A stretch of DNA of 64,000 bases. Origin: an uncultured Clostridia bacterium. GTDB taxonomy: Bacteria > Bacillota > Clostridia > UMGS1883. Positions within the stretch are counted from its first letter, which is position 1. Every line of letters begins with the position of its first letter. The DNA lies in assembly GCA_934454525.1 (NCBI GenBank), contig CAKSFM010000002.1, forward strand, positions 73,792-137,791, given 5' to 3'. Shown piece by piece: positions 1 through 64,000 of the stretch. Made by a program: the position numbers and the translations under genes. Under the pieces are notes generated by a model, which was not told the origin of the DNA, made no database searches, and worked only from the letters and a program-made list of their open reading frames with translations.

Positions 1-1039
1 CTCGTATTGCTTTGCGGCACAGGGCAAATACCATGGCGAACGCGCCGTCATGAGTCTTGAAACCGGCAAGCGCGCAATTGATTTTCTGATTGAAAATTCG
101 GGCGCTCACAAGAATCTTGATATCGACTTTTTCGGCGGCGAACCGCTCATGAATTGGGATGTTGTGAAGCAGCTCGTTGAATACGGACGCCGGCAGGAAA
201 AACTTCATGATAAGAACATTCGTTTCACACTTACGACAAACGGAGTTTTGCTCAATGATGAAGTTATTGATTTCTGCAACAAAGAGATGCACAATGTTGT
301 TCTGAGTCTTGACGGCAGACCCGAGGTTCACAACAGATTCAGAAAGGATTACAACGGCGTCGGGAGTTACGAAAAAATTCTTCCGAACTTCCTCAATTTC
401 TTAAAGAAGCGCGGAAACAAAAGCTACTATATGCGCGGAACATACACTCACTATAACACGGAGTTCTTAAACGACATTCTTCATATGGCGGATCTTGGGT
501 TTAAGGAACTGAGTATGGAGCCTGTTGTGTGCGACCCGTCTGACCCGTGCGCACTCACACAGGAGGATCTTCCTGTGCTTTATGACCAGTATGAAAAGCT
601 TGCCGAGGAAATGATTAAACGAAAAAAAGAGGGGCGCGGATTCACCTTCTATCACTATATGATTGACCTGACCGGCGGTCCATGCATATACAAGCGTGTT
701 GCCGGGTGCGGATCCGGCACGGAATATCTTGCCGTAACGCCGTGGGGTGAGCTTTATCCCTGTCATCAGTTTGTCGGAGACGAAAAGTACAGTATGGGCA
801 ATATTTACGACGGCGTTACGAATACAGCCGTGCGCGAAAAATTTGCCGCATGCAATGCATACACGCGCCCCGGCTGCGCCGATTGCTGGGCAAAGCTTTA
901 CTGCGCAGGCGGCTGCGCCGCAAATGCATACCATGCAACGGGGGACATTTCCGGCGTTTATGAATATGGCTGCGACCTGTTCAAAAAGCGCATTGAATGT
1001 GCGCTTGCGGTTAAGGTTGCGGAAAGCGCCGATTCGTAA
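1..1039 (+). CDS. scfB: Thioether-forming SCIFF peptide radical SAM/SPASM maturase (5' end cut by window edge)
   Basis: The frame is open from nt 2 (SYCFAAQGKYHGERAV = tail of the CxxxCxxC cluster motif), so the ATG at 50 is internal. FFGGEPLM motif present. C-terminal SPASM-type Cys clusters (GCGSG..YPCHQF; GCADCWAKLYCAGGCAANA). Strongly recalls the SCIFF maturase family from memory. Confidence 0.85.
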   Translation, partial: SYCFAAQGKYHGERAVMSLETGKRAIDFLIENSGAHKNLDIDFFGGEPLMNWDVVKQLVEYGRRQEKLHDKNIRFTLTTNGVLLNDEVIDFCNKEMHNVVLSLDGRPEVHNRFRKDYNGVGSYEKILPNFLNFLKKRGNKSYYMRGTYTHYNTEFLNDILHMADLGFKELSMEPVVCDPSDPCALTQEDLPVLYDQYEKLAEEMIKRKKEGRGFTFYHYMIDLTGGPCIYKRVAGCGSGTEYLAVTPWGELYPCHQFVGDEKYSMGNIYDGVTNTAVREKFAACNAYTRPGCADCWAKLYCAGGCAANAYHATGDISGVYEYGCDLFKKRIECALAVKVAESADS

Positions 1040-1110
1040 AAACGGACTGATGCTAATGAAGCATTGGTTCTGAACCCATATTTTCAGTTTAAATATCCGC
1101 AGCGGCAAAA

Positions 1111-1150
1111 AGGCTGCAGCAAAATGAATTTCGTTCTGCTGCAGCCTCTT
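1111..1150. terminator. Bidirectional stem-loop terminator between convergent genes
   Basis: AGGCTGCAGCA...TGCTGCAGCCT stem followed by CTTTTTAT, with an A-run on the other side. Confidence 0.7.
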
Positions 1151-1151
1151 T

Positions 1152-3503
1152 TTATACCTCATACACTTTGATTCCGTCAAGACCGATATCGTCCGTTTCC
1201 CTCTCAAACGGCAGCGTCATCTCATGATAAGTGCCTATGCGTTTTTCGCTCAAATCCGAAATATCGGAATGAACGAATGCTCTTCCGCCAACGCTTTTAA
1301 CATAAATGTCAAGCACATTATTTTTCTTCAGCACCGCGCCGTCTATTCTGCACGAAAACGGCGGCATTATCAGCTGCGCAGCGGTTGCTCCGTTTAAAAC
1401 AAGCTCTGCCGAATAGCGCGGATTATCAAGCTCTATCATAATATCCTTACCGCTCTGCGATTCAAACTCAACGCTGTATTTCATGCAGACGGGGATTCCG
1501 GCGTCATCCGTACATATCACGCCGTTTTTAACCGACAGACGGCTTACCGTCTCGCCTTTCGGCGAAAGAACCGTCTTAATCGGAGTCAATTTCGGGAATG
1601 TTTGCTTCACGCCTGAAAGCTCTTCATCTGTAAATATCACAATCACCGCTTCACCGCCCTCAAGCTCAAAGCTGTATTCCGCTGAGTCAAGTGCAAACAT
1701 CTTGCCGTTTTCCGCATTTGCCGCAAAGCCTTTCCGTTTTTCATTGAATGTCACGCAAAAGCTTTCTTTCGCGGTATTTTCATTATAAAGAACATAAATT
1801 GACGCATTATCCGTTATTCGCTTCATAACACGCAGATTTTCCGAACCGCCGCCGACAAGCGCGCCCGATATTCCGCTTTCGCTGTAGGCAAACGCACCGT
1901 CAAACGACATTCCGCCGCTCATAATATACACTCTGCCGCCTGCCGCAATAAATTTTCCGATTGTTTCCGCAGCCTTTTCGGAAATATACTTTACATTCGG
2001 AATATAAAGTTCCCGATATTCCGCAAATCCCGAACAAAGCGCACCGCCGCTGATGCGGCATCCCTCAAGGAAATCATCATCCGCAACATCAAAGTACACA
2101 CGCTGTTTCTCAAGTGCATATCCCATGGAGTAATACCCCGCGGCAGCAGCCGCATTTCCTGCCCAAAGGTCGCGCATTGGCATATAAAGCGCCGCATTAC
2201 ATACCGGTTTCCCGAGCGAGCAGACGTACATCATTCTTGAAACATATTCGTTGAATTTTTTAAGCATTGCACTGTCAAACACAGGCGGAACAAAATGCGG
2301 ACGGCACTGCCCCGAAAGGAATTTATCCCTGCCCGAGGTCACGCTCATAAAATTGATTATATTTATGCCGCGTACGAACTGATAGTTGCAGACATAGCGC
2401 ATCTCGTCATATGTAATCCCATCGCCGTAAACAGCAAAAGATTCCGACAAAGTACGCGTTTTCCCCGTCTGATTCGCCGCAGACGCAGCTATGCGCGGAA
2501 AAAACACATTGCCCTTTTTCCCGGGAAATATCTGGCGGAGAATAACATCCACACCCGGAATATCCATATTTCTCAGGTGGCGCAGCGCACCGCCCATCTG
2601 CTTTGCATATGTTTCGATTCTGTCATCACCGTCCACATGACCGGTAAGCGCAAGGCCGTTTTCCCTGCACCATGCATGAAGCTTTTGCATATAAACCCTG
2701 TCAAACCTGCGTGAACAGTAATCCATATACTCAATGCGGAAAAGTTCCGAATCACAGCCAACGTTTTTATCGAAAACGGCCGGAAGATAATCCTCGATAT
2801 TATACCCTGTGGTGTGCTCAAAATCCGCGCTGTCCTCAATGAAATATCTGTAACACGCGAGCGGCTCGTCCGTAAACATTGCCGTCAGCTTTGTGCCGAA
2901 CAAATCGCCCATGTGCTTTTTATATGCGTCATATGTGCAGCGGATAAACTCATCCGTTGCCTTGTCGTTAAGCAGCCGCGGAATCATTGTATCGAGCGTT
3001 TTTATGTTATAGACAAATACTTCCTCATCCTTTTCCGCCGTATAAGGAAGCGTAAGGCGGTTTAAATCCGAATCGAATGCACAAAGGCAGCAATCAAGTG
3101 TTTCACCCTGTTTAAGCGTTATTTTGTCCTCTGTGTATATTTTTGCGCACATATCCGGAAGCGCTTTCACAACATGACCGCACGCCATCCCCGACGGCCA
3201 TCCCCCCTCATCATACAGCCACGCGGAAATCCCGATTGAATCGGCATACAGCACTGCATATCTCACAAGCTCAAAGAATTCATCCGTAAGATATTCCGGC
3301 TGCATCTCGGTTATCATCGATGTCGGACGAAACTCTTTCGGCTCGGGAAGAATATATGTTGCCCTTATCCCCATTTCAAGCATTTCGCAAAGCTGTTTTT
3401 CAATCAGCCCGCGGTCAATGCTGCTGTTCCATATCCATGTGTAAACCGGACAAAAATCCTTTGCAAATCCGCTTTTAAATACGTTTTTATCAAATATGTT
3501 CAT
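1152..3503 (-). CDS. Putative glycoside hydrolase-like protein (family not resolved)
   Basis: Uninterrupted 783-aa ORF with no signal peptide. The N-terminal region (YILPEPKEF, WLYDEGGWPSG) recalls TIM-barrel glycosidase-like proteins of gut Firmicutes. I cannot name the family from sequence alone. Confidence 0.45.
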   Translation of the reverse strand: MNIFDKNVFKSGFAKDFCPVYTWIWNSSIDRGLIEKQLCEMLEMGIRATYILPEPKEFRPTSMITEMQPEYLTDEFFELVRYAVLYADSIGISAWLYDEGGWPSGMACGHVVKALPDMCAKIYTEDKITLKQGETLDCCLCAFDSDLNRLTLPYTAEKDEEVFVYNIKTLDTMIPRLLNDKATDEFIRCTYDAYKKHMGDLFGTKLTAMFTDEPLACYRYFIEDSADFEHTTGYNIEDYLPAVFDKNVGCDSELFRIEYMDYCSRRFDRVYMQKLHAWCRENGLALTGHVDGDDRIETYAKQMGGALRHLRNMDIPGVDVILRQIFPGKKGNVFFPRIAASAANQTGKTRTLSESFAVYGDGITYDEMRYVCNYQFVRGINIINFMSVTSGRDKFLSGQCRPHFVPPVFDSAMLKKFNEYVSRMMYVCSLGKPVCNAALYMPMRDLWAGNAAAAAGYYSMGYALEKQRVYFDVADDDFLEGCRISGGALCSGFAEYRELYIPNVKYISEKAAETIGKFIAAGGRVYIMSGGMSFDGAFAYSESGISGALVGGGSENLRVMKRITDNASIYVLYNENTAKESFCVTFNEKRKGFAANAENGKMFALDSAEYSFELEGGEAVIVIFTDEELSGVKQTFPKLTPIKTVLSPKGETVSRLSVKNGVICTDDAGIPVCMKYSVEFESQSGKDIMIELDNPRYSAELVLNGATAAQLIMPPFSCRIDGAVLKKNNVLDIYVKSVGGRAFVHSDISDLSEKRIGTYHEMTLPFERETDDIGLDGIKVYEV

Positions 3504-3642
3504 TGCCGCTGTCCTTCCTTTTTATCGAAAATGCACCTCACATTTTGTAAATATTATATCGGATTTATGCGTCACGGTCAATAAAATTTTGCTTTATTTT
3601 TCTGTATTATTATGATACACTTATATCAAAGGAGGAATCTGC

Positions 3643-4467
3643 ATGAATACGGCTTTTAAACTCAGTGATATTGAACGGCTGCGCCCGTATATAGGCGATA
3701 ATCTTTACGAATTGCAGGAATCGGCGCATCATCTTTGTCTTTCTCTCGAAAATGGAGCTTATCTGTTTAAACTTGAATACAGAAATTTGAATTCCGATAA
3801 TCTCAGGCTCTCACCTGTCACCATATATTGCAGTGACAATGATTTTCTTGTTTTTTCGGACTGTCTTTCTCTGCCCGGGGATGCAAACAACGCTCTTTCG
3901 GATTCGCCGTTCAAAATGCTTGCCCTGTTTCTTGACCGGCTGACGGAAAACGATGCCGATATACTCGATTTCTATGAATCCGAGCTTGGCAGGTTGGAGC
4001 AAAGGCTGCTAAATTCCACAAAGGAGCTTGCAAGCATCTGCGATATTACCGATGAACGGCGTGCTCTGTCACTGATTAAGCGGTACTATGACCAGCTGGA
4101 CGGCATTTTTGACACACTCGTTCAGGATGAACTCAGTTCAGTTCCGAAAAATGTTAAAACGCACTTCATCATTCTTGACCACAGACTCAGTCACCTCTGC
4201 GCAACGGTTGATCATTTGCGCGAATATATCACGCAGCTCCGTGAGGAATATCAGTCGCAGGTTGACATTGAGCAAAATGAAATTATGAAAATATTCACTG
4301 TTCTGACAGCCGTTTTTCTTCCCCTTTCGCTTATTGTCGGTTGGTACGGAATGAATTTCAAAATGCCGGAATACGGCTGGAAGCACGGCTACCTTTTTCT
4401 GATAGTCTTCAGCGTTTCAGTCTGTATTTGGACATATCGGTTTATAAAACGCAAAAAATGGTTTTAA
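3643..4467 (+). CDS. corA: CorA-family Mg2+/Co2+ transporter
   Basis: C-terminal pair of TM helices with the YGMNF (GMN) signature. GGAGG RBS upstream of the ATG. Confidence 0.85.
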   Translation: MNTAFKLSDIERLRPYIGDNLYELQESAHHLCLSLENGAYLFKLEYRNLNSDNLRLSPVTIYCSDNDFLVFSDCLSLPGDANNALSDSPFKMLALFLDRLTENDADILDFYESELGRLEQRLLNSTKELASICDITDERRALSLIKRYYDQLDGIFDTLVQDELSSVPKNVKTHFIILDHRLSHLCATVDHLREYITQLREEYQSQVDIEQNEIMKIFTVLTAVFLPLSLIVGWYGMNFKMPEYGWKHGYLFLIVFSVSVCIWTYRFIKRKKWF

Positions 4468-4469
4468 AT

Positions 4470-4508
4470 GGCAGCGGCAAAATGCAATTGCATTTTGCTG
4501 CTGCCCTA
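4470..4508 (+). terminator. Intrinsic terminator of corA
   Basis: GGCAGCGGCAAAATGCA / TGCATTTTGCTGCTGCC stem followed by CTATTT. Confidence 0.7.
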
Positions 4509-4526
4509 TTTGGGGCGAAAGAAATA

Positions 4527-4801
4527 GGCATAACAGATTCGAACACATGCGCCCAATGCTTGTTAAATTTCCGCTCAGCCGTTCTTTCGGGATTCGCAAG
4601 GCGACAGCCTTGCTTCACCCTGCAATAACCGCTGAACAAAAATTTTCCAGCGCATTGGGTCTGCGAGTTCAAAAAGAGCAAATTTTTTGCAGGAAAAGGC
4701 AAAAGCGCAGTTAATAGTTTATCTATTAACGAGCATTTTAACGCATTATTGCGACAAATTTGCCTTTTTGAACCGCATGATGTTCGAGTCTGTTATGCCT
4801 A
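4527..4801. repeat. About 275-bp nested inverted-repeat / multi-hairpin element (MITE-like or structured RNA)
   Basis: The left arm GGCATAACAGATTCGAACACATGCG-CCCAATGC pairs with GCATTGGG (about 4654) and with CGCATGATGTTCGAGTCTGTTATGCC (4776-4801). Internal stems include GTTCAAAAAGAGCAAATT/AATTTGCCTTTTTGAAC, GCAAGGC-GACA-GCCTTGC and GTTAATAG/CTATTAAC. Confidence 0.5.
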
Positions 4802-4812
4802 GTGCAGAACGG

Positions 4813-4911
4813 ACAAACTGAACCCGAAGGCGTACATAGGTACTCCGAGAGGTGAAGTTTGTTCGTAGCATAAAGCGTTTTTATAGAAATTCGTTGCATA
4901 ACGAATTTCTA
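4813..4911 (-). repeat. Intergenic hairpin-repeat element, copy 1 (inverted relative to copy 2 at 41471-41594)
   Basis: The reverse complement reads TAGAAATTCGTT-ATGC-AACGAATTTCTA hairpin, a spacer ending TGCTACGA, then ACAAACTTCACCTCTCGGAGTACCTATGTACGCCTTCGGGTTCAGTTTGT. The core matches copy 2 with few mismatches. Confidence 0.6.
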
Positions 4912-4982
4912 CATTTGGATTTTGGACTGTTTACTCTGATTTTCTATTCGCTTTATGCGTTCTGTGCATTTTGCTGATGCCC

Positions 4983-5459
4983 CTATTTGTGGTACGTTTC
5001 GTTTGCATTTATCTTAAACGCTCTGTAAATCTGTTCCTCAAGCACAAGCCGCGCAATTCTGTGCGGCAGCGTCATCGGACTGAGACTGAGCCTGAAATCC
5101 GCTCTGTTTTTAACCTCATCCCAAAGACCGAGCGAACCTCCTATAACAAAATCTATATCGCCGCCGCTGAACGAAAGCTTTTCTATCTTCTTCGCCAGCT
5201 CCTCGCTTGAGAGCATTTTGCCCTCAATGCACATTGCAATAACGCGGTCACCCCTGGCGATTTTGCTCATAATCTGCTCACCCTCAGCTCGCAGAACCGC
5301 TTCACATTCGCCCTTGGACGGATTCTCCGGAATCTTTTTGTCAGGCAGTACAATACAAGTGAGCCTGCAAAAGCGGCTGAGCCGTTTTTCATACTCGGCA
5401 AGTGCCGCCTTAAAATAGTCCTCTTTTATTTTTCCGACGCTTATAATATTGATATTCAA
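4983..5459 (-). CDS. rlmH: 23S rRNA (pseudouridine1915-N3)-methyltransferase RlmH
   Basis: 158 aa with a typical SPOUT RlmH N-terminus (MNINIISVGKIKEDYF..EY.KRL) and C-terminus (SLS.MT.PH...R..L.EQ.YRA). Confidence 0.9.
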   Translation of the reverse strand: MNINIISVGKIKEDYFKAALAEYEKRLSRFCRLTCIVLPDKKIPENPSKGECEAVLRAEGEQIMSKIARGDRVIAMCIEGKMLSSEELAKKIEKLSFSGGDIDFVIGGSLGLWDEVKNRADFRLSLSPMTLPHRIARLVLEEQIYRAFKINANETYHK

Positions 5460-6265
5460 TCGTCATGCACCATCATTTCACTTATATCACTGCGCTTTGC
5501 AACATACAGTTTTATATCCGTGCCTACATCAAATCCTGCCGCTCCAAGGCTCGCCGCAACGGCGCTGTATGCCGCTTCCGGCGTGTTATTATCGTTGCTG
5601 AGATGTGCAAGCATTATCTGCCTTACCGCCCCCTCGCGCGCAAGCCGCGCACAAAAAGCGCCGCACATTCTGTTCGAAAGATGACCGCGGTCGGACAAAA
5701 TTCTTTGCTTAAGAATTTGCGGATATGAACCGTTTATAAGCATGCGTTCATCGTGATTTGCTTCAATCACTAAAATCCCGCATTTCAAAAGCAAATCGCA
5801 GATATGGCGGTCAACAGTTCCGAGGTCTGTTGCAAGTGCACAGCATTGCCCTCCGCACGAAAATACCATGCCTATGCTTTCCGCTGCATCGTGCGAGGTT
5901 GCAAACGGCACTATCTCAGCATTTTTAATTTTAAAGGGAACATCAGCCGCTATGTAATGAATCAGTGATGTATCGATTTTTCCGATACTTCCGATCATCG
6001 CCTGCCATGTTCCCATAGTTGCATATATCGGTATGCGGAATTTCCTGCACATAACGCCGATACCCTTGATGTGATCAATATGCTCATGTGTGACTATTAT
6101 CGCATCAATCGAGTGCGCGTCAATTCCGGCTTCATCAAGCCGGACGGCGGCTGCCTTGCCTGTTATTCCGCAATCCACCATAATTTTTGCATCACCGGCG
6201 GAAACAAGCACCGAGTTTCCGCTGCTGCCCGATGACAGCGGACGCATCCAAACCTTGCCGTTCAT
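5456..6265 (-). CDS. MBL-fold metallo-hydrolase (YycJ/WalJ-like)
   Basis: HEHIDH (HxHxDH) motif and SSGSSGNS near the N-terminus. The 4-nt overlap with rlmH suggests an operon. The start could be the Met at 6247 instead. Confidence 0.8.
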   Translation of the reverse strand: MNGKVWMRPLSSGSSGNSVLVSAGDAKIMVDCGITGKAAAVRLDEAGIDAHSIDAIIVTHEHIDHIKGIGVMCRKFRIPIYATMGTWQAMIGSIGKIDTSLIHYIAADVPFKIKNAEIVPFATSHDAAESIGMVFSCGGQCCALATDLGTVDRHICDLLLKCGILVIEANHDERMLINGSYPQILKQRILSDRGHLSNRMCGAFCARLAREGAVRQIMLAHLSNDNNTPEAAYSAVAASLGAAGFDVGTDIKLYVAKRSDISEMMVHDD

Positions 6266-6279
6266 CTGTCCGTATTCTC

Positions 6280-7539
6280 CTAATCAGCCTCAAATATACG
6301 CTCAATTTTAACGCCGATGGAGCGAAGACGGCGCTCAATGTCCGAATAGCCTCTGTCAATGTAATTCGGCGATGAAATCTCCGTAACACCGTCCGCCGCA
6401 GCGCCTGCAATAATCATTGCCGCACCGCCGCGCAGATCGGTAGCGCAAACATTTGCGCCGGAAAGCGCACCGCCGTCAATTTCGGCACGTTTTCCGTCCG
6501 TGGAAATATTTGCGCCCATTTTCCGAAGCTCATCAACATACTGGAATCTGTGCTCCCACACATCCTCCGTAACGGCGCTGTGACCGTTCACCGTTGAAAG
6601 CAGTGCAACAATCTGCGGCTGCAAATCAGTCGGGAATCCGGGATATGGCATGGTGCGCACCTGAATACCGCGCAGCTCTCCGCTCCTGCGGATTCGCACT
6701 GAATCGTCATATTCCGTCACGCTGACGCCCATTTCCTCAAGCTTTGAAACAAGGCTGTCCATATGCTTCGGAATTAAATTCCGCACAAGCACATCCCCTC
6801 CTGCCGCCGCTGCAAGGATCATAAACGTTCCCGCCTCAATCTGATCGGGGATAATACTGTAGCTTCCGCCTTTCATCTCCTCAACACCCATTATGCGGAT
6901 AACGTCAGTTCCCGCACCGCGCACATTTGCACCCATAGCATTTAAGAAATTGGCAACGTCTACAATATGCGGCTCTTTCGCCGCATTTTCAATAACCGTT
7001 CTTCCGTTTGCAAGCACCGCCGCAAGCATAATATTAATCGTTGCGCCAACGCTCACCGTGTCAAGATAAATATTGTTTCCGACAAGCTTTTCAGCATCGG
7101 CAAAAACAATTCCCGAATCGACATAAACCTTTGCGCCAAGCGCACGAAAGCCTTTCTCGTGCAAATCAATCGGTCTTACGCCGAAATTGCATCCGCCCGG
7201 CAGTGCAACCTCAGCCTTGCTCATTCTTCCGAGGAGCGCCCCGAGAAGATAATAGCTCGCGCGCATTCGGCTTGCAAGCTCCGATGGAGCGATATGCGTT
7301 TTCAGGCGTGTTGAATCCACCTGGATCGTTGTGTCGTTAATATAAGTCACCTTTGCGCCGAGCTGCACAAGCATATCTATTATAAGGCGAACATCCTTAA
7401 TGTTCGGAATATTTTCTATATGACAAACGCCGTTTACAAGCAGCGTTGCAGGAATTATGGCAACTGCGGCATTTTTTGCGCCGCACACGGCTATTTCACC
7501 GAACAGCCTGCTGCCTCCTGTTATCTTTAGCTTTTCCAA
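6280..7539 (-). CDS. murA: UDP-N-acetylglucosamine 1-carboxyvinyltransferase
   Basis: 419 aa. N-terminus MEKLKITGGSRLFGEI.V.GAKNAA; active-site loop LPGGCNFGVRPIDLH with the catalytic Cys. Confidence 0.95.
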   Translation of the reverse strand: MEKLKITGGSRLFGEIAVCGAKNAAVAIIPATLLVNGVCHIENIPNIKDVRLIIDMLVQLGAKVTYINDTTIQVDSTRLKTHIAPSELASRMRASYYLLGALLGRMSKAEVALPGGCNFGVRPIDLHEKGFRALGAKVYVDSGIVFADAEKLVGNNIYLDTVSVGATINIMLAAVLANGRTVIENAAKEPHIVDVANFLNAMGANVRGAGTDVIRIMGVEEMKGGSYSIIPDQIEAGTFMILAAAAGGDVLVRNLIPKHMDSLVSKLEEMGVSVTEYDDSVRIRRSGELRGIQVRTMPYPGFPTDLQPQIVALLSTVNGHSAVTEDVWEHRFQYVDELRKMGANISTDGKRAEIDGGALSGANVCATDLRGGAAMIIAGAAADGVTEISSPNYIDRGYSDIERRLRSIGVKIERIFEAD

Positions 7540-7663
7540 AAGACTACACCTCTTCTGTTATTACTAGGCATAAAAGAATTGAACCGTACGGGGTTCGATT
7601 TTGTTATGGCTACCGCATATATCATACACTATTTTCCGTTAAAATGCAATAATTTTTAAAATT

Positions 7664-8626
7664 TTATTTTATTTCAAGCTTGTATTTTCCAGCAAAGTCT
7701 TCAGTTGTCTGATATTTGCCATCTTTCGTTATAATAATCGCGTCCGTATCGGGGAAATCACGGCAAAGCGTAAGTCCGTCAGTACCGAGAATGAAAATCG
7801 CGGTCGAAAGCGCGTCCGCATTTGCCGCACATGGCGACACAACAGTCACGGAGGCTGCATCACTTTCGGCACACGAGCCTGTCCGCGCGTCAAGAATATG
7901 ATGGTATTTTACCCCGTTATATTCAAAATAACGCTGATATGCTCCGCTTGTGACCGCATTTGTGTCACGCAGATGCATCACCGCAAAAAGTTCACCCTCC
8001 GAAAACGGACTCTGTATCCCGACAGTATATTCACCCGAAAGCATAATATTTCCGCCGAGGTCACATATAACATTATCAACACCGTTTTTATTAAAATATT
8101 CACGCAGGCGGTCGGCAATATAACCCTTGGCAATCGCACCGAGGTCTATTCTTGTTCCGCCGAGTGAGAACGGTTCAAGCGTGACGCGCTTATACCCCGT
8201 TTTTTTAAGTGCAGCAGTTATTTCCGAATCCTCCGGGGGAATTTTCCGCTCCTTTATATTCCAAAGGTCGGTGAGCGGCGCAAGCGTTATGTCAAATGCA
8301 CCGTCCGTCAGCCTCGAAAATGAAAGTCCTGTTTCGATCAGGCTCTTCAGTTCACCCTCCGGCGCTTTTATTTCTCCGCTGTTAAGTCTGAAAAGCTCAC
8401 TTTCTGAATCGGTGCGGCTGAATATTTTTTCATATCTGCGGCAGATATCAACCGCACCTTCGGCGGCTTTCTTATCCGCAGCATCGGTCGTTATTGAAAT
8501 TTCCGTATCAAGCGCAAAGGCACGGATCGTTTCACGCTTTTTTTCACATCCCGCCGCAAAAAAAAGCGCTGCCGCGGCAATCAGCGCGGCGCAGCCTTTA
8601 ATTTTTGTCATAACAAACACACTCAC
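7664..8626 (-). CDS. apbE: FAD:protein FMN transferase (ApbE family) lipoprotein
   Basis: Lipobox FFAAGC. ApbE-type motifs (FDITLAPL, GAIAKGY, GGNI, SGAYQRYF, HHILD). Confidence 0.85.
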   Translation of the reverse strand: MSVFVMTKIKGCAALIAAAALFFAAGCEKKRETIRAFALDTEISITTDAADKKAAEGAVDICRRYEKIFSRTDSESELFRLNSGEIKAPEGELKSLIETGLSFSRLTDGAFDITLAPLTDLWNIKERKIPPEDSEITAALKKTGYKRVTLEPFSLGGTRIDLGAIAKGYIADRLREYFNKNGVDNVICDLGGNIMLSGEYTVGIQSPFSEGELFAVMHLRDTNAVTSGAYQRYFEYNGVKYHHILDARTGSCAESDAASVTVVSPCAANADALSTAIFILGTDGLTLCRDFPDTDAIIITKDGKYQTTEDFAGKYKLEIK

Positions 8627-9186
8627 TTCAGATTCGGATAAAGTATTTTGTAAATTCTCATATACATGTTAATTTTTTTAATGTGGCGGTTAGTTTCCCC
8701 ATAGGGAACATTGTCAAGCCGCACACCGTCCGGCGAGCAGCTTCTGTCAGCAAGCCATTTATCAACGTTTGCCGCGCCTGCGTTATATGCGGCTGCTGCG
8801 CAGTCAACGTTTCCGTTATACCGATTCTTCAGCGACGCAAAGTACCATATACCTACGCGGATGTTTTTATCCGCGTCAAAAATATCCTCCGCAGATGCCT
8901 TAATCCCCATTTTTTCGGAGCAGTAAAGAAATGTTTCCTCGGTAATCTGCATTATCCCATACGCACCGGCATGACTTACCGCCGATATATCAAAATTGCT
9001 TTCAGCCTTTATAAGAGCCGCCGAAAGGCACGGATCAATGCCGTATTCTCTTGAATAAATCTCTATATACTGAGCATATTTAAGCGGAAAAAGCCTGTAT
9101 GCAGCAAACACAGCCACCGTTACCGTCAGCAAAGCAGCCAGAACGCAAATTGCAGTCCTCAGCATAAAATTTACGGTTTTACGCAT
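8623..9186 (-). CDS. Lytic transglycosylase (SLT domain), membrane anchored
   Basis: SLT motifs (AESNF....S.AGA.GIMQI, AAYNAG) after an N-terminal TM helix. I chose the start MRKTVNF (9186) because the longer ORF (to 9327) overlaps coaE by about 150 nt. Confidence 0.8.
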   Translation of the reverse strand: MRKTVNFMLRTAICVLAALLTVTVAVFAAYRLFPLKYAQYIEIYSREYGIDPCLSAALIKAESNFDISAVSHAGAYGIMQITEETFLYCSEKMGIKASAEDIFDADKNIRVGIWYFASLKNRYNGNVDCAAAAYNAGAANVDKWLADRSCSPDGVRLDNVPYGETNRHIKKINMYMRIYKILYPNLK

Positions 9187-9766
9187 TGTTTTCCCCCATG
9201 ATTCTATTATATATCTCCGACAAGTGCGAATACAGCTCATCCGCACTGCCGTTGTTTTCAATAATAATTGCTTTTTTTGAATACGGACGCTGTGCGTCAA
9301 TACGGCGCTGTGCGTCCGATGCGGCAATTGAATCCCTTTTTATTATGCGGCGCAGGCGAATGTCGCGACGAGCCGATATTACTATTATATGACTGCATTT
9401 TTCATCTATGCCGCTTGACTCCAGCTCCGAACCGTCAATAACAGCGAGATGCGCGTCCGAAGCTGCAATTGTTCCGAGCGCTTCACTGCACACAGCCGGA
9501 TGAACGATTCTGTTCAGCTTTTTCAGTTTTTCGCCGTCCGAAAATACGATCGCTCCCAGTTTTTTTCGGCTGACATTTCCGTTTTCGTCAAAAACCGGGC
9601 TGCCGAACTCCGTTTGCAGTTCTTTTTTTATCTTTTCCGAACAAAGCGCACGGTGTGCAAGCGCGTCGCAATCAATAACGCATGCGCCTTTTTCTTTAAA
9701 AAATCGTGCTGCGGTGCTTTTTCCGCTGCCGGAAAGTCCCGTCAGACCGACAATAATTTTTTTCAA
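9179..9766 (-). CDS. coaE: Dephospho-CoA kinase
   Basis: P-loop GLTGLSGSGKST at the N-terminus, 195 aa, in the classic position downstream of polA. Confidence 0.9.
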   Translation of the reverse strand: MKKIIVGLTGLSGSGKSTAARFFKEKGACVIDCDALAHRALCSEKIKKELQTEFGSPVFDENGNVSRKKLGAIVFSDGEKLKKLNRIVHPAVCSEALGTIAASDAHLAVIDGSELESSGIDEKCSHIIVISARRDIRLRRIIKRDSIAASDAQRRIDAQRPYSKKAIIIENNGSADELYSHLSEIYNRIMGENNA

Positions 9767-9781
9767 CTCAATAACTTCCTT

Positions 9782-12292
9782 TTACTTCGTTTCGTACCAG
9801 CTTGCGCCGATCTTAACATCTGCGCGCAGCGGAACTGACAGTTTGACGGAATTCTCCATTTCGCGTTTCAATATTTCCGCCGCCTTTTCGGCTGCTCCGG
9901 TTTCGGCTTCAACAATCAGCTCATCGTGAATCTGCATGATCAGCCGTGCATTCGGGCATTCGTCCGCAAGGGCGCGCGAAACTTTAACCATGGCAATTTT
10001 TATTATATCCGCAGCAGTTCCCTGAATCGGCGTGTTCATTGCGGCGCGCTCGCCAAATGAGCGCAGATTGAAATTTTTTGCCTTAAGCTCCGGAATATAT
10101 CGTCTGCGCCCGAACAGTGTGCAGACATAGCCATTCTCTTTTGCCGATGAAATCGTTCTGTCCATATATTCCTTAACACCGCTGTACTTTGCAAAATAGC
10201 TCTCTATATACTCCTTTGCTTCCCTGCGCGATATTTTTAGCTCTCCCGCAAGCGAAAACTCACTCTGCCCATATATTATTCCGAAATTAACCGTCTTCGC
10301 ACGGGAACGCATAACGTCCGTCACACAGAAATCCGGCACATTGAACACCTGCGCTGCCGTAATTGCATGAATATCTGCATTATTTACAAAAGCATTTGTC
10401 ATGGTTTCATCGCCCGACATATGTGCAAGCACACGCAGCTCTATCTGAGAATAATCTGCGCCGACAAGACAGCAGCCCTCACGCGCAACAAACATCTTCC
10501 GAAGCTCGCGCCCGATATCTGTCCGCACGGGAATATTCTGCAGATTCGGTTCAGCCGAGCTGATTCTTCCTGTTGCCGTAACCGTTTGCTTAAGCGTTGA
10601 ATGAATCCTGTCATTTTCGTCCAGAAGCGGCAAAAATGCATCGGTATACGTTGACTTGAGCTTTGAAAGATGCCTGTAATCTATAATCAAGTCAATAATT
10701 TCGCTTTTGCCGCGCAGCTTTTCAAGAACCGTGTTATCGGTTGAATAACCTGTTTTTGTTTTTTTCACAACAGGAAGTCCCATATCCTCAAATAAAAGCT
10801 TCCCAAGCTGCTTTGTGGAATTTATGTTAAACTCTCCGCCTGCCATAAAATAAATACTCTGCTCAAGAGCACCGATGCGTTCCCCAAGCATTGAATTGAA
10901 TCTTGAAAGCTCGCCGCGGTCAATCTTAAAGCCTGCACATTCCATGTCATACAGAACATTTTCAAGCGGAAGTTCAATATCGTAAAGCAGTTTTTCCTGT
11001 CCGCGCTCCGTGATAACCGCAAGCTGAGCATTTTTAAGCTTTTCAAGCGAGGCTGCGGAATCCGCAAGTCCGTTTTCGGCAAACAAATCCTCCGTTTTGT
11101 AATCGCTGCGCGACGGGTCAATAATGTAAGCGGCTGTTTCAGTGTCGAAAAACTCTCCGCGCAAAGCAATTCCGAGCCTTGCAAGACCGTGCCTTGCCGC
11201 TTTAAAGGAATGAGTCAGTTTTTTTATATTTTCATTTTCAAAAATGGGTTTCAGCAATTCCGCCGCTGCGCGATACGGCTTGCCGTCAACGGAAAATTCC
11301 GCTTTGTTTTCATCCAAAAGAAATGCAAACTCATTTTGCACGGCGGCTTTTTCAAGCACGGAGCTGTCAGCTTCCGCTGCTTCCGCTGCCTGCGGCTGCT
11401 CCTTTTCGGGCGTTTTCACAAGTCTTTCCGCAAGTTTTTTAAGTTCTAGCTCATTTATCTTTTCCGCAAGGCGGCTTCCATCCGGCGCCTGCACCCTTGC
11501 GCTTTCAATTGTAAAATCAATCGGCACTGCACGGTCGATTGTGCACAGCTTATAGCAGAAATACGCATTTTCCTTTCCCGCAATAAGCTTTTCGCGCACA
11601 CCTTTTTTTATAGATTCGCTTTCGATATTTGCATAAATTCCATCCAGGGAGTGGAATTCGCGGACAAGCGAAAACGCCGTCTTTTCACCGATTCCGCTGA
11701 CGCCGGGAATATTGTCCGAGCTGTCACCCATCAGCGCCTTAACAGTTATAAATTCCTCAGGCGTAACTCCGTATTTTTCAAACACGCCTTTCCCATCAAG
11801 TGCTTCCGTGGCAGTCTGTCCCATGCGCGTTGTGGTCAGCAGCACAGTTGTGTTTTCGCTTGCAAGCTGCAAATCATCCTTATCTCCCGTAACAATACCG
11901 CACTTAATATTGTTATCATCGCACATTTTGCTTACTGTTCCGATAATATCATCCGCCTCGTAACCCTCTATCGAAAGCATTTTTATATTCATAGCCGCCA
12001 AAAGCTCTTTAAGATGAGGCATTTGCTCTGCAAGGTCATCGGGCATTCCCTTTCGCTGTGCCTTGTATTGGTCATACATTTTGTGCCGGAATGTCGGCGC
12101 TTTAAGGTCAAACGCCACGCAAAGATATTCGGGTGCATACTCATCGGTATATTTAAGCAATATGTTCATAAAACCGAATATTCCGTTTGTCGGAATTCCG
12201 CTTTTTGTTGAAAGCGGGCGCACCCCATAATATGCGCGGTTCACAATGCTGTTGCCATCTATAATAATTAATGTTTCCGCCGCCTGAGCCAA
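9782..12292 (-). CDS. polA: DNA polymerase I
   Basis: 836 aa. Contains a 5'-nuclease domain (LIIIDGNS...GDSSDNIPGV) and family-A polymerase motifs (DYSQIELRVLAH, RRxAKxxNFGxxYG, QIHDEL). Confidence 0.95.
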   Translation of the reverse strand: MAQAAETLIIIDGNSIVNRAYYGVRPLSTKSGIPTNGIFGFMNILLKYTDEYAPEYLCVAFDLKAPTFRHKMYDQYKAQRKGMPDDLAEQMPHLKELLAAMNIKMLSIEGYEADDIIGTVSKMCDDNNIKCGIVTGDKDDLQLASENTTVLLTTTRMGQTATEALDGKGVFEKYGVTPEEFITVKALMGDSSDNIPGVSGIGEKTAFSLVREFHSLDGIYANIESESIKKGVREKLIAGKENAYFCYKLCTIDRAVPIDFTIESARVQAPDGSRLAEKINELELKKLAERLVKTPEKEQPQAAEAAEADSSVLEKAAVQNEFAFLLDENKAEFSVDGKPYRAAAELLKPIFENENIKKLTHSFKAARHGLARLGIALRGEFFDTETAAYIIDPSRSDYKTEDLFAENGLADSAASLEKLKNAQLAVITERGQEKLLYDIELPLENVLYDMECAGFKIDRGELSRFNSMLGERIGALEQSIYFMAGGEFNINSTKQLGKLLFEDMGLPVVKKTKTGYSTDNTVLEKLRGKSEIIDLIIDYRHLSKLKSTYTDAFLPLLDENDRIHSTLKQTVTATGRISSAEPNLQNIPVRTDIGRELRKMFVAREGCCLVGADYSQIELRVLAHMSGDETMTNAFVNNADIHAITAAQVFNVPDFCVTDVMRSRAKTVNFGIIYGQSEFSLAGELKISRREAKEYIESYFAKYSGVKEYMDRTISSAKENGYVCTLFGRRRYIPELKAKNFNLRSFGERAAMNTPIQGTAADIIKIAMVKVSRALADECPNARLIMQIHDELIVEAETGAAEKAAEILKREMENSVKLSVPLRADVKIGASWYETK

Positions 12293-12442
12293 TTCAAAGC
12301 TCCCCCTCCGTTAAATACAGCCGAAGCTGAATAATTATCTTATCGTCATTTTTTTTGATATATTATATTATACCCGTTTACATGCGCTGTGTCAATCATT
12401 AGAAAATGCGAATAATAAAATTTACTGTAAGTTTTAAGCATA

Positions 12443-12480
12443 AGAGGGCGGCAAAATCTGATTTAATCTTGCCGCCCTCT
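12443..12480. terminator. Stem-loop downstream of the 12536-13378 gene
   Basis: Perfect 12-bp stem AGAGGGCGGCAA...TTGCCGCCCTCT. The T-rich tract lies on the + side. Confidence 0.5.
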
Positions 12481-12535
12481 CTTATTTATTTCTGATAACA
12501 GAGATTACCCTGACTGACATTCATTGATTTCAAAA

Positions 12536-13378
12536 TCAGCTTGATATCTGCTCCGGTTTGACGCCCACAGCGCTGTCCTGATCCCACATTTCCCCATTTT
12601 CATTCTGAGTGCTTGTTGTAAACTGATTATCGGATACTTTTTTGCCATTTGTTCCGATATAAAAAATGTTTTCTGCTTCTTTTCCCGATGAATTTTTCAG
12701 ACTACATTCCATTTTCACAAGAAAATCATATTTGCCGCATTTTTCTGACACATAAACGCTTTTTACCGAAAGGCTTTCGGGATATGTCAGCTTACCCAGC
12801 AGAGCATTTTTTGCTGCAATATAGGCATTTTTTGCGTCTTCGGCTTTAACGGTGTCAATAACGGAAATCTTTATTTCCTTTTCTGTTTTATTTCCGCAGC
12901 TGTCTGCAACGGAAACGGTAACCGGGTAAACGCCCTCCTTACTTGTATCCACACTGCCCTTTACTATTTTTATCTTATCGGAAACATCTCCGTCAACAAT
13001 GTCATTTGCAGAAACAGCCTTGGAAATATCAAATTCTTTTCCGAGAACCGCTTCGGCATAATCCAATGAAATATCCGGCGGAGTTGTATCCTCAACAGTA
13101 ATTTTGATTTCGCTTTCCGTATATTTCAGACTTGGCGAAGCAATCTCATACAGAACTGTATATGTTCCGGGTTTGTTAATTTTGATATTATCCTTTTTCA
13201 GTGAAACGGAATAATCCTCATTTGTTGTAATAAAATGAAGCGGGTTATAGCTATCTCCCGCTTCAACAGTATCGGTAATCTGTTCAACAACATTTTTTGA
13301 TGAACATGCCGACAAAAGCACGGCAGCCAAAAGCAGCAATGCTGATATATTTTTATGAAAATGCTTCGTTTGTTTCAT
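12536..13378 (-). CDS. Lipoprotein with bacterial Ig-like (DUF5011/HYR-like) domains
   Basis: Lipobox LLSAC. Repeated pattern of the form ...PGTYTV.Y / D.TPP.I ... D..DGD.S..I...G.VD....G.Y.VT..V.D..GN. Confidence 0.6.
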   Translation of the reverse strand: MKQTKHFHKNISALLLLAAVLLSACSSKNVVEQITDTVEAGDSYNPLHFITTNEDYSVSLKKDNIKINKPGTYTVLYEIASPSLKYTESEIKITVEDTTPPDISLDYAEAVLGKEFDISKAVSANDIVDGDVSDKIKIVKGSVDTSKEGVYPVTVSVADSCGNKTEKEIKISVIDTVKAEDAKNAYIAAKNALLGKLTYPESLSVKSVYVSEKCGKYDFLVKMECSLKNSSGKEAENIFYIGTNGKKVSDNQFTTSTQNENGEMWDQDSAVGVKPEQISS

Positions 13379-13393
13379 ATTTCGTTTCCTGCT

Positions 13394-14110
13394 CTACCTG
13401 TAAATAATCTCTGCGTTTTCAAGTATTCTTCTGCTGCGCACTGTCACCTTGTCAAGTTCATTTTTACCAAGATGCTTCTCTATGTAAGCTCCTGCCGCAT
13501 CTAAATTCGGCGCTCTGTCACCGGTATTGTGGCAATCACTTCCGAGGACATTGAAAAGACCTCGTTTCGCCAATGCAACACCGTTGCGGCGCATCATCAG
13601 TTTTGTAAAGCAGTCAGCATTTATCTGCATAAGCGCCCCGCATCCGGCAAGCTCGGCAAGTCTTTCTCTGACGCCTCTGTATTTCAAATATCTGTCAACA
13701 TGTGCAAGAATCGGAGTAAAACGCCTGTTGGCAATTCTTTCTATTCCCTCAACCACAGAATCATTCCATGATGAAAACGGCATTTCAATCATAATGCAAT
13801 CCGTTCCGCATATACAAAGCGATTCAAGGTTATCAATTCTCCAAAGCTCGTCAAAATACAGAATTTCTCCTCCAAGGTAAAGCTTCATCTGAATATTTTC
13901 TCTCTGCAGGCGCTCTTTAAGTGCATTCACCGCAGCGTTTCGATTTTCCAAAAAGCTCTCCAGATCGTTTCTGTATGCATAGAAATGCGGCGTCAGCACA
14001 GCGCCCTCCGCTCCCTGGGAAATAAGCATCCTTGCCATGTCCGCAGATTCTGCTGCAGATGCGCTTCCATCATCGATTCCGGGCAATATATGCGTATGAA
14101 AATCAATCAT
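13394..14110 (-). CDS. Tyrosine-protein phosphatase, PHP family (CpsB/YwqE-like)
   Basis: N-terminus MIDFHTHILPGIDDGS, internal TPH, C-terminal GSD.H; 238 aa. Located downstream of the BY-kinase. Confidence 0.9.
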   Translation of the reverse strand: MIDFHTHILPGIDDGSASAAESADMARMLISQGAEGAVLTPHFYAYRNDLESFLENRNAAVNALKERLQRENIQMKLYLGGEILYFDELWRIDNLESLCICGTDCIMIEMPFSSWNDSVVEGIERIANRRFTPILAHVDRYLKYRGVRERLAELAGCGALMQINADCFTKLMMRRNGVALAKRGLFNVLGSDCHNTGDRAPNLDAAGAYIEKHLGKNELDKVTVRSRRILENAEIIYR

Positions 14111-14141
14111 AAGCGTTGTTCCTATCTATAATTATTTTTCA

Positions 14142-15059
14142 TTATTTATCTGAGCTTTTATCGGACTTGTTCTGTTTTTGAGAAGAATATCCGTATCCGT
14201 AGCCGTAACCGCCATAACCATAGCCGCCGTACCCTCCGTAGCTGCCGTAGCCGCCGTAATTACCGTAATATCCTCTGCGGTAATATTTCGCGCGTCTGCC
14301 GTAACGGAAATATCTTCTCTGACCATACTTATAGCTGCCCTTAACATCTGTCAATCGTCCGTTAAGTATGAATCCGATTATATTGGCATCAACAAATGTC
14401 AGTTTATTTATAGCCTCCGAAACAGTATCTTTATCAGTTCTTCCCTGGCGCACAACAATAAGCACACCATCTGTCATGCGCGACATTACTGCGGCGTCTG
14501 TAACAATATTAATCGGCGATGTATCTAAGAAGATATACTCGTACATTTCCGATAATTTATCCAAAACATTCTCCATTGCCGCCGAACCGAGCAACTCGGC
14601 AGGGTTTGGCGGAATATCACCGGACGGAATTATGTCAAGATTCGGATATTCAGTATGTTTGATAACCGAATCCACATTATTCAGATTAGCCAGCACATTT
14701 GAAAGTCCCGGCGATTGGTTTATATTAAGAAGATTTGCAATGTTCGGCTTTCTCAGGTCACAGTCAACCAAAACAACCTTCGCGCCTGTTTGTGCAAACG
14801 ATATGGCAAGATTCAAGCAATTTGTGCTTTTTCCCTCACCTGCAAGTGCACTTGTAACAATTATTTTTTTTGCACCGTCATGCGTTACTGAGAAAACCAC
14901 GTTTGTACGAAGCGCCTTGTATGCTTCTTTAACATGAAACGGACTTTTATCATTAAGTACCTTTGCACGTTTAACAATAAGCGGCGTATTTGCACTCGGC
15001 GAAACACGCCCCGCTATTTTCCCGGAAACCTTTCTCAATGCAGATATAATGCCAGCCAT
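14142..15059 (-). CDS. Bacterial tyrosine kinase (BY-kinase, CpsD/YwqD-like) with an extended Gly/Tyr-rich tail
   Basis: Walker A GEGKST, Walker A' VLVDCDLR, Walker B ILDTSP-like FLDTSP. The C-terminal 63 aa carry about 18 Tyr (GYGGYGYGGYGYGYGY). Confidence 0.9.
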   Translation of the reverse strand: MAGIISALRKVSGKIAGRVSPSANTPLIVKRAKVLNDKSPFHVKEAYKALRTNVVFSVTHDGAKKIIVTSALAGEGKSTNCLNLAISFAQTGAKVVLVDCDLRKPNIANLLNINQSPGLSNVLANLNNVDSVIKHTEYPNLDIIPSGDIPPNPAELLGSAAMENVLDKLSEMYEYIFLDTSPINIVTDAAVMSRMTDGVLIVVRQGRTDKDTVSEAINKLTFVDANIIGFILNGRLTDVKGSYKYGQRRYFRYGRRAKYYRRGYYGNYGGYGSYGGYGGYGYGGYGYGYGYSSQKQNKSDKSSDK

Positions 15060-15081
15060 GTATAATGCTCCTTCAAGGTAA

Positions 15082-15858
15082 TTATTTTTTTAACTCTTTA
15101 TCATTAATCCCGACCAGGTCATACGCAACAAAGATTTCGGGAATCGACCCAAGCACAGGGTACTGAAATTTCTGAGTGAGGTCATCAACCGATTTAACGC
15201 GAATGTCAAACAGTTCACGGAAAAAGACATAAGCAACACTGAGAACCAAACCCATAAGTATTCCGAGAATAGTATTAAAACGAATATTCGGTGAAACCGG
15301 TGTTGTTGAAAGCGTTGCATGATCAATGATCCTCACATCGCTTTTTTCAATAAAGCTTTGAATTTTACGCGGAGCAACCTCGGCAATAATGTTTGCCAGT
15401 TCCTGCGAACTTGCAGCATTGGGAGTTTTTACCGTCACCTTAAGTATTTCCGTCTGATTAACCGACTCGGCGGAAACCATTTCCCTGAGCTTTTTAACGC
15501 TGTAGGTTTCGCCGGTTCTGTCGTTATATTTGTCTGCCACATCCTGGAGGATATTATTGCTTGTTATCATAGCAATATATGTAGGAACCAATTGCTGAGA
15601 CGCTACAATATCACTTGCAAGTGTTTTTGTTTCATTGTCAATACCGTTATCGCGGCTGTTGTTTACATACATAGTAATACTGGACGCATATTTCGGCGTC
15701 ATGAAATACGAACTGAAAGCAAACGCCGCAGCACCGCAAAGCAGAGTGATTACGATAACCGTTGCAATACGTTCCACCACAACCATAATCATTTTCTTTA
15801 TATCAATCTGATTTACAGCACCGCTGTTACCGGAAGCGGTTTCGTTGTTTGAGACCAT
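15082..15858 (-). CDS. Wzz/CpsC-type chain-length determinant (BY-kinase transmembrane modulator)
   Basis: Two TM helices flank a periplasmic-type domain. It sits directly upstream of the kinase, the typical Firmicute split BY-kinase arrangement. Confidence 0.85.
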   Translation of the reverse strand: MVSNNETASGNSGAVNQIDIKKMIMVVVERIATVIVITLLCGAAAFAFSSYFMTPKYASSITMYVNNSRDNGIDNETKTLASDIVASQQLVPTYIAMITSNNILQDVADKYNDRTGETYSVKKLREMVSAESVNQTEILKVTVKTPNAASSQELANIIAEVAPRKIQSFIEKSDVRIIDHATLSTTPVSPNIRFNTILGILMGLVLSVAYVFFRELFDIRVKSVDDLTQKFQYPVLGSIPEIFVAYDLVGINDKELKK

Positions 15859-15965
15859 TTATGTTCCCCCTACTGTATTAGCATTATGCAGCTGCAGCCC
15901 TGTATGCAGAAAGTGCTGCTTACCCTGCCGCAGTGCGGCGTTTTCATCCAAAGCACTGCCTATTA

Positions 15966-15994
15966 ATAATATAACGATTTACTTCACTTGTCAA
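15966..15994 (-). promoter_or_regulatory. Sigma-70-type promoter for the wzz/kinase/phosphatase operon
   Basis: On the minus strand: TTGACA, 17 nt, TATTAT, about 110 nt upstream of the wzz ATG. Confidence 0.5.
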
Positions 15995-16035
15995 TAGAAG
16001 CTCTTAAAACAATCATATTCCGACTTTTTCAGACT

Positions 16036-16752
16036 CTATTGTTCGTCATCATCATCCGAATCCTCGTCAAATTCTTCATCTTCCGAAGCATCTTCATCGT
16101 CATCGTCCGAGTCACCGTCTATGTAAGATTCTTCATCGCCATCTTCCTCATCTTCATAATCATCTTCATTCTTTTTGAAGATAATGGAAAGAGCAAACAG
16201 AACACATACTATAATTATAACTACAAGACATGCAACAATAAGCTTTCTGAGGATTCCGCCGCTTTTAGGCTGTGCATCCGCACCTGCATTTGCATCTGCG
16301 GCAGAATTGTCTGCGGTTTTCATATCAGCGCTTCCGTTTTTATCATCGGAAGCTTTATTGTTCTTATCAGCATCGGATTTTTGGCTGTTTCCGGCTGTTT
16401 TATCATCAGTTTTTTTATCGCTTGTGTTTTTGCTGTCCGCTTTATCAGCAGCTGCCGTGCTCTTCGCGTTCTTGTCATCCTTTGCGGCAGCAAGCTCGCT
16501 CTTAAGGCGGTTAATTTCATTCTTATATGTTTCGATTTCCGTTGCGCTGCGATCCTGTTCCTTTTTCTGCGCCGTCTCTATTTCACGGATACGCGCAGCA
16601 GCAGCCTTTGCTTCTTTCCCGGAGGAATTTGCCCTGCCGATAATTATGCCCACAATGAAAACCAGCAGACAAAGAATCAGAGCAGCCGTAGATGTAATTT
16701 TTCTCGGTTTTTTCTTAACAGGTGTAACGCTTTTGTAATCATGCAGTTCCAT
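16036..16752 (-). CDS. Hypothetical bitopic/2-TM protein with a coiled-coil, a Lys/Asp/Ala low-complexity region and a poly-acidic C-terminal tail
   Basis: GGAGGA RBS 7 nt before the ATG. Two clear TM helices and a coiled-coil-like segment (EIETAQKKEQ...NEINRLKSELAAAK). The tail reads DDYEDEEDGDEE...DSDDDDEQ. The opposite-strand 273-aa ORF is a low-complexity mirror artefact. Confidence 0.6.
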   Translation of the reverse strand: MELHDYKSVTPVKKKPRKITSTAALILCLLVFIVGIIIGRANSSGKEAKAAAARIREIETAQKKEQDRSATEIETYKNEINRLKSELAAAKDDKNAKSTAAADKADSKNTSDKKTDDKTAGNSQKSDADKNNKASDDKNGSADMKTADNSAADANAGADAQPKSGGILRKLIVACLVVIIIVCVLFALSIIFKKNEDDYEDEEDGDEESYIDGDSDDDDEDASEDEEFDEDSDDDDEQ

Positions 16753-17010
16753 ATTTCATTCCTCCGTTATAAGCTCAGATTTTTCATACTGTATGCAGCA
16801 ACGGCGTGAACCGCCGGTCAGCCTGCTTCATGCCGACACAGTTTTTACATCAACTGCAAACAAGATAATGTTTAACAAGCTCTTTTCGGATATTATATCA
16901 CAAAAAAAAACATCTTACAAGCATTAATTTCAAAAACACATATATAAATTGCAATTTTTTGATTGTTCTTCTGACGGAAAATGTACAAAGCTGCCTGCAG
17001 CGCGGATATT

Positions 17011-17556
17011 TTATTGCTGAATCTTATGATACAGCTCTCCGTCAAGATTTCTGAAGAATATCCCCGAATCCTCCAATGTAAGATACCCGTGTTCACTGTT
17101 TTCCTTTGGAATGGAAACCGAACCGGGATTGATATACAGATTTCCGTTCCCGAACTCCTCCCATGCAGGAACGTGAGTGTGCCCGTGCAGCAAAATATCT
17201 CCGCTGCACAGCGGAGGCAGCTGCGATGTATTAAAGTTATGCCCGTGCGTTGCATAAATCAGCCTGTTTTTATAATAAAGAAGGCAATAATCCGCAAGAA
17301 TCGGGAATTGAAGAACCATCTGATCAACCTCTGTGTCACAGTTTCCCCGGACGCAGAATATTTTCGTTTTAACTTCATTAAGCATATCAATAACAAGCTT
17401 CGGAGCATAGTCGCGCGGAAGATCATTGCGCGGTCCGTGATAAAGAATATCCCCGAGCAGCAAAAGCCTGTCGGCTTTTTCGGAAGCAAATGCGTCAAGC
17501 ATTTTCTTGCAGTAATAAGATGAACCGTGAATATCGGATGCAACCATTATTTTCAT
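17011..17556 (-). CDS. YfcE/MJ0936-family metallophosphoesterase
   Basis: Motifs SDIHG, GDILYHG, RGNCD, THGH, GHTH; 181 aa. Confidence 0.85.
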   Translation of the reverse strand: MKIMVASDIHGSSYYCKKMLDAFASEKADRLLLLGDILYHGPRNDLPRDYAPKLVIDMLNEVKTKIFCVRGNCDTEVDQMVLQFPILADYCLLYYKNRLIYATHGHNFNTSQLPPLCSGDILLHGHTHVPAWEEFGNGNLYINPGSVSIPKENSEHGYLTLEDSGIFFRNLDGELYHKIQQ

Positions 17557-17613
17557 AACTTATCCATTCCTTTCATTTGTTTATTGTACCACAATATTTT
17601 TATCACAGCAACA

Positions 17614-18576
17614 CTAATTTTGCATTATGATTTGATTTTCTGTCGTCATCGGGTATGAAATCAATTTTTCCGTATCAAGATTTTCATTGTGCATATTTAC
17701 AGCCGCAATTCCCGCTGCGGAATACGTTTTATAATAGTATATTCCTTTGAATGCATTAAAGCAAGCGGAATAGACCGTCAGTTCATGCTCTCCGTTTTCA
17801 AGTTCACAACAGCCGCGCAGCTGTTCAACCGTGGACAAAATGTGAAAAAAAGCGCTCACGTTTTCCGTTTCTTCTCTGCCTGAAACAGTATTAAGCTTTG
17901 CAAATGCGGCTCGGACAAAGCGCGACTTTGATGACCAATCCCCCGGCAGACCCACAGCACCCATTCCGCGGCTTTGCGGAATTAACTCTATTTTGTCCGA
18001 AAAGCGATTCTGCGGCGGTTTTGCGGAAATATTCATATAATCCGACAAATTGTCAAGCTGCATCGGAAAAGGCGGATTATTCGTCAGAACACCGACAGGA
18101 TTTTCATATATATGCATCCCGTCCTTTGTCTGTTCAACGGTTATGCACCCATTCCTATCCGCAAATATCCAATGCAATGGCGATGGCAGCAGATTTTCCG
18201 AAAAAGCCTTACTCGTAATATTGATATTACCAATTCGCTCCTTCGCCTCCCGAATCGTTGCACATTCCGAAAGAATTGTCGGTATCAGTTCGTATTGAGC
18301 AATATTTTCCGCACCCTGTAACGCTTCGCCGTAAAACGCATTGTCTGCAAAGCGCAGCCCTGCTGCGGCAAGGCCTTTTTCATTCACAGCGTCATAATAA
18401 AGCGGATAATTATTTGCAATATGCGCTGTTCCCATCACGGCATAATGCTCACCGCCTGTTTTGCCGGATCTGAATCGGCGTGGCATGATTGCGATGCTTT
18501 CACCGTAGCTCTTTTCATAGTCCAAGCTTCTTCCGAAATAAAAATCTCCGTTCCGATAAGTAATTGCAGTACACAT
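17614..18576 (-). CDS. Choloylglycine hydrolase family (linear amide C-N hydrolase; bile-salt-hydrolase-like Ntn hydrolase)
   Basis: Starts MCTA (Cys2 nucleophile). Contains GRSLD, NEKGL and LTNNPPF motifs; 320 aa. Confidence 0.85.
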   Translation of the reverse strand: MCTAITYRNGDFYFGRSLDYEKSYGESIAIMPRRFRSGKTGGEHYAVMGTAHIANNYPLYYDAVNEKGLAAAGLRFADNAFYGEALQGAENIAQYELIPTILSECATIREAKERIGNINITSKAFSENLLPSPLHWIFADRNGCITVEQTKDGMHIYENPVGVLTNNPPFPMQLDNLSDYMNISAKPPQNRFSDKIELIPQSRGMGAVGLPGDWSSKSRFVRAAFAKLNTVSGREETENVSAFFHILSTVEQLRGCCELENGEHELTVYSACFNAFKGIYYYKTYSAAGIAAVNMHNENLDTEKLISYPMTTENQIIMQN

Positions 18577-18691
18577 AAATTCATCCCTCCAAAGCTATTT
18601 TTCTCCCCTATGTCCGCATTATACACCTCTCCGAAAAGTTTCTTTCTCTTATTGGCAAAGGCACTCCATTCGTATGCTTTAAGTATAACTC

Positions 18692-18731
18692 AAACGCGGC
18701 TTCTCCGATTTCAGAGAGGCCGCGTTTTTTT
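18692..18731 (+). terminator. Strong stem-loop plus T7 run with no plus-strand gene upstream (islet boundary?)
   Basis: AAACGCGGCTTCTC...GAGAGGCCGCGTTT followed by TTTTTTT. Confidence 0.55.
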
Positions 18732-18799
18732 AACATTGAAATCAATTGTATTTTTTATTAATAACTACCTTATTAATACGCAAATTTATAGCCCGCTAA

Positions 18800-19105
18800 T
18801 CAATCGGCTGTTTTTTTGTTATCTTCCTTAAATTGATCCACAACTGAATTAACAGCAAGTATCTGCTTGTCGGTAAGTTCAGAAACATCTATTGTCTTAT
18901 TTTTGTTTACACCCAGCAAGAACTCGATAGAAACATTCAGTACAGCAGAAAGCTTTATTAAAACAGCAATTGAAGGCAGCCTGTTCTCTGATTCATATGC
19001 AGCTATTGTAGGCGCAGTAATTCCAAGCTTTTGCCCAAGCTGAGTTTGGGTCAAGTGCTTCTGGATTCTTAATTTCTTTATATTTTCAGCCAGTTCATGT
19101 TTCAT
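18800..19105 (-). CDS. XRE-family helix-turn-helix transcriptional regulator
   Basis: HTH_3 pattern (LRIQKHLTQTQLGQKLGITAPTIAAYESENRLPSIAVLIKLSAVLNVSIEFLLG). I chose the start MKHELAENIK at 19105. Confidence 0.85.
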   Translation of the reverse strand: MKHELAENIKKLRIQKHLTQTQLGQKLGITAPTIAAYESENRLPSIAVLIKLSAVLNVSIEFLLGVNKNKTIDVSELTDKQILAVNSVVDQFKEDNKKTAD

Positions 19106-19151
19106 GATCAGACCCCCAATAGACATTCTCATCTTATTATACAGCAAATTA

Positions 19152-19168
19152 TTCACACTATAGGTGAA
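19152..19168. promoter_or_regulatory. Putative XRE operator palindrome
   Basis: TTCAC-N7-GTGAA lies directly upstream of the -35 of the consensus promoter. A further GTGAA half-site lies inside the spacer (about 19186). Confidence 0.4.
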
Positions 19169-19175
19169 ATTAATA

Positions 19176-19204
19176 TTGACAATAGTGAATTTTTTATGTA
19201 TAAT
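19176..19204 (+). promoter_or_regulatory. Consensus sigma-70 promoter for the GLUG-protein operon
   Basis: Exact TTGACA, 17 nt, TATAAT, about 115 nt upstream of the TTG start at 19320. Confidence 0.75.
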
Positions 19205-19319
19205 AACTTTTGGTTTAATATGGCATATTAAATAATTTTGTTATTGGAGATGATGTGAAAATTAGTATTGCACCACCTGATTAAAAACGTCAAACACTAA
19301 ACGAAAGGAATGAAAGAAC

Positions 19320-20633
19320 TTGAAAAAACTAAATATCTGTCTGTTTAATGTTGTACTGTTGTGTATAATGCTGTTGTTTTCAGCAAATGCCCTTGCTCTT
19401 GATGGGGACGGCAGTCAAGCCTTCCCGTTTTTAATTACAAACGAGGATGAATTATCATTAATAAATGATTTTCCCGAATGCCATTTTAAACTAATGAATG
19501 ATATAGAGATGTCACAATCGTGGAGTTTCAGTATAAAATTTTACGGTGTTATTGATGGAAATAACCATAAATTATCTAATTACACCGGCAAGACATTTAT
19601 ACATGACAATTACGGCACAATAAAAAATATATCTATATCTTGCGGACCAATTGTAGTTAACAATTATAAATCAGGAGTAATATTAAACTCTTATACTTAC
19701 GGAAAAATTTCTAAAGACAGTGGATTTTGTTGCAATAACGAAGGGACAATAGACAGATGCGGCAACTACGCAAGCATAGATTGCAGGGTGAATGGTGGAA
19801 CATCTAAAAACAACCAAAAGCCTACAGAGTCTTATGCCGCCGGATTTGTACGATATAACTACGGAAATATATCAAATTCATTTTCTATAGGTGATGTAAA
19901 TTCATACGCATACTCATACTATTGGAGCGCTTTCGCTTATGCCAGCGGTTTTGCCGACAAGAACCGCGGAAACATTTCGAATTGTTATTCAATCGCAAAT
20001 ACTACAGCCAGTAGCGGTTATGGATACGGCGGCGTAAAAGACGGCTATACATATCCGTTTATTCGAAACAACACCGGCGTTATCCAAAACTGTTTTTGTA
20101 CCTCATCAAAAACATCGTCGATTAATGTTGACGGAGTTACTGTTAAATCATCGCTTGCAATGAAAATGAAACAGACCTATACCGGTGCCGGTTGGGATTT
20201 TGAAAACGTGTGGGGAATTTCTCCTGATTTGAATGATGGTTATCCCTATCTGCTATGGGAACAGGAAGCACCGACTGTCAGCAAAATTTCCGTTGAAATC
20301 AACAATGTTACGGTAACATCGGACAAGATGAAGTTTATTTCAAAAGCTTCTATTGACGGCAATCCTGCTATAGATTCTTTCGGAACAACTTTTATTCCTC
20401 TTCAGCTTTTTAACAATGCTGAAGCAAACGTTGCCATAGTACAATATGACAATTCTGAGTATAATATAAGCAACGGTCAAACATTCGGCGCACTTTTAAG
20501 CGATATACCAAATTCCTGCAAGGATGTGCCGATTCTCGGAAAATCATTTATAAAGGATTCCGATGGGAATTATACATGGTCTGCTGCAAAATATGCGTCA
20601 ATAAATGACCCTATATTGCGAGAATCAAATTAA
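19320..20633 (+). CDS. Secreted GLUG-motif repeat protein
   Basis: TTG start with a signal peptide (KKLNICLFNVVLLCIMLLFSANALA). At least five N.G.I.N(C/S) repeats (NYGTIKNISISCG, NYGNISNSFSIGDV, NRGNISNCYSIANT, NTGVIQNCFCTSS). The tail GWDFENVWGISPDLNDGYPYLLWEQ is typical of GLUG-domain surface proteins. Confidence 0.7.
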   Translation: MKKLNICLFNVVLLCIMLLFSANALALDGDGSQAFPFLITNEDELSLINDFPECHFKLMNDIEMSQSWSFSIKFYGVIDGNNHKLSNYTGKTFIHDNYGTIKNISISCGPIVVNNYKSGVILNSYTYGKISKDSGFCCNNEGTIDRCGNYASIDCRVNGGTSKNNQKPTESYAAGFVRYNYGNISNSFSIGDVNSYAYSYYWSAFAYASGFADKNRGNISNCYSIANTTASSGYGYGGVKDGYTYPFIRNNTGVIQNCFCTSSKTSSINVDGVTVKSSLAMKMKQTYTGAGWDFENVWGISPDLNDGYPYLLWEQEAPTVSKISVEINNVTVTSDKMKFISKASIDGNPAIDSFGTTFIPLQLFNNAEANVAIVQYDNSEYNISNGQTFGALLSDIPNSCKDVPILGKSFIKDSDGNYTWSAAKYASINDPILRESN

Positions 20634-20647
20634 AGGAGGCAAGAAAA

Positions 20648-20794
20648 ATGAATGCATACGAGAAACCCGAAATCAGCATATTACAGTTTAAAGCAGTTGA
20701 TATCATTGCAACGAGCAACAATATGAACTCTGCCGATATAGACGATAAAAGCACAGCTTTTGATGATTCATGGTTAGAGATGTTGCACAAATGA
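20648..20794 (+). CDS. Unlisted 48-aa ORF (MNAYEKPEISILQFKAVDIIATSNNMNSADIDDKSTAFDDSWLEMLHK)
   Basis: AGGAGG RBS 8 nt upstream of the ATG. Its TGA overlaps the ATG of the next gene (ATGA), implying translational coupling. The acidic sequence has no signal peptide or TM helix. Confidence 0.55.
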   Translation: MNAYEKPEISILQFKAVDIIATSNNMNSADIDDKSTAFDDSWLEMLHK

Positions 20795-21231
20795 AGCCAT
20801 TGACAGCCATTTTACTTAATGTGTCTTTACTGCTTTTCAGCTCTGTGTGTTATGCCGGTTCAGATGATATCAAAGTTTACATAAACAATAACCGTATCAA
20901 TTATGATACGATGCCGATTAACATTAATAACAGAATATTGGTACCCGTTCGAGCAACTTTTGATGCTTTAGGTGCTGACATAGAATGGTTCGGAGAAATT
21001 CAAACTGTAATAGCCACTTCCGGGAGCACCTTAATTGCATTAAAAATAGATAATCCATTGTTAATAGTTTCCGATGTTCAAACTCAAGGTATCAAAACAA
21101 TAGAATTGGATTCCCCTCCGGTATTATTAAACAGTAAAACAATGATTCCGCTGAGAGCCGTTGCAGAAATATTTGATTACCAAGTTAATTGGTCAGAAGA
21201 AAACAAAAGTATTTTTATTAACAAGAATTAA
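20791..21231 (+). CDS. Secreted copper-amine-oxidase N-terminal-domain (stalk-like) protein
   Basis: Signal peptide MKPLTAILLNVSLLLFSSVCYA. Two half-repeats (NNRILVPVRATFDALGADIEW and NSKTMIPLRAVAEIFDYQVNW) are typical of the Cu_amine_oxidN1 domain. I preferred the start at 20791 over 20770. Confidence 0.75.
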   Translation: MKPLTAILLNVSLLLFSSVCYAGSDDIKVYINNNRINYDTMPININNRILVPVRATFDALGADIEWFGEIQTVIATSGSTLIALKIDNPLLIVSDVQTQGIKTIELDSPPVLLNSKTMIPLRAVAEIFDYQVNWSEENKSIFINKN

Positions 21232-21281
21232 CTATAGGATACCGGCATTTTACAACAAACCGATAATTAAAACAAGCACAA

Positions 21282-21318
21282 AAAAGCAGCTCCCCTGAAA
21301 CAGGAGAGCTGCTTTTAT
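21282..21318. terminator. Bidirectional terminator (tuf and the islet operon)
   Basis: AAAAAGCAGCTCCCCT-GAAAC-AGGAGAGCTGCTTTTAT. Confidence 0.8.
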
Positions 21319-21339
21319 ACAGCCGTTTATAGGCTGAAA

Positions 21340-22542
21340 TTACGCATTGATTTCGGAAACAACGCCGGAACCTACTGTTCTGCCGCCTTCACGAATAGCG
21401 AAACGAAGACCTTCTTCGATAGCGATAGGAGTGATGAGCTCAACGGAGATTGTTACGTTATCTCCGGGCATGCACATCTCAACGCCTTCGGGAAGAGAAA
21501 TAACGCCTGTAACGTCAGTTGTTCTGAAATAGAACTGCGGACGGTAGTTGTTGAAGAACGGAGTATGACGACCGCCTTCATCCTTAGTCAGAACGTAAAC
21601 CTCACCCTTAAACTTTGTGTGGGGATGAATTGTTCCGGGATGAGCAAGAACCTGACCTCTTTCGATTTCTGTTCTCTGAACACCGCGGAGAAGAGCACCG
21701 ATGTTGTCACCTGCTTCAGCCTTCGGAAGAAGCTTTCTGAACATTTCGATACCTGTAACAACAACTTTTCTCTTTTCGTCTGTAAGACCAACGATTTCAA
21801 CTTCTTCGTTAAGCTGGAGAGTACCTCTCTCAACACGGCCTGTAGCAACAGTACCACGGCCTGTGATGGAGAATACGTCCTCGACAGGCATAAGGAAGGG
21901 CTGATCTGTGGGACGCTGAGGAGTAGGAATGTACTCGTCAACCTTGTCCATGAGTTCAAGGATGGGAGCGTATACGGGATCGTTGATGTCTGTAGAAGTA
22001 GACTCAAGAACCTGAAGTGCGCTGCCGCAAACGATCGGGATTTCATCTCCCGGGAATTCATACTCTGTAAGAAGATCTCTAACTTCCATTTCTACGAGTT
22101 CAAGAAGCTCGGGATCGTCAACTTGGTCAGTTTTGTTAAGGAAAACAACGATGTAGGGAACGCCAACCTGACGGCTGAGAAGGATATGCTCACGAGTCTG
22201 AGGCATAGGACCGTCTGCAGCGGATACAACAAGGATAGCGCCGTCCATCTGAGCAGCACCGGTGATCATGTTCTTAACATAGTCAGCATGTCCGGGGCAG
22301 TCAACGTGAGCATAGTGACGCTTGTCTGTCTCATACTCAACGTGAGCTGTGGATATCGTGATTCCTCTTGCTTTTTCTTCAGGTGCCTTATCAATCTGAT
22401 CATAAGCTGTGTAGTCAGCCTGACCCTTCATGCCAAGAACCTTAGTGATAGCTGCGGTAAGAGATGTCTTACCATGGTCAACGTGACCGATTGTTCCAAT
22501 GTTAACGTGGGGCTTATTTCTTTCAAAAGTAGCCTTTGCCAT
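21340..22542 (-). CDS. tuf: Elongation factor Tu
   Basis: 400 aa with an unmistakable EF-Tu sequence ([17 protein letters not shown]). Confidence 0.98.
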
Positions 22543-22663
22543 TGTAAAATCCTCCTTTAATTGTTAATTTGTTATGCTCATGACATTATTATAATACAAG
22601 CCATGATAAAAATCAATTGTTTTTTTATAAAATTCCGCTCAATTTTACGGATCTAAAGCATTA

Positions 22664-24745
<2,082 letters not shown>

Positions 24746-24778
24746 AATATCCTCCTTGTCTGACTTTTACGAGAAAGT

Positions 24779-25249
24779 CTACCAGCGATAGTGAGCAAAC
24801 GCCTTGTTTGCTTCAGCCATCTTATGCGTATCTTCTCTCTTCTTTACAGCTGAACCCATATTGTTTGTAGCATCGATAATCTCTGCTGCAAGGCGTTCCG
24901 CCATGGTTCTTTCGCTGCGGGCTCTTGAATAAAGAGTAAGCCATCTCAAACCGAGCGTCTGTCTTCTTTCGGGACGAACCTCCATGGGAACCTGATATGT
25001 CGCACCGCCGACACGTCTCGCCTTAACCTCAAGCACAGGCATGATATTATCCATAGCTGTGTGGAATACTTCAACAGGTTCTTTACCTGTCTTTTCGCTG
25101 ATTATTTCGAACGCACCGTATACAATTTTCTGTGCAACACCTTTTTTACCGTCAAGCATGATATTGTTGATAAGGCGAGTTACAACCTTGTCATTATACA
25201 CGGGATCCGGCAATACATCACGTTTGGGAATAAAACCTCTTCTTGGCAC
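24779..25249 (-). CDS. rpsG: 30S ribosomal protein S7
   Basis: GTG start at 25249 preceded by AGGAGG gives the canonical (M)[15 protein letters not shown] and 156 aa. The longer 174-aa ORF is an upstream extension. Confidence 0.95.
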
Positions 25250-25386
25250 TATTCTTCCCTCCTTCATTAAAATTTTGATGAATTCACAGGTACTCTGCGG
25301 CATAAATGCCGCCGTAAGTGCAACGACAAATATATATAAATCCGTACGTCACACTGTGAAATGTGCTTCGTTTCGCACGGAGCAAA

Positions 25387-25800
25387 TCACTTCTTCGGCT
25401 TCTTGGCGCCGTATTTGGATCTTGACTGAAGTCTTCCGTTCACACCGGCAGTATCAAGCGTACCGCGGATGATATGGTAACGAACACCGGGAAGATCCTT
25501 AACTCTGCCGCCGCGGATAAGAACAACGCTATGCTCCTGCAGGTTATGACCTACACCGGGGATATAGCTTGTTACCTCAATACCGTTCGACAGTCTTACT
25601 CTGGCAATCTTACGAAGTGCTGAGTTAGGCTTCTTGGGAGTCTGCGTTTTTACGTTAGTGCAAACGCCTCTCTTCTGCGGCGAACTCTGGTCAGTTGCGG
25701 CTTTCTTCAGGGAGTTGAGACCCTTCTGAAGTGCGGGAGCCGTTGATTTAACAACAGATGTTTCCCTGCCCTTTCTGACAAGCTGGTTAAAGGTTGGCAT
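25387..25800 (-). CDS. rpsL: 30S ribosomal protein S12
   Basis: [12 protein letters not shown]..., [10 protein letters not shown]; 137 aa. Confidence 0.98.
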
Positions 25801-25890
25801 GATTTCACCTCCATAATAAATTATATATTGAATGACCCTCCCGCCCGTCTTCGGGCAGGAGAATCAAACATACAAATACCATACCTTAAC

Positions 25891-25919
25891 ACTATAACAA
25901 ACCTTTGTTAAAATGTCAA
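25891..25919 (-). promoter_or_regulatory. Sigma-70-type promoter of the rpsL-rpsG-fusA-tuf operon
   Basis: On the minus strand: TTGACA, 17 nt, TATAGT, in the rpoC-rpsL spacer. A CTCCTGCCCGAAGACGGGCGGGAG hairpin follows in the leader. Confidence 0.6.
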
Positions 25920-25926
25920 GTATTTT

Positions 25927-28900
25927 TTAATCATTTTCGGCTTTCGGCTTTTTCATTTCTCCGACAAGGTCTGCCAAAATGTCGGAATACTCATTATTGC
26001 CCTCAACCTCAATGTCTATATCGCGGTACATCGGAACACCTGTTCCGGCAGGAATAAGCTTACCGATGATTACATTTTCCTTAAGACCAACCAGCGGGTC
26101 AATCTTGCCCTTGATTGCAGCGTCCGTAAGAACGCGTGTTGTTTCCTGGAACGATGCTGCGGACAGGAACGAATCGGTTGCAAGGGCCGCCTTTGTTATA
26201 CCGAGCAGCAGCTCCTCACCCTCGGGAGGATTCTTGCCCTCAGCCTTAAACTGCTCAACCATCTCTCCGAAGCGGATACGGTCAACCGTTTCACCGGGCA
26301 GATAATTTCCGTCGTTCTGTTCCTCAATACGAACCTTTCTCATCATCTGGCGGACAATAACTTCGATATGCTTATCCGCGATATCAACCGCCTGCTGACG
26401 GTAAACTTTCTGAACTTCCTTAACAAGGTATTCCTGAACGGCGCAAAGTCCTTTGATTCTGAGAATGTCGTGCGGATTTACGCTTCCGGCAGTAAGCTCA
26501 TCGCCTGCTTCAACAACATCGCCGTCCGCAACCTTAAGTGTTGAACCGAACGGAATCAGATAAGTCTGAGCCATTCCGTCCTTATCGGCTATCATAACTT
26601 CGGTTTTCATCTTTGTTTTATTAACCGTAACCGTACCGCCGATATCTGTTACAATAGCAAGACCCTTGGGTTTTCTTGCCTCGAAAAGCTCTTCGACACG
26701 GGGAAGACCCTGCGTGATATCGTCACCGGCAACGCCGCCTGTATGGAATGTTCTCATTGTAAGCTGGGTACCGGGTTCACCGATTGACTGAGCAGCGATA
26801 ATTCCGACTGCTTCACCGATGTTTACGAGGTCGCCCTGGCTTGCGAGGTTAGCGCCGTAGCAGTGAGCACAAACGCCGACTTTCGCATGGCAGTTGAGAA
26901 CGCTTCTGATCTTAACCGTCTTGATTCCTGCGTCAACAACTTTCTTGGCGATTGCCGCATTCATAAGAGTATCCTCCGGAACGATAACCTCACCCGTCTG
27001 CGGATCAATGATATCATCACAGTTTACTCTGCCGATAAGACGCTCCTCAAGCTTCTCAATAACGTCCTTGCCTTCCTTAATTTCGGAAACATTGATTCCG
27101 TCATGAGTATGGCAGTCAAGCTCTCTGATGATAACATCCTGCGAAACGTCAACAAGGCGGCGTGTAAGATAACCTGAATCGGCGGTTCTGAGCGCTGTAT
27201 CGGCAAGACCCTTACGTGCACCGTGAGTTGAAATGAAGTATTCCAAAATGTTAAGTCCTTCACGGAACGATGCTCTGATCGGGATTTCGACTGTACGCCC
27301 CTGCGTGTTCGCCATAAGTCCGCGCATACCGGCAAGCTGTCTGATCTGATTAATACTTCCGCGGGCGCCTGACGTTGCCATCATATAAATCGGGTTGTAT
27401 TTATCAAGGTTCTCCATAAGAGCCTTTGTGATGCTGTCGTTCGCTTTCTGCCAGGTTTCGATAACCTTTCTGTAACGCTCATCGTCCGTTATAAGACCGC
27501 GGCGGTAAAGTTTTGTGATGTCCTCAACCTTATCCTCCGCTGCTGCAAGATATTCAGCCTTGCTTCCGGGAATCTCCATATCGCTTACGGAAATGGTGAT
27601 TGCACCGCGCGTTGAAAATTTGTAACCGAGCGCTTTGATATTGTCAAGCACAACAGCCGTGTCGGTTGTTCCGTGCTTTCTTATGCAGCTGTCAATGATT
27701 TTTCCGAGCTGCTTTTTATCAACGATAAATTCAACTTCAAGCTTGAATTCGTCATCCTCTGTTTCTCTCTTTACAAAGCCGAGATCCTGGGGAATAACTT
27801 CATTGAATATAAGCCTGCCGACTGTAGATTCAATAATTCTTTCCTTGATTTCACCGTTGATATTCTTTTCGATTCTTACCTTTATCGGCGCATGCAGCCC
27901 AACATCTCCGCAGTCGTAAGCCATCATGGCTTCGTTCACGCTTGAAAACATCTTGCTTTCGCCGATTTCACCGACAAATGTTCCGACGCCCTCGTCAACA
28001 AATTCAATCAATTTTTTGCCTGCGGCTTCAAGCTCGCGGTTTGCTTCGAGAACAACGCCGTAATATTTATAAACCTTGCCCTTTTCAAGCGATGAATCGC
28101 CGGGGTCGGTAATTTTAACCTCACGCGGTTTTACAAGTGTAAGATAGTAGCTTCCCAAAACCATATCCTGCGTGGGAACGGTTACGGGGCGGCCGTCCTG
28201 CGGTTTGAGGAGGTTGTTTGCGCTGAGCATCAGGAAACGTGCCTCCGCCTGCGCCTCTGGTGACAGCGGAACGTGAACAGCCATCTGGTCACCGTCGAAG
28301 TCGGCATTGAATGCCGTACAAACGAGGGGATGAAGTCTGATTGCGCGCCCCTCAACAAGAATCGGTTCAAATGCCTGAATACCGAGTCTGTGAAGTGTTG
28401 GCGCACGGTTCAGAAGAACCGGATGCTCTTTGATAACGTTTTCGAGAACATCCCAAACCTCCGTGCGCGCACGTTCAACCATTCTCTTTGCGCTCTTTAT
28501 ATTATGCGCACTGCCGTTTTCAACAAGCTTCTTCATAACGAAAGGCTTGAACAGTTCAAGCGCCATTTCCTTAGGCAGACCGCACTGATAAATCTTAAGC
28601 GATGGACCTACAACGATAACGCTACGGCCCGAATAGTCAACACGTTTACCGAGAAGATTCTGACGGAAACGCCCCTGCTTACCTTTAAGCATGTCGGAAA
28701 GCGATTTGAGCGCTCTGTTACCCGGACCTGTAACCGGTCTGCCCCTGCGGCCGTTATCGATAAGCGCGTCAACGGCTTCCTGAAGCATTCTCTTTTCGTT
28801 TCTTACAATTATATTCGGAGCGCCAAGCTCGAGAAGTCTTTTCAGACGGTTATTTCTGTTGATAACTCTGCGGTAAAGGTCATTCAGGTCACTTGTCGCA

Positions 28901-29643
28901 AATCTTCCGCCGTCAAGCTGAACCATTGGGCGGATTTCCGGCGGTATAACGGGAACACAGTCAAGAATCATCCATTCCGGACGGTTATTCGACTTTCTGA
29001 ACGCCTCCGCAACCTCAAGTCTTTTTGCTATCTTAACCTTTTTCTGACCCGTTGCCGTTTCAAGTTCTTCTTTAAGTTCGCTGCAAAGCTGTTCAACGTC
29101 TATTTCCTGCAAAAGCTCTTTAATAGCTTCCGCACCCATTCCCGCGCGGAAACGGTCACCATACTTTTCGTAGTATGCATTATACTCTTTTTCCGTGAGG
29201 GGTTCTTTTTTCGTTAGCTCTGTTTTACCGGGGTCTATTACTATATATTCCGCAAAGTACAGAACTTTTTCGAGAACATGGGGAGAAATGTCAAGCAGCA
29301 GTCCCATTCTGCTGGGGATACCCTTAAAATACCAAATATGAGAAACCGGCGCCGCAAGCTCAATATGACCCATTCTCTCGCGGCGAACCTTAGAACGCGT
29401 TACCTCAACGCCGCAGCGGTCACATATGATTCCCTTATAACGGATTCTTTTATATTTTCCGCAGTGACACTCCCAATCCTTCTGCGGTCCGAAAATGCGC
29501 TCGCAGAAAAGACCGTCGCGTTCGGGTTTCAGGGTACGGTAATTTATTGTTTCAGGCTTTTTAACCTCGCCGTAAGACCATTCTCTGATTTTTTCGGGAG
29601 AAGCCAATCCGATTTGCATTGCCTCAAAAGTATTAAATTCCAT
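25927..29643 (-). CDS. rpoC: DNA-directed RNA polymerase subunit beta'
   Basis: 1238 aa; NADFDGD catalytic motif and N-terminal Zn-binding Cys. Confidence 0.98.
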
Positions 29644-29657
29644 TAAATTCCCCTCCC

Positions 29658-32600
29658 TTACTCTATTATATCGCCGGAATTTTCGGCTTCGATTGCCTTA
29701 AGCTCTTCATCGTCCGGCTCAAGGTCATCTTCATCCTCATCATCGGCAATATCATCATAATCATCGAGAAGTATATCGTCGTCATCGTCATCCTCGTCAT
29801 CAGGTGCTGCGATTCCGCGGCCTTCAACAATGTCGTAAATTTCATTTTCGGGATCAACCTCACTGTATCCGCTGCCGATTCCATCGTTCACGGTTGTGAG
29901 AAGCTCATCCTTATACTCGTCCATGTTCGGCTCATCGTCCTCGTCAACGCTGCGGAGGTCAATAACCTCGTTGTTTTCATCGAGAACATTAACGTCAAGA
30001 GCAAGCGACTGAAGCTCCTTGATAAGAACCTTAAATGATTCGGGGATACCGGGAGCCGGTACGTTTTCACCCTTTACAATAGCTTCGTATGTCTTAACAC
30101 GGCCTACAACGTCATCCGACTTAACGGTAAGAATTTCCTGAAGGAGATATGCTGCGCCGTAAGCTTCAAGCGCCCAAACTTCCATTTCACCGAAACGCTG
30201 ACCGCCGAACTGAGCTTTACCGCCGAGCGGCTGCTGCGTTACGAGAGAGTAAGGACCGGTGCTGCGCGCATGAATCTTATCGTCAACAAGATGATGCAGT
30301 TTAAGATAGTACATATATCCGACAGTTACGGGATTGTCGAACGGCTGTCCCGTTCTGCCGTCGTAAAGCACGGTTTTACCGTCTCTGCGAAGTCCTGCCT
30401 CCTCGAGGAGGTTCATAATATCTTTCTCGTTTGCGCCGTCGAATACAGGTGTTGCAACCTTAAAGCCGAGTCTGCTTGCAGCCATACCGAGATGCACCTC
30501 AAGCACCTGACCGATATTCATACGTGACGGTACGCCCAGGGGATTAAGCACAATGTCGAGCGGAGTTCCGTCCGGCAGGAAAGGCATATCCTCTGAGGGA
30601 AGTATACGCGAAACGACACCCTTGTTACCGTGACGGCCTGCCATCTTATCGCCGACGCTGATTTTACGCTTCTGAGCAATATAGCAGCGAACGATTTCAT
30701 TCACTCCCGGCGGAAGCTCATCGTTATTCTCACGCGTGAACACCTTAACGTCAACGATTATGCCTGCTTCACCGTGCGGAACGCGCAGCGAGGTATCTCT
30801 TACCTCTCTCGCCTTTTCGCCGAATATCGCGCGGAGAAGTCTTTCCTCGGGCGTAAGCTCCGTTTCACCCTTAGGCGTAACCTTACCTACAAGAATATCT
30901 CCCGAGTGAACCTCCGCACCGACGCGGATAATACCTCTGTCGTCAAGATTCTTAAGTGCGTCATCGCCAACGTTCGGAATTTCGCGCGTTATTTCTTCCG
31001 GTCCGAGCTTTGTGTCTCTGGACTCGGATTCGTATTCTTCTATATGAACCGATGTGAAAATATCATCGCGCACAAGCTTTTCGTTAAGCAGCACGGCGTC
31101 CTCGTAGTTATAACCTTCCCATGTCATGAAACCTACAAGCACGTTTCTTCCGAGCGCGATTTCACCGTTATCGGTTGCCGGACCGTCCGCAATAATCATG
31201 CCCTTTGTAACCTGTTCTCCGGCTTCAACTATCGGGCGCTGATTAATGCATGTACCCTGGTTTGAGCGGAGGAACTTAAGAAGATGATATTTATGCCTTT
31301 CGCCGACCTCGTCCTTGATAACGATTTCATCGGCGCTTACCTTTTCAACAATACCGTCCTGTTTCGAAAGAACAACAACGCCGCTGTCCTTTGCCGCCTT
31401 ATACTCCATGCCCGTTCCGATAATCGGAGACTGCGGCTTGAGCAGCGGAACCGCCTGACGCTGCATGTTCGAACCCATGAGGGCGCGGTTTGCGTCATCG
31501 TTTTCAAGGAAAGGAATCATAGCCGTTGCAACGGACACAACCTGCTTGGGCGAAACGTCCATGTAGTCAACGTTTTCAGCGGGAACTTCCATGATTTCCT
31601 CACGGAAACGCGCTGAAACCTTTTTCTGAGCAAAATGACCGTCCTCCGTCAGCGGAGCGTTTGCCTGTGCAACAACATAGCGATCCTCCGTGTCGGCTGT
31701 CATATATTCAATCTCCGAGGTAACAAGACTGCTTCCGTCCGCGTCCTTTATTACCTTTCTGTACGGAGCTTCGATAAATCCGTATTCGTTAATGCGCGCA
31801 AAAGTTGAAAGCGAGCTGATAAGACCGATGTTCGGACCTTCAGGCGTTTCAATCGGACACATTCTGCCATAGTGCGTATAGTGAACGTCACGAACCTGGA
31901 AGCCTGCACGCTCACGCGAAAGACCGCCCGGTCCGAGAGCTGAAAGTCTTCTTTTATGAGTAAGCTCTGCAAGCGGATTGTTCTGATCCATGAACTGCGA
32001 AAGCTGTGAAGACCCGAAAAATTCTTTTATTGTTGCAACAACGGGACGGATATTGATAAGCGACTGAGGCGTCACAATATCAAGCTCCTGAATACTCATA
32101 CGCTCGCGCACACCGCGCTCCATGCGCGAAATACCGATGCGGAACTGGTTTTGCAGAAGCTCACCCACACTGCGCAGACGGCGGTTGCCCAAATGGTCAA
32201 TATCATCATCCTGACCGATTCCGTCAGCAAGATTGTTGCAGTAGTTTATGGAAGCGAACATATCGTCCGTTATAATATGTTTGGGAACAAGCTCGTCAAC
32301 GCGCTGCTCCGCAAGGCGCTTGATTTCGTCAAGATCGCCGGCAGCTTCCTCAAGTATTTCGTCAAGCACACTCTTGCGCACCTTTTCATGCGTAACATCA
32401 TAGAGATCAACGCCGGCATATTTGACGGGATCAACCATATTATTTGAGAATACAACCGTTTTCCTGTCTTCAACGGAAATAATAACTCTGTTCACTCCGG
32501 CATCCTCAGCCTTGCGCGCCGCGTCCTCGGTGATTCTTGTTCCGGCGGGAACAATTATTTCTCCCGTCTTTTCGTCAACAATGTCCGCGCCTGCAATCTG

Positions 32601-33455
32601 CCCCGTGATTCTTGCTGCAATGGCAAGCTTTTTATTGTACTTGTATCTGCCGACCTTTGCAAGATCATAACGCTTTGCATCAAAAAACAGTCCGTTGATA
32701 AGAGAGCTTGCACTGTCATATGTCGGCGGTTCGCCCGGGCGCAGTTTGCGATATATCTCGAAAAGCGCTTCCTCACGGTTATGCGTCGTGTCTTTCTGGA
32801 ATGTCTGGAGGATTCTTTCATCCTCTCCGAAAAGCTCAATTATCTGCGGTTCTGTTTCAAGACCCATTGCCTTGAGAAGAACCGTAACCGGAAGCTTACG
32901 CGTTCTGTCAATACGAACGGAGAACACATCGTTTGAATCCGTTTCATATTCAAGCCATGCACCGCGGTTCGGAATAACGGTTGCATTTATGAGCTTTTTA
33001 CCTACCTTATCATACTTCTGCTCATAATAGATACCGGGAGAACGAACAAGCTGCGTTACGATAACGCGCTCCGCTCCGTTGATGATGAACGTTCCCTGCT
33101 CTGTCATCAGCGGAAAATCTCCCATGAAGATTTCCTGTTCCTTAATCTCACCCGTTTCCTGATTGATTAAACGAACCTGAACGCGGAGGGGAGCCGCATA
33201 ATTGGTATCGCGCTCCTTGCACTCCTCAATGGAATACTTCGGCTGCTCGTCAAGTCTGTAATCTGTGAACTCAAGTATAAGATTTCCCGTATAGTCCGTA
33301 ATAGGACTTACGTCGTGAAAAACCTCACGCAGTCCGTCCTTAATGAACCAGTCATAAGAACTCTTCTGCATATCGATAAGGTTCGGCATTTCCAGAACTT
33401 CATCAATTTTGGCAAAGGTCATTCTCTCATTTTTTCCTAATTTAATAGGCTTCAA
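29658..33455 (-). CDS. rpoB: DNA-directed RNA polymerase subunit beta (with a roughly 100-aa acidic C-terminal extension)
   Basis: TTG start at 33455 preceded by AGAGGTGA gives (M)[16 protein letters not shown]... The upstream part of the 1298-aa ORF looks non-coding. Conserved beta motifs run throughout. The tail ends [33 protein letters not shown]. Confidence 0.95.
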
Positions 33456-33724
33456 ACAAATCACCTCTAAATAATATTTTTCCGATAGACGAACAACGGT
33501 TTTCCATATTCCATATCCCTGTGTAGAATGCACTCGGAATACACCGCGGCGCAAAAAAGCGCCGTCATCGCGGAAGGAGCGTAGAATGCACTGCCGACCG
33601 CAAAATATAAAGAACTGTTGTTAAATAGTACATATTTTCGCTGTCTGCACAGCTGATTTTTATGCATTATGACGCATTTCCGTCAAAAATGCGCGCATAA
33701 TACCGCAGCTTAATGCAGTGTAAT

Positions 33725-33753
33725 ATCATATCACCTTTTGTCAAGCTTGTCAA
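33725..33753 (-). promoter_or_regulatory. Candidate rpoB promoter
   Basis: On the minus strand: TTGACA, 17 nt, TATGAT, about 265 nt upstream of the rpoB start. A second TTGACA is duplicated 8 nt downstream. Confidence 0.45.
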
Positions 33754-33859
33754 GCGCCGCAGCACAAATATTTTTATTTTTTTTGCAAATAGGGGTAGAT
33801 TTTTGTTATGATATAATATATAATAGTAATTAATTTTTTATCAGACAGGAGAGATCGCT

Positions 33860-34342
33860 ATGAAAAACGAGATACTTTCATTACTTGAACAGGACAGTCG
33901 GCTGAGCGCGTCTAAAATAGCCATTATGCTCGGTATAGACGAGCGCGAGGTTAAGGAAGCGATTCATGAGCTTGAGGAGGAAAATGTTATCCTCGGCTAT
34001 AAAACTCTTGTGAACTGGGAACTTGCCGGCAAGGACACAACCATTGCCAATATAGAGCTTAAGCTTACTCCGCAGCACGGCGGCGGCTTTGACACAGTTG
34101 CCGAAAGAATATATAAATTTCCGCAGGTTAAATCGGTTATACTCATGTCCGGTTCATATGATTTGCTTGTAACGGTTGAGGGAAAAAGCCTTAAAGAGGT
34201 TGCAATGTTCGTTTCCGAACGGCTTGCGCCGATGGATTCCGTTGTATCAACCACAACGCATTTTGAGCTTAAGACATATAAGAAAGACGGAATAATATTT
34301 ACTGAAAAAGAAGAGGACAACCGGGAGGTAATGACAATATGA
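33860..34342 (+). CDS. Lrp/AsnC-family transcriptional regulator
   Basis: N-terminal HTH (ILSLLEQDSRLSASKIAIMLGIDEREVKEAIHELEE) plus a C-terminal RAM/AsnC_trans_reg domain; 160 aa. Confidence 0.85.
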   Translation: MKNEILSLLEQDSRLSASKIAIMLGIDEREVKEAIHELEEENVILGYKTLVNWELAGKDTTIANIELKLTPQHGGGFDTVAERIYKFPQVKSVILMSGSYDLLVTVEGKSLKEVAMFVSERLAPMDSVVSTTTHFELKTYKKDGIIFTEKEEDNREVMTI

Positions 34343-35517
34343 TGGATTATGACAAGCTTATTTCGGAGCACATAAGAGTGCTTCCCCCTTCGGGTATAAG
34401 AAAATTTTTCGATATAGTATCCGAAATGAAGGATGCAATATCGCTCGGCGTCGGCGAACCTGACTTTGTAACGCCGTGGACAGTGCGTGAAGCAGGAATA
34501 TACTCGCTCGAAAAAGGACGCACACATTACAGTGCAAATGCCGGCATTATGGAGCTTCGCCAGGAAATCAGCGCGTATCTTTCACGCAAATACGGACTTG
34601 AATACGATGCAAAGACCGAAACGCTTGTCACCGTCGGCGGAAGCGAAGCAATTGATTTGCTTTTCCGCGCAGTAATAAAGGAGGGTGATGAGGTTCTTGT
34701 TCCCGAGCCGAGCTTTGTGTGCTACAAGCCGTGCGCCGTTATGGCAGGCGGCACTGCCGTTCCGATTCCGACAAGCGAAGAGGACGATTTCCGCCTGACT
34801 GCCGATATGCTCGAATCGAAAATAACCGAGCGTTCAAAGCTGCTTGTTCTCCCCTATCCGAATAATCCCACGGGCGCTATCATGAAACGTGAGGATCTTG
34901 AGGAGATTGCGCGTGTTGTTGAAAAGCACAACCTTTTTGTTCTTTCTGATGAAATTTACAGCGAGCTTACATATGACGGAAAGCACGTTTCGTTTGCATC
35001 GATAGATGGTATGCGCGAAAGAACCGTCACCGTAAACGGCTTTTCAAAGGCATTTGCAATGACGGGCTGGCGGCTCGGCTATGCCTGCGGACCTGCCCCC
35101 GTCATTAAGGCGATGACAAAAATTCATCAGTACGGAATTATGTGCGCACCGACAACCAGTCAGTACGCCGCGATTGAAGCTATGCGCAGCTGCGATGACG
35201 AGGTTGAGTATATGCGCAACGAATATAATCACCGCCGCAGAATCATGGTAAATGCATTCCGCGAAATGGGTCTTTCATGCTTCGAACCGCTTGGCGCATT
35301 TTATGTTTTTCCGAATATATCATCCACCGGCTTGTCGAGCGAGGAATTTGCAACTCAGCTTCTGTACGAAGAAAAGGTTGCCGTTGTTCCGGGAACCGCA
35401 TTCGGTGACAGCGGAGAAGGTTTTATAAGATGCAGCTATGCCTATAGCATTAAAAGCATTGAAAAGGCGCTTGAAAGAATTGCAAAGTTTGTCGAAAGAC
35501 GTACGAAAAAAGATTAA
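34339..35517 (+). CDS. Class I/II PLP-dependent aminotransferase
   Basis: 392 aa. GEPDF, NPTG and SKAFAMTGWRLGY (PLP Lys) motifs. The 4-nt overlap with the Lrp gene suggests an operon. Confidence 0.85.
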   Translation: MMDYDKLISEHIRVLPPSGIRKFFDIVSEMKDAISLGVGEPDFVTPWTVREAGIYSLEKGRTHYSANAGIMELRQEISAYLSRKYGLEYDAKTETLVTVGGSEAIDLLFRAVIKEGDEVLVPEPSFVCYKPCAVMAGGTAVPIPTSEEDDFRLTADMLESKITERSKLLVLPYPNNPTGAIMKREDLEEIARVVEKHNLFVLSDEIYSELTYDGKHVSFASIDGMRERTVTVNGFSKAFAMTGWRLGYACGPAPVIKAMTKIHQYGIMCAPTTSQYAAIEAMRSCDDEVEYMRNEYNHRRRIMVNAFREMGLSCFEPLGAFYVFPNISSTGLSSEEFATQLLYEEKVAVVPGTAFGDSGEGFIRCSYAYSIKSIEKALERIAKFVERRTKKD

Positions 35518-35663
35518 TTTAAATGGGGTTGCAGCAAAACGGAAGTGTATTTTGCCGCAACCCCTCTTTTGGTAACATTTTTGTTACAAATTACCTTTAC
35601 ATGTTGTATTTTACCTGCAACCGATGTAAAATTAATCTGATATGGTGTGAGGAGGCGGTGTTT

Positions 35664-36923
35664 ATGAAATTACCGTGGGAGAAAAAATATATTTGTTACG
35701 GAATCGTGGCATTCTGCGTTGTGGCGGCAGGAATTGCGCTCTATATGCTTATTCATAAGTGGGAAACGGTCGGCGGCGTGATTTCTCTTATATTTAAAAG
35801 TCTGCGCCCGATAACATACGGTCTGCTTTTCGCATATATTCTGAATCCGCTTATGCGGACAATCGAAAACCATCTGGTTTCTCCGGCATTCGCAAAAATG
35901 CTGAAAAACAACAGGCCGCGTGCAGAGTCGTTTTCACGTGCGTCATCGATTTTTCTCACTTGGGGTATAACAATCACCGCATTGCTCATATTGGCTGAAC
36001 TGGTTATTCCCGAGCTTTATTCAAGCATTGAATCTCTTGTGATAAGTTTGCCGGGGTACGCAAATCATCTTGTTGAGCTGATCGGCGAGCTTTTGAAGAA
36101 AAATCCCGATGTACAGGAATTTCTCATGAATTCAATTAAAGGCTTCACCACCGACATAACAGTCATTGCGGACAAGCTGAAAAATTTAATTCCAAACATA
36201 AACACCCTTATAACCGGTGTTTCTTCAAGCGTTATGGATATTGTAAGAATGCTTTTGAACATATTAATCGGAGTAATCGTATCCATTTATGTTCTCAAGG
36301 ATAAAGAAAAGCTTGCCGCTCAGAGCAAACGCCTTTTGTACAGCCTCTGCTCTGTCAAAAAGGCAAACAGCGTGATTGCGGTAACGCGGCTCACAAACGA
36401 CAAGTTCGGCAACTTTATAACCGGAAAAATATTCGACTCAATTATAATCGGTGTCCTCTGCTTCATCATCCTGTCAATTTTCCGTATTCCTTATACGGCG
36501 CTCGTCAGCGTTGTTGTCGGAGTTACGAATGTTATCCCTTTCTTCGGACCGTTCATCGGTGCTGTTCCGAGTGCGCTTCTTATTCTGCTTGCCGAGCCGA
36601 TAAAGTGTCTCACATTTGTAATAATCATCATTGCATTGCAGCAGTTTGACGGAAATATTCTCGGACCGAAAATTCTCGGCAGCTCAACCGGAGTTTCAAG
36701 CTTTTGGGTTATGTTTTCAATCCTCGTCGGAAGCGGACTGTTCGGCTTTTGGGGAATGCTTTGCGGAGTGCCCGTGTTCGCGGTTATATACGCAATTGTG
36801 AGCGAATCCTGCCGCTGTTCGCTTGAAGATCGCGGACTTGACTATTCCACCGAGGATTTTAAAAATATTGACCATTTAAGCGATAAAACCGAAAAACCGA
36901 TTTACTACAAGGAAAATAACTGA
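35664..36923 (+). CDS. AI-2E family transporter (PerM/YhhT-like), paralog 1
   Basis: Start MKLPWEKKY at 35664 after a GAGGAGG RBS. Multi-TM protein with the GVTNVIPFFGPFIG and ALQQFDGNILGPKI motifs typical of AI-2E/UPF0118. Confidence 0.85.
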   Translation: MKLPWEKKYICYGIVAFCVVAAGIALYMLIHKWETVGGVISLIFKSLRPITYGLLFAYILNPLMRTIENHLVSPAFAKMLKNNRPRAESFSRASSIFLTWGITITALLILAELVIPELYSSIESLVISLPGYANHLVELIGELLKKNPDVQEFLMNSIKGFTTDITVIADKLKNLIPNINTLITGVSSSVMDIVRMLLNILIGVIVSIYVLKDKEKLAAQSKRLLYSLCSVKKANSVIAVTRLTNDKFGNFITGKIFDSIIIGVLCFIILSIFRIPYTALVSVVVGVTNVIPFFGPFIGAVPSALLILLAEPIKCLTFVIIIIALQQFDGNILGPKILGSSTGVSSFWVMFSILVGSGLFGFWGMLCGVPVFAVIYAIVSESCRCSLEDRGLDYSTEDFKNIDHLSDKTEKPIYYKENN

Positions 36924-37723
36924 TCAGAACGAAAGTGACCCGAACATACGGCATAGATTCTTAAGGAGACAGAACTTATGAAATTACCGTGGGAGAAAAA
37001 ATATATTTGCTGCGGAATCGTGGCATTCTGCGTTGTGGCGGCAGGAATTGCGCTCTATATGCTTATTCATAAGTGGGAAACGGTCGGCGGCGTGATTTCT
37101 CTTATATTTAAAAGTCTGCGCCCGATAACATACGGTCTGCTTTTCGCATATATTCTGAATCCGCTTATGCGGACAATCGAAAACCATCTGGTTTCTCCGG
37201 CATTCGCAAAAATGCTGAAAAACAACAGGCCGCGTGCAGAGTCGTTTTCACGTGCGTCATCGATTTTTCTCACTTGGGGTATAACAATCACCGCATTGCT
37301 CATATTGGCTGAACTGGTTATTCCCGAGCTTTATTCAAGCATTGAATCTCTTGTGATAAGTTTGCCGGGGTACGCAAATCATCTTGTTGAGCTGATCGGC
37401 GAGCTTTTGAAGAAAAATCCCGATGTACAGGAATTTCTCATGAATTCAATTAAAGGCTTCACCACCGACATAACAGTCATTGCGGACAAGCTGAAAAATT
37501 TAATTCCAAACATAAACACCCTTATAACCGGTGTTTCTTCAAGCGTTATGGATATTGTAAGAATGCTTTTGAACATATTAATCGGAGTAATCGTATCCAT
37601 TTATGTTCTCAAGGATAAAGAAAAGCTTGCCGCTCAGAGCAAACGCCTTTTGTACAGCCTCTGCTCTGTCAAAAAGGCAAACAGCGTGATTGCGGTAACG
37701 CGGCTCACAAACGACAAGTTCGG
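35664..37723 (+). repeat. Tandem direct repeat: 35664-36409 is near-identical to 36978-37723 (offset 1314 bp)
   Basis: Aligned by eye. The 746-nt tracts differ only at TGTTAC vs TGCTGC (codons 11-12). Identity begins exactly at the ATG and stops after ...GACAAGTTCGG. Confidence 0.85.
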
Positions 37724-38228
37724 GCGCTTCATCACGGGAACAATATTTGATTCAATAACAGTCAGCGTTCTCTGTTTTATTATACTGACAGTATTCCGGA
37801 TTCCGTACACAGCGCTCGTCAGTGTTATTATCGGAGTTACAAATGTAATTCCCTTTTTCGGACCGTTCATTGGCTCAATTCCGAGCGCGCTTCTTATTCT
37901 GCTTGCAGAACCGATAAAGGGACTTACTTTTATAATAATTATCACAGCATTGCAGCAGTTCGACGGAAATATTCTCAGTCCGAGGATTATCGGAAGTTCA
38001 ACCGGGGTTTCAAGCTTTTGGGTTATGTTTTCAATCCTTGTCGGAAGCGGACTGTTCGGCTTTTGGGGAATACTTTGCGGAGTACCCGTGTTCGCGGTTA
38101 TATATGCAATCGTAAGCAAGTTCTGCCGCCGCTCGCTTGAAGCTCGCGGACTTGACTATTCCACCGAGGATTTTAAAAATATTGACCATTTTGATGATAA
38201 AACAGAGAAACCGATTTACTATAATTAA
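36978..38228 (+). CDS. AI-2E family transporter, paralog 2
   Basis: 416 aa. The first approximately 248 codons are nucleotide-identical to paralog 1 apart from 2 substitutions; the C-terminal part has diverged. Confidence 0.85.
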   Translation: MKLPWEKKYICCGIVAFCVVAAGIALYMLIHKWETVGGVISLIFKSLRPITYGLLFAYILNPLMRTIENHLVSPAFAKMLKNNRPRAESFSRASSIFLTWGITITALLILAELVIPELYSSIESLVISLPGYANHLVELIGELLKKNPDVQEFLMNSIKGFTTDITVIADKLKNLIPNINTLITGVSSSVMDIVRMLLNILIGVIVSIYVLKDKEKLAAQSKRLLYSLCSVKKANSVIAVTRLTNDKFGRFITGTIFDSITVSVLCFIILTVFRIPYTALVSVIIGVTNVIPFFGPFIGSIPSALLILLAEPIKGLTFIIIITALQQFDGNILSPRIIGSSTGVSSFWVMFSILVGSGLFGFWGILCGVPVFAVIYAIVSKFCRRSLEARGLDYSTEDFKNIDHFDDKTEKPIYYN

Positions 38229-38244
38229 AACGGAGGTGTTTTAA

Positions 38245-38694
38245 ATGCAGGAGCTTTTGTCAAAGGTTCTTACCTATGTGTTTGTTATAATTATCTACCT
38301 TTTTATTTATGCTATTATCAGAATGATTTTTCTTGACATCCGAACGATGTACAGGAAAAAATCCGGCGGCTTTGCCGATGCATACTTAAAGCTCATCAAT
38401 CTGCGCCATGACCTTGACTTTCCGGTTGAGGAAAGCTATGAAATTGAAAACAGCGAGGTTATCGGGCGCGGCAAAAAATGCGATATTTCGATTGGCGATA
38501 AGTATCTCTCATCAAAAAACAGCCGCATATTCAAATCCTCCGGCAAGTTCTATATTGAGGATCTTGACAGCACAAACGGCACTTTTCTCAACGGAGAGGA
38601 GCTTACCGATAAGGCGGTTGAACTTCTTGACGGAGACAAAATTTCATTGGGAAGGCTGAATTTTCTTTTCGTTCTTCCGGAAAAGAGTGAGTGA
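38245..38694 (+). CDS. Membrane-anchored FHA-domain protein
   Basis: N-terminal TM helix. C-terminal FHA pattern (IGRGKKCDISI.D.YLSSKNSRIF...GKFYIEDLDSTNGTFLNGEEL). Confidence 0.85.
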   Translation: MQELLSKVLTYVFVIIIYLFIYAIIRMIFLDIRTMYRKKSGGFADAYLKLINLRHDLDFPVEESYEIENSEVIGRGKKCDISIGDKYLSSKNSRIFKSSGKFYIEDLDSTNGTFLNGEELTDKAVELLDGDKISLGRLNFLFVLPEKSE

Positions 38695-39964
38695 CATGGA
38701 AAAAAGAATTCGAAGTGTGCGCCCGCTTTTTTATCTCGTTCTGATAAACCTTCTCGGCATGGCGCTTATAATGCTTGAAGAAAAAAAACTCGACCAAAAT
38801 ACTGTTATGCTTTGCGCCATTCTCTGTGTACTGAGCATAGTTGTTTATATTATAATCGGACTTGCCGCACTCGGCGACGGATACCTGTTTGTCATAATAT
38901 CAATGCTGTCGTCAATCGGCGTAATTATGCAGATGCGGATTGACGAAACCAATGGCATGCGGCAGATGAAGCTTTATCTTGTCGGCGTTCTGTGTTTTTT
39001 CGCGGCTGTGCTCGTTTACCGTGCGTTTCACAAATACTGGAACAGGCTCACGCTTGTGTACTTCTCCGTTTCTGCTGCGCTTTTTGCGCTGACCGCCCTA
39101 TTCGGCAAGGTGCGCTTCGGTTCAAAAAACTGGATTGTTATCGGCGGAATCTCCGTTCAGCCGAGTGAGTTTATAAGAATTCTGTATGTTATGTCGCTCG
39201 CCGCGGTGTTTACAAACTGTGCAAAATCTGCTTCCGAAGACGCCTCTCCCTCTGATGAAAGGCGCGGCAGGCGAATCAGGCTCATCGCAGCAAGTGCAAT
39301 CGCATATATAAACTCCGGTTTTCTTCTTCTGCAGCGCGAATGGGGAATTTCAGTGCTGTTCTTCATAATATTTTTCGCATTTCTTTATATCTATGGAAAC
39401 AGCCGGCTCTTCCTCGTATTTAATGCTCTTGCCGCAGGAGCTGCCGGCTATGTCGGGGTTAAATACATGAGTCATATTCAGGTGCGCGTTGCAACATGGC
39501 TTGACCCATTTGCCGATGTAAACGGAAAGGGATATCAGCTGGCGCAGTCGCTTTTCGCAATCGGAACGGGCGGCTTTTCAGGCAGCGGAATCGGTAACGG
39601 AAGTCCGTATCTGATTCCGGTTGTAAGCTCCGACTTTATTTTTTCCGCTATATGTGAGGAAATGGGAGTTCTCGGCGGAATTGCCGTGCTGATGCTTTAT
39701 TTTGTACTTGTTTACAGAGGATTTAAGATTGCGCTTTCCTGTACAAACGCATTTAATAAGGCTGTCAGTATGGGACTGAGCGTTATGCTCGGGGTGCAGA
39801 CGTTTATAATTGTCGGCGGTGTAATCAGGCTCATCCCCCTCACAGGCATAACTCTTCCGTTCATCAGCTACGGCGGAAGCAGCATGGTGACAACGTTTGC
39901 GGCGCTCGGCATACTTCAGGCTATCAGCGGAATGAAGGGAGAGGTTACGGATGAAATCGAATAA
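38687..39964 (+). CDS. FtsW/RodA/SpoVE (SEDS) family protein
   Basis: Polytopic protein with SEDS motifs (QPSEF, SDFIFS...EE.G, TGITLPFISYGGSS). GTG at 38687, or ATG at 38696, could be the start. Confidence 0.85.
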   Translation: MSDMEKRIRSVRPLFYLVLINLLGMALIMLEEKKLDQNTVMLCAILCVLSIVVYIIIGLAALGDGYLFVIISMLSSIGVIMQMRIDETNGMRQMKLYLVGVLCFFAAVLVYRAFHKYWNRLTLVYFSVSAALFALTALFGKVRFGSKNWIVIGGISVQPSEFIRILYVMSLAAVFTNCAKSASEDASPSDERRGRRIRLIAASAIAYINSGFLLLQREWGISVLFFIIFFAFLYIYGNSRLFLVFNALAAGAAGYVGVKYMSHIQVRVATWLDPFADVNGKGYQLAQSLFAIGTGGFSGSGIGNGSPYLIPVVSSDFIFSAICEEMGVLGGIAVLMLYFVLVYRGFKIALSCTNAFNKAVSMGLSVMLGVQTFIIVGGVIRLIPLTGITLPFISYGGSSMVTTFAALGILQAISGMKGEVTDEIE

Positions 39965-41378
39965 ACGAATAATAACGGTTATGGTTTCCGTCTGCTCGCT
40001 CTTTCTTGTGACAGTCGTGTATCTTACATATTTCACGCTTTTTCAGGCAAAGGACATAATAAAGTCAAGCGCAAACCAGCGAATATGGGAAAAGGAAGAA
40101 AAGGTTCTCCGCGGCTCGATATATGACCGAAGCGGTGTGCTGCTTGCAGAAAGCAAGCAAACCGAAAAAGGGCAGAAACGAATATATCCGCACGGCTCGC
40201 TGTACGCACATTCAATCGGCTATAACAGCCGCACCTACGGCAAAACCAACATTGAGCTTAAATTCAATGATTATCTTCTCCGGACGGAATCCGTTATTGA
40301 TGTTCTGAAACGGGAATCGCACGATGAAAGTGCATTCAGCAACGGCGCCAAGCTTGAGCTTACGCTTGATCATGGAATGACCGAGCTTGCACAAAAACTT
40401 ATGAACGGCTCGAACGGCAGTGTTGCGGCGCTTAATCCCGCAACGGGAGAGGTTTACTGTATGTATTCAAATCCCACATTTGACCCCAATGAGAGCAGCC
40501 TCACGAAAAACTGGGATGATTTGAGTCAGGACAAGGATTCGCCCTTTCTGCCGCGCGTCACTCAGGGGTTATATGCCCCGGGGTCAACATTTAAGGTTAT
40601 AACTGCAGCTGCCGGGATTGAAAGCGGATATGAAACTTTCACCATGCGCGACAGCGGCAAGATAAAAATCGGCGGCAGGGAATTTAAAAACGCCGGCGGA
40701 AGCAGCCACGGCAACATCGGAATGTCCGATGCAATCCGCGTTTCAAGCAATGTTTATTTTGCTTCTCTCTCGCAGAAAATCGGTTCGGAACGGCTTGGAA
40801 ATTCTGTTGATTCATTTGGTGTTACAAAAAAAATCCCGTTTGATATTACCACAAAATTTGTTCCGCTTGATTTTTCGTCAATGAGCAGCGTTGACCTTGC
40901 TTCAACATCAATCGGTCAGGGCAAGCTCCTTGTCACTCCGCTGCACATGGCGCTCACCGCATGCGCAGTTGCAAACAACGGCGTTATTATGCAGCCGTAT
41001 ATGGTTAACAAGGCATATTTTGAGGATGGCGCAACCGTTTACACCGCAAAACAAAAGGTACTTTCTGAGGCAATGAGCGATGAAACGGCGGCAAAAATCG
41101 GCGAATATATGAAAGCCTGCGTTCGTTCCGGAACCGGAAAATCGGCAAATGTCCGCGGTATTACCGTTGCAGGAAAAACCGGAACGGCTGAAAATGAGCG
41201 CAAAGATAAAACCCATGCATGGTTTATCTGCTATGCACCGGCTGAAAATCCGCAGATTGCAATCTGCGTGATGAAAGAGTACAGCGGACGCGGCGGCGGA
41301 TCTGCCTGCGCACCGGCGGCGGCAAAGCTTATCTCATATGCGCTTGAAAACGGCTTGATTTCTGCCGAAAACAATTAG
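39951..41378 (+). CDS. Class B penicillin-binding protein (PBP2-type transpeptidase)
   Basis: N-terminal TM helix. Motifs STFK (PGSTFKV), SSN (RVSSNVYF) and KTG (AGKTGTAE). Overlaps the SEDS gene by 14 nt. Confidence 0.9.
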   Translation: MKSNKRIITVMVSVCSLFLVTVVYLTYFTLFQAKDIIKSSANQRIWEKEEKVLRGSIYDRSGVLLAESKQTEKGQKRIYPHGSLYAHSIGYNSRTYGKTNIELKFNDYLLRTESVIDVLKRESHDESAFSNGAKLELTLDHGMTELAQKLMNGSNGSVAALNPATGEVYCMYSNPTFDPNESSLTKNWDDLSQDKDSPFLPRVTQGLYAPGSTFKVITAAAGIESGYETFTMRDSGKIKIGGREFKNAGGSSHGNIGMSDAIRVSSNVYFASLSQKIGSERLGNSVDSFGVTKKIPFDITTKFVPLDFSSMSSVDLASTSIGQGKLLVTPLHMALTACAVANNGVIMQPYMVNKAYFEDGATVYTAKQKVLSEAMSDETAAKIGEYMKACVRSGTGKSANVRGITVAGKTGTAENERKDKTHAWFICYAPAENPQIAICVMKEYSGRGGGSACAPAAAKLISYALENGLISAENN

Positions 41379-41383
41379 CTTAA

Positions 41384-41414
41384 GATGTTAAAAAACTCCG
41401 GAACGCAAGAAAAG
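41384..41414 (+). repeat. Direct repeat DR1 (ATGTTAAAAAACTCCGGAACGCAAGAAAAGG)
   Basis: Repeated at 41649-41676 with small indels. The pair brackets a 234-bp segment containing hairpin-repeat copy 2. Confidence 0.7.
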
Positions 41415-41470
41415 GAGAAAAAGCAGATATTACAGACCGTACAACTATTGTAATTCGCTTTTATTAAAGG

Positions 41471-41594
41471 TAGAAAAATCAAAAATTTGATTTTTCAAAG
41501 AATCACTTCTTTTCTTGCTATCAACAAACTTCGCCCTCGGCGTACCTATGTACGCCGTCGGGTAACCCAAAGCTAACGCTTTGGCTCAGTTTGT
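41471..41594 (+). repeat. Intergenic hairpin-repeat element, copy 2
   Basis: GAAAAATCAAA-AA-TTTGATTTTTC hairpin, a spacer ending TGCTATCA, then ACAAACTTCGCCCTCGGCGTACCTATGTACGCCGTCGGGT with an extra CCAAAGC-TAAC-GCTTTGG hairpin, closing with CAGTTTGT. Confidence 0.6.
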
Positions 41595-41648
41595 TAATTC
41601 CAAAGCTTTTTTCCTATCCCCTTGAAATAGCCCCTTTTGGGTAAGGAA

Positions 41649-41676
41649 ATGTAAAAAACTCCGGAACGCAAAAAGG
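41649..41676 (+). repeat. Direct repeat DR2 (ATGTAAAAAACTCCGGAACGCAAAAAGG)
   Basis: Matches DR1 at 41384-41414. Confidence 0.7.
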
Positions 41677-41705
41677 CAATCAAAAGCCTGTAACCGCAAA
41701 ACAAC

Positions 41706-41753
41706 AGAGCATACTGATTAAATTCACATTCCGTAATTTAATCAGTATGCTCT
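41706..41753. terminator. Bidirectional terminator (prfB / pbp)
   Basis: Perfect 19-bp stem AGAGCATACTGATTAAATT...AATTTAATCAGTATGCTCT with T-rich flanks on both strands. Confidence 0.8.
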
Positions 41754-41757
41754 TTAT

Positions 41758-42882
41758 TTATTTCAAATTAAGCTGACCAAGACTCGCTTTTTTAAGATAG
41801 TCGTTAATGAATCCGTCAAGATCGCCGTCCATAACCGCACCGATATTTCCGACTTCATAATTCGTTCTGTGATCCTTAACCATTGTATAGGGATGGAAAA
41901 CATATGAACGAATCTGGCTGCCCCATGCAATTTCTTTCTGAACGCCCTTAATGTCCTCGATTTTCTCTTTCTGCTCCGCTTCTGCAAGCTCCATAAGCTT
42001 TGCCTTGAGCATTTTCATTGCAGTGTCCTTATTCTGAAACTGGCTTCTTTCATTCTGGCACGCAACAACAACGCCTGTCGGAATATGAGTGATTCTGATT
42101 GCGGAACTTGTTTTGTTGACATGCTGTCCGCCCGCACCGCTCGAACGATAGGTATCTATGCGCAGGTCATCTGGATTAATATTAATTTCAATATCATCCT
42201 CTATATCGGGCATAACCTCCACCGAAGCAAATGAGGTATGCCGGCGGCCTGCCGCGTCAAACGGAGATATTCTTACAAGGCGGTGCACACCCTTTTCACA
42301 TTTTGCAAAGCCATAAGCATTAAGTCCCTCAATCAGAATTGTAACGCTTTTCAGACCGGCTTCATCGCCATCAAGGAAGTCAAGAGTCGAAACCTTGTAT
42401 TCATGCCGTTCCGCCCACATCTGGTACATCCGGCACAGCATCTGGCACCAGTCCTGCGCCTCCGTTCCGCCTGCACCTGCATGAAGCGTGATAATCGCAT
42501 TGTTTTTGTCATACGGACCTGACAGAAGAGTTTCAAGCTTCATCATTTCCATTTTTTCCGACAGTTTTTCATAACCTGTCTTGATTTCATCGAGAACGCT
42601 TTCGTCCTCCTCGGCGATTGCCAGTTCAACAAGCGTGGATAAATCCTCCCAATCAGAGCAAAGCGCTTCATAACGCTCAATTTTCTGATTGTTTTCCTTA
42701 ATTTTCTGCAATACCTTTTGGCTGTTTCTAATGTCATTGTAAAAGTCGGGGGCAAGCGTTTTCTGTTCAAGCTCCTTAACCTCACCGCGCGCCGCTTCAA
42801 CATTGAGCGCCAGTCCAAGCTCCTCAATCGGCTTTTTCATCGCCGCAAGCTCCGGGCGAATCTGCTCATATTCAACTATCAT
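41758..42882 (-). CDS. prfB: Peptide chain release factor 2 (single uninterrupted ORF, no programmed +1 frameshift)
   Basis: 374 aa with SPF and GGQ (SGAGGQHVNKT) motifs. The N-terminal region aligns with RF2 across the usual frameshift site without a stop. Confidence 0.95.
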   Translation of the reverse strand: MIVEYEQIRPELAAMKKPIEELGLALNVEAARGEVKELEQKTLAPDFYNDIRNSQKVLQKIKENNQKIERYEALCSDWEDLSTLVELAIAEEDESVLDEIKTGYEKLSEKMEMMKLETLLSGPYDKNNAIITLHAGAGGTEAQDWCQMLCRMYQMWAERHEYKVSTLDFLDGDEAGLKSVTILIEGLNAYGFAKCEKGVHRLVRISPFDAAGRRHTSFASVEVMPDIEDDIEININPDDLRIDTYRSSGAGGQHVNKTSSAIRITHIPTGVVVACQNERSQFQNKDTAMKMLKAKLMELAEAEQKEKIEDIKGVQKEIAWGSQIRSYVFHPYTMVKDHRTNYEVGNIGAVMDGDLDGFINDYLKKASLGQLNLK

Positions 42883-42905
42883 TAATCAATCATTCCTTTT
42901 GAAGC

Positions 42906-45650
42906 TTACTGCTGATTGTTTTCTTCTTTCAGCATACAGCAATTTTTATACTTTTTGCCGCTTCCGCACGGACACGGGTCATTTCTGCCGATTTTTTGTT
43001 CTTTGCGCCTTTCGGGGCGTTTTGCTTCACTGTCATCCCCGTGCGACGCAACGGTCGGCGTTGCCACCATCTTTCTTTCTATCTGTGCCTGCGGTTTAAC
43101 ATGGAACAGATAACGCACGGTATCCTCTCTGATTGCGGCAATCATTTCATCAAACATATCAGAGCCTGTCATCTTATATTCGATAACAGGGTCATGCTGA
43201 CCGTAAGCGCGCAGATTGATTCCGTTCTTAAGCTGTTCCATATCATCAATATGATCCATCCAGCGCGAATCAACGGCGCGCAGCATAATCACGCGTTCAA
43301 CCTCGCGCATATTTTCACCGAAAAGCTCCTCCTGCGCGGCATAGGCAGCTTCAACCTTTTCTTCAAGCTCCTCACGCACGGTATCGCGGTCAAGCTTGTT
43401 GTAATCGCGCGAATGGAAATCAAGCTCACCGCGCGTAAAGAACATCGATTCAAGATATTCCTCAAGTCCTGTCATATTCCAGTCATCGGGATACTCCGCA
43501 ACAGCATAGCGGCGCATTGCGTCGTCAAGCACTTCATCAATCATTCCGTGAATCGACTCACGCAGATCCTCACCGTCAAGCACTCTGCGGCGCTCAGCAT
43601 AAATCACGTTACGCTGCTGATTCATAACATCGTCGTACTGGAGGACATATTTTCTGATACCGTAGTTTTTGCCCTCAACTTTTTTCTGTGAATTTTCGAT
43701 AACGCTTGTAAGAAGTCCCTGTTCAATCGGTTCATCCTCGGGAATTTTCAGCGTTGTAACCATTTTTTCAATTCTTTCGCCGCCGAACAGCCGCATCAAA
43801 TCATCATCAAGCGCGATGAAGAAGCGCGACTTTCCCGGGTCGCCCTGACGGCCGCTTCGTCCGCGGAGCTGATTATCGATTCGCCTTGATTCATGGCGCT
43901 CCGTTCCGATTATATACAAGCCGCCCGCTGCGCGAACCTCCTCCGCTTCGGCGGAGATTTCCGCCTTGTGCTTATCGTAAAGCTCAGTATATTTTGCGCG
44001 CGCTTCCAGGATTTCTTCATCATCCGTATCGGCATAACCGGTTGCCTCCGAAATGAGTCTGTCATCGTAACCGAGCTTTGCCATTTCTGTTTTTGCCATA
44101 TATTCGGCATTACCGCCGAGAACGATATCAGTACCGCGGCCCGCCATGTTTGTGGCAATTGTAACAGCGCCTTTTTTACCTGCCTGTGCAACAATAAGCG
44201 CTTCCTTTTCGTGATGCTTCGCATTTAAAACCTGGTGGCGGATTCCGCGCGCCTTTAAAACATTGCTGAGTTCCTCACTCTTGTCAATCGTAATTGTTCC
44301 GACAAGTATCGGCTGCCCCGTCTGATGAGCGCGCTCAATTTCATCGGCAATCGCTTTTATCTTTCCGCGGTGGTTTTTAAACACCTGGTCATTTTCATCA
44401 ATACGTGCAAGCGGTCTGTTCGTCGGGATTTCGATAACATCGAGCGAGTAAATTCCGCGGAATTCCTCCTCCTCCGTTTTCGCAGTACCAGTCATACCGC
44501 TGAGCTTTTTATACAGGCGGAAGTAGTTCTGAAATGTAATTGTTGCAAGCGTTTTGTTTTCGCGTTCAACCTTAACGTTTTCCTTTGCCTCTATCGCCTG
44601 GTGCAGTCCGTCACTGTATCGGCGGCCGATCATTATGCGCCCCGTAAACTCATCAACGATAAGAACCTCACCGTCTTTAACCACATAGTTCACATCACGG
44701 TGCATGATTCCGTGCGCACGAATAGCCTGATTAATATGATGCGACAGCGTCATATTTTCAGGATCTGAAAGGTTTTCTATATTAAACGCAGCCTCGGCTT
44801 TTTTCACGCCGCGCTCCGTAAGTGTAACCGTTTTTGCCTTTTCGTCAACAACATAGTCGGCATCGTCAAACACATTTTCCTCTTTATCATCAAGCTCCTT
44901 GATTTTGACCGGAGTAAGCGTGCGAACAAAGCTGTCAACTATATTGTAAAGCTGCGTTGACTTGTCGCCGGCGCCGCTTATGATAAGCGGCGTCCTCGCT
45001 TCATCAATAAGAATCGAGTCAACCTCATCGACAATTGCAAACGCATGACCGCGCTGAACCATATTCTGCTTGTATATAACCATGTTGTCGCGCAGATAAT
45101 CGAAGCCGAACTCATTATTTGTTCCGTAAGTAATGTCGGCATTGTATGCCGCCTGCTTTGCCGCAGGTTCCATCTGGCTTATGTTAAGTCCCACGGTAAG
45201 TCCGAGATAGCGGTAAAGCTTTCCCATCCACTCACTGTCACGGCGCGCAAGATAATCGTTAACCGTAACAATGTGAACCCCCTCACCGGTGAGCGCGTTA
45301 AGATATGCCGGCAGCGTTGCCACAAGCGTTTTACCCTCACCTGTTTTCATCTCGGCAATTCTGCCCTGATGAAGCACAATTCCGCCGATAATCTGAACGG
45401 GGAAATGGCGCATTTCAAGCACACGCCATGCCGCTTCACGCACGGTTGCAAATGCTTCCGGCAGAATATCATCCGTTGTTTCTCCGTTTGCAAGGCGCGC
45501 CTTAAACTCGGCAGTTTTTCCTTTCAGCTCGCTCTCCGAGAGCTTTTTGTATTCTTCCTCATACGAAAGAACCTTATCCACTATCGGTTTTATTTTTTTT
45601 AATTCCCTTTGGGAATATGACCCGAAAATTTTTTCCAGTATATTTGCCAC
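42906..45650 (-). CDS. secA: Preprotein translocase ATPase SecA
   Basis: 914 aa. MKTGEGKT and [19 protein letters not shown] motifs; C-terminal Zn finger [13 protein letters not shown]. Confidence 0.98.
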
Positions 45651-45728
45651 TTTAATCCCTCCAATTAGGATATGCTAAAATTCATTTTAACATTTACACA
45701 TGTTTTTGTCAATGATTTTAGCCTTCTC

Positions 45729-46838
45729 TTAACCGTGATTTACAATAAATTTATATATTTTTTCCGCCGCGTTTCCGCTGAAACCGCGCTCAAGCTCACC
45801 GCGCATTAATCCGAGTGCGTCCGGATTATCCATGATAATCCGCACAAGCCGGCATATGTCAACGCTTTTTTCGCAGGTTTTTGCCATGTTGTTCTCCGTC
45901 CAGAACTTCATGTTGTGCGTTTCGCAGCCGGAAACTGCATGGATAAGCACCATCGGCAGCTTGTTTGCCGCAGCTTCTGTTGTGCTCAGTCCGCCCGGCT
46001 TGGTAAGAATAAGCTCGGCGGAATTCATGTAGTCCGGCATATTGCGTGTATACCCCACAACGCGCACACTGCCCTCGCGTTCATGCACCGAAAGGCTCTT
46101 ATAAAGCTTTCTGTTACTGCCGCAGATTACAACAAGATATTCATTCTCTTTTATAACCTCAGTTAAAGTTCTCGCAATCAGCTTCATCGGTCCGCAGCCC
46201 ATGCTGCCGCACATAAGTATGATAACGCGCTTGTTTTCGGGCAGACTGAGCGCCCTTTTGCTCTCAGCCTTGGTTTTATCCGTCACAAATTTTCCGCTTA
46301 CCGGAATTCCCGTTGCTTCTAACTGCTCCTCTTTAAATCCGTGCCGCATAAATTCGGGTTTAAGGCTTTCATGCGGAATGAAATAGCAGTCAAGCTTGCT
46401 TTCCGAAACACCCGGACTGCAAGTATAATCAGTCGCAACAAAGTACGATTTAACCTTAATCTTGTATTTGCGCATTGCCTTGGTAAGCATCATCCCCGCA
46501 AAAGGATGTGTGCAGACCACCGTATCATAGTTATCCCCGATTATTCTTTTTGCAAGTTTTTTTGCACCCTTTGCCATGATTTCATAAAGCATGGAACGGT
46601 TAATTTTGTCGGGCATTGTAAGCTCTGCCGCTTTGTATCCGATTCCGAAAAGCATAGGCGCTTTTTTGTACAGCCGAACATGCCACTTGCATATAAATGT
46701 TGACGCTTTAGGCGATAAAAACGCGAGTGCGTCTGCTATTTCACATACGACTCCGCTGCTGTCAAACTGTTCTTTCACGGCGCGCGCGGCGGAGTTATGC
46801 CCCTCGCCCGTGTTGCATGATAAGATAAGTACCCGCAT
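45729..46838 (-). CDS. MGDG-synthase-family (GT28, UgtP-like) diacylglycerol glycosyltransferase
   Basis: N-terminus MRVLILSCNTGEGHNSAARA; C-terminal TKPGGLSTTEA. 369 aa. Confidence 0.7.
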   Translation of the reverse strand: MRVLILSCNTGEGHNSAARAVKEQFDSSGVVCEIADALAFLSPKASTFICKWHVRLYKKAPMLFGIGYKAAELTMPDKINRSMLYEIMAKGAKKLAKRIIGDNYDTVVCTHPFAGMMLTKAMRKYKIKVKSYFVATDYTCSPGVSESKLDCYFIPHESLKPEFMRHGFKEEQLEATGIPVSGKFVTDKTKAESKRALSLPENKRVIILMCGSMGCGPMKLIARTLTEVIKENEYLVVICGSNRKLYKSLSVHEREGSVRVVGYTRNMPDYMNSAELILTKPGGLSTTEAAANKLPMVLIHAVSGCETHNMKFWTENNMAKTCEKSVDICRLVRIIMDNPDALGLMRGELERGFSGNAAEKIYKFIVNHG

Positions 46839-46849
46839 ATGAATCTCCT

Positions 46850-47602
46850 TTATATGTTTTTATCTTTCTTGGTAAGCTCCGAAAGCTTGCTGCGCTGCTT
46901 CTCAACGTATGAACGCAGATGCTCCGTTATCGGACGGGAAGTATGCAGCGCGAATATGAATCTGTATTTTTCCTTTTTCTGCCGCATTTCCGTCTGAATA
47001 TGTTCTTTAAATTCTTCATAACGCACAAGAACCCGGTTTTCATCGGCAAATTTCTTGATTTTAACAACAATTCCGAATGAATAGAATACATCAATGACAA
47101 ACACGCCGAAAAACATTCCGATAACAAACGAAAATGCAAGATTCCGCGAAAACCATTCCAGCGCGGACATTATATGCCTGTGCACAAAGATATAATACAC
47201 AGCGGCAAGAACGCCCCAGAAAAAAGAAAACAGGGGGCAGATAATTCCCTGAATATTAAACTTCCGATTAGAGTAATCCCAAAGCTTAACGTGCATACCG
47301 CGCACGAAAATAACACCGGCAATGTATTCAATCAGCGTGAGAGCCGCCGCCATAATCAAAATTATTGCAATGCGCCTGAGCGCAAGTGAATCCGTATGAA
47401 TAAACCGTTCACATTCGGCAAGAGAGTACAGAATACAAAGTCCGAAGCCGTAAAGCGGCAGGTACGGACCTGTCAGAAATCCCGGGTTTATCCACCTGTG
47501 CGACTTGTTTTCCGGCGAAAACCTCCTGTAGACAAGCTCAAGCGTCCAGCCGAGTGTGCAGCCGATGAAAAAAAGAAATGCAAATACAAGAAAGCTGCCC
47601 AT
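46850..47602 (-). CDS. Polytopic membrane protein of the 'putative ABC-transporter type IV' (PF06541-like) family
   Basis: GWTLELVYRR...NPGFLTGPYLPLYGFG pattern and 5-6 TM helices. Family assignment is from memory. Confidence 0.5.
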   Translation of the reverse strand: MGSFLVFAFLFFIGCTLGWTLELVYRRFSPENKSHRWINPGFLTGPYLPLYGFGLCILYSLAECERFIHTDSLALRRIAIILIMAAALTLIEYIAGVIFVRGMHVKLWDYSNRKFNIQGIICPLFSFFWGVLAAVYYIFVHRHIMSALEWFSRNLAFSFVIGMFFGVFVIDVFYSFGIVVKIKKFADENRVLVRYEEFKEHIQTEMRQKKEKYRFIFALHTSRPITEHLRSYVEKQRSKLSELTKKDKNI

Positions 47603-47833
47603 TGCCTATCCCCTTTCTCTTTTTTGTATATTGTATCACAGGGGGAACAATAAATCAATAAAAATTTGTCTGTCCGCCGCAGTACCGCACATAAAAAAAG
47701 CTTGACAATCCACCCTCCGCAGAGTTTAATGTATAATAGAGATTATTGTTGATTTTCTCTCAAATCGAAAAATTCAAATTTTTTTGAACCTTTGCGCATT
47801 TTGCGTCTATAACAAAGTGAAGGAGGAATCCGG

Positions 47834-48361
47834 ATGAACAAATCCGATATCGGGCGCCTCGCCGAAGAGCACGGCAAATATATTTACGGTTTTTGCCTTC
47901 GGCTGACGAACGATACATATAATGCCGAGGAGCTTTATCAGGATACCTTTCTCAAAGCGCTCGAAAAAGCGTCCTCAATCGATGAAAATAACAATCCGCG
48001 CGCATACCTCGCGGCGATTGCCCTTTCGCTGTGGAAAAGCAGCAAGCGCAAATTCGCAAGAAGAGCAGGCATTGCGCCGACCGATAATATTGACAATCAT
48101 TATGATATTGCGTCCGATGTGTCGGCGGACGGCGATTTGCTGAAAAAGGAGCTTTGTGCCTATGTCAGCCGCGCCGTTTCCGAGCTTGATGAAAAGCTCC
48201 GCCTGCCCGTGCTTTTGTTCTACACGGCGGAAATGTCGGTTGCTGACATCGCCGCCGCAATAAAATGCCCCGAGGGAACGGTCAAAAGCCGCCTGCACAG
48301 CGCAAGGACGGAAATAAAAAAGAAAATGGAGGTGTATGAAAATGGACGACAAAATGCTTGA
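47834..48361 (+). CDS. ECF-type sigma-70 family RNA polymerase sigma factor
   Basis: 175 aa with region 2 (AEELYQDTFLKA) and region 4 (MSVADIAAAIKCPEGTVKSRLHSAR). Confidence 0.9.
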   Translation: MNKSDIGRLAEEHGKYIYGFCLRLTNDTYNAEELYQDTFLKALEKASSIDENNNPRAYLAAIALSLWKSSKRKFARRAGIAPTDNIDNHYDIASDVSADGDLLKKELCAYVSRAVSELDEKLRLPVLLFYTAEMSVADIAAAIKCPEGTVKSRLHSARTEIKKKMEVYENGRQNA

Positions 48362-49403
48362 AAGCGCTTTGAAAAATGCACTTGAAGCGCCGGATTTGCC
48401 GCAGAATTTAAACGCGCGGCTTATGGATAAAATCAATAAAAAGCAGAGGAAAAGCGCACTCATTTTCAGCATCACCAAAAAATGCAGCTCATGTGCGGCA
48501 GTATTTCTGTGCGCACTGACGGTGCTGTCCAATTCCGGCGGAGAAATGCAGCAGCTGCTCGGGCGCATTCCCGTTATCGGGAGCGTTTCCGAAAGGCTGA
48601 CGTTCCGCCGTTCGGAGGAGCTGCCCGATAATTCCGCCAAAAAAACGCACCCGACGGAAACAAAGCAGGATATACAAAAGGATAGCGCGGAAACTGCCGA
48701 CAGCACAGCCGCAGCGGACAATGCTCAACCCGAAATCAGCGCTTCTGCCGAAAATGCCGCACAGCCGCAATCTCCGGTAAAAAGTGAAGTTGCTGCGGCG
48801 CACACGCAAAAGCCGCGTACCGATACCGCCGCAAAGCACAAAGAATCGGCAGACGTTCGCAAAGCTTCGCCGGTTCAACCCGAGAACAGCGAAAGCGTTT
48901 CACAGGAAGCTCCGGAAATTCAGCCGGAAATCGGTGAAACCGCCGCACAAAGTAAAGAATCCAAAGAAAGCAGTGTGCATCAGCCATCCGCTGCGCCGGG
49001 AGTCAGCAGTGTTTCTCAGGAAAGCAGCGGCATATCGGCATTTTCTCTTGACGCAGGGGATTCCTCCGCGGCGAAAGAAAGCGCAGCAGACAGCAGCGAA
49101 AATTATATGCCAAAAACCTCCGGAGCGTCCGGCGACGGAAGCTCCGCGAATACAGATTTGCGCATGATGCGCAAATCGGCGCTCGGCAGCTTGTTCGTTG
49201 AGGGTTATGATTACATTTCCGCGGCAAACGAAATAATCCGCTCACAGCTCCCCGATGGCACAAAGTTTAGCGGAATTAACGGCAGCGAGGATTTTCATTT
49301 TTCGGACGGCGGAGATTTGATAATAGCCGTCACCCTCCCCGATACGGACGAAAGCCGTGAATTTAACCTCGGCAAGATTGTAAACGGACGTTTTGCCGAA
49401 TGA
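48336..49403 (+). CDS. Putative anti-sigma factor (single TM, long low-complexity extracytoplasmic region)
   Basis: Overlaps the sigma gene by 26 nt. Has a short cytoplasmic N-terminus and one TM helix (CAAVFLCALTVL). A Ser/Ala/Glu/Pro-rich linker and a small C-terminal domain follow. Confidence 0.5.
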   Translation: MKMDDKMLESALKNALEAPDLPQNLNARLMDKINKKQRKSALIFSITKKCSSCAAVFLCALTVLSNSGGEMQQLLGRIPVIGSVSERLTFRRSEELPDNSAKKTHPTETKQDIQKDSAETADSTAAADNAQPEISASAENAAQPQSPVKSEVAAAHTQKPRTDTAAKHKESADVRKASPVQPENSESVSQEAPEIQPEIGETAAQSKESKESSVHQPSAAPGVSSVSQESSGISAFSLDAGDSSAAKESAADSSENYMPKTSGASGDGSSANTDLRMMRKSALGSLFVEGYDYISAANEIIRSQLPDGTKFSGINGSEDFHFSDGGDLIIAVTLPDTDESREFNLGKIVNGRFAE

Positions 49404-49584
49404 TATTTAATTTTACTATTTACAAAATGCAAAAAAAGTGTTAAAATGGGCTGTGGCTGAATGGAATCACATTTTGCCGCAGCCCTTTTGCTGGGCAAAA
49501 TAAAAACAGTGCATAACAAATTCGAGCACATGCCGTTCAAAACCGCTATGCCGGTAAAGGAACGGCACAGAAAGGAACGATAGA

Positions 49585-50952
49585 TTGATGAACACGGACG
49601 TAGCAATAATCGGCGGCGGAATAGGCGGTCTTATGGCTGCCTACAGAATAACGAAGAACCGCCCCGACATTTCCGTTGTGATATATGACAGCGGACATAT
49701 GATTAAAAAGCGCCGCTGTCCGGCAAGCAAAAACAACGGCTGCGTGCACTGCAAAATATGCAGCATAACCTGCGGCTTTGCAGGCGCAGGCGCATTTTCG
49801 GACGGTAAATTCAACCTCGGAACGGCGTACGGCGGAACGCTCGGCGAAAGTCTCGGCGATGACGTTGCGATGGAGTATATCAATGAGGTTGACAACACGC
49901 TCAGGAGCTTTGCAGGGGATAATTATCCGAAGCTGTTCATGTCAAACGAGGGTTTGCGCCTTAAGTGCATTCAGCACAATCTGCGGCTGCTTGATATGAA
50001 CGTGCGCCACCTCGGAACGGATAAAAACCTTGCAACCATGGAGCGGCTCATCGATTGGATTTCGGAGCACGGAGTTAAGCTCTGCCCCGACACAGCCGTT
50101 TCGGAAATCAAATCCGAAAACGGAGCTCACAATATTATGGCGAACGGCGAAAAGCTCTGCACCGCGAAAAACGTTATCATCGCAACGGGGCGCGGCGGCG
50201 CAAAGTTTGTTTCCGATTTCTGCAACACGCACGGCGTTTCCATGAATTCAAACTCGGTTGACATCGGCGTCCGCGTTGAAATGAAGGATATTATCTGGCG
50301 CGAGTTTTCCTCCGCCATCTACGAGCCGAAAATTCTTTACAGAACCAAAACCTTTGAGGACAGAACGCGCATGTTCTGCTTCAATCAGGGCGGTCTTGTT
50401 TCGGCGGAAAACAATCACGGAATTATAACGGCTAACGGTCACGCATATGCCGAGCCCGAGAAAAAGACGGATAACTGCAACTTTGCAATCCTTTCGTCAA
50501 TCAATTTCACAAAGCCGTTCAACAAGCCGACGGAATACGCCGAATATATCGCGCGCATGGCTAATATGATTGGCAGCGGCAACGTGCTTGTTCAGCGCTT
50601 CGGCGACCTTGTGCGCGGCAGAAGAACGAACGACCACCGTCTCGGGCAGAACACCGTTATCCCAACGCTCAAGGCAACCGCAGGCGATTTGTCGCTTGTG
50701 CTTCCGCACAGAATGCTTACAAATATTATCGAAACCATATACGCGCTTGACAAGGTTGCCCCCGGAACTGCAAATGACGACACATTGCTCTACGGCTGCG
50801 AAAATAAATATTATTCGATTCGTCCGCAGTCCGATGAAAATTTCATGCTTACGGACGGCGTTTATCTCATAGGCGACGGCAGCGGAATCACGCGCGGGCT
50901 CAGCCAGGCAGGCGCAATGGGGCTTTTCGTTGCCGATAAAATCTGCAAATAA
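49585..50952 (+). CDS. FAD-dependent oxidoreductase (COG2509-like uncharacterised dehydrogenase)
   Basis: N-terminal dinucleotide fold DVAIIGGGIGGLMAA. C-terminal GDGSG.TRG motif. 455 aa. Confidence 0.7.
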   Translation: MMNTDVAIIGGGIGGLMAAYRITKNRPDISVVIYDSGHMIKKRRCPASKNNGCVHCKICSITCGFAGAGAFSDGKFNLGTAYGGTLGESLGDDVAMEYINEVDNTLRSFAGDNYPKLFMSNEGLRLKCIQHNLRLLDMNVRHLGTDKNLATMERLIDWISEHGVKLCPDTAVSEIKSENGAHNIMANGEKLCTAKNVIIATGRGGAKFVSDFCNTHGVSMNSNSVDIGVRVEMKDIIWREFSSAIYEPKILYRTKTFEDRTRMFCFNQGGLVSAENNHGIITANGHAYAEPEKKTDNCNFAILSSINFTKPFNKPTEYAEYIARMANMIGSGNVLVQRFGDLVRGRRTNDHRLGQNTVIPTLKATAGDLSLVLPHRMLTNIIETIYALDKVAPGTANDDTLLYGCENKYYSIRPQSDENFMLTDGVYLIGDGSGITRGLSQAGAMGLFVADKICK

Positions 50953-50964
50953 GGAGAAAATCCT

Positions 50965-51654
50965 ATGAACAGCTTTTTCCCCCGTCTTAAAATGAAGTAT
51001 GCCGCCTCCGCGCTTGTTTTGGCGGCTGCGGCAGCAGTATACCTCTATTGCCTGTTTCTGCCCGGCGTTTGGAAAGGCGATGCATTTCTTTATCTTGATA
51101 AAAATAGCGGCTCTTTTTCCGGCTCTGACAAATATGCGCACTACAGCATGAAAATCACGCCGCATAAGAACGAAACGGACATTGAGTTTTCCGTCAACGG
51201 TGAAAAACGCGTTTACGGAATAACAAAGGGAGAAACCACTGTTATAACGCAGAACGGCGAACAGGTTTTTTCGGGAAAGGCATACCCGATGGATGATTAT
51301 GCCGTTCTCGTTGACGATGACGGAAAACTGTCAAACGAAATCACCGTCACCGCAGGGAATGAACCCCCAAGCACGGAGGAGCTTTTCCCCACCCTCGGAA
51401 CGCTCTATTCATGGGCGGACGGAGACACGGCGGACACGCGCGGAAATCCGTGGCTTGCACTCTTGATTCTTTTGGTGTCCGCATTGCTCGCGCTCGATAT
51501 CATCTTCCCCGATTTATTCTTCCTGCTTCGCCACGGGCTCGAGGTTGACGGCGGCGAGCCGAGCACATGGTATCGCGAAATGCAGATTTTCGGAAGATAT
51601 GCCTGCGCAGTCATAATAGTTGTGCTGTTAATATGCTCATTCACAACCCATTAA
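50965..51654 (+). CDS. Hypothetical membrane protein
   Basis: 229-aa ORF with an N-terminal TM helix and two C-terminal TM helices. No recognisable motif. Confidence 0.5.
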   Translation: MNSFFPRLKMKYAASALVLAAAAAVYLYCLFLPGVWKGDAFLYLDKNSGSFSGSDKYAHYSMKITPHKNETDIEFSVNGEKRVYGITKGETTVITQNGEQVFSGKAYPMDDYAVLVDDDGKLSNEITVTAGNEPPSTEELFPTLGTLYSWADGDTADTRGNPWLALLILLVSALLALDIIFPDLFFLLRHGLEVDGGEPSTWYREMQIFGRYACAVIIVVLLICSFTTH

Positions 51655-51668
51655 CCAATATGCACACT

Positions 51669-51712
51669 AAAAAAGAAGTTACTTTCTTTTGTAGAAAATA
51701 ACTTCTTTTTTT
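51669..51712. terminator. Bidirectional terminator at the left edge of the AT-rich islet
   Basis: AAAAGAAGTTA...TAACTTCTTTT stem with an A-run before and a T-run after. Confidence 0.7.
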
Positions 51713-51766
51713 ATACTATATTATTCTTATGCTTTCTCAGATTATATCTCATTAGGAGATGTTTAT

Positions 51767-52951
51767 TTACCAATTCCTGTCCTCATATGGTGTATTTAAT
51801 ACACCATCATTATTTAGCCTTTTGACCATTTTATCAAGTTTGCCGCGCCACAACTTCTTAAACCAAGTTGTATTGCCAAACCATTTTACAAGCGTAGGAC
51901 TTATTGCGTAGTATGTATGTATAAACGCTCTGCCGTGCCAAGTTTCTGCAAGAGTATAATCACGATAACGGCGAAGTGTCCATACTTGAGGACAATCGTA
52001 TGAGCCATAAACACAAGTTGCAACATAACAGCCCTCTTTGGGTTTATAAGATTGTAAACAACTAAAAACTTCCCAATGTTCTTTTTTCCATTGTTCAGAT
52101 GCCGAAATTTCACTAACAGGGCAACCTTTAAATGCCAACGAGTTTATCTGACTAACACTGTCGGGTATAGTTAACTTCCGTAAATTACTGCATCCACGAA
52201 AAGCTCCACTGTCAGAGCCATAACGACTATAATAGTAATCAATTACTTCAAGCCCTTCAGGGAAAACCACTTCATACAAACTTTTACAATTATGAAATGA
52301 GGATTGTCCTATTTTTTTTAATCCTTTGGGCAATTCCACATTAGATAACAAAGTACACCCATCAAATGCATCGTCAGCAAGACTTTCTAATGTACCTTGA
52401 AATGCTGTATGTTTCAAGTGCTTGCACCACTTGCAGACTACCGAATTAACTTTTCTTGGAAATATAATTTCTTTTATCCCCAAATTGCATAAATATACTT
52501 CTTTTATATTATCATTTAATTTTAAATTAGATAATTTTTCAGCATTAGATAAATGTAAAATCTCTAGTGAATTTGGCAAGGTTAATTCTTTTAGATTTTC
52601 ACACTCTCTTATCGCAAATTCAATAACTCCTTCTGGTATATTTATCTTTTCAATATACTTACTACACCCATCAAAAGCATCTACTCTGACCTCTTTTACA
52701 TTATCAGGAATAGATATAATTGTTGAATTACCGTTATATTGCGTTAAAATTCCACCTTTTACAACAAATTCCTGTGCATTAGAAAATACATTAATAACAT
52801 CTGCTTTTATATTATTTGTTGTGTTATAATTGTTGATAGCCTTTTCAACTATAAAAGGTGTACCGCAGAATTGACAGATTGCCGCATCCTTTGAATTGTC
52901 AATCTCTAAATTCGCACCGCAGTTAGTACATTTTGCTTGAACTAATGCCAT
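51767..52951 (-). CDS. Zn-ribbon / BspA-type leucine-rich-repeat protein with a conserved Cys-rich C-terminal domain
   Basis: N-terminus CTNCGANLE...CQFCGTPF (zinc ribbon). The middle has LRR_5-like repeats (IPD.V..V...AF.GC..., LP.GLKKIGQSSFHNCKSL, IPDSVSQINSLAFKGC). The C-terminus reads GCYVATCVYGSYDCPQVWTLRRYRDY...YYAISPTLVKWFG. GAGGGAG RBS upstream. Confidence 0.7.
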   Translation of the reverse strand: MALVQAKCTNCGANLEIDNSKDAAICQFCGTPFIVEKAINNYNTTNNIKADVINVFSNAQEFVVKGGILTQYNGNSTIISIPDNVKEVRVDAFDGCSKYIEKINIPEGVIEFAIRECENLKELTLPNSLEILHLSNAEKLSNLKLNDNIKEVYLCNLGIKEIIFPRKVNSVVCKWCKHLKHTAFQGTLESLADDAFDGCTLLSNVELPKGLKKIGQSSFHNCKSLYEVVFPEGLEVIDYYYSRYGSDSGAFRGCSNLRKLTIPDSVSQINSLAFKGCPVSEISASEQWKKEHWEVFSCLQSYKPKEGCYVATCVYGSYDCPQVWTLRRYRDYTLAETWHGRAFIHTYYAISPTLVKWFGNTTWFKKLWRGKLDKMVKRLNNDGVLNTPYEDRNW

Positions 52952-53093
52952 TCATATCTCCCTCATTTCCAATAATCTTTTTTCTCATTCAAAAATGTTT
53001 TATGCTTTGTTTCATTCCGTTTATCGACCTCATTCACATAATCACTTCCAGCACTTGATGTAATTATCCGTAAAGTGAAAACTACAAGAAGTA

Positions 53094-53747
53094 TTATTTT
53101 ACCGGTCCTATTGTTGTTACAAAGAAATGTATCAGCGATAAACCATATTCGTCAAAATCAGGAATGAGCAAATTTTGCATATCAGACGAAAGCTCCGTCA
53201 GTTTTTCATCAATTTGAAAAATGTTGATTTTATTTTCTCGGATATAAGTTGAAAGATAGGTCTTAAACCTTGTCATCAGAAATGCTCTGAATTTTTGCGT
53301 CAGTCCTGCTTGTGTCAAGCCGTTCTCTGTTCCGACTACTTTAACAAGCAGCTTTTTCCCGTCTTTTACACGCAATGTCATTTCTCCGCTTGCGCCTATT
53401 TGAATAGGGAAATTATATGTAGGCTCGACATATTCAACTTTGCTGTCCGTACCCCATTTGACAGCCATTTGCTCCGTTTTGTTTATGAAATAAACCTCGC
53501 AATGGAACGGCGTTTGATTATCAAACGGGTTGTTAAAAAATTTTCTGATAAGCGGTATGTTTTGTGTTTCGAGTGTGTGTCTGCCGGCTTCAAATACATC
53601 TAAAAGCTGACCGTTCATATAAAATACAGCTTGCTGTGATTCGTGAACGATAAGCTGCGTTTGTGTATTGAAGTCCTCGCAAGGGTGTTTCCATATAAAA
53701 GTGGAATTATCGCCCTCATATTTAATTACATTTGCAATTTGCGGCAT
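53094..53747 (-). CDS. SPFH-domain protein (COG4260 / YdjI-like 'virion core protein' family), short form lacking the usual C-terminal Zn-ribbon
   Basis: 217 aa. VIKYEGDNSTFIWKHP.EDF....QLIVHESQQAVFYMNG...DVFEAGRHTLETQNIPL pattern matches my memory of YdjI-type SPFH proteins. GGAGG RBS upstream. Confidence 0.7.
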   Translation of the reverse strand: MPQIANVIKYEGDNSTFIWKHPCEDFNTQTQLIVHESQQAVFYMNGQLLDVFEAGRHTLETQNIPLIRKFFNNPFDNQTPFHCEVYFINKTEQMAVKWGTDSKVEYVEPTYNFPIQIGASGEMTLRVKDGKKLLVKVVGTENGLTQAGLTQKFRAFLMTRFKTYLSTYIRENKINIFQIDEKLTELSSDMQNLLIPDFDEYGLSLIHFFVTTIGPVK

Positions 53748-53769
53748 TTTGCTTTTCCTCCCCCACTAT

Positions 53770-53793
53770 TGTCAAAAAGTGTACCTTTTGACA
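53770..53793. promoter_or_regulatory. hix-like recombination site A (TGTCAAAAAGT-GT-ACCTTTTGACA)
   Basis: Two 11-bp inverted half-sites around a 2-bp core GT. It lies 22 nt upstream of the SPFH ATG. Confidence 0.6.
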
Positions 53794-53915
53794 CCAGCCT
53801 AATTCAAGCGAAAAAGGAGATAACAAGCAAAAAATCTCGTCTTTTTTCTATAAAATATTGCTTTTTACCAAAATATGTGCTACAATTCAAAACATAAGAA
53901 TGACTGTCAAAAGGT
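53783..53915. other. Putative invertible DNA segment (promoter inverton), about 134 bp between crossover cores
   Basis: Bounded by sites A and B, whose cores (GT / AC) are reverse complements. Contains a sigma-70-type promoter. Confidence 0.55.
53858..53886 (+). promoter_or_regulatory. Sigma-70-type promoter inside the invertible segment (currently pointing away from the SPFH operon)
   Basis: TTGCTT, 17 nt, TACAAT on the + strand. An overlapping weaker face-to-face candidate lies on the - strand (TTGAAT, 17 nt, TAAAAA). Confidence 0.5.
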
Positions 53916-53928
53916 ACACCTTTTGACA
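53905..53928. promoter_or_regulatory. hix-like recombination site B (TGTCAAAAGGT-AC-ACCTTTTGACA)
   Basis: Perfect 11-2-11 palindrome, extended to 38 bp (53898-53935). It abuts the recombinase stop codon at 53930-53932 and may double as its terminator. Confidence 0.6.
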
Positions 53929-53929
53929 G

Positions 53930-55511
<1,582 letters not shown>

Positions 55512-55678
55512 TTTGCGATCTTCCTTTCAGGGCATTTTCTTCTTATATAAGTTTATTTTTCCTGCTATCAGGGCAATATATGCAGTATATACCGAATTTC
55601 AAAAATTGTCAAGCATTGCACAACGGCTGTATAAAAATATCTGATTCGGAAAATATATCATTGTTGGAGGTGTGAGCC

Positions 55679-57280
55679 GTGAATTTAAAAAAGCTTTTTC
55701 TGTACTCCGAAAACGATTCTTCGGACTTTGAATTAAATAACGAAAAAGAAAGCGCCGGCTTCAATCCGCAGATGAACGAGGGCGGTCCGCAGCTCTCGGG
55801 ATGCTTTCGGCAGGACATTGACACGCTCAACCGCGAACTGATGACCGAGCAAAGCGGCGATGTTAAAACGCGCGAATTTACGGTGCGGATTGCCGGGCGC
55901 GAGGTCAAGGCAATAATCTATTTCGTCGATGGCTTGGTTGACAAGCAGCTTGTCAATGACTTTATTCTCCGTCCGCTGATGATAACAAGCCGCAGCATTG
56001 AAATATCAAGCTACAAGCAGATTTTCGAAATGCTTATTCCCCAGTGCGAAGCCTCGCAGACAAATGTCCTCGGCGAGCTTGAATTTAACATAAACTTCGG
56101 CAGCGTTATTCTGCTTGTTGACGGAATGAGAAAAGCAGTTTCAATCGATGTTAAGGGTTGGGAGCACCGCGGTGTCGATTCACCGCAGACGGAGCGCGTT
56201 ATCCGCGGACCTAACGACGCATTCTCCGAGCAGCAGCGCGAAAACACTGCGCTTATCCGCCACCTCATCAGAAACAAAAGCCTTGTCAGCAAGGAATTTA
56301 TGCTCGGAACAATAAGTCAGACGCCGGTGTCTGTCATGTATATCGAAAACATCGCGAACGAATCGCTTGTCCGCGAAACGCTGCGCCGCGTTTCAAACAT
56401 AGAAGCCGACTATATTTTTGCGGCGGCGGAGCTGGAGCAGTTTCTGGAGGATAAGACGTTTTCCTCGCTTCCGCAGTTCCTTTCCACGGAGCGCCCAGAC
56501 CGCGCCGCGCGCGCTCTTTTAAGCGGACGAATCGTCATCGTTGTTGACGGCTCTCCGTTTGTGACAATTCTGCCGACAACGGTTTTCGAGCTTAACGAAT
56601 CGGCGGAGGACAGCTATCTTCGTTTTCCCTACAGCAACATGATAAAAACCATCCGCTGGATTGCATTTCTGCTTTCCATGTTTCTGCCGGGGCTTTATGT
56701 TGCAATCATCGGCTACCATGCGGAGCTGCTTCCCACAGACCTTTTAATGTCAATCGTCGCCACGCGCGAAAAGGTTCCCTTTCCCACCGTTGTCGAGCTG
56801 ATTATTATGGAAATTTCGCTTGAAATAATCCGCGAAGCCGGCGTCAGAGTTCCCGAAGCCTCGGGAACAACGCTCAGCATTGTCGGAGCGCTTATTCTCG
56901 GTCAGGCGGCGGTCAGTGCAGGAATCGTCAGCCCGATTCTGATAATAATCGTGTCGATAACGGCAATCGGATCGTTCACAACTCCCAATTACTATCTTGG
57001 ACTTGCCGCAAGGCTTCTGCGCTTTATTTATATTGCGCTCGGGGCGCTCGGCGGATTTTTGGGAATCACCGTTGGTGCATTTATCAATGTGCTTTCGTGG
57101 TCATCGCTCAAATCAATGGGTGTGCCCATGGCAGCGCCGTTTGCGCCTGTAACAAACCGAGGGATTCCGTCGGCGCTTTATCAGCCCCCGATATATAAGC
57201 AGGAGCAGCGCGATGACTATGTTAATGCAAAGAGAAAATTCCGTCAGCCGCATATATCCAGAAAATGGCTGAAAAAATAA
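55679..57280 (+). CDS. Spore germination protein, GerA/GerKA (A subunit) family
   Basis: 533 aa. The pattern ...IRGP.DAF.E....N.ALIR... plus a C-terminal TM bundle (PFPTVVELIIMEISLEIIREAG.R.P) is typical of GR A subunits. GTG start after GGAGG. Confidence 0.9.
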   Translation: MNLKKLFLYSENDSSDFELNNEKESAGFNPQMNEGGPQLSGCFRQDIDTLNRELMTEQSGDVKTREFTVRIAGREVKAIIYFVDGLVDKQLVNDFILRPLMITSRSIEISSYKQIFEMLIPQCEASQTNVLGELEFNINFGSVILLVDGMRKAVSIDVKGWEHRGVDSPQTERVIRGPNDAFSEQQRENTALIRHLIRNKSLVSKEFMLGTISQTPVSVMYIENIANESLVRETLRRVSNIEADYIFAAAELEQFLEDKTFSSLPQFLSTERPDRAARALLSGRIVIVVDGSPFVTILPTTVFELNESAEDSYLRFPYSNMIKTIRWIAFLLSMFLPGLYVAIIGYHAELLPTDLLMSIVATREKVPFPTVVELIIMEISLEIIREAGVRVPEASGTTLSIVGALILGQAAVSAGIVSPILIIIVSITAIGSFTTPNYYLGLAARLLRFIYIALGALGGFLGITVGAFINVLSWSSLKSMGVPMAAPFAPVTNRGIPSALYQPPIYKQEQRDDYVNAKRKFRQPHISRKWLKK

Positions 57281-57298
57281 ACTACCCGGGGGTGTCTT

Positions 57299-58381
57299 AT
57301 GAAACAAAAGGACGGATGCCTGAGCATCGCCGTACTATGTGCCGGAACCGTGCTTGCAAAATACCTTATCGTGCTTCCGGAATATATGGTTAAATACAAT
57401 GCAAACGCCGCCTGGATAACGGCGCTTCTGAAAAATCTTGTCGCATTTCTTTTCCTTTTTATTATAACCCGCCTGTACGCGCCTTTTGAAGGGCAGCCGC
57501 TTGAAGCCGTCGCTTCGCTTGCACTCGGCGGCTTCGGCAGAACGCTGCTTAATATAAGCTATGCGGCAGGCTTCATGCTATTTAACGCGGCGCTTTTCCG
57601 AATACTGATTGAGGCTCTGAAAACTGTCAATCATCTCGGTGCGGCATATGAATATTACGCGCTTTTCATTGCCGCTGCCGTTGTCTGCGCGGCATTTATC
57701 GGCATTAAATCCGTAACGAATATCAGCGCGGTTGTTTTTCCGCTCATCGTCCTGTCAATCGCACTCATTTCAATTATTATGATTCCGCACTACCGTCTGC
57801 GCAATATAATGCCGTTTTTCGGCAGCGGAATCGGCGAAATCGGGCGCAGTCTCACGTCAAGGCTGTTCGGCTATTCCGAATATTCACTCTTGCTTTTTCT
57901 TGCACCGCACATCGGGAAGAACCGCAGCCTCCGAAAAGCGGCGGCAATATCGGTCGGAACAGTCACGTTTTTTTCCGTCGGCTTCACGCTTTTATACTGC
58001 CTTTCCGTCCCCTATCCTGCTTCAAAAACATTTTTTCTGCCGCTTTACCAGATTTCCCGCATGATAAAATCCGGTTCGTTCCTTGAACGGCTTGAGCCGC
58101 TCATTGTTTTTGTGTGGACGGCGCTTATTCTTTGCAGCCTGAGCGCTCTTATGACCGTCATAACCTCGCTTATGAACAACGGCAGGGAAAAAGGGCGCAG
58201 TGCGTTTGTGCCGATTTCCGTTATGATAATGTTCTTCCTTTCGACGCTTCCTAAAACCGAGCCGGACGCATTTTCGGCATATGATTTTATGCTGAAATTC
58301 GGCGGTATACCGTTTCCGCTGATTCCTCTTGCCGTGATACTGATTGCACGTGCAAAAAAAGCAGGGAGGCGAGCAGCATGA
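57299..58381 (+). CDS. Spore germination protein, B subunit (APC-superfamily permease-like)
   Basis: 360-aa polytopic membrane protein between the A and C subunits; overlaps the C gene by 4 nt. Confidence 0.8.
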   Translation: MKQKDGCLSIAVLCAGTVLAKYLIVLPEYMVKYNANAAWITALLKNLVAFLFLFIITRLYAPFEGQPLEAVASLALGGFGRTLLNISYAAGFMLFNAALFRILIEALKTVNHLGAAYEYYALFIAAAVVCAAFIGIKSVTNISAVVFPLIVLSIALISIIMIPHYRLRNIMPFFGSGIGEIGRSLTSRLFGYSEYSLLLFLAPHIGKNRSLRKAAAISVGTVTFFSVGFTLLYCLSVPYPASKTFFLPLYQISRMIKSGSFLERLEPLIVFVWTALILCSLSALMTVITSLMNNGREKGRSAFVPISVMIMFFLSTLPKTEPDAFSAYDFMLKFGGIPFPLIPLAVILIARAKKAGRRAA

Positions 58382-59604
58382 AAAAATCAGCAGCGCTATT
58401 AACCGCATTGGTTCTCACGCTTTCAGGCTGCGGCTATGCGGAGGAGGTCAACGAGAAAAAATTCCTTATTGCTCTCGGAATTGACGAAGGCACAGAATAT
58501 AATGTCCGCGCAACCTTTGTGTTCGCGAATCCGTCCGACAGCGGCGGCGAGGATGGTGCAAAAGGCTCCCCGGGCAGCGACAAGTCCGATATACTGACAG
58601 TTGAAGCTCCGGGCATTTTTTCCGCCGTCAAGCAGCTTAACGGAATCATCGGAAAAACCATTGACATGACGCACACAAAGGTAATTATTTTTTCCGGCGA
58701 AACCGCAAGAGAAGGAATCGGCGATTATATCTACAGCTTTGCCGCCGCAAGGGATTTCCGCCCAAATACCTATGTTTGCGTGTCACGGTGCAGCGCGGAA
58801 AAATACCTGCGCAAGATTAAACCGTCTAACGAAATATCGCTCGAAAAATACTTTGACCTGATAATGAAAAAGGTTTCCTCCGACAGAATTAACGAATCCT
58901 ACCTTTATTATTTTTATTTCAATCTTGCTGATAAAACCGGCGGCAGCATTGTTCCGCTTGTGGACATAAACGCAAACAAGCTGCCCGATTCGTCTGCGGA
59001 AAAAAACGCAGCCGATGATTTCGGAATCAATCCTAAGGCAGGCGAGCTTGTCCGCAAAGCGGAAAACAAAACGGAGGTTTGCGGCTCGGCAGTTTTCAGC
59101 GGCGGTAAAATGGTTGCGGAAATCGGGGCGCTTTCCTCCGATATTTCAAAAATGATTACGGGAGAATTTTCATCGGAATATTTCACGCTGCGCAATCCAA
59201 GCGCTCAAAAGCTGACAAGCGTGCTTCTCTCCCAACGCTCCGCGCCGCGCATAAAGACCGAAATCGGCGATATTACAAAAATACGCGTCACCGTTCCGCT
59301 GAATGCAAAATATGTTGACAGCGCACCGCCCTCCGATGCAGAGCTTGCGGAATTTGAAAATTACCTTTCCTCCGTTCTTTCAAAAAAGGGCAATCGGATT
59401 ATAAAAAGGGCGCAGACAAAATATGACAGCGATTATTTCGGCTTCAACGAAAAGCTGCGCAGCTCTTTCATCGACATACCGGCATGGAACAGCTTCGGAT
59501 GGAATGAAAAATTCAAAACCGCCGATATCAAGGTTAAATTCACCGTGCAGGTAACCGATTTTGAGGAGCTTAACTCCGGCGAAGCCATGAAAGGAGAGAA
59601 TTAA
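58378..59604 (+). CDS. Ger(x)C-family spore germination lipoprotein
   Basis: Lipobox LTLSGC and a typical GerxC N-terminal region (FLIALGIDEG...). 408 aa. Confidence 0.85.
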   Translation: MKKSAALLTALVLTLSGCGYAEEVNEKKFLIALGIDEGTEYNVRATFVFANPSDSGGEDGAKGSPGSDKSDILTVEAPGIFSAVKQLNGIIGKTIDMTHTKVIIFSGETAREGIGDYIYSFAAARDFRPNTYVCVSRCSAEKYLRKIKPSNEISLEKYFDLIMKKVSSDRINESYLYYFYFNLADKTGGSIVPLVDINANKLPDSSAEKNAADDFGINPKAGELVRKAENKTEVCGSAVFSGGKMVAEIGALSSDISKMITGEFSSEYFTLRNPSAQKLTSVLLSQRSAPRIKTEIGDITKIRVTVPLNAKYVDSAPPSDAELAEFENYLSSVLSKKGNRIIKRAQTKYDSDYFGFNEKLRSSFIDIPAWNSFGWNEKFKTADIKVKFTVQVTDFEELNSGEAMKGEN

Positions 59605-59775
59605 ATGACAGGATTCAAGCTGCTGTTCGTCATCATGTTTCTTTGGTCGCTTGTGTATATGCTGTCCTATTTCACGGATTCCGTTGCAAATAAACGAACC
59701 TATCAGGCTGTCAGCTCGATTGCAGTCAGTCTGATAGGTACGGCACTCTGCGTGGTTTACATTATTTATTGCTGA
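59605..59775 (+). CDS. Unlisted 56-aa two-TM ORF directly after gerC (possible germinant-receptor 'D' subunit)
   Basis: The ATG lies 1 nt after the gerC stop, with an AAAGGAGAG RBS inside the gerC 3' end. Sequence MTGFKLLFVIMFLWSLVYMLSYFTDSVANKRTYQAVSSIAVSLIGTALCVVYIIYC has two hydrophobic helices. Confidence 0.5.
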   Translation: MTGFKLLFVIMFLWSLVYMLSYFTDSVANKRTYQAVSSIAVSLIGTALCVVYIIYC

Positions 59776-60877
59776 GAACTTCCTCTATTGCTGCCGCTGC
59801 TGCGTCAATATCCTCCTTTGTATTGAAATATCCCACCGACAGGCGAAGCATTCCCTTTGTCACCGTGCCGAGCGTTCGGTGCGCCATTGGCGAGCAATGC
59901 AGCCCGGCTCGCGTTGCAATGTCATAGCGTGAGTCAAGCAAGGACGAAACCTCAACGCAGTCCATGTCGGACAGGACAGCGCCTATCACTCCCACGCCGT
60001 GCGTTCCGAGCACACGCAAGCCCTTTATCTCCGAAAGCTTCTCAGCCAGCATATTTGTAAGATAAGCTTCTTTTTCATAAACTCCCTCACGCATTACAAA
60101 CCTGATTCCCTCATTCAACCCGGCAACGCCGCAGGCATTAACCGTGCCTGCCTCGTATCTGTCCGGAAGAATATCGGGCATCAACGCGCTTTCCGACATA
60201 CTCCCCGTACCGCCCTCCGTCAGTGTATTGAGGCTTATTCCTTCTCTTATGTAAAGAACTCCCGTTCCAAACGGTCCGTAGAGTCCTTTATGTCCGGCAA
60301 ATGCCGCCATATCAAGCGCTGCACCGTTTATCGGCAAAATGCCCCCTGTCTGAGCGCAGTCAATCAGTGTAATGATATTCCGTGCCCGTGCCGCGCGGCA
60401 TATATCCTCAATCGGATTTACCGTTCCCACAACGTTTGACGCATGTATAATGCAAATCAGTTTTGTACGCGGAGTTATTGCTCTCAGCACCGAATCAACA
60501 CTCACAAAGCCGGTATTGTCGGCACGGGCAATTTTCACCGTCACTCCGTTTTTTTCAAGGTTTACGGCACTGCGCAGAACACTGTTGTGCTCCATTGAGG
60601 ATATAATTATTTCATCTCCGCGCCTCACGCTTCCTTTGATAGCAAGATTCAGCGCCTCCGTTGCATTTTTTGTAAATATGATTCTTTCCGGATTTGAAAC
60701 ACCAATCAGCTTTGCCATGTTTTCGCGGCATTCGAAAACCTTCTCTCCGCATTCGCGTGACAGCCGATGTCCGCCGCGGCCGGGATTTCCGCCGTATTTT
60801 TGCATCAGCTCAGTCATTGCCGAAATAACCTCCGGCGGTTTCGGAAATGTAGTGGCGGCATTGTCAAGATAAATCAT
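59762..60877 (-). CDS. Class V aminotransferase / cysteine desulfurase
   Basis: Start MIYLDNAATTFPKP at 60877 after GGAGGG. Has the HK (AGHKGLYGP) PLP-Lys motif and a C-terminal active-site loop (RAGLHCSP). Confidence 0.85.
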   Translation of the reverse strand: MIYLDNAATTFPKPPEVISAMTELMQKYGGNPGRGGHRLSRECGEKVFECRENMAKLIGVSNPERIIFTKNATEALNLAIKGSVRRGDEIIISSMEHNSVLRSAVNLEKNGVTVKIARADNTGFVSVDSVLRAITPRTKLICIIHASNVVGTVNPIEDICRAARARNIITLIDCAQTGGILPINGAALDMAAFAGHKGLYGPFGTGVLYIREGISLNTLTEGGTGSMSESALMPDILPDRYEAGTVNACGVAGLNEGIRFVMREGVYEKEAYLTNMLAEKLSEIKGLRVLGTHGVGVIGAVLSDMDCVEVSSLLDSRYDIATRAGLHCSPMAHRTLGTVTKGMLRLSVGYFNTKEDIDAAAAAIEEVLSNK

Positions 60878-60926
60878 ATAACCCTCCGTTCCGATTTTAA
60901 AGACAACCGAAAAATTAAAAGCAGTT

Positions 60927-61175
60927 TCATACCATGCGATATTTCTTTTCACCGCTTACTTCCGTTTCGGTAAAGAAAGCACGGATTTTTATATTAAGCT
61001 CCCTTGCACAGGAAGCAATTGTTTTTCTGCCGGAATCGTCAAAACGCACACTGTAACCGCAGCCTTCTTTTGTCAAAGCAAGCGGAGTCTGTATTACCGC
61101 CGCACTGATCCCGCGTTCCGCAGCACAGCGTTTTATTCTGTTCGCAGCCGTTATAGAAGCCACAGTAGCAAGCAT
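60927..61175 (-). CDS. DUF3343-family small protein (putative S/Se carrier-like)
   Basis: 82 aa. The pattern ...A..AE..L...GI.A.VI.TP..L...CGYSVRF matches my memory of DUF3343. It sits upstream of the desulfurase, a common pairing. Confidence 0.6.
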   Translation of the reverse strand: MLATVASITAANRIKRCAAERGISAAVIQTPLALTKEGCGYSVRFDDSGRKTIASCARELNIKIRAFFTETEVSGEKKYRMV

Positions 61176-61328
61176 AGCAAAAATCCTCTCATCATTTTTT
61201 ATAGACTGGTCACAGTAATATCTTATGCCGCCAATGCCTTATTTGACAATCTGTTTTGTTAAAATCAGCGGTAAAATTGCCTATTAAAAAATTTTTTAAG
61301 AAAAAACGCTAAATTTTGAAAAAAAACA

Positions 61329-61357
61329 TTGACAAACCACCTTAAATTTGCTATACT
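61329..61357 (+). promoter_or_regulatory. Strong promoter of the tRNA cluster
   Basis: TTGACA, 17 nt, TATACT, preceded by an A/T-rich UP-like tract. It lies 16 nt upstream of tRNA-Gly. Confidence 0.7.
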
Positions 61358-61372
61358 AACAAAGTCGCAAGT

Positions 61373-61446
61373 GCGGGTGTAGTTCATTGGTAGAACACCA
61401 GCCTTCCAAGCTGGATAGGTGGGTTCGATTCCCATCACCCGCTCCA
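61373..61446 (+). tRNA. tRNA-Gly (anticodon UCC)
   Basis: Cloverleaf folded by hand. Acceptor GCGGGTG/CACCCGC, anticodon loop CTTCCAA, T-loop TTCGATT, encoded CCA. Confidence 0.9.
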
Positions 61447-61471
61447 TTTTGTGCCTTGCACATATTTTTAT

Positions 61472-61548
<77 letters not shown>

Positions 61549-61552
61549 ACGT

Positions 61553-61630
61553 GGTGGGTATAGCTCAGTTGGTTAGAGCGCTAGATTGTGGCTCTAGAGG
61601 CCCAGGGTTCGAATCCCTGTATCCACCCCA
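61553..61630 (+). tRNA. tRNA-His (anticodon GUG) with encoded G-1
   Basis: Extra 5' G opposite discriminator C. Acceptor GTGGGTA/TATCCAC, anticodon loop TTGTGGC, encoded CCA. Confidence 0.9.
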
Positions 61631-61661
61631 TTAATTGCTGAGCTGCACCCGGCATGCATGT

Positions 61662-61738
61662 TGGGCTGTAGCCAAGTCGGTTAAGGCACCAGACTTTGAC
61701 TCTGGTATGCGCAGGTTCAAGTCCTGCCAGCCCAGCCA
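61662..61738 (+). tRNA. tRNA-Gln (anticodon UUG)
   Basis: Acceptor TGGGCTG/CAGCCCA, anticodon loop CTTTGAC, T arm GCAGG-TTCAAGT-CCTGC, encoded CCA. Confidence 0.9.
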
Positions 61739-61743
61739 TAATA

Positions 61744-61820
61744 CGGGCCATTAGCTCAGTCGGCAGAGCACTTGACTTTTAATCAAGTTGTCCGGGGTTC
61801 GAATCTCCGATGGCTCACCA
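61744..61820 (+). tRNA. tRNA-Lys (anticodon UUU)
   Basis: Acceptor GGGCCAT/ATGGCTC, anticodon loop CTTTTAA, T-loop TTCGAAT, encoded CCA. Confidence 0.9.
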
Positions 61821-61822
61821 GT

Positions 61823-61858
61823 AAAAACCGCTTAACCATTAGGGTTAAGCGGTTTTTC
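61823..61858 (+). terminator. Terminator of the tRNA cluster
   Basis: AACCGCTTAACC-ATTAG-GGTTAAGCGGTT followed by TTTTC. Confidence 0.85.
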
Positions 61859-62195
61859 TATGCTTAAAAAAATTGCACTCATTTTTAAAAATTTGTGTGC
61901 GGTTGCTATATCGGTTGCTACTCGATTATGTACATTTTAAGCGGATTTTCTACAACGTACCCCTCAATTTATTCGCCATCTTATAACACAGCCAATAAAC
62001 GTTTTTATCCTCGGCGCATTTCTTCAACCACAGCTTTCCGTCCGTAGGCATAACAACGTCCGATTATCCCTGCCGCCGCGCGGTCAAGGCTGCGCCCTGT
62101 CATGACCTTCCCGTCGGGGAAGATTGTGAAGTGCTGCGCTATGTCCGAAAAACCGTGCGGATTTTCGTGTCAGAAATATGATTATGCGCCGTCTG

Positions 62196-63188
62196 TCAGT
62201 ATCTGTTTTTTCTGCCCGATTTGTTGATTTTCGCAATTTCTTTAAATTTTGCCCTCTTGGCTTCAAGGTATCGGCTGCTGTCCGCCGCATAGTCATTTTC
62301 GGTTTTCAGTTTCCGATAGGATTCAAGACGGGTTTCATCAAGTGTTCCGTCTGCAATTGCCTGCAAGACAGCACATCCGGGTTCTGCGGTGTGGGTGCAA
62401 TCGGCATATTTACACGCATGCGATAATTCTTCTATGTCCGCAAAAGTCATATCGATTCCGTCACCGCTGTCCCACATACCAAGCTCGCGCATACCGGGTG
62501 TATCAATGACAAAGGTGCCGTTTTGAAGTGTTATCAGCTCCCGGTGAGTCGTTGTGTGCCGCCCCTTATCATCATTTCCGATTTCGTATGTAGCGATTTT
62601 GTCTGCGCCAATCAGCTTGTTGATAAGCGTTGACTTTCCAACGCCGGATGAACCGATGAACGCCACGGTTTCGCCCGGCAGAATATACTTCATGACCGCT
62701 TTGCAGTCACCGTCAAGCGAGGAGATTGCCAAAACATCCACACCCGGCGCGGCATTTTGCACTTGGGTAATTTTATTTTCTACATTGGAACAAAGATCCG
62801 ATTTCGTCAAAACCACTACGGGTGCTGCACCGCCGTCATATGTGACAGACAGATACCGTTCCAACCGCCGTATATTAAAGTTGTTGTTAAGTGACATACA
62901 GATAAAAGCAGTATCAATATTGGCAGCGACAACCTGCTCCCGGTTTCCCGTACCTGCCGCTTTTCGGATAAAGCAGCTCTTTCGCGGAAACAATCCTGTA
63001 ATTAAAGCATTACTGTCATCCTCCGGCCACTCGGAAATGACATAATCGCCGACCGCGGGATAGTCGGATACCGTCTGCACATCATATCTGTATCTGCCGG
63101 ATACAGTTGCCGCCTTCACCTCTGTGCCGCTGCTGATTTTATATATTCCTTTTTCCTGCGAGATGACTCTCGCCCGCAATTCGTTCAT
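62196..63188 (-). CDS. rsgA: Ribosome small-subunit-dependent GTPase A (RsgA/YjeQ)
   Basis: Circularly permuted GTPase: LTKSDL (G4) precedes GSSGVGKSTLIN (G1). C-terminal Zn-finger C.YADCTHTAEPGC. 330 aa. Confidence 0.9.
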   Translation of the reverse strand: MNELRARVISQEKGIYKISSGTEVKAATVSGRYRYDVQTVSDYPAVGDYVISEWPEDDSNALITGLFPRKSCFIRKAAGTGNREQVVAANIDTAFICMSLNNNFNIRRLERYLSVTYDGGAAPVVVLTKSDLCSNVENKITQVQNAAPGVDVLAISSLDGDCKAVMKYILPGETVAFIGSSGVGKSTLINKLIGADKIATYEIGNDDKGRHTTTHRELITLQNGTFVIDTPGMRELGMWDSGDGIDMTFADIEELSHACKYADCTHTAEPGCAVLQAIADGTLDETRLESYRKLKTENDYAADSSRYLEAKRAKFKEIAKINKSGRKNRY

Positions 63189-63227
63189 TATAATCTCCTG
63201 TCTCGTCAGTTCAATAAACTTGAATTT

Positions 63228-63860
63228 TTATGTTTTCTTAATCGGATGCCGAATAACGGTTTTCCATTTTTCCGGAGCAACCTTTCTTGCATCAGACAGA
63301 TATATTTCGTGATGTAATCTTTCCATACTTATATCATTAACATATCCATTCTGCTCCAAATACGCATCCATAAGTGCAACAGTTGCAGGTTCATCATCAA
63401 ATGCCCCCAGATGCATGACCTGAACACACAAGCCTTCATCAATCGACATAAACTCTGCCTGTGAGCAATTCAGCTTTTTCTTTTTCGTTGCAGTTTTAAC
63501 CGCCCATTCAAAATCCTCTTTTGTTATGAAACCAGGCAGGCGGATAACTGAAATCCAGTTAAATGCGGACTTGTCAGTATAATCCACACCATCTGTATTT
63601 TCCTGCCACCAGAAGCCTTCAAGCGGCGGAACTACATATTCAAAAAATCCTTTAATTTTGTAATCCGTTTTGTAACTCATTTTCAGAGTATATGCAACAG
63701 CATATAACACACTTATTGCTTGCTGATACGCCCCGTCTTCTTCGTTTGGATCTCCCTTTCCTCTGACGGCAATATAATTTGCTTTAGGCATAATTACAAT
63801 CTCCGGTTTGTTTTTAGGCATATAAAATTCTTTATATTCTTTCTTAAAATCAAAAGCCAT
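63228..63860 (-). CDS. GyrI-like small-molecule-binding domain protein
   Basis: 210 aa. The N-terminus FDFKKEYKEFYMPKNKPEIV..P...YIAVRG.GDPN and the C-terminus HHEIYLSD.RK are typical of this uncharacterised GyrI-like family, from memory. Confidence 0.6.
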   Translation of the reverse strand: MAFDFKKEYKEFYMPKNKPEIVIMPKANYIAVRGKGDPNEEDGAYQQAISVLYAVAYTLKMSYKTDYKIKGFFEYVVPPLEGFWWQENTDGVDYTDKSAFNWISVIRLPGFITKEDFEWAVKTATKKKKLNCSQAEFMSIDEGLCVQVMHLGAFDDEPATVALMDAYLEQNGYVNDISMERLHHEIYLSDARKVAPEKWKTVIRHPIKKT

Positions 63861-63875
63861 AGCTATCCTTGCTCC

Positions 63876-64000
63876 CTATCTCTTATCAATGATTTTATCA
63901 ATCAGTCCAAAGTCGAGTGCTTCCGGGAAAAGCATCTGTGCAATAACAGAGCTTGCAGACGCGTCAGTCACTTCTTCACCGAGAAAAATAATCCGATCTG
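63876..64000 (-). pseudogene. clpP-like remnant with an apparent in-frame internal deletion (5' end beyond window)
   Basis: The minus-strand frame reads DRIIFLGEEVTDASASSVIAQMLF|PEALDFGLIDKIIDKR*. The first part matches the ClpP N-terminal region (DRIIxLGxxIxDxxAxxxxAQLLFL) and the second the extreme C-terminus (AEEALEYGLIDKI). The roughly 130 residues carrying the Ser-His-Asp triad are absent. Confidence 0.5.

Follow-up and report, generated by a model that had tools for sequence, protein, structure and literature searches.

A truncated SPFH gene and an intact zinc-ribbon/LRR/CFI-box gene behind a candidate promoter switch: a probable operon remnant in an uncultured Clostridia bacterium

Described relatives of the locus

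The operon of a Band_7_1 SPFH protein, a small transmembrane (TM) protein and proteins with an N-terminal zinc ribbon is very common in gut Clostridia, and its sole studied relative is the membrane-stress module SamGHI (YdjGHI) of B. subtilis. As a soluble protein, YdjI depends on YdjG and YdjH for its recruitment to the membrane (PMC8581546, PMC13713150). YdjI resembles the intact SPFH relatives of the locus: both match PF13421 and combine, in the same order, an SPFH domain, a low-complexity Gly/Met-rich stretch and C-terminal zinc ribbons (23% identity over the full length, E 1e-16). The first-pass annotation had stated that COG4260/Band_7_1 proteins usually end in a zinc ribbon, and the C-terminal DZR/Zn_Ribbon_1 of B. 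stercoris YdjI and of the near relatives of the window protein bear this out. Many SPFH relatives of ~377 aa finish in SHOCT, not in a zinc ribbon. YdjGHI and the ancestral operon also have in common an integral membrane protein and a protein that opens with a TFIIB-like zinc ribbon (YdjG: MIISYKCPNCG). In contrast to YdjGHI, the gene order is reversed, with SPFH first. The membrane partner, of 141-250 aa with 4-5 TM segments, has neither the TPM domain of YdjH nor any similarity to it, and phmmer detected no YdjH homologue in any ORF of the loci. The ribbon proteins are soluble or equipped with TIR, LRR or CFI modules, which YdjG lacks. YdjG itself gave zinc-ribbon-level matches in the locus ORFs (phmmer, best E 1.6e-4), and the similarity of the ribbon to YdjG is weak (E 4e-4 and 9e-4). 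The copy in the window, the stretch of 64,000 nucleotides analysed here, further differs by the lack of the C-terminal half of the SPFH protein and of the membrane gene. B. stercoris PspA had 0 matches in the ORFs of the fetched loci, ~6 kb on each side (phmmer), and no pspA is located in the window region 47-58 kb. The literature search on Band_7_1 yielded one relevant preprint mention only.

Other parts of the locus resemble other systems. As in Hin/hix and Gin/gix, a small resolvase-family recombinase lies beside two palindromic inverted sites of ~24 bp with complementary cores and a promoter-like core. One orientation only was present in the assemblies studied here. The central 225 residues of the second gene product have the same solenoid as BspA-type LRR proteins (4gt6, 4fs7, 4h09 and TpLRR 6mlx). 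The latter are annotated as cell-surface or secreted proteins; the window protein has no export signal and carries a zinc ribbon and a CFI-box. Its tail is at the C-terminus, as in the NF041770 family; the proteins that it closes here look cytoplasmic and open with a zinc ribbon. Zn-ribbon-TPR-TIR paralogs of the intact operons resemble Thoeris ThsB in having a TIR_2 domain (E 1e-11 to 1e-13) with a conserved Glu motif. They are sub-threshold to ThsB and ThcB4 (E 3e-5 and 5e-6; scores 10-fold below the cut-offs) and, unlike Thoeris, have no ThsA-like partner. The window contains no TIR gene.

The gene pair and its deletion scar

Two co-oriented ORFs with strong RBSs, 142 nt apart, are located on the minus strand (Table 1), as initially annotated. 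The RBS GGGGGAGG lies 9 nt ahead of the ATG of the SPFH ORF, and GAGGGAG lies 6 nt ahead of that of the LRR ORF. The annotation was also right in assigning a signal peptide to neither: both N-termini are non-hydrophobic and 0 TM segments were predicted (Kyte-Doolittle scan, no dedicated signal-peptide predictor). Downstream, strain-to-strain divergence begins at 51665: L179 and L180 differ from the window past this position, and L006 and L007 end at window position 51751. The pair is very probably the remnant of a three-to-five-gene operon common in gut Clostridia, left by a deletion of ~0.87 kb.

Table 1. Features of the SPFH-LRR locus in window coordinates.
Feature	Position	Strand	Basis
Bidirectional hairpin terminator ending the cargo and a convergent 229-aa gene	51669..51711	.	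inverted repeat I5, 19 nt, 95%
Zn-ribbon / BspA-type LRR / CFI-box gene, 394 aa, intact	51767..52951	-	Pfam, NCBIfam, AF2 model
CFI-box C-terminal domain, residues 308-394	51770..52030	-	NCBIfam NF041770
LRR_5 solenoid, residues 61-285, variable part	52097..52771	-	Pfam, Foldseek
N-terminal C4 zinc ribbon and helix, residues 1-43	52823..52951	-	alignment A1, model
Relic of the 4-TM gene 3' end (...ILLVVFTLRIITSSAGSDYVNEVDKRNETKHKTFLNEKKDYWK, stop; intact gene 141-145 aa)	52966..53097	-	tblastn
3'-truncated Band_7_1 SPFH gene, 217 aa	53094..53747	-	PF13421 match
Deletion junction (...ACAACAATAG / GACCGGTAAAATAATAC...)	53098..53110	.	blastn and base-level alignments vs L008, L088, L169
Hix-like site, cargo-proximal, minus-strand TGTCAAAAGGT AC ACTTTTTGACA	53770..53793	.	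inverted repeat I2
Putative invertible segment, 111 bp	53794..53904	.	read by eye
Hix-like site, recombinase-proximal, minus-strand TGTCAAAAGGT GT ACCTTTTGACA	53905..53928	.	inverted repeat I2
Small serine recombinase, 200 aa from ATG 54532, candidate invertase	53930..54532	-	Pfam Resolvase 1e-25
Hairpin terminator between recombinase and yitT	54579-54624		

The ancestral layout is intact in the loci L169/L012 and L088. The first gene encodes a Band_7_1 SPFH protein of ~415 aa with a coiled-coil-like region, a Gly-rich segment and double zinc ribbons, and the second a small membrane protein with 4-5 TM segments. From the third gene onward, one or more proteins combine a TFIIB/A2L-like zinc ribbon with a variable module (LRR, TPR-TIR or helical repeats), and many of these ribbon-first proteins end in a CFI-box domain. 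L169, L170 and L012 encode an SPFH-ZnR protein of 416 aa with 94.8% identity in residues 1-213, a 4-TM protein of 141 aa, a Zn-ribbon-LRR-CFI protein of 422 aa and a Zn-ribbon-TPR-TIR protein of 560 aa. L008 comprises the recombinase 3' end, both hix-like sites, the SPFH gene, the 4-TM gene and the first codons of the LRR gene (MALVQAKCTN). Synteny of the SPFH and LRR genes is thus found outside the window too, in L169/L012 and L008, where the 4-TM gene separates the two; a lack of synteny would have counted against the pairing in the first annotation. Synteny was counted in the 66 genome loci whose downstream sequence spans 3.5 kb or more. The next ORF after SPFH has at least three TM segments in 64/66, and 59/66 have at least one N-terminal-zinc-ribbon ORF downstream of SPFH. 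The 4-TM proteins have no Pfam match. At least 545 relatives of the SPFH operon were present among species genomes. Of 14 full Zn-ribbon-LRR-CFI genes, 13 have no SPFH gene nearby, so that any physical link between SPFH and LRR-CFI proteins is hypothetical. SPFH proteins of ~70% identity occur in Lentisphaerae MAGs and suggest transfer.

At the junction, ~0.87 kb of the sequence of L008, L088 and L169 is missing from the window. By blastn, window 54134..53108 corresponds to L008 1..1062 and window 53097..52920 to L008 1948..2122, leaving 886 bp of L008 unmatched. Lost are the SPFH coiled coil, the Gly-rich segment, three DZR-type ribbons and most of the 4-TM gene, and SPFH codon 213 now abuts the final ~44 codons of the latter. 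The relic corresponds to residues 101-144 of the 4-TM protein (tblastn, 86% identity, E 6.7e-22). It fills nearly all of the 142-nt spacer, which matches the 4-TM gene ends of L008, L088, L169 and L003 in blastn. The identical junction is present in L006, L007, L176, L177 and L178 from five other samples; the deletion state was seen in at least six assemblies, which is every contig found of the window's species. The recombinase was rejected as maker of the deletion, because the junction has no hix-like sequence.

The first-pass annotation had read the pair as a split or re-shuffled domain architecture. This did not hold: the SPFH protein is shortened by deletion, and the ribbon of the LRR protein is of another type. 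The annotation's own reservation, that spacer and flanks might translate into one intact fusion in relatives, came close to the result, in that the spacer is a gene relic. The apparent split architecture is ordinary gene decay, because both genes remain from a three-gene operon after the 0.87-kb deletion. A false lead is thereby removed: the unusual architecture is the scar of a deletion, no novel arrangement of domains.

The SPFH ORF matches PF13421 with 134.1 bits (cut-off 24, 7e-39) over residues 27-213 and profile positions 12-193 of 211. Homology to the full-length relatives extends over residues 1-213, and the last four codons, GPVK before the stop, are out-of-frame junction sequence. 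All 80 of 80 genome matches of the SPFH query cover residues 1-213/214 only. The window protein ends with FFVTTIGPVK, whereas protein P0128, 99% identical up to there, reads FFVTTIVKPEDD... for ~200 aa more. Full-length relatives run on as ...FFVTTIVKPEDDSTY... to 413-436 aa. The C-terminal low-complexity region and zinc ribbon(s) are present in L169, L008, L088 and YdjI and absent from the window SPFH, which is short and without C-terminal ribbons because of the deletion. The lost C-terminal region would be the one through which SPFH proteins such as HflK/C and flotillin oligomerise. The ORF should be annotated as truncated, and the stump is probably non-functional. Its low omega against intact relatives (0.03-0.06) mostly reflects the history before the deletion. 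Against a loss of function, the stump has kept its start codon, its strong RBS and almost the entire SPFH domain, with 0 changes between the window and L006, so that it may have a residual role.

Four other independent SPFH lesions occur in the near clade of the window. In L001/L010, the intact LRR gene is preceded only by a hix-like site, the final SPFH ribbon and a 4-TM gene with an internal deletion. The SPFH gene of L008 has a TAG at codon 20 and that of L094 a TAA stop, each in a single metagenome contig. In L003-5, a T7 run carries a -1 frameshift in comparison to L089. The apparent split of the SPFH gene in L133 was rejected as a lesion; it is a run of N.

The candidate switch and the zinc-ribbon/LRR/CFI-box protein

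The gene pair had been described as the cargo of a putative switch, in agreement with the layout: the SPFH and LRR genes follow a hix-like, putatively invertible segment. The Resolvase domain of the recombinase starts at residue 87 of the long ORF, and NCBIfam matches are weak, of the Mpi/XisF type. The two hix-like sites have 24 nt, are inverted and 96% complementary, and the core GT of one is the reverse complement of the core AC of the other. The recombinase-proximal site is a palindrome in itself and, together with its flanks, makes up a 19-bp hairpin. The SPFH start codon follows 22 nt after the cargo-proximal site. A candidate promoter on the plus strand (TTGCTT, 53858-63; 17 nt; TGcTACAAT, 53878-86) faces away from the SPFH gene, and its core is kept in the segments of L088 and L008. 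A consensus promoter scan did not list this promoter read by eye because its -35 matches only 3/6. The orientation of the segment is identical in all assemblies compared, that is, the window, L006, L008, L088 and L176-178. From the direction of the promoter, we infer that the window segment is in the OFF orientation. The putative inverton recurs in the window, L008, L088 and L140; in L088 and L140, the site pair has no adjacent recombinase.

The LRR protein has an AF2 model with a pLDDT of 87. Its N-terminus, MALVQAKCTNCG..., is a zinc ribbon and has no hydrophobic stretch (Kyte-Doolittle scan). In alignment A1, C8, C11, C26 and C29 are invariant and followed by an EKAINNY helix. The model has four short strands, a helix at 35-43 and then a disordered linker at 43-59. 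Pfam gave a weak A2L zinc ribbon match; the ribbon is TFIIB/A2L/RRN7-like, has a spacer of 14 residues and precedes a helix, and it is invariant across the LRR-CFI family and the TIR and TPR paralogs of the same operon slot. The SPFH ribbons are of the DZR/Zn_Ribbon_1 type (CxxCG-x7-8-FCxxCG). The solenoid matches LRR_5 (PF13306) in three stretches (113 bits, 8.5e-33), and the four BspA-type structures named above were found by Foldseek with E 2e-8 to 6e-6. In comparison to L169, dS is saturated in the LRR core (2.5) versus 0.6 in the two ends. The LRR gene is under purifying selection: omega against L001 is 0.24 overall, with 0.15 for the ribbon, 0.32 for the LRR and 0.12 for the CFI part. 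Window and L006 differ by 3 nt in this gene.

The tail had been recognised as a recurrent domain without a known function, and this was confirmed by the match to NF041770 (CFI_box_CTERM) with 70.7 bits (cut-off 40, 6.5e-20), covering model positions 1-69 of 69 and residues 308-376 of 394. The tail shows the signature C-[FY]-[IV]-A-T-x-x-Y-G-S ... LRxxRD ... YYxxSP. C308 is invariant in the full-length alignment A1 and in the tail alignment A2; C320 is invariant in A1 and nearly so in A2. The domain-only AF2 model (pLDDT 85.7, pTM 0.74) has four helices, and Trp, Tyr, Arg and Lys are abundant in the module. The domain is carried by 26,775 cluster representatives, and in the best 150 library matches it ends 0-5 residues from the C-terminus. 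Signal peptides were found in 0/54 sampled CFI-tail proteins. No PDB analogue was detected by Foldseek of the domain-only model (best E 8.6) or by a PDB sequence profile (nothing below E 0.1). A literature search found no report on the CFI-box, and NF041770 has no attached function, structure or paper. A phage origin was rejected: phage records gave LRR-level matches only, one CFI-like match (a Clostridioides phage-plasmid) and one weak SPFH match.

Function of the operon and alternative readings

By analogy with YdjI/SamI, the ancestral SPFH-4TM pair may be a membrane-bound scaffold, and the N-terminal-zinc-ribbon proteins may be its clients or adaptors. YdjGHI/SamGHI, from which this model is drawn by analogy, is the closest characterised system. 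The 4-TM protein that is not a YdjH homologue, the missing PspA and the weak likeness to the YdjG ribbon speak against it. What the deletion left in the window lineage is an SPFH stump of 217 aa, which lacks both the C-terminal half and the membrane partner, and an intact Zn-ribbon-LRR-CFI gene. Both follow the putative invertible segment, whose promoter is taken to be OFF in all assemblies. The LRR-CFI protein probably acts alone as a cytoplasmic binding protein with a variable LRR face and a constant ribbon and tail. Our guess for the constant, aromatic and basic four-helix tail is a docking or membrane-interface module. With ~27,000 protein clusters and a confident four-helix model, the CFI-box is a widespread domain, and knowledge of the ligands of ribbon and CFI-box would suggest what thousands of hypothetical proteins in human and ruminant gut microbiota do. 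The partners of both would also show whether TIR and LRR proteins are arranged at the membrane by SPFH scaffolds in bacteria.

Decay of a larger operon is not the only reading of the pair. The 217-aa SPFH and the LRR-CFI protein may be a selected two-gene module, in which the deletion was an adaptive streamlining that brought the LRR gene right up to the switch. All six assemblies of the species have this arrangement, both ORFs are open with strong RBSs and the omega of the stump is low. However, this omega is mostly older than the deletion, with 0 substitutions since the split of window and L006, and the stump ends in four out-of-frame codons and has lost the presumed oligomerising region and the membrane partner. 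Together with the L001 lineage, which kept the LRR gene and lost SPFH entirely, this makes the module decidedly unlikely. A surface-protein operon under phase variation, as usual for BspA-type LRR proteins, is very improbable. Invertons classically control surface structures, and the best Foldseek matches carry cell-surface annotations (LRR proteins of gut bacteria, TpLRR and PcpA). The protein, however, has no signal peptide, lipobox, TM segment or wall anchor, its N-terminus is a four-Cys zinc ribbon, and the sampled CFI-tail proteins equally lack signal peptides. In paralogs, the same ribbon precedes TPR-TIR and then TM helices, implying an N-in topology and a cytoplasmic ribbon. Next to no credence is left for a domain re-shuffle that moved the C-terminal zinc ribbon of SPFH to the start of the next gene. 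An SPFH protein without a ribbon ahead of an ORF that opens with one would fit, but the ribbon types differ, the N-terminal ribbon is invariant in its family whether an SPFH gene is nearby or not, and the intact relatives L169, L012 and L008 contradict the transfer by having both.

The ancestral operon may instead be an anti-phage or conflict system, in which variable repeats recognise an invader, the effector at the membrane is a TIR domain or a CFI-box and the window keeps a phase-variable LRR-CFI sensor; this is unlikely on balance. The first-pass annotation had speculated on phage defence, abortive infection or envelope stress; either defence or envelope stress may apply, the nearest studied relative being the YdjI/SamI membrane-stress scaffold. 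PADLOC-DB 2.0 had no match for the three proteins of the window or for intact SPFH, 4-TM, LRR-CFI and CFI proteins. The TIR paralogs are far below the ThsB family cut-offs, and the window copy has no TIR domain or recognised effector. In the contexts inspected, the neighbours are housekeeping genes (EF-P, argininosuccinate lyase, ABC transporters, ger) and no defence islands, and the operon is very common for such a system. On the other side, the slot after the 4-TM gene holds swappable proteins with constant ends and variable repeats (LRR, TPR, Ank, Sel1), and the LRR core shows saturated dS between conserved ends. TIR_2 is encoded in 38/66 loci, and the glutamate motif (S/A)xWVKNEW is kept in 51/51 TIR ORFs. 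The recurrent loss-of-function lesions of the near clade, the recurrent inverton control and the transfer suggested by the Lentisphaerae proteins also fit a conflict system. Its boldest version is rather unlikely: proteins of ribbon, hypervariable module and CFI-box would form, with an SPFH/4-TM scaffold and membrane-anchored Zn-ribbon-TPR-TIR proteins, a novel system for immunity or conflict at the membrane of gut Clostridia. In it, the CFI-box would serve as a hitherto undescribed docking or effector domain, phase variation would be of the hix type, and the window would be a stripped-down, sensor-only survivor. Some slot proteins also contain L7/L12-like or EF-Tu-D2-like inserts, which the immune-system reading describes as decoy-like.

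The deletion behind the short SPFH ORF

The cargo of the putative switch lies where the G+C content drops to 29-39% (51.5-54 kb; flanks ~48%). As the first-pass annotation had described, it comprises two minus-strand ORFs 142 nt apart, each with a good Shine-Dalgarno sequence (GGGGGAGG for the first, GAGGGAG for the second). The absence of signal peptides held as well: neither N-terminus is hydrophobic, and no transmembrane segment was predicted in either ORF. Pfam assigned the first ORF to Band_7_1 (7e-39) and the second to LRR_5 (8.5e-33), adding a weak hit to the A2L zinc ribbon. PADLOC gave no match for the recombinase, SPFH and LRR proteins of the window.

SPFH homologs at 70-99% identity have nearly all 370-436 aa. 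The homolog P0128 is 99% identical to the window SPFH up to ...LIHFFVTTI. From there P0128 runs on through VKPEDDSTYKRF... into a coiled-coil-like stretch, followed by a Gly-rich segment and three CxxCG...FCxxCG ribbons; at that point the window has GPVK and a stop. In a DNA alignment with the homologous locus L008, window 54134..53108 corresponds to L008 1..1062 and window 53097..52920 to L008 1948..2122. The 886 bp of L008 between these blocks are missing from the window; they code for the SPFH C-terminal half and for the greater part of a four-TM protein of 145 aa. In another frame, the spacer translates to ...ILLVVFTLRIITSSAGSDYVNEVDKRNETKHKTFLNEKKDYWK and a stop, the end of the four-TM protein (86% over 44 aa, E 6.7e-22, tblastn). 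This comes close to the case that the annotation had named as refuting, a single intact fusion across the spacer in relatives (a frameshift pseudogene): the spacer is what is left of a gene.

The deletion junction reads ...ACAACAATAG joined to GACCGGTAAAATAATAC..., and no hix-like site was found there. It is identical in five other samples (L006, L007, L176, L177 and L178), which rules out an assembly error and identifies a real, fixed allele of the species. The split or re-shuffled architecture suggested earlier is a deletion scar, with the 886-bp loss relative to L008 explaining the short SPFH. The most fitting labels are truncated remnant for the SPFH ORF and gene relic for the spacer. The deletion is recent because the stump has zero differences to L006. 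Its omega of 0.03-0.06 was obtained against intact relatives and does not cover selection after the deletion.

The ribbon of the second ORF had been thought to come from the SPFH protein. SPFH ribbons are of the DZR/Zn_Ribbon_1 type, whereas the LRR protein starts with a TFIIB/A2L/RRN7-like ribbon, having a 14-residue spacer and then an EKAINNY helix. C8, C11, C26 and C29 do not vary among 55 family members. Ribbon type and invariance rule out a displaced SPFH ribbon. All TIR and helical-repeat paralogs of the operon slot start alike (M..KCKMCGG..., MKQLTCEMCGG...).

Features of the cargo region and of the intact operon in relatives
Feature	Position	Strand	Size	Remark
SPFH ORF	53747..53094	minus	217 aa	
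Zn-ribbon/LRR ORF	52951..51767	minus	394 aa	
hix-like site, cargo side	53770-53793		24-bp palindrome	core AC
hix-like site, recombinase side	53905-53928		24-bp palindrome	core GT
Candidate promoter TTGCTT-17-TGcTACAAT	53858-53886	+		read by eye; directed away from cargo
L169/L170/L012 gene 1, SPFH-ZnR			416 aa	94.8% identical to window residues 1-213
L169/L170/L012 gene 2, 4-TM			141 aa	
L169/L170/L012 gene 3, Zn-ribbon-LRR-CFI			422 aa	
L169/L170/L012 gene 4, Zn-ribbon-TPR-TIR			560 aa	

The parent operon

The intact four-gene array sits behind a divergent HTH gene. In L008, the recombinase 3' end and both hix-like sites are present together with SPFH, the 4-TM gene and the opening codons of the same LRR gene. 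Synteny was analysed in 66 species-genome loci with sufficient downstream sequence. An ORF with at least 3 TM segments directly follows SPFH in 64/66, at least one ORF opening with a CxxCG...CxxCG ribbon is present in 59/66, a match to the TPR-TIR seed in 38/66 and a CFI-box protein in 15/66. Only one of 14 full Zn-ribbon-LRR-CFI genes adjoins SPFH; the reverse association is weak, and the LRR-CFI proteins P0002 and P0006 have housekeeping-gene neighbourhoods. On these counts, SPFH, a TM protein and a ribbon protein form, in this order, a conserved operon. The LRR-CFI protein is one among many that can fill the third slot interchangeably, and it is usually found elsewhere. SPFH-TM-TIR operons also occur in MAGs labelled Victivallales or Lentisphaerae (L115, L161, L165, L167), with SPFH 67-71% identical to that of the window, either by horizontal transfer from Clostridia or by binning contamination.

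In the near clade, SPFH is damaged repeatedly. The gene has a TAG at codon 20 in L008 and a TAA stop in L094. In L003/L004/L005, three independent samples, the loss of one base from a T7 run (:6620; -1 frameshift) splits it into 213 + 203 aa; it is intact in L089 with the same genomic context, and this run may be prone to slippage. L001/L010, holding the closest LRR homolog (79% aa), have only three things left upstream: a hix-like site, the last SPFH ribbon in degenerate form (62% over 47 aa) and a 4-TM gene that has lost an internal part between two ATACTYT repeats. Their SPFH loss is independent of that in the window.

The nearest studied system is pspA-ydjGHI (samGHI) of B. subtilis, compared through the B. 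stercoris ydj locus, which was located via a published primer. YdjI shares family and domain order with intact Clostridial SPFH (23% identity, E 1e-16). Between the N-terminal TFIIB-type ribbons of YdjG and the ribbon of the LRR protein there is weak similarity (E 4e-4 and 9e-4). The TPM protein YdjH is without relative in the Clostridial SPFH loci, and none of the loci examined encodes PspA. YdjI is soluble and gets to the membrane only with the help of YdjG and YdjH (PMC8581546; PMC13713150); by analogy, this recruitment may serve as a model for the SPFH/4-TM pair. A role of the parent operon in conflict instead of envelope homeostasis seems unlikely. The (S/A)xWVKNEW glutamate motif is conserved in 51/51 TIR paralogs; they bear only a faint likeness to ThsB. 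Phage records contained nothing comparable.

The LRR protein and the CFI-box family

The Alphafold2 model of the LRR protein (pLDDT 87.4) begins with a four-stranded ribbon and a helix; a disordered linker (residues 43-59) leads to the LRR solenoid, which is followed by a C-terminal domain of helices. Foldseek matches were BspA-type LRR proteins (4gt6, 4fs7, 4h09, TpLRR). The CFI-box alone was modelled as a four-helix unit (pLDDT 85.7, pTM 0.74), with neither a fold match nor a sequence relative in the PDB.

The Cys-rich tail was correctly recognised as a recurrent domain: it matches NCBIfam NF041770 CFI-box-CTERM (70.7 bits, cut-off 40), and a search with a profile of the tail gave 26,775 cluster representatives with E <= 1e-3, of which 2,556 had E <= 1e-30. 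Among the best 150 matches, the domain ends 0-5 residues from the C-terminus of proteins of 138-807 aa. Tails of 78-99% identity stand behind LRR_5, Ank, TPR, Sel1, L7/L12-like, TerD and other modules. Of 54 proteins sampled, about half start with the ribbon, and none has a signal peptide. Unusual fusions with translation-factor-like inserts are Zn ribbon-TPR-TIR-EF-Tu domain 2-L7/L12 C-terminal-like-CFI-box (L102:8617-10299) and Zn ribbon-TPR-L7/L12-like-CFI-box (L120:7149-7967).

The LRR gene has an omega of 0.24 versus L001 (ribbon 0.15, LRR 0.32, CFI 0.12). Between window 51767-52951 and L169:7001-8269, dS is ~2.5 (saturated) in the LRR core and ~0.6 at the ribbon and CFI ends. This mosaic suggests that the repeat core was swapped by recombination between constant ends. 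Of the cargo, only the LRR-CFI gene is intact, and its product is probably a cytoplasmic binding protein made only when the switch flips.

The putative invertible segment and strain variation

The two hix-like sites are inverted and enclose 111 bp beside a resolvase-family recombinase gene (200 aa). The candidate promoter core is kept in L088 and L008, in one orientation in every assembly compared, and the present orientation would be OFF. The recombinase-proximal site lies inside a 19-bp-stem hairpin (53896-53937), with T runs after it on either strand. In the current orientation, transcripts from the invertible promoter would directly enter this hairpin and the recombinase gene in antisense.

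If the recombinase ORF is taken at its longest (283 aa, TTG at 54781), its extra part (54532-54781) runs over a terminator hairpin and the 3' end of yitT. The resolvase domain and a typical N-terminus begin at ATG 54532, yielding the 200 aa; gene callers give 227 or 238 aa on other contigs.

Pairs of 24-bp hix-like sites with GT/AC cores also lie directly 5' of intact SPFH operons (L088:5799-5959, L140:5807-5976). No recombinase gene is adjacent, which implies that the invertase acts in trans and that invertons have captured the SPFH operon repeatedly.

The distal cargo end (51665-51751; L179, L180, L006, L007) is polymorphic between strains. In two samples, the contig with the 229-aa gene departs from the window immediately beyond 51665, where unrelated sequence rich in AT begins, and the LRR-gene contig of the same samples ends at 51751. 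In another sample (L181:1060-1140), half a hix-like site and the promoter part of the invertible segment come after the identical 229-aa gene, inverted and 93% identical to window 53914..53855, with a tRNA gene and mntP next. LRR gene, SPFH gene and recombinase are all absent from L181, an arrangement which may reflect a recombinase-mediated rearrangement or a second inverton.

What the first reader, a model, noticed from the sequence alone, without database searches (positions are those of the whole stretch)
53770..53928. Candidate DNA-inversion switch: a serine recombinase plus two hix-like sites in inverted orientation around a promoter-bearing 134-bp segment upstream of the SPFH operon
Seen in the sequence: site A (53770-53793) is TGTCAAAAAGT-GT-ACCTTTTGACA and site B (53905-53928) is TGTCAAAAGGT-AC-ACCTTTTGACA. 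Each is two 11-bp inverted half-sites around a non-palindromic 2-bp core. This is the architecture of the Hin/Gin-family hix/gix crossover sites (A-tract half-sites, 2-bp crossover). The cores (GT vs AC) are reverse complements. Site A matches revcomp(B) at 23/24 positions but matches B directly at only 21/24. The sites are therefore inverted with respect to each other, which for a serine recombinase predicts inversion rather than deletion. Site B touches the stop codon of a 200-aa small serine recombinase (53930-54532). The segment between the cores carries TTGCTT-17-TACAAT (53858-53886), which now reads into the recombinase gene 3' end in antisense. After inversion the same promoter would read on the minus strand with a predicted leader of about 55-60 nt to the GGAGG/ATG of the SPFH gene. 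That gene has only 22 nt between its ATG (53747) and site A, so it has no room for a fixed promoter. Inference: this is a phase-variable ON/OFF (or high/low) switch, captured here in the orientation that does not drive the cargo. The promoter may also produce recombinase antisense RNA in this state. I know of no described phase-variable SPFH/LRR module.
Basis: partly seen in the sequence, partly recalled or inferred. Interest (0 to 1): 0.85.

Follow-up and report, generated by a model that had tools for sequence, protein, structure and literature searches.

The report
Invertible promoter switch in gut Clostridia
A 135-bp piece of DNA carrying a promoter sits between two mirrored 24-bp sites next to a small serine recombinase and can flip to turn a surface-protein operon on or off; the same compact switch turns out to be widespread in gut Clostridia.

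Summary

- **The sites.** Sites A (53770-53793) and B (53905-53928) are real. None is expected by chance, and they are inverted relative to each other.
- **Both orientations exist.** Two independent metagenome contigs carry a 100% identical recombinase with the segment flipped. Their junction is exactly the predicted recombinant. Ten long contigs examined, like the window, are in the OFF orientation.
- **It is a family.** The 24-bp site found at least 239 loci in gut Clostridia genomes and metagenomes. Of 155 site pairs, 152 have compatible central dinucleotides (GT/AC or AT/AT). Two other loci show complete inversions with both flanks conserved.
- **New features.**
  - The -10 box ends 17-19 nt from one site.
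  - In the OFF state the site plus complementary arms forms an intrinsic terminator (window: 19-bp stem, -28.6 kcal/mol).
  - Site spacing is quantised at 10.5 bp.
  - Segments carry A/T-tracts phased at 10.5 bp.
  - About half the judgeable pairs lack an adjacent recombinase.
- **Corrections.** The recombinase is closer to Sin and gamma-delta resolvases than to Gin, the Hin/Gin-type invertase with a full-length solved structure. A long antisense RNA against the recombinase is unlikely.

I found no description of this family in the literature I could search.

The parts
53770..53793 (.). Crossover site A, on the cargo side. It consists of half-sites 53770-53780 and 53783-53793 around the central dinucleotide GT (53781-53782).
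   Evidence: Read directly. Inverted-repeat partner of site B at 96%. No match expected by chance. The same 24-bp motif recurs in at least 239 loci.
53905..53928 (.). Crossover site B, on the recombinase side. The central dinucleotide is AC (53916-53917), the reverse complement of the site A core.
   Evidence: In L001 and L002 the recombinant junction reads GAATGAC-TGTCAAAAGGT-GT-ACCTTTTGACA-CCAGCC.
53783..53915 (.). Invertible segment between the two central dinucleotides. The centre-to-centre distance is 135 bp, or 12.9 helical turns. It is rich in A/T-tracts.
   Evidence: Found in the opposite orientation in L001 and L002. The family shows spacing periodicity at 10.5 bp and phased A/T-tracts.
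53858..53886 (+). Sigma-70-type promoter TTGCTT-17-(TGc)TACAAT. The -10 box ends 18 nt before site B. In this orientation it reads towards the 3' end of the recombinase gene, which is the OFF state.
   Evidence: Sequence. Across the family, 131 of 154 pairs carry such a promoter. The -10 box ends 17-19 nt from a site in 103 of them, and the spacer is 17 bp in 112. The tool's stricter consensus scan did not list this promoter, because its -35 box matches only 3 of 6 positions.
53896..53947 (+). Terminator specific to the OFF state. It is formed by the inner arm AAGAATGAC, site B and the outer arm GTCATTCTT, followed by the tail TCCTTTTCC. On the minus strand the same hairpin ends the recombinase gene.
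   Evidence: RNA fold gives a 19-bp stem at -28.6 kcal/mol, z = -9.0. The scan lists it as terminator-like on both strands. The same arm-site-arm plus T-run design is seen across the family.
53930..54532 (-). Small serine recombinase of 200 aa, the presumed invertase.
   Evidence: PF00239 at E 4e-26. The nearest solved structure is Sin/Tn552 Bin3, 2r0q, at E 4e-27. Homologues lie with their 3' end next to a site in 31 of 56 judgeable genome pairs and 25 of 56 judgeable metagenome pairs.
53094..53747 (-). First cargo gene, an SPFH/Band_7_1 protein of 217 aa. Its RBS GGAGG is at about 53757-53761, and only 22 nt separate the ATG from site A.
   Evidence: PF13421 at E 7e-39. Sequence. An SPFH cargo recurs in family member L064.
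51767..52951 (-). Second cargo gene of 394 aa, combining a zinc ribbon, BspA-type LRR_5 repeats and a CFI-box-CTERM domain.
   Evidence: PF13306 at E 8.5e-33. NF041770 at E 6.5e-20. LRR_5 is the commonest cargo domain in the family, in 11 of 47 proteins.
51669..51711 (-). Hairpin plus T-run after the LRR gene, the likely end of the cargo operon.
   Evidence: Seen in the sequence only. It also marks the edge of the low-GC island.

Best explanation
**What it is.** This is a phase-variation switch. The 200-aa serine recombinase binds the two 24-bp palindromic sites as dimers. It cuts at the central dinucleotide (GT in A, AC in B) and inverts the roughly 135-bp segment by subunit rotation.

**How the switch controls expression.** The segment carries one outward-facing promoter whose -10 box ends 18 nt from the site.
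- In the window's orientation (OFF), transcripts begin about 11 nt before site B. They immediately form a 19-bp hairpin made of the segment's inner arm, site B and the flank's complementary arm, followed by a U-rich tail, and they terminate.
- After inversion (ON), the same promoter faces site A. Only a 10-bp hairpin with no U-run forms, and a leader of about 57 nt runs into the GGAGG and ATG of the SPFH gene and the downstream LRR surface-protein gene.

**How the short loop synapses.** The loop is made synapsis-competent by an integral number of helical turns between the sites and by phased A/T-tracts, which give intrinsic curvature. A nucleoid protein may help.

**Shown versus inferred.**
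- Shown: the sites, both orientations in nature, and the family-wide rules.
- Inferred: that the adjacent recombinase is the invertase, promoter and terminator activity, crossover at the central 2 bp, and the role of curvature.
For: - **Both orientations at this locus.** L001 (Hadza, SPAdes) and L002 (MEGAHIT) encode the identical recombinase with the segment flipped, and the junction is the exact predicted recombinant. A and the reverse complement of B share only a 15-mer. A de Bruijn assembler at k of 21 or more cannot invent that junction.
- **Complete inversions elsewhere in the family.** L052 versus L150 and L015 versus L188 have both flanks conserved and the segment inverted. In L015/L188 the A at position 9 stays with the flank, which places the crossover within positions 10-15.
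- **Core rule.** Compatible central dinucleotides occur in 78/78 genome pairs and 74/77 metagenome pairs. About 35% would be expected if cores assorted independently.
- **Promoter geometry.** It is conserved in 131 of 154 pairs.
- **State-specific terminator.** Window fold energies are -28.6 kcal/mol for the 68-nt OFF-state transcript and -14.4 kcal/mol for the 76-nt predicted ON-state leader, and the terminator scan lists the hairpin. The family shows the same arm complementarity plus T-run on the non-cargo side. The few assemblies in the ON state carry that arm on the opposite flank.
- **Recombinase linkage.** A homologue's 3' end lies 17-70 nt from a site in 56 of 112 judgeable pairs.
- **Spacing periodicity.** R = 0.69 at 10.5 bp with phase 0. 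After removing similar segments, p is about 1e-11. It replicates in 41 independent metagenome clusters at p about 8e-6.
- **Phased A/T-tracts.** Inside the segments they are phased at 10.5 bp, z = 12.6.
- **Cargo.** It is dominated by surface proteins, as expected for phase variation.
Against: - Only the recombinase-side ON junction was recovered for this exact locus. The distal ends of L001 and L002 continue into a parental-type site, and in L001 into a divergent second recombinase. Those contigs are probably assembly joins of mixed molecules.
- All ten long contigs of this species that I examined are OFF. Across the family, 45 of 50 recombinase-linked loci are OFF. Flipping may be rare, or this strain may be effectively locked.
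- The -35 box (TTGCTT) is weak, and the tool's consensus scan did not list the promoter.
- There are no expression data, no read-level data and no biochemistry.
- The U-tail of the window's terminator is interrupted (UUUCCUUUUCC).
Confidence: 0.85

Rival explanations
1. The inversion switch is real, but the adjacent recombinase is not the enzyme that flips it, or not the only one. A paralogue elsewhere in the genome would act in trans. Alternatively, the switch in this strain is in practice locked OFF.
For: About half of the judgeable pairs have no recombinase within 800 bp or more: 25 of 56 in genomes and 31 of 56 in metagenomes. Trans action must therefore occur somewhere in the family. L001 shows a second, roughly 80%-identical recombinase 3' end next to the same promoter half. 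OFF strongly predominates in assemblies.
Against: The arrangement of a recombinase stop codon abutting a site is conserved across very divergent hosts. The recombinase gene is intact and carries its catalytic motif. The ON junction does occur together with this exact recombinase.
Confidence: 0.08
2. The recombinase and its sites are the resolution or integration module of a small mobile cassette, the low-GC island. The sites would be res- or att-like, and the inversion would be an incidental side reaction with no regulatory role.
For: The nearest structural relatives are resolvases, namely Sin and gamma-delta. The cargo island is 28-39% GC against about 50% in the flanks, which suggests horizontal acquisition.
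Against: Sites are inverted or symmetric in 152 of 155 pairs and are essentially never direct repeats. No accessory half-sites are present, with only 11 extra half-sites across 154 pairs. The promoter position, the state-specific terminator and the helical phasing are all conserved, which is unexpected for a res site. The flanking genes are the same in every contig of the species.
Confidence: 0.04
3. The two palindromes are ordinary bidirectional terminators or operator sites. The flipped contigs would be assembly artefacts.
For: Site B with its arms scores as a terminator on both strands. The ON-state contigs are short and of low coverage.
Against: The ON junction needs k-mers that are absent from OFF molecules, since the longest shared stretch is a 15-mer. 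It appears with two different assemblers in two samples. Two other loci show clean inversions with both junctions inside longer contigs. Generic terminators would not share a 24-bp sequence across families of bacteria, and would not obey the GT/AC core rule or the 10.5-bp spacing rule.
Confidence: 0.03

Closest known systems
Hin/hix (Salmonella) and Gin/gix (phage Mu) DNA invertase systems
   Same: Both use a small serine recombinase. Both have two inverted crossover sites built from two roughly 11-12-bp half-sites with an A-tract around a 2-bp core. The recombinase gene lies next to the invertible DNA. In Hin, the segment carries an outward promoter.
   Different: The recombinase here is closer to Sin and gamma-delta than to Gin, and no HTH_7 domain is detected. 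The segment is about 135 bp rather than 1-3 kb. The recombinase gene lies outside the segment. There is no room for an enhancer, and Fis is not expected in Clostridia (my own knowledge). Spacing is helically quantised. The site doubles as a terminator stem.
Bacteroides fragilis Mpi master invertase and its promoter invertons
   Same: A serine recombinase flips short promoter-bearing segments that control surface structures. There are many target loci per genome, most of them far from the recombinase gene.
   Different: The NCBIfam Mpi model scores 37.7 bits against a cutoff of 272. The site sequence and the host phylum are different. Here about half of the switches have their own adjacent recombinase.
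Sin (Staphylococcus) and beta-type resolvases of Firmicutes
   Same: Sin gives the best match among solved structures (2r0q, E 4e-27). Sin substrates with AT or AC as the central dinucleotide of crossover site I have been tested, and AT allows both inversion and resolution (PMC2764113). The family here uses AT or AC/GT.
   Different: Sin needs an 86-bp res site with regulatory site II and HU, and it acts on direct repeats to resolve (PMC2764113). Here there are only two bare crossover sites, in inverted orientation, with no accessory half-sites.
Clostridioides difficile cwpV switch (RecV)
   Same: DNA inversion decides whether an intrinsic terminator forms at the junction of an inverted repeat and the invertible region. 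It controls a cell-wall or surface protein in a clostridial host (PMC2784873).
   Different: In cwpV the promoter lies outside the invertible region and the recombinase is a tyrosine enzyme (PMC2784873). Here the promoter is inside the segment. The terminator only silences the promoter in the OFF direction, and it also ends the recombinase gene.

Membership tests
Generic invertible-promoter switch (inverton) | Inverted repeats flank a short segment that carries a promoter. | tested here: met
Generic invertible-promoter switch (inverton) | Both orientations occur in natural populations. | tested here: met
   For this locus, one junction is seen in two samples. For homologous loci, full inversions are seen in L052/L150 and L015/L188.
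Generic invertible-promoter switch (inverton) | Orientation changes expression of the neighbouring gene. | not testable with these tools
   Only predicted, from the promoter and terminator geometry.
Hin/Gin-type DNA invertases | Small serine recombinase with a Resolvase catalytic domain and a catalytic Ser near position 10. | tested here: met
   PF00239 at E 4e-26, with the motif YVRVS10GTDQ.
Hin/Gin-type DNA invertases | The protein groups with Hin/Gin/Cin/Pin rather than with the resolvases. | tested here: not met
   In the search of solved structures, Sin scores 98 bits, gamma-delta 74 bits and Gin 60 bits. No PF02796 HTH_7 hit, only a weak HTH_23 hit.
Hin/Gin-type DNA invertases | Two inverted crossover sites, each with two half-sites around a 2-bp core. 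| tested here: met
   The crossover is confined to positions 10-15.
Hin/Gin-type DNA invertases | A Fis-bound recombinational enhancer in cis. | not testable with these tools
The 111-bp interior is occupied by the promoter and A/T-tracts. That Clostridia lack Fis is my own knowledge.
Mpi family master invertase (Bacteroides) | The protein reaches the NCBIfam NF009949 cutoff. | tested here: not met
   37.7 bits against a cutoff of 272.
Mpi family master invertase (Bacteroides) | One recombinase serves many promoter invertons that are distant from its gene. | tested here: inconclusive
   At family level there are 56 true orphan pairs, and several loci per MAG share the same site variant. For the window's own genome only 64 kb is visible, and it holds one pair.
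Sin/beta-type resolvases | Closest in sequence to Sin. | tested here: met
   2r0q at E 3.9e-27 is the best hit among solved structures.
Sin/beta-type resolvases | A res site with accessory site II, acting on directly repeated sites to resolve. | tested here: not met
   Sites are inverted or symmetric in 152 of 155 pairs. Only 11 extra half-sites occur in 154 pairs.
Sin/beta-type resolvases | Dependence on HU/Hbsu as an architectural protein. | not testable with these tools
   The phased A/T-tracts suggest intrinsic bending. A protein requirement remains unknown.
cwpV-type terminator switch | An intrinsic terminator forms in only one orientation. | tested here: met
   By prediction only. OFF gives a 19-bp stem at -28.6 kcal/mol plus a U-rich tail. 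ON gives a 10-bp stem with no U-run. The family pattern agrees.
cwpV-type terminator switch | The promoter lies outside the invertible region, and the invertase is a tyrosine recombinase (RecV). | tested here: not met
   The promoter is inside the segment. The recombinase is a serine enzyme.

The most novel reading that the evidence does not exclude
This locus is one member of a large, so far uncharacterised class of 'mini-invertons' in gut Clostridia and their relatives.
- Sin-like serine recombinases flip promoter cassettes of about 115-180 bp using only two bare 24-bp crossover sites.
- Synapsis of such a short loop would be made possible, and would be restricted to inversion even for fully symmetric AT-core sites, by an integral number of helical turns and built-in A-tract curvature. 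This would replace an enhancer or accessory sites.
- The crossover site itself doubles as the stem of a terminator specific to the OFF state.
- One recombinase can also serve orphan switches in trans.
- The conserved site would let phase-variable genes be predicted from sequence alone in hundreds of uncultured species.
Probability: 0.5. Interest if true: 0.8.

Novelty: new variant of a known kind. Interest (0 to 1): 0.7.

Why it matters
Phase variation by promoter inversion is well studied in Bacteroides, E. coli, Salmonella and C. difficile. It is hardly studied at all in the commensal Clostridia that dominate the gut.

- **A sequence handle.** The 24-bp site can be searched directly. The loci it finds most often carry surface proteins with LRR, Big_2, SLH or Cna_B domains. 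Others carry an Mrr-type nuclease or tyrosine integrases. These genes are probably switched on and off within populations of Oscillospiraceae, Lachnospiraceae, Erysipelotrichaceae and others.
- **A mechanistic puzzle.** The family offers a natural experiment on how a serine recombinase can be regulated without an enhancer or accessory sites. Candidate answers are helical phasing, intrinsic curvature, and a crossover site that is also a terminator.
- **A practical caution.** These switches break assemblies, and reference genomes freeze one state.
- **A possible tool.** Compact, self-contained switches of about 135 bp are attractive parts for synthetic biology in Gram-positive anaerobes.

Tried and rejected
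- **Cargo-side junction.** A metagenome scan for the SPFH-side flank (ACACTTTTTGACAATAGTGGGGGAGGAAAAGC) gave 0 hits, so I could not recover the cargo-side ON junction of this locus.
- **Longer gene call.** Look-up of the 227-aa version of the recombinase read 12 contigs. The 4 places shown are all OFF, and 8 similar places were not shown.
- **Close homologues.** Look-ups of P0085 and P0106 showed 15 places, all OFF, so they gave no extra orientation polymorphism.
- **First A-tract analysis.** The periodicity analysis that included the sites themselves was confounded by the tracts inside the sites, giving peaks at 10 and 11 bp and a trough at 10.5 bp. I repeated it on segment interiors only.
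- **Arm complementarity.** Strict consecutive Watson-Crick counting under-calls the terminators. Folding energies were more informative.
- **Crossover mapping.** L052 versus L150 was only partly informative, because of a G/A polymorphism in one inner half-site.
- **Defence role.** PADLOC gave no hit for the SPFH protein, the LRR protein or the recombinase. I therefore make no defence-system claim.
- **Phage link.** The site pattern gave only 1 hit in 2.9 million viral contigs.
- **Literature.**
  - No paper in the library contains the site core sequences in a relevant context.
  - The 2025 Microbiome inverton catalogue reports new Firmicutes_A inverted-repeat groups, but the supplements held as text do not contain this motif.
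  - Searches for invertons in Clostridia found nothing specific.
  - Jiang et al. 2019 (Science) is not held.
- **Fixed promoter.** I considered TTGACA-18-CAAAAT inside site A as a fixed promoter for the SPFH gene and rejected it, because its -10 box overlaps the ATG.
Full report
**1. The observation**

The window holds site A, TGTCAAAAAGT-GT-ACCTTTTGACA, at 53770-53793. It holds site B, TGTCAAAAGGT-AC-ACCTTTTGACA, at 53905-53928. The repeat finder gives A against the reverse complement of B as 96% (23/24). It gives A against B directly as 88% (21/24). A degenerate pattern covering both sites and their recombinants finds only these two places in 64 kb, even with three mismatches allowed. Shuffled sequence gave no matches.

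The ORF at 53930-54532 (minus strand) is a 200-aa PF00239 Resolvase-domain protein with the motif YVRVS10GTDQ. Its stop codon is 1 nt from site B. TTGCTT-17-TACAAT lies at 53858-53886 on the + strand, with TG two bases before the -10 box. The SPFH gene (PF13421) starts at 53747, 22 nt from site A, with GGAGG in between. A zinc-ribbon/LRR_5/CFI-box-CTERM gene follows it.

**2. Does the segment invert?**

I looked up contigs that encode exactly the same recombinase. This returned two short contigs from different studies and different assemblers: L001 (Hadza, SPAdes) and L002 (MEGAHIT). In both, the sequence after the recombinase stop codon reads GAATGAC-TGTCAAAAGGT-GT-ACCTTTTGACA-CCAGCCTAATTC. 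This joins the recombinase-side flank of B to the inner flank of A. It is the exact product predicted for inversion with exchange inside the site, and the whole 111-nt interior is in the opposite orientation.

A and the reverse complement of B, with their flanks, share at most a 15-mer. A de Bruijn assembler working at k of 21 or more therefore cannot create this junction from molecules that are all OFF.

There is a caveat. The far ends of L001 and L002 do not show the expected cargo-side junction. They continue into a parental-type site, and L001 runs on into the 3' end of a second recombinase about 80% identical to the first. I read these contigs as assembly joins through the shared promoter half, in samples that hold mixed molecules. 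L009, from the same sample as L002, starts inside the site and is OFF with a variant segment.

All ten long contigs of this species that I examined are OFF, like the window. A metagenome scan for the cargo-side flank found nothing.

**3. A large family**

I scanned one genome per GTDB species for the 24-bp pattern. They come from Oscillospiraceae, Lachnospiraceae, Erysipelotrichaceae, Eubacterium, Coprococcus, Evtepia gabavorous, Oscillibacter valericigenes, Clostridium sp. ASF356 and others. Several MAGs hold three or four loci each. A second, independent scan of metagenome contigs also hit its limit, at 120 loci. Only one hit occurred in 2.9 million viral contigs.

*Pairing and core rule.* Most loci hold a pair of sites. 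The second site of each pair was free to carry any central dinucleotide. Even so, the genome pairs were GT..AC in 49 cases, AC..GT in 12 and AT..AT in 17, with none incompatible. The metagenome pairs gave 45, 10 and 19, plus three exceptions. All three exceptions belong to one homologous locus type. About 35% compatibility would be expected if cores assorted independently, and 152 of 155 are compatible. This is what a serine recombinase needs, because its 2-nt overhangs must pair after rotation.

*Complete inversions.* Two further loci show them. L052 (the Evtepia gabavorous isolate) against L150, and L015 against L188, have both 80-nt flanks conserved and the interior inverted. In L015/L188 the distinctive A at position 9 of one half-site stays with its flank. 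This confines the exchange to positions 10-15, the centre of the site.

**4. Anatomy shared by the family**

*Promoter.* Of 154 pairs, 131 carry a sigma-70-like promoter near one site. The spacer is 17 bp in 112 of them, and the -10 box ends 17-19 nt from the site in 103. An extended -10 TG is present in 61. The promoter always reads outward through the site.

*State-specific terminator.* In most assemblies, the last 5-11 nt of the segment are complementary to the flank just beyond that site, and a T-run follows. The arm, the site and the second arm together look like an intrinsic terminator. In the minority where the promoter instead faces an RBS and ATG, the complementary arm and T-run sit on the opposite flank. 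Examples are L010, L033, L052, L065, L090, L109 and L115. The mean hairpin energy is -20.9 kcal/mol in the observed state and -14.2 kcal/mol in the predicted flipped state.

For the window, the OFF transcript folds into a 19-bp stem at -28.6 kcal/mol (z = -9) followed by UUUCCUUUUCC. The predicted ON leader has only the 10-bp site hairpin and runs into the GGAGG. The terminator scan lists 53896-53937 on both strands, so the same hairpin also ends the recombinase gene. This orientation-dependent terminator parallels the C. difficile cwpV switch (PMC2784873). There, however, the promoter lies outside the invertible region and the enzyme is a tyrosine recombinase.

*Spacing.* Centre-to-centre distances cluster at about 115, 126, 137, 147, 158, 168 and 178 bp. 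The Rayleigh statistic peaks at 10.5-10.75 bp (R about 0.69), with phase 0 at 10.5. After collapsing similar segments into 54 clusters, R is 0.685 and p is about 1e-11. In the metagenome set R is 0.55. In 41 clusters unrelated to the first set, R is 0.54 and p is about 8e-6. The window's 135 bp falls in the main cluster.

*Curvature.* Inside the segments, runs of four or more A or T are phased at 10.5 bp. The z-scores are 7.9 for A, 8.1 for T and 12.6 combined, against random placement. A first version that included the sites was confounded.

*No accessory sites.* Only 11 extra half-sites occur across 154 pairs.

*Recombinase linkage.* Among pairs with enough flank to judge, a recombinase homologue has its 3' end next to a site in 31 of 56 genome pairs and 25 of 56 metagenome pairs. 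The remainder have none within at least 800 bp on either side. Where a recombinase is adjacent, the promoter faces it (OFF) in 45 of 50 called cases.

*Cargo.* Among 47 cargo proteins, the domains found include LRR_5 (11), LRR_8 (7), Big_2 (5), SLH (4), Phage_integrase (4), DZR (3) and Band_7_1 (2), plus Cna_B and others.

**5. The recombinase**

Among solved structures the best match is Sin/Tn552 Bin3 (2r0q, E 4e-27). Gamma-delta and Tn3 resolvases follow at about 1e-19, and then Gin at about 1e-15. Pfam finds no HTH_7 domain. The NCBIfam Mpi model scores 37.7 bits against a cutoff of 272.

All 8,000 scored E of 1e-30 or better. Of the 120 listed, almost all carry no name, and the only descriptive name given by a source is 'recombinase family protein'.

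Sin work has used AT or AC as the central dinucleotide of site I. With AT and no regulatory sites, activated Sin mutants give inversion and resolution in equal yield (PMC2764113). The family here uses AT or AC/GT. Wild-type Sin needs site II and HU, whereas these switches have only two bare sites.

**6. Mechanism proposed**

The recombinase binds both palindromes. The curved, in-phase loop of about 135 bp brings them together, and exchange at the central dinucleotide inverts the promoter cassette.

- OFF (the window): the promoter fires into its own terminator, and the recombinase gene is cleanly terminated.
- ON: a leader of about 57 nt carrying a weak hairpin reaches the SPFH and LRR genes, which have no room for a promoter of their own.

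The following are shown: the sites, both orientations, the core rule, the conserved geometry, the periodicities and the recombinase linkage. The following are inferred: which enzyme acts, promoter and terminator activity, the exact cleavage positions, and the idea that phasing and curvature replace an enhancer and enforce inversion, which matters most for AT/AT pairs.

**7. Comparison and novelty**

The switch works like Hin and Mpi promoter switches, with a cwpV-like terminator twist. It fails the membership tests for the Hin/Gin clade, for the Mpi family and for Sin-type res systems.

I found no description of this site or family in the searchable library. A 2025 catalogue of invertons in a defined gut community does report new inverted-repeat groups in Firmicutes_A, without mechanism. 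Its supplements held as text do not contain the motif, and Jiang et al. 2019 is not held. Prior listing in a catalogue therefore cannot be excluded.

I rate it a new variant of a known kind. The interest lies in the breadth of the family, the helical quantisation and curvature, the site that doubles as a terminator, and the orphan switches.

**8. Limits**

There are no read-level data, expression data or biochemistry. The ON state of this exact locus rests on one junction seen in two samples. The strong OFF bias may mean that flipping is rare. The orphan counts depend on 8-kb blocks and on contig ends. The loci are not phylogenetically independent, although de-duplication and an independent replicate set gave the same answers.

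Noticed in passing
L009:1-190 (sample ERZ27286970): In the same species, the SPFH gene is preceded by a variant switch. The promoter half is the same, but the promoter-distal half is unrelated. The interior is 122 nt rather than 111 nt, which is one helical turn longer. It is in the OFF orientation. This suggests the distal halves are exchangeable between strains or loci.
   Followed up: partly
L001:2115-2202: Beyond the second site, this contig runs into the reverse complement of a second recombinase 3' end about 80% identical to the first (…[25 protein letters not shown]). It is either an assembly join through the shared promoter half or a real arrangement with two convergent recombinases.
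   Followed up: partly
L010:679-1611, L027:434-1348, L115:1321-2232, L060:4031-5098: In Erysipelotrichaceae and Lachnospiraceae MAGs, the gene placed under one of these serine-type switches is a tyrosine integrase (Phage_integrase plus the SAM-like N-terminal domain). This hints at a cascade in which one recombinase system controls another.
   Followed up: no
L133-L136, gene at 2099-3003 (2099-2233 in the shorter L136): The homologous recombinase P0085 is indexed in 69 blocks of the assembly collection. Its switch sits upstream of an Mrr_cat (restriction-endonuclease-like) gene. This may be a phase-variable defence gene.
   Followed up: no
L189:1240-1412, L221:13185-13357, L197:1912-2084: These are the only three pairs out of 155 whose central dinucleotides are in direct orientation (GT/GT or AC/AC). 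All belong to one homologous locus type, that of L071 and L099. In L189 and L221 one site is degenerate. They may be locked or decaying switches.
   Followed up: partly
Family loci such as L040, L069, L098, L112, L124 and L127 (promoter-distal site): In about 14 of 64 loci assembled in the OFF state, the promoter-distal site is also extended into a longer palindrome, by 5-10 nt, with the cargo-side flank. No T-run follows. I have no explanation for this. The window's site A has no such extension.
   Followed up: partly
window 53746-53775 and 53923-53952: Each site ends in an outward-facing TTGACA, a perfect -35 hexamer. The promoter scan lists TTGACA-18-CAAAAT at site A, whose -10 box overlaps the SPFH ATG, and TTGACA-18-GATATT at site B. 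These are probably incidental.
   Followed up: no
window 51650-53800: The SPFH/LRR cargo is a low-GC island at 28-39% GC, against about 50% in the flanking genes (yitT-family, GerA operon, FAD-dependent protein). It looks horizontally acquired. The recombinase gene is intermediate, at 42-47%.
   Followed up: partly
window 54577-54626: A strong 20-bp hairpin with a T-run lies between the YitT-family gene and the recombinase gene. The recombinase therefore needs its own promoter in the roughly 45 nt upstream of its ATG, and I did not identify a convincing one.
   Followed up: no
window 53449-53479: Inside the SPFH coding sequence, GTACCCCATTTGACAGCCATT resembles the right half of site B plus its flank (77% over 31 nt). 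It lies in-frame in coding sequence and is probably a chance match.
   Followed up: no
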